20,000 bases of DNA from IMG/VR virus record IMGVR_UViG_3300019373_000295, one strand, 5' to 3'. The notes under the pieces were generated by a model. The model was not told the DNA's origin, did no database searches, and saw only the letters and a program-made list of their open reading frames with translations. This document shows positions 1 through 20,000 of this stretch, piece after piece; position 1 is the stretch's first letter; each line of letters starts with the position of its first letter. The stretch comes from an uncultured virus (IMG/VR IMGVR_UViG_3300019373_000295) (taxonomy: Duplodnaviria; Heunggongvirae; Uroviricota; Caudoviricetes). A program made the translations under genes and the position numbers.

Positions 1-28
1 AGGTTTGTGACCGGTCTGAACAACGCCC

Positions 29-66
29 CTCATATACTGTCGTGGGAGAGGCGATTTGTAAGGGGT
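29..66 (-). repeat. 38-bp repeat copy 1; putative phage-sigma-dependent promoter
   Basis: ctcatatactgtcgtgggagaggcgatttgtaaggggt is 37/38 identical to 12574-12611; both are intergenic, same orientation, and preceded on the minus strand by an A/T tract. Confidence 0.8.
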
Positions 67-91
67 GCAATAAAAATATTTTTGAGTTTTT

Positions 92-1186
92 TTATTTCTC
101 CCACGGAAGCCCCTGCTTTCCGAAGTGCCCGTAGGCAGAAACCTTGTTGTAATCCACATCCAACAGACCGAGAGTTTCGATGATGCCTCTCGGTGTGAGG
201 TCGTAGTTCTCACGGACGTACTGGTTGATAAACTCCGCATCCTGATGCTCTGTTCCGAAGGTCTCCACATACACGGACACAGGCTCGGCCACACCGATGG
301 CATATGCGATCTGCACCTCTGCTTTATCCGCATATCCGGCGCTGACGATATCCCGTGCAATTTTTCTCGCTGCATACGCACCGCTGCGGTCAACCTTGGA
401 CGGATCCTTGCCGGACATCGCACCGCCGCCGATGTGTCCGATGCCGCCGTAGGTATCGCAGGCGAGTTTGCGTCCGGTCACACCGCAGTCTGCAAAAGAG
501 CTGCCGAGAACGAATCTGCCGGTCGGATTGATCAGTTTCTCAAAGTCAGTATTCAGTCCGTACTCTGTCGCTGTTCTCACCATTAGCTTTTCAATGATCG
601 GTCTGAAATCCTCAACATCCACATCGCGGATATGCTGTACCGAACAGAGGAAGGTCGTGATCCTTCCGCTGTCGTAGTCGAAGCTGACCTGCGCCTTGGC
701 ATCGGCTTTCAGCATACGGCAGGGGTACGCTTTCAGCAATACCAGAAATCTGGTTGCGATCACATACGGGATCGGGAGCAGTTCCGGCGTTTCATTGGTC
801 GCATAGCCGTACATCATACCCTGATCGCCTGCGCCGCCGATATTCACACCGAGGGCAATGTCACTGCTCTGGTGATCGACCAGAATCGCAATGTCCAGTT
901 CATCGGCGGAGAAGTCCAGCTTGTAGTCCAGTCCGGCATCGCTGTTCTCCGCGCCACCGTTGTTGATGCGGTCGAACACATCCTGCACGAGCTTTTCGTA
1001 ATCCGGCTCGTGAGTGCTTGTCAGCTCACCGGCGATGACAAGACAGCGGTTCTTGAAAAGACACTCAATCGCAACACGGCTGCTGCGGTCATGCTGCAAG
1101 CAGTCAGTCACGATGGCATCTGAGATCTGGTCACAGATCTTGTCGGGGTGTCCTGCGGATACCTGTTCTGAAGTAATAATTCTCAT
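92..1186 (-). CDS. metK: S-adenosylmethionine synthetase (phage-type)
   Basis: Motifs SEQVSAGHPDKICDQISD, GAGDQGMMYGYA, GGGAMSGKDPSKVDRSGAY, YGHFG; start moved to ATG 1186, which has a GGAGGA RBS. Confidence 0.95.
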   Translation of the reverse strand: MRIITSEQVSAGHPDKICDQISDAIVTDCLQHDRSSRVAIECLFKNRCLVIAGELTSTHEPDYEKLVQDVFDRINNGGAENSDAGLDYKLDFSADELDIAILVDHQSSDIALGVNIGGAGDQGMMYGYATNETPELLPIPYVIATRFLVLLKAYPCRMLKADAKAQVSFDYDSGRITTFLCSVQHIRDVDVEDFRPIIEKLMVRTATEYGLNTDFEKLINPTGRFVLGSSFADCGVTGRKLACDTYGGIGHIGGGAMSGKDPSKVDRSGAYAARKIARDIVSAGYADKAEVQIAYAIGVAEPVSVYVETFGTEHQDAEFINQYVRENYDLTPRGIIETLGLLDVDYNKVSAYGHFGKQGLPWEK

Positions 1187-1187
1187 T

Positions 1188-1379
1188 TTATTTTTCCTCC
1201 TGATCATTTTTCTCAAATACGCACAAGAGCGTACAAAAATCGCCGGATACATCAAGCACGGTTGTTTGTGTCAGTCTCATACCGGGCATTTCGGCAAGTG
1301 CATCGTTGATCATCATATCGATGGTTCTGCCACATTCCTTGTTTTCCATAGCTCCCAGAAATACTCGTGATGTTTGCAT
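1188..1379 (-). CDS. Small hypothetical protein (63 aa)
   Basis: ATG 1379 with AGGAGG RBS; stop is adjacent to the metK start. Confidence 0.65.
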   Translation of the reverse strand: MQTSRVFLGAMENKECGRTIDMMINDALAEMPGMRLTQTTVLDVSGDFCTLLCVFEKNDQEEK

Positions 1380-1515
1380 AGTCTTTTCCTCCTGAATTCT
1401 ATTTTTGGGTCTGTCTCTCACGGATCTGTACCCCGTGCTTTGCAATACACAAAAGCTGTCAACGGCCGTTTTCGCAAAGATCTTATTCTCTTAAAGTCTT
1501 AAAGTGTAATATATA

Positions 1516-1607
1516 TGTTGCTAATGTTGCAGTAGTTTTCTATTATAATAATAAATACACAATAAACATATATAGAGTAACCGATTCTATCTGCAACACC
1601 AGCAACA
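1516..1607. other. Putative replication origin: inverted iteron pairs around an AT-rich core
   Basis: TGTTGCTAATGTTGCAG (1516-1532) and CTGCAACACCAGCAACA (1591-1607) form a 15/17 inverted repeat flanking a very AT-rich 58-bp spacer, just downstream of the primase-helicase. Confidence 0.55.
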
Positions 1608-1669
1608 CGAATAGGCGTAAGCAACGTAAATGCGGACAAAACGCATATATTTACAGCACATCACACCTT

Positions 1670-4141
1670 TTACTCTGTTTCACTGATGGGTACGAAGTCA
1701 TCTTCCGGTTCTTCGCCGACAACCCATATGATATCATTGACCATAGTGGTAGTGCAGGCACCTTCTTCATCTCTGGGTCTCCTGCGCTGATACACAAAGC
1801 CGGCCTGTTCCATCTTTTTGCGGAAATTGGCAGCGTTTTCGTACTTGAAGCCGTTTTCGGCGCACCAGTCCTTGTAACGGCTATAAACTGCCTGCGCTCT
1901 CAGTTCCTGCCCGATTTCCTTCTTCACACATTGAGAAGTGAACATCATAATACGATCAGACTGCTGACGATATTCCTTTGTTGCATTCTCAACAGAGTCA
2001 GGCATATCCAGACCTTCTGTCATATACAGACGAAAGCCCTCAAGACACCAGTTCAGTATACCGGATAAATTTTCGCTTCTGGCAAAGAACGACTTTAGGT
2101 CGATGTCACGTTCTTCAGCGGTGAAGTGGCGGTTGAACGGGATTATCTTGATACGGTCAGATTCAAACAGCGTCATATCCGAGATCTGCGGCAGATGGTT
2201 GGTATCAATAAACAGCTTGAACTGCGGTTTGAACTCGAAGGAATTCTCACGCAGGAAACGGGCGGTCAGGATATTGTTACCGGTCATCTGCTTGGTAAGG
2301 GATGCATCGATCTGCATGGACTTTTCCGGCTCAGAGACATTGACCATTCTTGCGCCGTTCAGACGCGCCACATCCTCGGACGGCCCGGAGGAATCCGCAA
2401 AGCCTTTCTTACTGAGCATATCCGGCTTTGCCGTTCTGCCGTACTCACCGAGAATGCGGAGAATGGTTTCCATTGTGGTACCCTTGCCGTTACGGGAAGT
2501 AGCACCGTAGAGAATGAACATACATTCAAGTCTTGTGTCACCCGACATTGCATAGCCGATTGCTTTCTGAAGATACCTGATTCTTCCCTTGTCGCCCTCC
2601 ATGACCTCGTCCATAAAAGACAGCCATCGGTCACAGACGGCATCCGGCACATAGTCAACTTCGGTCATCTTTGTGAGCATATCTGCCGGATCATGTGCTT
2701 TGAACTCGCCGGTGAGAAGATTGATCGTTCCGTTGTGGCAGTTAAAGAGAAATTTGTCACGATCAAAGGCAGACATATCAACTGTGACTGCCGGATCGGA
2801 AGCGGCGTCCTTTACCATGAGGTCACGGTATTTACGCTGATCCAGTTTCTGCACACGTTCAAGGAATCGTTTTCTGGTATCCTCCGATATAATTCTTGGA
2901 ACGAAAGCAAGCAGCGTATCACGGAAGTCTTTTGCCATTTCAGCAATCTTGATGTCATGCTGATCGGGACGCCAGACACGGCCGTCATAAATATACCAAC
3001 GGCCTCTTGTATCGTTCATCAGGATAATGCTGCGGAAGAAATCCACAAACATTCTGCCATTGCCGATCTGGAAGGATTCATAGCGGGGATTGGTATGCGG
3101 TGAAAGCTCATCGACCGTTGTAGAGAGAAAACGGTAATCAGGTGTAAAGGTGTATCCCTCTCGCTCCCTGCGATCACGCTCTTCCTGAATCGTGCTTGCA
3201 TCGAGATCTGTAAAGTCGAGAAGAACATCGTCCTCATCAGGCAAGCCGCTAACAGGACGATAGATCTCAGAGCATGAGGATACAGCGTTCCGGATCGTGA
3301 TCTCGCCATAGGTTGCATCGCCGGTTCGTCTGTCCCATTTGTCACGCATCAAGCCGCTGCTGCGGAAGATACGGTCGATTTGTTCTTCTACGCAGCCGCA
3401 CCAAAAGCAGAGCATAGACACAAACGCCATGTCTGCATCTGACTGAGAGTCGTATCCTTCCTCCCATCTGCCGTCATAGAGAGCCTTGAACTTATCACCG
3501 GATTTGGATTCCGATGCGTGTTTAATGACCTGTTCATCCGTGAAATATGACACAGGATTGCCTTTGAAAGCGGATGCGGCGCGGGTGCTGCGCTTCATGA
3601 ACGTATCAAGAGCCGTTTTGAGCGCATCATCGTCACGTTCTACAGTTCCTTCCCGGAACATATCTCCGGTCACAGTGACAAAGCGGTTAGTCGTTCCCGG
3701 CAGATAGACCTCCAGACCGTGCTTGCGGTTGTTGATGTAGTACACGGTCTTGTCATAAGCAAAGTCAGGAGAGAGCTTGAAAAAGCCGCGCAGTCCCGTG
3801 CCGGAGGGAGAACGTTCAAAATAAGCAGTTGAGAAGATACCGAGAATGGAAGCCGCCACATCGTTCAGGCTTCCGTCCTCACGGATACAGTGGTCAATAT
3901 CAATGGCACCGATGCCCTCGCTGACACGATAACCGATGCCGTCCCAGCCACCGATCGCATATGCCTTCATAGCGGTCTTGAAGTCGGCGAAGGTGGACGG
4001 ATCGTTGGTCTTTGCCATTGCTCCGGTCTTCGGGTTGTACGGCACCTTAGTCGGTCTGCCACTGCGCTTCTCAAGCTTCCATACGCAGAAGGATGCATTG
4101 TGTTTCAGTGCATCCGGGATATTTACAAAATTTACAGGCAT
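1670..4141 (-). CDS. Primase-polymerase / SF3 (P4/D5-type) helicase fusion, NrS-1 polymerase-like architecture
   Basis: N-terminal prim-pol motifs (GAIDIDHC, ERSPSGTGLR, RFVTVTG), helical-bundle segment (SQSDADM...IDRIFRSSGLMRDKWD), D5_N-like region (FNCHNGTINL), Walker A GATSRNGKGT, motif B VSE, motif C DTNHLP. Confidence 0.9.
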   Translation of the reverse strand: MPVNFVNIPDALKHNASFCVWKLEKRSGRPTKVPYNPKTGAMAKTNDPSTFADFKTAMKAYAIGGWDGIGYRVSEGIGAIDIDHCIREDGSLNDVAASILGIFSTAYFERSPSGTGLRGFFKLSPDFAYDKTVYYINNRKHGLEVYLPGTTNRFVTVTGDMFREGTVERDDDALKTALDTFMKRSTRAASAFKGNPVSYFTDEQVIKHASESKSGDKFKALYDGRWEEGYDSQSDADMAFVSMLCFWCGCVEEQIDRIFRSSGLMRDKWDRRTGDATYGEITIRNAVSSCSEIYRPVSGLPDEDDVLLDFTDLDASTIQEERDRREREGYTFTPDYRFLSTTVDELSPHTNPRYESFQIGNGRMFVDFFRSIILMNDTRGRWYIYDGRVWRPDQHDIKIAEMAKDFRDTLLAFVPRIISEDTRKRFLERVQKLDQRKYRDLMVKDAASDPAVTVDMSAFDRDKFLFNCHNGTINLLTGEFKAHDPADMLTKMTEVDYVPDAVCDRWLSFMDEVMEGDKGRIRYLQKAIGYAMSGDTRLECMFILYGATSRNGKGTTMETILRILGEYGRTAKPDMLSKKGFADSSGPSEDVARLNGARMVNVSEPEKSMQIDASLTKQMTGNNILTARFLRENSFEFKPQFKLFIDTNHLPQISDMTLFESDRIKIIPFNRHFTAEERDIDLKSFFARSENLSGILNWCLEGFRLYMTEGLDMPDSVENATKEYRQQSDRIMMFTSQCVKKEIGQELRAQAVYSRYKDWCAENGFKYENAANFRKKMEQAGFVYQRRRPRDEEGACTTTMVNDIIWVVGEEPEDDFVPISETE

Positions 4142-4617
4142 TCGGGATGTCTCCTTTCAAGGAAAAGCTGTGCAATGACAGCGGTTTCAATACGGTTCAT
4201 CGCATCGGCATCCGAGATATGCCCTGCATAGCTGCGGAGCGCATGCTTGCTGACAGTCGTAAGCTGCTCCGCAAGGATCATGGACGGATCCAGATGCTGA
4301 TGAATATCGGAAATACTGTCGGGGAACAGATGCGTATGGCACGGCAGCTCCGGCTTTTTCAAGTGCCGCGTCATGGGAATGATATTGACCGTGTCGGCGT
4401 GCGCATTGCCCATATCATTCGAGAGAATGATCACAGGACGAATGCCGCCCTGCACGCTGGAATCCGGATGACTGCCGAGATCCGCAAACCAGATGTCGCC
4501 GCGCTGCGGTTTGTGTTCAGCTGTGTGATGCTGCACCGGCGCAGTGATATATTTTCTCGGATCGAAACCGAGCCCTCTGTGGTATTCTGTTTTCAGGCGT
4601 TTGTTCTTACGCGCCAT
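4132..4617 (-). CDS. MazF/PemK-family endoribonuclease-like protein, no adjacent antitoxin
   Basis: RGDIWFADL...SVQGGIRPVIILSND...IIPMT...SMILAEQLTTVSK signature; ATG 4617 with GGAGGTGA RBS; 3' end overlaps the primase start. Confidence 0.85.
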   Translation of the reverse strand: MARKNKRLKTEYHRGLGFDPRKYITAPVQHHTAEHKPQRGDIWFADLGSHPDSSVQGGIRPVIILSNDMGNAHADTVNIIPMTRHLKKPELPCHTHLFPDSISDIHQHLDPSMILAEQLTTVSKHALRSYAGHISDADAMNRIETAVIAQLFLERRHPECL

Positions 4618-4713
4618 AGTTTTCACCTCCGTGGTCTGCGGCGTAACCGAATTGTCGCCGCTTTGCCGTCCTTCTGTCGTCAAATGACAGAAGATCATAC
4701 AGTCTGTATATTG

Positions 4714-6084
4714 TTACAATCTTGCCTTGACTGCGGCGATCAGTTTCTCCTGTGTTACATCCTTATTGGCGAGAGCAGCAAGCACATCTTCATCGACAGT
4801 GTCTTTTGTTACGATATGATGGATCGTGACAGTGTGCTGCTGTCCTTGTCTCCAAAGGCGGGCATTTGTTTGCTGATACAGTTCCAGACTCCATGTCAGC
4901 CCGAACCATATCATAATGTGACCGCCGGACTGAATATTCAGTCCGTGTCCTGCCGAAGCCGGATGTATGAGAGCAACAGCAATCTTTCCGGCGTTCCAGT
5001 CAGTGATGTCAGATGAATCCTTGATATCCCTCGGAGCATAGCCACAAGCGGTCAGATGCTCCATGATACGGGTGCGGTCATGCTTGAACCAGTATCCGAT
5101 CAGCACAGGCTGTCCGTTTGCCGCTTCGATCAGGTCTTCCAGCATCTCCAGCTTTCGGCTGTGAATGGTACGCACTTCCTTGTTTTCGTCATAGACAGCA
5201 CCGTTCGCCATCTGAAGCAGCTTATTACTAAGGCTCGCAGCATTGGCGGCATCAATATCTCCGTCTTCAAGCGGAATGATAAGGTCGTGTTTCAACTGAT
5301 CATAAAGCTTTCGCTCCACCGCATTCATCTCGACCTCATGGTTGACATACACGCACTCCGGCATATCCAAGTAGTCAAGGGCTTTCATGGAAATTGTAAT
5401 ATCCGAGATTTTCTGATATATCTGCTCTTCTGCACCGGGACGGGGTGTATATGAGAATACCACACCCGTACTCGGATTCATGCTGCCGGGCTTGAAGTAG
5501 CTTTCACGGAATCTGCCGATAAACCGCCCGAGCCGTTCGCCACCGTCAAGGATGCCGATCTCCGCCCATAAGTCCATGAGACCGTTTGAAGTCGGCGTTC
5601 CTGTCAGGCCGACCCAGCGTTTCACGAAAGGGCGCACCTTCCGCAGCCATTTGAAACGCTGTGACTGATAGTTCTTGAAGGAACTCAGCTCGTCAATGAC
5701 GATCATGTCAAAATCCCAGCGCAGGCCGTTTTTCTCGTAATACTCCACGAGCCATTTCACATTCTCACGATTCACGATGTAAATAAAAGCATTATGATTG
5801 ACTGCTGCGGTACGCTCCTTGACGCTGCCGACAATGACAGATATTTCAAGATTCTGCAAATGATCCCACTTTTTCACTTCGGCAGGCCATGTGTCACGGG
5901 CTACTCTAAGGGGTGCGATCACAAGCACTTTGTTCACTTTTAGCTCGTCAAACATCAGGGCGTTGAGGGCTGTCAGCGTGATGATCGTCTTGCCGAGTCC
6001 CATGTCCAGGAATAATGCCGAAACAGGATGCTCCCGGATATATTCGATGCAGTATTTCTGGTAATCGTGCGGTGTATATTTCAT
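4714..6084 (-). CDS. SNF2-like (DEAD/DEAH-box) phage helicase
   Basis: DMGLGKT Walker A, VIDELS, LTGTP, SAGHGLNIQ, QTNARLWRQGQ motifs. Confidence 0.92.
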   Translation of the reverse strand: MKYTPHDYQKYCIEYIREHPVSALFLDMGLGKTIITLTALNALMFDELKVNKVLVIAPLRVARDTWPAEVKKWDHLQNLEISVIVGSVKERTAAVNHNAFIYIVNRENVKWLVEYYEKNGLRWDFDMIVIDELSSFKNYQSQRFKWLRKVRPFVKRWVGLTGTPTSNGLMDLWAEIGILDGGERLGRFIGRFRESYFKPGSMNPSTGVVFSYTPRPGAEEQIYQKISDITISMKALDYLDMPECVYVNHEVEMNAVERKLYDQLKHDLIIPLEDGDIDAANAASLSNKLLQMANGAVYDENKEVRTIHSRKLEMLEDLIEAANGQPVLIGYWFKHDRTRIMEHLTACGYAPRDIKDSSDITDWNAGKIAVALIHPASAGHGLNIQSGGHIMIWFGLTWSLELYQQTNARLWRQGQQHTVTIHHIVTKDTVDEDVLAALANKDVTQEKLIAAVKARL

Positions 6085-6521
6085 CCGGTATCATCCTCCT
6101 CCAATTCATAGAATCCTGCCAGCTCATCGGGATTGATCGGTTCAAGCGTTTCACCGAAATCATCCATTTCAGACGGAAGCATTGTGACTTCCAGATCAGG
6201 TATCTTTGCTCCAATACCCTCCGGAAACGGTTCACCGGGCTTCCATGCCAATATTGCATCAATGCACGGTTTGATCTGATGTAGCTTGTCAATGCAGAGA
6301 ACCGGAAAGCCCAGTTTCATCAGCTGATACCGTCTTTTTCTCTGCAGTGGGCGCATCATCTTGCCCGGAGCTTTCAGCTCGACAAACACTGTCTTTGCAG
6401 GAAAGAACAGAACGAGTCTGTCCGGCAGCCCGTTCGCTGTCTGCGATGTCAGCTTATATGCCACACCGCCGGCTGCCTTGACTGCCTTGACAAACTCGTT
6501 CTCAACAACATATTCTCTCAA
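6081..6521 (-). CDS. VRR-NUC domain nuclease
   Basis: GLPDRLVL...FVELKAPG...PLQ motif; probable TTG start at 6521 overlapping the upstream stop (TTGA); acidic C-terminal extension. Confidence 0.85.
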   Translation of the reverse strand: MREYVVENEFVKAVKAAGGVAYKLTSQTANGLPDRLVLFFPAKTVFVELKAPGKMMRPLQRKRRYQLMKLGFPVLCIDKLHQIKPCIDAILAWKPGEPFPEGIGAKIPDLEVTMLPSEMDDFGETLEPINPDELAGFYELEEDDTG

Positions 6522-6751
6522 TATCTGCCGTCCTTCCAGTATTCGCACCAACCGGACGGGAACGGCGTATGACAGCAGTTTCCATAGAAGCGGCAGTTCT
6601 CACAGCACTGGTCGTCTACATACAGTTCCTCGTCACTGTGGTCGTAATCGTCATAGCCGCCGCGGGTGTAATTACAGATCTCCGGCACAGGATATCCGCG
6701 GCGTTTTCTGCGTGTTTTATATCCTTTTCTGTCTTTCCATGTTCTGCTCAT
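6518..6751 (-). CDS. Small Cys-rich hypothetical protein (77 aa)
   Basis: ATGA overlap with the upstream gene and TTGA overlap with the downstream gene; C-terminal CCENC...CCH...WC. Confidence 0.65.
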   Translation of the reverse strand: MSRTWKDRKGYKTRRKRRGYPVPEICNYTRGGYDDYDHSDEELYVDDQCCENCRFYGNCCHTPFPSGWCEYWKDGRY

Positions 6752-7797
6752 GCGTTGATCTCCTTCCACTGTGTTTTCGGCATGGTTGCCACTTGCCAGC
6801 CGATGCCTTCCAGCGCAGTGGCTCTGTCGTAGGACTCTACATCCTGCGAAGCCCGCGTGATGGCATTGCTCAGACCATAGAGGGAGAGATCGCCGCCCTT
6901 GATGAGATAGTTCAGAATGCTGTCCTGTTCCGGCTGATTGAGGTCATATGCCTTGCCGGTCAGCTCGATGACATCCTGAACTCTGCCGGTGATCTTTGCA
7001 CCGTGACTCTGCTCCAATACACCGACGATCTGAGAAAACCTTGCTTCTTCGATTGCAGCAAGCGTTGTGTCACGGAGCTTCAGCATAAAGGCATGATCTT
7101 CTGCTTCGAGCGTTTCATCTGTATAGATATTGAAGCTGTCTTCCAGCGCCTTCGCAGCTCTGCCCACATGGGTACGGCGTTCGCCCATACTGTTGACCAC
7201 CATGCCGTTGGTGCAGGCAAGCGTATAGACAAGGGGCTGCACGGAAACAGCGCCGAGCCCGACCTCGGAATTGGAAATGATAACACCTGCCTGAACTCTG
7301 TCTCCGACACAAGCCATTTCAAGGCGATGATTGACGATCTTCAGATACAGCTTGTTCTCGGTAACCTCGCAGCTCATGACCTCCATGCCGTCCCACCCTG
7401 CAAACAGTGGCAGCACCGCCGATGCGATCTCCAAGTTATCGATACGGCGATAGCGGTCAGATAATAAAGCTCTTGCGACCTGTCCGCTACCATAGTCAAG
7501 CGTTCTGACCATGTAGCTGTTGTCCTTGTCGGAGAACCATGCGTTCACGTTATCTGCCAGAAGCTCCGGCTTCTGTTTCTGCATCATATCATAATATCTC
7601 GCGGGGATACCGAGTGCCGATGCCACCTGACGATGGAAAAGCTGTGTTGTGCCGAAGCTGTGATCATCCCCGATGCGGAATGTGCTGCCGTCCTCGTCCA
7701 GACGGAATGCCTCCGCCGCACCGATATAGTCCTGCTTTGCCGCATTCTGACGCTGAAGCTCTGTCAGCACCTCCGGTAATGCTCGTCCCTGTTTCAT
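6748..7797 (-). CDS. DUF932-family protein
   Basis: RALLSDRYRRIDN, GVIISNSEVGLGAVSVQPLVYTLACTNGM, LYGLSNAIT patterns; GGAGGA RBS. Confidence 0.75.
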   Translation of the reverse strand: MKQGRALPEVLTELQRQNAAKQDYIGAAEAFRLDEDGSTFRIGDDHSFGTTQLFHRQVASALGIPARYYDMMQKQKPELLADNVNAWFSDKDNSYMVRTLDYGSGQVARALLSDRYRRIDNLEIASAVLPLFAGWDGMEVMSCEVTENKLYLKIVNHRLEMACVGDRVQAGVIISNSEVGLGAVSVQPLVYTLACTNGMVVNSMGERRTHVGRAAKALEDSFNIYTDETLEAEDHAFMLKLRDTTLAAIEEARFSQIVGVLEQSHGAKITGRVQDVIELTGKAYDLNQPEQDSILNYLIKGGDLSLYGLSNAITRASQDVESYDRATALEGIGWQVATMPKTQWKEINA

Positions 7798-7809
7798 AGA
7801 AAAATCCTC

Positions 7810-9765
7810 CTAGTCTTTGAAATAATAATTGCCTGTATATCCGGCAGAGGACAGCGGAAGGCCGTCCGCCCATGCAGGATTTCGGTTCATGATATTGCAC
7901 ACATCATCGACAGTGTATTGTCCTTTCGGCACTTCGAGAATGACTTCATCGTGTACATGGCCGACAATGCCGAGCCCTGTAAGCTCCATGCGCCGCATTG
8001 CCTCGGCAAGCAGGTCACGGGCGGTCGCCTGTGTGATGTTCTCTGTCAGCTTCCCGCTGTAGGTCTCGCCGCGTGTCCATTTGTTGTTTGCGCCGAGCCC
8101 TTCAAAGGTCAGTGCCATGCGCCCGAAGCGGTTCGGCTGCAGCTTTGGTTTGATGTAGGCAAGCCTGCGACCTGACGGCAGCACGATCCACAGTGTATTT
8201 GCAGAGAACTGAAAACCGATCCTGCCAACTGTTCTGTCCGTATGGTCCTTTACTGTTTCGATTGCCGCTTTTTCCACGGCATACCAGAACTTTACGATCT
8301 CCGGATTTGCATCGCGCCAGCTTGAAATGATGTCGGGCAGTTCATCCTCTTTCAGTCCCATATCCAGTGCGCCCATAGAGATCAGCGCACCGGCACCGCC
8401 ACCGTAACCGCAGGCCAGTTCTGCGACCTTGCCTTTCTGCCGCAGTTCACCGTTGATACCGTGCTTCACGACCGGAACGCCGAACATCTGCGAAGCGGAA
8501 GCACAGTAGATATCTTCACCGCGCTGAAATGCATCCAACCGCCATTGCTCTCCGGCAAGCCATGCCAGCACACGAGCCTCGATAGCTGAGAAGTCTGCAA
8601 CGATAAACTCACAGCCTTCTTTCGGGATCAGCATCGTGCGGATAAGCTGTGACAGGATATCCGGCGTATTGCCGTACAATGCTTCGATCATATCAAAACA
8701 ACCCATTTTGACCAGTTCTCTTGCCTCATCAAGCGTAGAGATGTGGTTCTGCGGAAGATTCTGCAATTGGATCCCGCGTCCTGCCCAGCGCTGTGTACGG
8801 TTCGCACCGGAGAACTGAAACAGTCCGTGCGCTCTGCCGTCCTGACAGATGTATCTCTCTGCCGCCTGATACTTTTTCACAGAGGACTTTGCCATCTGCA
8901 AACGCAGCTTCATCATATCCAGAGCCTCGCCGTCAGCACTATGTTTGTCAAGGTCTGTGATAAGAGAAGCGACATTCTTTTTACCGAGGGAATCGACCTC
9001 AATGCCGCGCTCCTCCAGCCAGCCCTTCAGCTGAGATACAGAATTCGGATTTTCAAGTCCTGTGAGAGCATAGGCACGTTTGGTCATTTCTTCGGACATC
9101 GCCATATTGCAGATGATCGCCTGCTGTACCAGTTCCTTGTCGATCAGGATACCGCGGTCATTGATCCGCTGATCCATGTGGTAGTAGTCCCATTCCTGCG
9201 GGAGCAGGGGGAACTTTTCAAGCCTGCGGCGGATATCCCGCTCGGTCTCCACGTCCTGTATGCAGTAGCTTTTGAACAGCTTCCAGTCCTCTGGGGCGTG
9301 CTCAGGCAGATTCCTTGTTCTGCCGCCGTTTGCTTTGGTGGGCTTACAGGGCAGAGAGAAATAACGAATAAGTCGCTCACCGACGGCGTCCTTCTGCTGT
9401 GCAGTTTTCAGTGCCTGTGCAGCCGTTGCCAGCTTCAGCGGCAGGGACAGCGATGCCGCCCAGACCATCGTGCATTGCCACGCATCCGTGGAAAGCCTAA
9501 TGCCGAGATATTTTGACAGGCAGGTGCGCTCAAACTGTGCGTTCCATGCCGATTTGATAATACTGTCATCCTGCAGCGCATCCATAATCTCTGCCGGAAG
9601 CTGCTCCCCGCAGGCCATATCCACGCATTTTGTCTCTTCGTCGTCAAAGGCGTATGCGAACAGTAGGATATGGAAATCTCCCTCGACATAGCGGTACACA
9701 CCGCAGTTCGGGAGGTCAACATCCGAATAGGTTTCAAGGTCGATGGAAAGTACACGTCTGCTCAA
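7810..9765 (-). CDS. polA: Phage family A DNA polymerase with 3'-5' exonuclease domain
   Basis: Exo motifs IDLET, NAQFER, YCIQD; polymerase motif A DFSAIEAR, motif B RQKGKVAELACGYG, motif C HVHDE. Confidence 0.93.
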   Translation of the reverse strand: MSRRVLSIDLETYSDVDLPNCGVYRYVEGDFHILLFAYAFDDEETKCVDMACGEQLPAEIMDALQDDSIIKSAWNAQFERTCLSKYLGIRLSTDAWQCTMVWAASLSLPLKLATAAQALKTAQQKDAVGERLIRYFSLPCKPTKANGGRTRNLPEHAPEDWKLFKSYCIQDVETERDIRRRLEKFPLLPQEWDYYHMDQRINDRGILIDKELVQQAIICNMAMSEEMTKRAYALTGLENPNSVSQLKGWLEERGIEVDSLGKKNVASLITDLDKHSADGEALDMMKLRLQMAKSSVKKYQAAERYICQDGRAHGLFQFSGANRTQRWAGRGIQLQNLPQNHISTLDEARELVKMGCFDMIEALYGNTPDILSQLIRTMLIPKEGCEFIVADFSAIEARVLAWLAGEQWRLDAFQRGEDIYCASASQMFGVPVVKHGINGELRQKGKVAELACGYGGGAGALISMGALDMGLKEDELPDIISSWRDANPEIVKFWYAVEKAAIETVKDHTDRTVGRIGFQFSANTLWIVLPSGRRLAYIKPKLQPNRFGRMALTFEGLGANNKWTRGETYSGKLTENITQATARDLLAEAMRRMELTGLGIVGHVHDEVILEVPKGQYTVDDVCNIMNRNPAWADGLPLSSAGYTGNYYFKD

Positions 9766-9790
9766 TAATGATCACCACCTTTGTGTATGT

Positions 9791-9813
9791 AAAAGGGAGG
9801 ACGCGCCTCCCTT
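9791..9813 (-). terminator. Hairpin (weak terminator or mRNA stabiliser) between SSB and polymerase
   Basis: Minus strand AAGGGAGG-CGCGT-CCTCCCTT followed by a short T run. Confidence 0.5.
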
Positions 9814-9816
9814 ATC

Positions 9817-10398
9817 TTAGTTCAGAAAATCCATATCGTCATCGTCAAGCTCATCGGCATCGTCGCCCTCGACCTCCACAAAGTCGGATGCCGCCGTCGG
9901 TCTGCCGGCAAGACGTTCACCGTGACGGACAAGCTGAATGTTCTGGAGTCCTGCCGCAATACCCTTGTTGCCGGAAGCAGCAAAGCCGTAGAAGTTGACA
10001 GACACATTGCAGTAGTCGCCGCTGCCGCATTCCATCGGGTCGAGGATGGGCTGCACATGGCGGTCGACGATCTGCGGCGCGTCCTTGCTGGTCGCATTGA
10101 AGAAGAAATGACCTGCATAGTTCTCATCGTCGGGACGGTCGATATCGCCGTCGTGCATGGGCAGCTTAAGGTTTGCGGGGATCTTTCCGCTCCACTTCTT
10201 CTCCTTGGCAGCTTCCTTCGCTGCTTCGATCGCCTTCTTGATCTTAGCAAGGGTCGCCTTGTCATCCTTCGGAATGAGCAGGGAGACGGAATACTTCTCA
10301 TCGCTGCCGTTGATGCTCTTGGGCTCCCAGATGTTTGCAAAAGAGATGCGGCAGGGCACGATGACCTTCGTTGCGGGTGCTGTATTGTTTTTAGCCAT
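9817..10398 (-). CDS. DUF2815-family single-stranded DNA-binding protein (T7 gp2.5-like)
   Basis: RISFANIWEPK, KYSVSLLIPK, NKGIAAGLQNIQL...GERL patterns and acidic C-terminal tail ending DDMDFLN. Confidence 0.88.
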   Translation of the reverse strand: MAKNNTAPATKVIVPCRISFANIWEPKSINGSDEKYSVSLLIPKDDKATLAKIKKAIEAAKEAAKEKKWSGKIPANLKLPMHDGDIDRPDDENYAGHFFFNATSKDAPQIVDRHVQPILDPMECGSGDYCNVSVNFYGFAASGNKGIAAGLQNIQLVRHGERLAGRPTAASDFVEVEGDDADELDDDDMDFLN

Positions 10399-10424
10399 TA
10401 TTTTATCCTCCTGAAAATGTAGTT

Positions 10425-11675
10425 TTATTTCTCGTCAGGCAGTACTGAAAACTCCTGATCCGGAGTGGATGTGAGATCGACCGGCTCTCTTGGGTCACTT
10501 TCCGGTACGAGAGCCGGTTTTCCGGGCGGCTTGGCGACATATTCACCGAGCAGCTCATTGAACTTTTTCTTGCCCATCATCTTTTCAAATTCCGTCAGCG
10601 TGATGAGCGTCTGCTTGTAAAGGTCGGTGTAGCCGTTCTGCACAGCAGTATCGACCACCGCCTTGGTGTCCGTGAAAACACGTTTACTTCTGCCTTCGAC
10701 CACCTTATAGCCGGGAATGGGTACGCCGTGATTGATCGCCTCGGAGGAGACGAATGCAAATACCGCCTCTATCCACGAGGATATCCTGTTCAGCGTCGGC
10801 AGTATCTCCGCCAGTTCTGCTATAGGGATCAGGCCCGGCTGCTTGAATACGGCTGTATTTGTATCCGCTTCATAGGGCGCGGTCATATCAGATTCCTCTG
10901 CGGTATCATCAAAAGCCCCAGCATCAAGGTCGAGGAAATCCTCCCGGCAGAGCGCCAGTGCTTCATCGGCACAGGCTTTGCATACCGGCTTTGCACGGCA
11001 GAAGCGGCACCAGTCACCCGGGTGCTGTTCGCCCTTTCCCTCGAAAGCAAGCAGAGCGGTCGGTTTGATGCTCTCGCCCCAGTCCTCAAGTTCCTGCCTG
11101 CTGCATTCAAATGTGCTGATATTATCAAGACGGGGCTGGATGATGCTCATACGAACGATTTCGATATCATACAAAAAGCCGTAAGCGGCTAAAGCCCCAA
11201 TCGCGTACAGCATCATCTGGCTGTTGTGGCCTGCGTCCACGAACACGCCCTTGCCCGTCTTGAAATCACATACATGAAGCAGACCTCTGCCATCAGCATC
11301 CTTGCCGATGATAAGCATATCCGCGGTGCCGAAGCCGGAGGGTGCGATATGACTGTAATCGACACGCTCTTCTACAAAAGCAAGAGGTTCACAGTCATTT
11401 TCCCGCATCTGCTCAATGATGGAAATGACGAATTCGGCATACACGTCGGTAATCTGCTCAATTTCCTCAGTGTCGAACTCCTCGGACTGCGGGCGTTTCA
11501 CGCGCTCATGCAGATACTTTCGAACCTTGTACTCACAGATCTCATGGGCGAATGTACCTTCTTCGGCATAGACAGAGCTTTCATTCGGAAAGCTCTCCTG
11601 CAGGCGAACGGAAGGCGGACAGTGCAGCCACTGCTTGGAACTGGATGCGCTCAGAAGCGCGTGTACATCCGGCAT
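10425..11675 (-). CDS. DUF2800-family Cas4-like PD-(D/E)XK exonuclease
   Basis: HALLSASS..WLHCPPS, EGTFAH, GFGTAD, DFKTG, QMMLYA, WCRFCRAKPVC Cys cluster. Confidence 0.88.
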   Translation of the reverse strand: MPDVHALLSASSSKQWLHCPPSVRLQESFPNESSVYAEEGTFAHEICEYKVRKYLHERVKRPQSEEFDTEEIEQITDVYAEFVISIIEQMRENDCEPLAFVEERVDYSHIAPSGFGTADMLIIGKDADGRGLLHVCDFKTGKGVFVDAGHNSQMMLYAIGALAAYGFLYDIEIVRMSIIQPRLDNISTFECSRQELEDWGESIKPTALLAFEGKGEQHPGDWCRFCRAKPVCKACADEALALCREDFLDLDAGAFDDTAEESDMTAPYEADTNTAVFKQPGLIPIAELAEILPTLNRISSWIEAVFAFVSSEAINHGVPIPGYKVVEGRSKRVFTDTKAVVDTAVQNGYTDLYKQTLITLTEFEKMMGKKKFNELLGEYVAKPPGKPALVPESDPREPVDLTSTPDQEFSVLPDEK

Positions 11676-11689
11676 CCGATCACCTCCGG

Positions 11690-12169
11690 TCAGAGCTGGG
11701 ACACATCGGTGAGAAATGCCTCGTACTTGTCCTGCGGAATATCGCTGACCTTCGCTGCACCATACGATTTCAGCAGGGCGAGAACCTTGTCCTTGTTGGC
11801 TCTGTTCTGCTTGATCTTGCCGGTCACAACCTTAATAAGGTCATCGGCGGTCAGCTCCGATGCAGGCTCCTGTTTCTTTGCAGGGGCTTTCTTTTTCGGC
11901 TGCTCTTTCGGCTTTTCCTCCGGCTCGGTGTCCCACGGCAGATCATCAGCGGAAAGGATCTCTTCAAATTCATCCGGGTTGATAGTCTCCGGAGCTGTCT
12001 CCTTCGGCACACCGTTGATGGCCATATCTGCAAGCTGCTGTGCCATGCCCGGCTCCATTGAATTCAGAAGCTGGATAACACCGCCGAAGATCGTGCCGAG
12101 CCCGTCGATCAGCTTCTTTGCGTCTACCGGGATAGGCTCCGGCAGCTTGTTCTTTTTAGTCTCCGTCAT
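11690..12169 (-). CDS. Conserved phage replication-module hypothetical protein
   Basis: Flexible P/E/K-rich linker plus C-terminal LLKSYGAAKVSDIPQDKY domain typical of the gene preceding DUF2800. Confidence 0.75.
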   Translation of the reverse strand: MTETKKNKLPEPIPVDAKKLIDGLGTIFGGVIQLLNSMEPGMAQQLADMAINGVPKETAPETINPDEFEEILSADDLPWDTEPEEKPKEQPKKKAPAKKQEPASELTADDLIKVVTGKIKQNRANKDKVLALLKSYGAAKVSDIPQDKYEAFLTDVSQL

Positions 12170-12512
12170 AGATCAGTCCCTCCTCGTCATCATCATTTTC
12201 AGGCATCTTCGCGATGACACCGCTGTCCCTGCGGAGCTTCTTCCTAAAATCGTCCGGGTAGCGGATCTCGAAGAAGACGCCCTCGTCATCAATTTTCAGG
12301 CGGAACACACCGACATCCAGTTCCATATTCGGGAGCATAGCCGATGCCATCGACATGAAGCGGAACATATCTGTTGCGGTCTGTGCGATGTCTCCGGCAC
12401 GCTTGTCCATTGCCGTTTCAAGCAGCTTCAGGGCATCCGGTTTACCTGCGGACTTGCCGGGATCGGGTGCGGCACCGCCGTTGTAGCGGTTCTTCGGGGT
12501 TTTGTTTTCCAT
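12156..12512 (-). CDS. Hypothetical protein (118 aa)
   Basis: ATG 12512 with AAGGA RBS; overlaps the next gene; first gene after the repeat promoter. Confidence 0.7.
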   Translation of the reverse strand: MENKTPKNRYNGGAAPDPGKSAGKPDALKLLETAMDKRAGDIAQTATDMFRFMSMASAMLPNMELDVGVFRLKIDDEGVFFEIRYPDDFRKKLRRDSGVIAKMPENDDDEEGLIYDGD

Positions 12513-12573
12513 ATACTTTTCCTTTCTGTGCGGCCTTGCGGCCAATGTATTATCGTGAGGAGCATCATGGCCT

Positions 12574-12611
12574 CTCATATACTGTCGTGGGAGAAGCGAT
12601 TTGTAAGGGGT
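12574..12611 (-). promoter_or_regulatory. 38-bp repeat copy 2; putative phage-sigma-dependent promoter of the replication operon
   Basis: Begins 1 bp after the sigma gene stop codon; 37/38 identical to 29-66. Confidence 0.7.
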
Positions 12612-12612
12612 C

Positions 12613-13317
12613 TCAGAAAAATTTTTTTGCCTTTGCCAGTGCATAACGCAGTCTCTCGTTGACCGACATCTTTGCGATGCCCAGCATTTCGGCGATCTCA
12701 TCCTGTGTCATGCAGTCACGGTAGTACAGGATAAACACCTCGCGCTGCTTCTCTGTCATATCCGCAAGCATCTCTTCTCTGGTCTCACGGCGCTCCACAG
12801 CATCCTGCGGATTCTCGCCAATGCGTCCGTCGTACCAGTTGAAGGCTCTACGGAAAGGGTCTGCCACTGCCAGTTCCATATCGCCGTCCTTATCCCCGTT
12901 GTCGGCGCTGTCATAATCTGTAGTATCCTTGCGGCTGCCGGTGCGGTTCATGCTGTTTGCCTCAATGCGGTGGTCGCCAATCAACGTCACTGCAAGGATC
13001 CACGGCTGTGTGGCGAGAAAGCCGTCCGGCAGTTCGTAGGACTCTCTGAAGCTTTCCTTTTCTGAATCCCTCAGCTTATTAAAATAGAAAGTGAAGTTTT
13101 TGCAGTACGGCAGCCACACAACGGTGCGTCCGGTGATATTCTGGTAGATTGCAAAGCCGTTGCTGAACAGTGTGCAGTCGTTTGTTTCTGCAATCGGTTC
13201 ACCGGCGGTCTCAAACAGCTCTTTCGGGGTAGGTGTCTTGCCGGACTTTTCAGCAAGATTGAGAATGGTGAGCAGTTCTCCGAGGGTAGTTCTATCTGTT
13301 ACAGTGATCGTATTCAT
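12613..13317 (-). CDS. Sigma-70 region-4 domain protein (phage sigma-like transcription factor)
   Basis: C-terminal MTEKQREVFILYYRDCMTQDEIAEMLGIAKMSVNERLRYA region-4 HTH; ATG 13317 with AAAGGA RBS. Confidence 0.85.
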   Translation of the reverse strand: MNTITVTDRTTLGELLTILNLAEKSGKTPTPKELFETAGEPIAETNDCTLFSNGFAIYQNITGRTVVWLPYCKNFTFYFNKLRDSEKESFRESYELPDGFLATQPWILAVTLIGDHRIEANSMNRTGSRKDTTDYDSADNGDKDGDMELAVADPFRRAFNWYDGRIGENPQDAVERRETREEMLADMTEKQREVFILYYRDCMTQDEIAEMLGIAKMSVNERLRYALAKAKKFF

Positions 13318-13320
13318 AGT

Positions 13321-13824
13321 CGTTCCTTTCTGCAAGGAACGCACTCGCGGCAAATGCTCCTACTGCGTAAAAGGCACGCAGGCAGACGATGTCCACACGG
13401 AAATTCTTTCATGATACCTGTTTCGGTCAATACTGACCGCAGGCATGATTTTCCGTTATGAGCATCTGTCCGCCAATGCGCGCCTTGACTAACAAATGTG
13501 ATTTTTCTATGCTTCGGCATAAAAATAGCCGGATGCATACAGAGGGAGAACATACAGCTTGATCTGCCGTCCACAGGGTATAGCTATGGCCTAGAGACTT
13601 TTGCTGTATGAACGCCCGCCTACCGTATGCATCCGGCAGCGAGGTGTTCAGCAAGGTATTCATTCGGCAACCTCCGAAAAAGTTGCACAAATCCGCTTTC
13701 CGGAACTTGACATAGCGGTAACCATTGTGGATCCGCTTTCAAGCCGGTTCCCGGAAATCATCGAATCTATGACGTTTCCGATGAACGCCCTGCTCTATTG
13801 TGTTCGGGAGTTTGTCCCCCCTAC
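13321..13824 (-). ncRNA. Long structured 5' leader / candidate cis-regulatory RNA of the sigma gene
   Basis: Several long nested inverted repeats (13321-13341, 13371-13486, 13528-13637, ~13697-13790), one followed by a U tract on the minus strand. Confidence 0.6.
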
Positions 13825-13825
13825 A

Positions 13826-13859
13826 ATTATAGTTTAACATATATTTTCCGGCCTGTAAG
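13826..13859 (-). promoter_or_regulatory. Putative sigmaA promoter for the leader-sigma transcript
   Basis: Minus strand CTTACA-17 nt-TAAACT with extended TG, plus an overlapping TATAAT at 13826-13831. Confidence 0.55.
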
Positions 13860-13860
13860 C

Positions 13861-14017
13861 CAATCAACGGGGTTGCCGAATAAAACGGCGATTCTGCGTG
13901 CTTTTTTGAAAATCATCGAAAAGTGTCCATGTCAGGTGGACACATTCATTGCGAAAATGCCGATTTTACGTCAGTGATATTTCTGTTGTATTTTTATTCT
14001 GACAACCAAACAGGTTG
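13861..14017. promoter_or_regulatory. Putative operator palindromes
   Basis: CAATC-N5-GGTTG (13861-13875), CAACC-N5-GGTTG (14003-14017) and GTGTCCA-N7-TGGACAC (13923-13943). Confidence 0.5.
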
Positions 14018-14102
14018 CAGAATCGTGCAATAAAATTTTCAAATCGTCATTTTGCACAATGGAAACGATCCGTTTTTCCGCATCTCAACCGCAGAAGGGC
14101 AT

Positions 14103-14134
14103 AAAAAAGACCAGCGGTCATATAACCGCCGGTC
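14103..14134 (-). terminator. Rho-independent terminator of the peptidase-HTH gene
   Basis: Minus strand GACCGGCGGT-TATATG-ACCGCTGGTC-TTTTTT, 10 nt after the stop codon. Confidence 0.8.
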
Positions 14135-14144
14135 ATCATTATTA

Positions 14145-16598
14145 TCATTCTTCCTCTATTCCGTACCTTCTTCTTAGCTGGCTCTGTGTCTGTGAATCGA
14201 AGTCGAGCATATCCAGTTCAAACTGTCTGCCGTCATTCAGTTTTTTGAAGCCCTGCTCCGTAAGGATATCGTTGCCGCGCTCGATCGTCATATTTCTGTC
14301 GCTCAGCAGATGCAGATAGATCGGGTCTGCACCGTAATAGCTGAGATGCAGTCCTGCCAGCTCGATCAGGCGAAGGCTGACGCCGATATCCAGTTTCAGG
14401 CTGATACAGATACCGACAACATGACGCTTCAGCATGATCTCCCTTTTCAGCCATTTCTGAAACGCCTGCCGCGATACGCCCATGTGGGATGCCAGTGTTG
14501 TCTGAGAAACACCCAGTTCATCGAGCACCATCTGAAGTGCGTCATGGAACGTGCCGTGAAGTGCGCCTGCCAGTGCGCCCCAACGTGCCGCACTTTCAGA
14601 AAATGCGTTGTTTTCAGCCTGATAGCCTTCCTCTCCGGGTTCACTGACAAGCTCCACTGTATTATATTTTCCGTTGCCGTTTTTCTTGGTACGCGCCGCA
14701 GAACCGCCTGCGTATTGGAATGTGATCTTCCTGCGTTTCGGTCTGAACGCCAGACAGCATTCATCAATGTGTGCATGGGCATATTCTGTCAGCCGCTGCA
14801 TCCCATTGGGTGCGGTTTCAATATAGCGGGAATCGTTGAGAACGTAGTGTCCCTCCAGATAGACATATCTGCCGCTGAGCAGCACGCTTGCAAATCGCTC
14901 TGAGGAGCTGATGAGTGCGATCGCATCCTGCCTGTCGATCGTGTATATCACATTGCTGTACCATACGCCGCTGGCAGCATGATCCGGCACCCGCTCCTTA
15001 TTGCCGATGAAGTTCCAGATTCCCTCAACCTCGGTGATTCCGATCTCCTTCATGCGAATCTTCGTCATCTGCATGGAGGCACCGTATATTTTGGTCAGGA
15101 TACCGAGCATCCACATGAGTGCGCGGGGTGATCTGTCATTCCCGGTGCGTTCAAACATGCGCTCACACTCATTGCAGAAAGTTCCTTCCTCCATCATCAC
15201 ATATGCAGTGAGCTTCTCGTCCTGCTTTTCCATTTCAGCGATCAGTTCCATTCCATCATACTGAACGTCCTGTTCTTTTCTCAGCCAACTGCTCGTTCTG
15301 TCGATGAAATTGTAACTCGGTACGCCCGCCATCAGCTGCAGCATAAAGAACGGCAGATCCACATACACATGGACACACTCGTGAATGATGGTTGCCAAAA
15401 CATCTGAAGGCCGCAGCATCTCATCCAGATTGATGATGATATCTCCGGCCTTGCATTTGAGAAGATCGCCGCTGCTGTCCGGTATTTCCATATCCGAAAA
15501 GATGATGCGGCCCTTTATACCCTCTCCTTTTCCAAGATGCTCCTTGCGCAGACGCAGCTTCATGCGGCTGTATCGCTTTTTCAGCCATCTGCTCAGTCTC
15601 TGCACCAGAACCTCACCGTCAATTTTAGTCGGTGCTTTCAGTGCTTCGGGATAAATATCCTTCAGCATTTTTGCAGCAAGTGCCGGAAAATCCCTGTATG
15701 AAATATTCGGCCTGAGTATCTTGTTGGTCGGCCATGTCTGCTGCCGCGTGATCGCGTCCTCCGGAAAATACTGAACGGGTGCCAGTATCGGCCCGCTGCA
15801 GGTCTTCTGACCGTTCCTCCCGTAAAGATCGAAGGTGTATCGAAAACGATAATCGATTGTCCTGTGAGAATCCCGATACACATACAGCGTTTGTTCACCG
15901 CCGCCCTGCGCCATCGGTACTTTCAGCGTAAAATCACCGCTGACGATCACATCCACGATGAAGTTGTCCAGTCTCTGTTCCCACGAGCTTTCCACACGCT
16001 TCACGCAGCAGCCATCGTAGCTGACAAGAACGGCATCTGTGATATCGAGTGCGTTTACAATATCCGAAGGACAGGTGTCTGTCAGGTACCGGAGCGCTTC
16101 TCCGAAGTCCTCATGCAGGTTATTCTGCAGCACATCCAAGACTGTATGGACTCTGCGGGTGCTGTCTGCTTCAATATTGATATCCGGTGTAGATGTTGGC
16201 ATCATCACAAGTGAACGTCTGCCGTTCATCTCCACTACGGTCGAGGTATATCCCTCACTGTAACCGAGATTCAGCCCTCTGCTGGGCGGTGTGTAAAGCC
16301 CTGCAATGCCGAAACCGCTCATGCCGCTATGGAGCGCATAAAAGCATTCAAGCTCTTCGCGTTCTTGCGGTGTACAGGTACGGCGGTAATAATCAAATTC
16401 CTCCCTTGTGACGTACATTCCGATCGCCATTCTGATGCGGATGTTTTCTCTGTTCATGCGCGGCTTTTGCTTCGAGCTGCGTTTGCGCTTCTGTTTTGCC
16501 TTTTCTTCCTGCTCGATGATATCCAGTATATCCGGATACCGATAGTCATCCGTCCTTCCGTCCAAGTTCTCGAACCAGTAATAATCACTTGATCTCAT
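14145..16598 (-). CDS. Large ImmA/IrrE-like zinc metallopeptidase domain + C-terminal XRE HTH regulator (~817 aa)
   Basis: TIIHECVH HEXXH with downstream E (EKQDEKLTAYVMM), preceded by IKGRIIF...GDIIIN; C-terminal LGVSQTTLASHMGVSRQAFQKWL HTH; start set to ATG 16598 with AGGGGG RBS (uncertain). Confidence 0.75.
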   Translation of the reverse strand: MRSSDYYWFENLDGRTDDYRYPDILDIIEQEEKAKQKRKRSSKQKPRMNRENIRIRMAIGMYVTREEFDYYRRTCTPQEREELECFYALHSGMSGFGIAGLYTPPSRGLNLGYSEGYTSTVVEMNGRRSLVMMPTSTPDINIEADSTRRVHTVLDVLQNNLHEDFGEALRYLTDTCPSDIVNALDITDAVLVSYDGCCVKRVESSWEQRLDNFIVDVIVSGDFTLKVPMAQGGGEQTLYVYRDSHRTIDYRFRYTFDLYGRNGQKTCSGPILAPVQYFPEDAITRQQTWPTNKILRPNISYRDFPALAAKMLKDIYPEALKAPTKIDGEVLVQRLSRWLKKRYSRMKLRLRKEHLGKGEGIKGRIIFSDMEIPDSSGDLLKCKAGDIIINLDEMLRPSDVLATIIHECVHVYVDLPFFMLQLMAGVPSYNFIDRTSSWLRKEQDVQYDGMELIAEMEKQDEKLTAYVMMEEGTFCNECERMFERTGNDRSPRALMWMLGILTKIYGASMQMTKIRMKEIGITEVEGIWNFIGNKERVPDHAASGVWYSNVIYTIDRQDAIALISSSERFASVLLSGRYVYLEGHYVLNDSRYIETAPNGMQRLTEYAHAHIDECCLAFRPKRRKITFQYAGGSAARTKKNGNGKYNTVELVSEPGEEGYQAENNAFSESAARWGALAGALHGTFHDALQMVLDELGVSQTTLASHMGVSRQAFQKWLKREIMLKRHVVGICISLKLDIGVSLRLIELAGLHLSYYGADPIYLHLLSDRNMTIERGNDILTEQGFKKLNDGRQFELDMLDFDSQTQSQLRRRYGIEEE

Positions 16599-16777
16599 AT
16601 ATTCCCCCTGTTTACTGTTATGATCCTGTGTCTCCCGATACATTCTCTTGTTCTGCACATCTGTAGTTTTAACAGCAGTAAATACCTCTGGCGAAGGCGG
16701 GGCTGCAAACATAAGGCTTACGAAGTGCGGATATCTGTATAAGTCATTAAGCCTGACCAAGCTGCCGCATTCATACA

Positions 16778-16790
16778 GCACAAACGTTCG
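16778..16790 (-). promoter_or_regulatory. Probable LexA (SOS/Cheo) box
   Basis: Minus strand CGAAC-GTTT-GTGC versus Firmicutes GAAC-N4-GTTC (1 mismatch), just downstream of the leftward -10. Confidence 0.5.
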
Positions 16791-16808
16791 CTTGTCTGTT
16801 TACTCTCC

Positions 16809-16837
16809 ATTATACACCACAGTGCAGCTCCTGTCAA
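16809..16837 (-). promoter_or_regulatory. Consensus sigmaA promoter (leftward)
   Basis: Minus strand TTGACA-17 nt-TATAAT (plus strand tgtcaa 16832-16837, attata 16809-16814). Confidence 0.85.
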
Positions 16838-16872
16838 GAGGTTTTGCAAACATTTTATTTTCTTTTCAGCTA

Positions 16873-16901
16873 TTGACAGAAAAGATATTGTGTGCTATAA
16901 T
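16873..16901 (+). promoter_or_regulatory. Consensus sigmaA promoter with extended -10 (rightward)
   Basis: TTGACA (16873-16878)-17 nt-TATAAT (16896-16901), TG at 16893-16894. Confidence 0.88.
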
Positions 16902-17034
16902 ATAGCCAAAGAGTATTCTGCCTACAGGATAAGTATACCTATGCGATGCATGAAGGCAGCTTTTATTGAGAAACGAATACGGCCGCTTGGCATGAGATCA
17001 CAGCGGTGCTATCATTTGAACGGAGGATGTTGTT

Positions 17035-18003
17035 ATGAGTACCGATGATAAGAAGGTCAAACGAACAACAAGTAAAGTGACACGAGCCGGAGCGAATGCC
17101 GTTCCCCAGAAAGCGGCAAATGCGGGGCTGACAACAAATGCGCAGCTTCATATGACTGATTCTGTCATCGGGAAGGCTTCTGATGAGCGTACTGCTGAAT
17201 CTGTCAGATTCGGGCCTGCGATCAAGGCATTCAGAGCAAAGGCAGGGCTCTCACAGGCAGAACTTGCTGATATCGTTCATGTCAGCCGCAATACGGTCGT
17301 GAAGTGGGAAAATGACGGATACAAGCCAGATCATGACACGATCGTTGAATTGTGTAAAATTCTCGGTATGTCGCTGGATGACCTTTACGGCATTGCGACA
17401 ACTGCGGTGACACAGCAGGAGCTGAAGATGCTGCGGGAATACCGCCTCATCAGTCCTGTCGGGCAGAAGGTCATCGAAAAAATGATTTTTCATATGCTTG
17501 ATGAGGAGCTGAAAGCGAAGGACGAACTGATGAAAGCATCCTTTGCACTGTTCGAGACACCCTGTACAAGAGCAGCGGCTGGCTCCGGTACCCCCTACTC
17601 CGATGAGGAAATGACATACTGCTTTATGAGGAAAACCGACAGGAACCGTCTTGCAGATGCTGTGGTCGGTGTTGTCGGAGACAGTATGCTGCCAGTCTAC
17701 CACGACGGTGACAGTGTCTACATTGAATACTGCGAGGACGCTTATCCAGGAGAGGATGTGGTCTGCAACACACCAGATGGTCTGATCATCAAGCGGCTTT
17801 CCGCCGACCACAGGCTGTTCTCTGTGAATCCGAAGATTCCGTACTCTGAAAAGGATGATGGATATACGATTCAGATCGTGGGGCGTGTATTGGGCATTGC
17901 AGAGACATCCGACTTCCCGGCTGACGGAGAGGATAAGATTCTGGAAAATTTGTTTGACAGAGAGATTGGTCTGTTCAAGCAGGAACACCATATGTATGAC
18001 TGA
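17035..18003 (+). CDS. CI/LexA-like repressor: XRE HTH + S24 peptidase
   Basis: [29 protein letters not shown] cleavage site, catalytic Ser in GDSM and Lys in IIKRL; GGAGGA RBS. Confidence 0.9.
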
Positions 18004-18013
18004 GGGCAAATAA

Positions 18014-18571
18014 ATGGCAAAACTGATATTCAGATACGGTGCGATGGGCAGTTCAAAGACAGCCAATGCACTGATGGTGCGATATAACTACTATGAGCGC
18101 GATAAGAAGGTCGTACTGCTGAAGCCGCGATGCGAGGACAGGGACGGCGCAAAAGTTATAAAGTCCCGTATCGGACTGGAGGAACCCTGTGAATTTGCAG
18201 AGGAGTTTCTTGAAAACTATAGCGGTGAGCATTATGACTGCATTATCGTTGACGAAGTGCAGTTCCTTGCACCGGAGATCATTGACAGGCTCAGTGATCT
18301 TGTCGATACCTACGGCATAACCGTTATCTGCTACGGCCTGCGGACGGACTTCCAGAGTCATTTGTTTCCCGGCGCACAGCGGCTTATGGAGCTTGCAGAC
18401 GATATTGAGCAGATACGGACGATATGCTGGTGCGGCAAGCGGGCGCATTTCAATGCAAGGCTGCTGAACGGTGAGATGGTCACAGTGGGCGAACAGGTAC
18501 AGCTCGGCGGCAACGAGAGTTATATCTCGCTTTGCAGAAAACATTATAAGGAAAAACAAGTAAAACAGTAA
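18014..18571 (+). CDS. tdk: Thymidine kinase
   Basis: P-loop GAMGSSKT, KSRIG, DEVQF, YGLRTDF, zinc site CWCG...CRKHY. Confidence 0.95.
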   Translation: MAKLIFRYGAMGSSKTANALMVRYNYYERDKKVVLLKPRCEDRDGAKVIKSRIGLEEPCEFAEEFLENYSGEHYDCIIVDEVQFLAPEIIDRLSDLVDTYGITVICYGLRTDFQSHLFPGAQRLMELADDIEQIRTICWCGKRAHFNARLLNGEMVTVGEQVQLGGNESYISLCRKHYKEKQVKQ

Positions 18572-18607
18572 TTTCATAATCATGCATACAGAATAGGGTG
18601 ATAAGAT

Positions 18608-19666
18608 ATGAAAATAGTTGTAACGATAAAAAGCTTTGATGATGAAATGAGTCAATTTGACGATTTTATACCTTCACTTTCGGAATCAATGAAAAGCCTG
18701 ATAGATCAGATTCTTGAAATGGATAATCCACCAATTAATATTGAGGGGCTAAACTCAATTCATTTTACTAATGATTATCTAAATGAATTGTTCGCTTTTC
18801 AGAAATCAGTCGGTCATAATACATTTGCAACAAGAAATAAAATAGCTGGTGGGCATGCTCAAGTTGTCTGTGTCGAAGAAGGAGAAGGCAAACCTGATGA
18901 TATTGGATATCATATTTTTATTGACAAAAAAATACCTCTGACAATCCTGATTGGCCAATTAACCGAGAATAATACAGAGATAACAGATGAAAGTAGTATC
19001 ACCATAGCTCGGAATTCTAAAAATGAATTCATTCGAATGATAAAGCATGAACTGGCACATGTTGAAGATGAAAATAATCAAAAACGATGGGAATGGTTAG
19101 ATGCAATGTATTCAGTAAAGGATCTTCAAAATGGATTAAGGCAGAATGCATTGCGATTTTGGGAAGAATACTATGCATGTAAAAGATCAAATTTTATATA
19201 CGATGCAGATATTGCCGTACAAGATATTAAGTCGCTATTAAACAACTTAGAAACAGCTGAAAAAGAGATTTGCGATTTGCGTTGGAAATATAATAAAATG
19301 GAAATATCTCTTGATGACTTTGTTGCAAGATTCCATGATTATATCAAAACGGCTTTAATTTATTGCTGTTACTTTATGGGGCATATGAACCTGATGTATG
19401 AGCAAATGAAAGGCGTAATTGAAGCAAACATGTTTCCATCACGTTTTTATTGCTTTGTACCGGAGATATGGAGCGAACTTCGAAGAATAGACGAAACTTA
19501 TCCAGAATGGAAAGGTCCTGAAATATTAGATGGTATTTCAGTGATACTTATTAAGTGTATTAATTCATTCGAAATATACCTTACAGAAGAAGAAAATGGC
19601 ATAAGATATGACATCCCGGTTTGTAAATTGAAAACTAGACGCGAGGAAAGTCAGGCCGAAGAATAA
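18608..19666 (+). CDS. AT-rich hypothetical protein with HEXXH zincin-like motif
   Basis: 352-aa ORF, visibly lower GC than flanks; MIKHELAHVED with downstream FWEEYYA. Confidence 0.75.
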   Translation: MKIVVTIKSFDDEMSQFDDFIPSLSESMKSLIDQILEMDNPPINIEGLNSIHFTNDYLNELFAFQKSVGHNTFATRNKIAGGHAQVVCVEEGEGKPDDIGYHIFIDKKIPLTILIGQLTENNTEITDESSITIARNSKNEFIRMIKHELAHVEDENNQKRWEWLDAMYSVKDLQNGLRQNALRFWEEYYACKRSNFIYDADIAVQDIKSLLNNLETAEKEICDLRWKYNKMEISLDDFVARFHDYIKTALIYCCYFMGHMNLMYEQMKGVIEANMFPSRFYCFVPEIWSELRRIDETYPEWKGPEILDGISVILIKCINSFEIYLTEEENGIRYDIPVCKLKTRREESQAEE

Positions 19667-19706
19667 TACTGTAAAGTTTTTATATTGCATTAAAGGGGGC
19701 GGTGGC

Positions 19707-20000
19707 ATGAAACAGCCGGTAATACGGATGGAGCGAAAATATGTCAAGGTCAATTCCGATTTCGATGCCACAGGCTATATGCAGCCGAGAACGATCACAT
19801 GGGAGGACGGACGAGTATTCAGAATCGAAGCGGTCAAAGATTTCAGGCCTGCCGGTGCGAACCATGACAGCCTGACCTGCGGCTGCTATACGGTCGTTAT
19901 AAAGGGAGAGCTCAAGTATCTCTTCTTTGAAAAAGCGAATACCCATCATGTCAGCAGTGTCGGCAGATGGTATGTGGAGTGTCCAGTCGTGATACAATAA
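19707..20000 (+). CDS. Small conserved Clostridia protein of the type often found beside Y-family (DinB/UmuC-like) polymerases
   Basis: KYVKVNSDFDATG..P..ITWEDGRVFRIE...YTVVIKG..KYLFFE...RWYVE pattern recognised by eye; AAGGGGG RBS. Confidence 0.6.
   Translation: MKQPVIRMERKYVKVNSDFDATGYMQPRTITWEDGRVFRIEAVKDFRPAGANHDSLTCGCYTVVIKGELKYLFFEKANTHHVSSVGRWYVECPVVIQ

Follow-up and report, generated by a model that had tools for sequence, protein, structure and literature searches.

The stretch of DNA analysed here (the window) comprises 20,000 nucleotides inside a 95.7-kb virus record, which contains a whole siphovirus-type prophage. On the minus strand, a 504-nt leader separates a predicted promoter from the gene for a phage sigma-like protein. 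The leader is framed by the following features:

29..66, minus strand: second copy (37/38) of the 38-nt box below, behind metK and before the packaging, head and tail genes (blastn and ORF map)
12574..12611, minus strand: 38-nt box immediately 3' of the sigma gene, a promoter that the sigma-like protein is predicted to use for the replication genes
12613..13317, minus strand: gene for the phage sigma-like protein (234 aa), with an N-terminal domain without family, an acidic linker and a sigma-70 region 4
13831..13859, minus strand: predicted host sigma-A promoter, called by eye (-35 at 13859-13854, extended -10 at 13839-13831)
14134-14109, minus strand: terminator-like site between the 878-aa gene and the leader
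14145-16781, minus strand: gene for an 878-aa protein, its 3' end at 14145 lying directly upstream of the leader promoter
17035-18003: CI-like repressor with HTH_3 and S24 domains (domain search)

According to Pfam, the genes 3' of the sigma gene on the minus strand are, in order, a DUF2800 nuclease, SSB, DNA polymerase A, DUF932, an SNF2 helicase, a PemK-like gene, primase and SAM synthetase; gene names in the late region were assigned by eye. Relatives of the sigma gene occur mainly in records of Ruminococcus and other Oscillospiraceae; one locus, L037, belongs to Ruminococcus flavefaciens 007c. The PemK/MazF-like gene (4132-4698, minus strand) sits in the replication operon between the helicase and primase genes, with no adjacent antitoxin recognised, and a 17-bp long-range stem (1519-1604, minus strand), matched by chance to mir-17 and possibly a structured element, lies between the primase gene and the small gene next to it. 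The 878-aa protein belongs to phrog_4031 and carries a C-terminal HTH; its function is without assignment, and it may be a candidate regulator.

The predicted leader promoter has 4/6 and 4/6 matches together with the extended -10, scores below the threshold of the promoter scanner and would place the start of transcription at ~13825. It is present in all six rows of alignment A7, most relatives having other promoters instead. The initial annotation had described a folded RNA between such a promoter and the start codon of the sigma gene; this arrangement stands, with the ATG corrected to 13317-13315 and the promoter taken as a by-eye call at 13859-13831. An antisense sigma-A promoter listed by the scanner (13485-13513, plus strand) was discarded, its -10 being lost in relatives (by eye). 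Autoregulation by the sigma-like protein at the leader promoter, suggested by the resemblance of the -35 to the window's sigma box, was dropped because the L004 class has an identical -35 and a sigma with another helix and box.

Two RNA libraries from two studies contain contigs identical to 13195-13781 and 13360-13810, which indicates presence only, with DNA carry-over possible and no strand, start or level information in the contigs. Positions 13840-14073 have no RNA-contig cover in four runs and contig depths differ, neither of which amounts to expression, a start or a level. RNA contigs from the other box site map onto 12570-12611.

Folding and conservation of the leader

The leader is densely folded on the minus strand (-213.7 kcal/mol, z -9.56, 0/100 shuffles as good), confirming the original observation; the plus strand of the 504-nt interval has z -5.65. 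The most strongly folded segments in a sliding scan are 13351-13500 (z -8.2) and 13501-13650 (z -7.4). Both long structures that had been proposed are present. The hairpin with its base at 13528-13540/13625-13637 and its inner stem at 13551-13558/13603-13610 consists of perfect inverted repeats and is followed directly 3' on the minus strand by a U-rich run; the fold of 13518-13637 has -56.5 kcal/mol (z -6.8) on the minus strand and -46.6 (z -4.4) on the plus strand. The rod at 13371-13486 (minus -62.0, z -8.2; plus -52.8, z -6.3) has an outer-stem mismatch that becomes a G-U pair on the minus strand only, and the hairpin claimed over the ribosome-binding site is likewise found (13318-13345, z -4.5). 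The structures listed in the initial annotation are thus real, but the list lacked two early hairpins, termed P0 here, and an alternative fold that frees the ribosome site (the ON fold).

Overlapping, alternative stems had also been proposed further upstream. The region 13645-13824 does fold (z -5.0), and the strand near 13757-13748 changes partners when 13690-13790 is folded alone, but these stems occur in few relatives and form a domain that is specific to the lineage:

13651..13824, minus strand: lineage-specific 5' domain (z -4.95)

In the relative L004 this domain has z -2.3, and only its closing stem and flanking hairpins are common to six sequences, five of which are near-copies. With its marker in only 6/60 aligned loci, it was rejected as part of the conserved RNA, as was a small hairpin (13503-13525) that could mask a U-tract and is missing in loci with a 14-nt gap.

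Conservation spans only the 3' 330 nt (13650-13315, from about 13650 to the ATG), among Ruminococcus-type prophages, whereas promoters and the upstream stem region differ by lineage. Hence the proposed RNA of about 500 nt holds as a structured leader, but its conserved unit is about 330 nt long and made up of two modules, A (the terminator-like hairpin) and B (from the rod to the ATG):

13609..13650, minus strand: P0-A, hairpin predicted to form first in module A, with an 8-nt loop (13633-13626) containing a self-complementary hexamer
13519..13637, minus strand: long rod and U-tract of module A, predicted intrinsic terminator (inner-stem covariation, U-tract)
13463..13498, minus strand: P0-B, hairpin predicted to form first in module B, with an 8-nt loop (13484-13477) whose hexamer differs from that of A
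13369..13486, minus strand: OFF rod of module B, with 5' arm X (13486-13456) paired to proximal Y1 (13394-13371) and a short U run
13333..13359, minus strand: distal partner Y2 (13359-13347) and anti-SD (13343-13333), pairing with arm X in the ON fold
13318..13345, minus strand: hairpin that hides the ribosome site (SD 13329-13324) in the OFF fold, 97.8% paired

Homologous loci were gathered through searches with the sigma protein and DNA patterns for both modules, giving an alignment of 85 distinct module B sequences (A2) and one of 64 distinct module A sequences (A3), from which 10 further module A copies were left out by the extraction rule. The structure is kept with covariation in these homologues, as the regulatory interpretation had predicted: apical parts are free to vary in length and sequence while the stems are retained, and two-sided changes affect 6/8 pairs of the inner stem of module A and 16/17 of the inner rod of module B, above both shuffles and slid controls. 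Since the sequences are related, covarying cells are not independent events, and the phages compared are mosaic, with recombination likely.

The module B pattern was found at 92 metagenome loci, with a sigma match behind 75, the end of the sequence behind 14 and an interruption in three (L071, L111 and L126). Modules A and B are 14-63 nt apart in most loci and 0.5-1.3 kb apart elsewhere, through insertion of a DUF7768 gene, sometimes together with a second sigma-like gene. This insertion hot spot (L011, L018, L024, L025, L045, L066, L094, L100) carries the DUF7768 gene, a nucleoside 2-deoxyribosyltransferase by PHROG that is sometimes fused to, or precedes, a domain like the sigma N-terminus or another complete sigma paralogue that lacks module B. 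At L057 (5749-6056), module B without A, a broken sigma gene and a host-like flank mark the edge of a decayed prophage.

A distant blastn search with 13300-14100 gave no match in the annotated phage collection. The 16-nt P0-A pattern alone had 41 viral matches and, among the matches listed, 20 new contigs, of which L200, L204 and L220 contain true modules and the others look like chance. In the genome samples, the sigma profile was found in 5/301 and 1/301 genomes; model R1 matched 7/151, convincingly only in G001 and G625. At positions 2001-2016 of L217 and L230, the upper hairpin of P0-A stands alone immediately upstream of another phage gene's SD, through chance or reuse.

Module A as a predicted terminator

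Module A has the GC-rich stem (the 13-bp base) and directly adjoining U-tract of an intrinsic terminator, features that are weak in module B. At least five T occur in the next 8 nt in all 64 sequences, the basal stem is 96% paired and the inner stem covaries. P0-A (-20.7 kcal/mol, z -4.0), the predicted fold of leader prefixes ending at 13609-13545, overlaps the 5' arm of this terminator and, in the predicted folds, excludes its base; its covariation is weak. The lower stem is 80% paired, with 243/500 shuffles as high, and the upper stem has no two-sided change among module A sequences. The loop core is unpaired (at least 0.95) in 61/64 fragments. The loop hexamer, which is AU-rich and forms a weak self-duplex (-4.7 kcal), is invariant in A3, partly as a result of the extraction rule, and is retained on a different stem in L190.

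Module B as a predicted translational switch

Arm X of module B is complementary to Y1 and, alternatively, to Y2 plus the anti-SD, such that two mutually exclusive, conserved folds are predicted to hide or free the SD. Wobble or compensatory changes maintain both across the 85 sequences. Pairing in the OFF structure reaches 88.8%, and 20/54 of its pairs have two-sided changes; the ON helices are paired in 98.9% and 98.5% of cells, showing just one two-sided pair because they are nearly invariant. Column 20 changes together with its partners in the P0 loop, OFF and ON folds in 8, 6 and 8 sequences respectively.

Folding energies were scored for 80/85 module B sequences, the motif search having failed in the other five. 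The predicted cost of freeing the SD has a median of 1.25 kcal/mol (2.6 kcal in the window), with X:Y1 preferred in 43 sequences and X:Y2 in 37. When Y1 is blocked, X pairs with Y2 in 80/80 and the SD is open (P > 0.5) in 58/80; when Y2 is blocked, the SD is open in 0/80. Prefix folding passes unaided from P0 to the rod, and the ON fold appears just before completion of the SD hairpin. Because its U run is weak (4 T in 8 nt in 37/85), module B would be mainly translational in effect.

Coding of a leader peptide was rejected for both modules: the ORF from the invariant ATG of module B runs for 5-57 codons, in frames split 26/30/29 of 85 relative to the sigma gene, and the corresponding ATG of module A is altered in the window. 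Readings of the conserved words as SOS boxes or toxin cleavage sites were abandoned as well, these not being kept across sequences (by eye).

Self-complementary loops of the P0 hairpins

Each P0 is the predicted fold until its 3' arm appears and excludes both long folds. P0-B (z -3.6) is 99.8% paired over 13 pairs in the 85 sequences, an invariance that is partly built in because the search pattern fixed most of the hairpin; the pattern left free a joint change from G-C to A-U, which is seen in 11 sequences. The P0-B hexamer is self-complementary in 84/85, with a two-sided change in eight. On a tree built without the columns concerned, the 11 stem-change rows occupy two places and the eight loop-change rows two or more (read from the drawing), so these compensatory changes represent few events, each change occurring in only about two places.

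In both modules the loop consists of a self-complementary hexamer between two unpaired purines, and this exposed hexamer is kept through sequence change. Four different hexamers occur on four stems (A, B, the L041 class, L163, L050, L237 and L190), and a fifth self-complementary hexamer is present in a looser analogue in L256 and L258. The list from distant leaders is a selected one, since the scripts searched for palindromes, and L048 and L263 depart from the pattern. Two of the hexamers probably match those of HIV-1 subtypes. Co-folding of P0 copies gains 9.7 and 17.1 kcal, as expected of any such hairpin and not evidence of dimers.

The sigma-like protein and its boxes

The sigma-70 region 4 of the gated protein spans residues 183-230 (Pfam PF08281/PF04545). 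Its structural model (pLDDT 65) gives fold matches to region 4 only, none at E ≤ 0.001. The N-terminal domain has no family in Pfam or PHROGs and no fold match at E ≤ 0.001; its best match in the Atlas is an unnamed cluster (0.90).

The recognition helix (12613-12720 in the window) is hypervariable among proteins that are 85-90% identical, and six helix types have their own boxes. By eye, in 60 aligned loci, a shared recognition helix corresponds to a shared upstream part of the box, in 9/9 cases for the window's type and in 10/10, 9/9, 6/6, 4/4 and 4/4 for the five others. This correspondence crosses N-terminal lineages, and the downstream part of the box tracks the type of N-terminal domain. 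Covariation between helix and box is expected of a phage sigma factor with swapped promoter specificity and hence supports the idea of a role in lytic commitment. Judged from these sequences, the product of the gated gene appears to be a genuine phage sigma factor and, taking into account the repeated box, the one serving the phage's lytic genes, as had been proposed. The family appears to combine cassette-like swaps of specificity with an unfamiliar substitute for region 2, and a two-domain sigma in which helix and promoter specificity are exchanged among close relatives is of interest in its own right.

Single-module and tandem leaders elsewhere

More distant sigma genes, whose products are about 55-59% identical in five cases and 41% in L176, are preceded by leaders of different sequence with a single module (L049, L160, L162, L176, L163 and L050). 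In 6/6, the leader's own 5' arm pairs with the stretch before the SD in an SD-free fold, at a predicted cost of 7.4, 0, 1.5, 0, 0 and 3.1 kcal respectively. All three folds are retained by these leaders in different sequence, which makes them the best independent support for the modelled two-way switch. A and B are therefore paralogues that descend from a single ancestral switch. Two further phage sigma families likewise have module A in front of them, and tandem modules recur in L237 ahead of an unrelated sigma family. No recognisable module A or B is present at L161, L166, L168, L178, L191-L194, L239, L255, L259 or L264.

A model for the leader and its alternatives

The reading preferred here, with a probability of roughly 0.65, is that the prophage holds back its own sigma factor by means of an RNA switch that acts in cis, has three states and is present in two copies. 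The 5' arm of each module would fold first into P0, leaving the loop exposed. By default P0 would give way to the rod, since its loop offers the 3' arm a point of entry; the rod of module A would then act as an intrinsic terminator, and with that of module B formed, the anti-SD would be available to mask the ribosome site (OFF). Were the loop held during the passage of polymerase, module A would be read through and the arm of module B would pair with Y2 and the anti-SD, freeing the ribosome site (ON). The sigma factor so made would activate the boxes ahead of the replication genes and the late genes. The attenuator-like reading of the initial annotation agrees with these predicted folds, which close or free the ribosome site, and its interpretation of the interval as a regulatory leader is supported. 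The leader may thus be how a prophage of a gut bacterium decides to wake up.

Several holders of the loop can be envisaged. Loop-loop kissing with a second leader RNA is tentatively put first, because the sequence of the loop varies while its symmetry is kept. A protein, favoured by the fact that A's loop stays unchanged on different stems and forms a weak AU-rich duplex, is a possible but rather doubtful holder; that folding kinetics suffice with no holder at all is considered somewhat unlikely, and some other holder improbable. One elaboration, a speculative one that is more probably wrong than right by a wide measure, is that the leader counts itself, nascent copies kissing via their loops and so blocking the terminator and the OFF rod. 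If true, sigma synthesis would require promoter firing or genome copy number to exceed a threshold, the different hexamers of tandem modules (in the window and, independently, L237) would steepen the response, and dimerisation-triggered antitermination and translation control would act in the lysis-lysogeny decision of a broad range of Firmicutes prophages, possibly including those with the DUF2800 RNA discussed below.

The unaided prefix folding from P0 to the rod, with the ON fold arising just before the SD hairpin is complete, and the near-isoenergetic OFF and ON folds would also suit a timer free of trans input, in which P0 just delays the rod, a fixed fraction of transcripts leaks past module A and B slowly refolds to ON. 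Induction would then be set at the promoter, for which a CI-like repressor (17035-18003) with the HTH_3 and S24 domains is present. This reading is nevertheless thought unlikely, leaving unexplained both the self-complementarity of the loop in several different sequences and the occurrence of module A's loop on a different stem in L190. Alternatively, a dimeric regulator might bind the P0 stretches as DNA operators, with the long hairpins serving as plain terminators: each P0 is an 18-bp near-palindrome with a common spaced consensus, P0 lies at the predicted start site in L046, and template switching in inverted repeats can produce two-sided changes without selection on RNA. Yet in both modules an unpaired purine stands on either side of the hexamer, most departures from the palindrome are G-U compatible, the loops of L050 and L237 are off-centre, and the conserved ON pairing with the anti-SD is left unaccounted for, making this very improbable.

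Least likely of all is that module A yields a small RNA resembling P4 CI or P1 c4, whose arm X' targets module B in trans. This arm resembles X and can pair with Y1 (median -18.2 kcal) or Y2 (-16.4), and the terminator of A could give an RNA of ~120-300 nt; against this, X' outcompetes X on Y1 in only 23/51 combinations and on Y2 in 0/51. Cognate X':Y1 pairs (-18.62) are no better than permuted ones (-18.73, with 66% of permutations as good), cognate X':Y2 pairs are worse than permuted (51 distinct combinations), and X' is already accounted for as the lower stem of P0-A and is a cis arm in single-module loci. With the failure of this test of the A and B arms, a processed RNA acting in trans finds no support.

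Comparison with known regulatory RNAs

Going by the modelled folds, the leader would combine the action of a terminator/antiterminator with that of a translational switch. In the BglG/SacY RAT, ANTAR and HutP attenuators, a protein holds an early hairpin that shares sequence with a terminator's 5' arm, so that the two cannot form together. The early hairpins of the leader share this overlap and exclusion, but its loops vary while remaining self-complementary, a third fold opens the ribosome site and the arrangement is duplicated. The P0 hairpins have single 8-nt loops, as opposed to the dual hairpin of ANTAR targets, and there is no ANTAR or RAT motif from Rfam in the window, nor any ANTAR or CAT domain among its 19 proteins. 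Translational riboswitch platforms have near-isoenergetic folds in which an anti-SD pairs with the SD or with an upstream arm. The leader resembles them in both respects, but seems to have no aptamer-like conserved unpaired core: its invariant bases pair in one of the three folds, its apical parts vary in length and sequence, and no Rfam aptamer is found in the window. The P4 CI, N15 CA and P1 c4 RNAs are structured leaders of early operons with repeated complementary segments, and RNAs of the P4 CI and P1 c4 type are processed by RNase P to a stable small RNA. The early position, structure and repeated complementary segments are common to the leader, which differs from these RNAs in showing no co-evolution of the candidate small RNA and its target, in the phylum of its host and in gating a sigma factor.

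According to PMC4872101, palindromic hairpin loops trigger retroviral dimerisation, not every palindromic loop dimerises, and strong kissers are GC-rich. The leader is like retroviral dimer-initiation loops in having a self-complementary hexamer with flanking purines in a hairpin loop, and unlike them in that the loop doubles as the toehold for a putative terminator or translation switch of a phage leader, dimerisation is a candidate property and the hexamer of A is AU-rich.

No match to the window was found at the gathering threshold in Rfam 15, which includes RF02960, nor any in 13200-14200 at E ≤ 5, so the structure is not an Rfam family; three matches elsewhere in the window are due to chance. 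The element is not described in the titles and opening lines of abstracts that were covered, and its motifs have no match in 6/9 supplementary files of PMC10690425; the candidate lists in the supplement of PMC5737381 and in the three large files of PMC10690425 may contain it. Within this scope the leader is an undescribed RNA outside Rfam, and represents a widespread family of cis-regulatory RNAs at an apparent master switch of temperate phages of Clostridia and Ruminococcus. The proposed mechanism of three folds is concrete and could be tested with few point mutants. Should the input prove to be the palindromic loops, the leader would exemplify natural gene control by RNA self-dimerisation, of which no case was found in the literature searched, and would supply an orthogonal set of parts.

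Relationship to the DUF2800 RNA and other leaders

The nearest known element by position and host range is the orphan DUF2800 RNA (RF02960), a cis-regulatory RNA of unknown function that, like the leader, precedes sigma-70 region 4 genes in related Firmicutes prophages. It was found ahead of other phage genes of this kind at three sites:

L204 1776-1918, minus strand: DUF2800 RNA
L239 1588-1737: DUF2800 RNA
L265 109-269: DUF2800 RNA

In L204 it follows module A directly, with a predicted SD-freeing cost of 9 kcal. The sequence and consensus structure of the DUF2800 RNA differ from those of the leader, such that it fills the place of module B but is not module B; the first loop of its consensus also has a self-complementary hexamer. 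The leader thereby provides context and a testable idea for this orphan RNA.

Another type of leader, of unrelated sequence and ahead of a different sigma family, is present in L256 and L258 (~1610-1800), L238 and L263. Its layout is similar, with a 5' hairpin bearing a palindromic loop, a rod with a U run and an arm complementary to the stretch before the SD. Two further RNAs from Rfam lie close to sigma genes: a drum RNA at 3018-3131 of L166, downstream of a related sigma gene, and a gut-2 RNA at 990-1037 of L176, upstream of another sigma gene.
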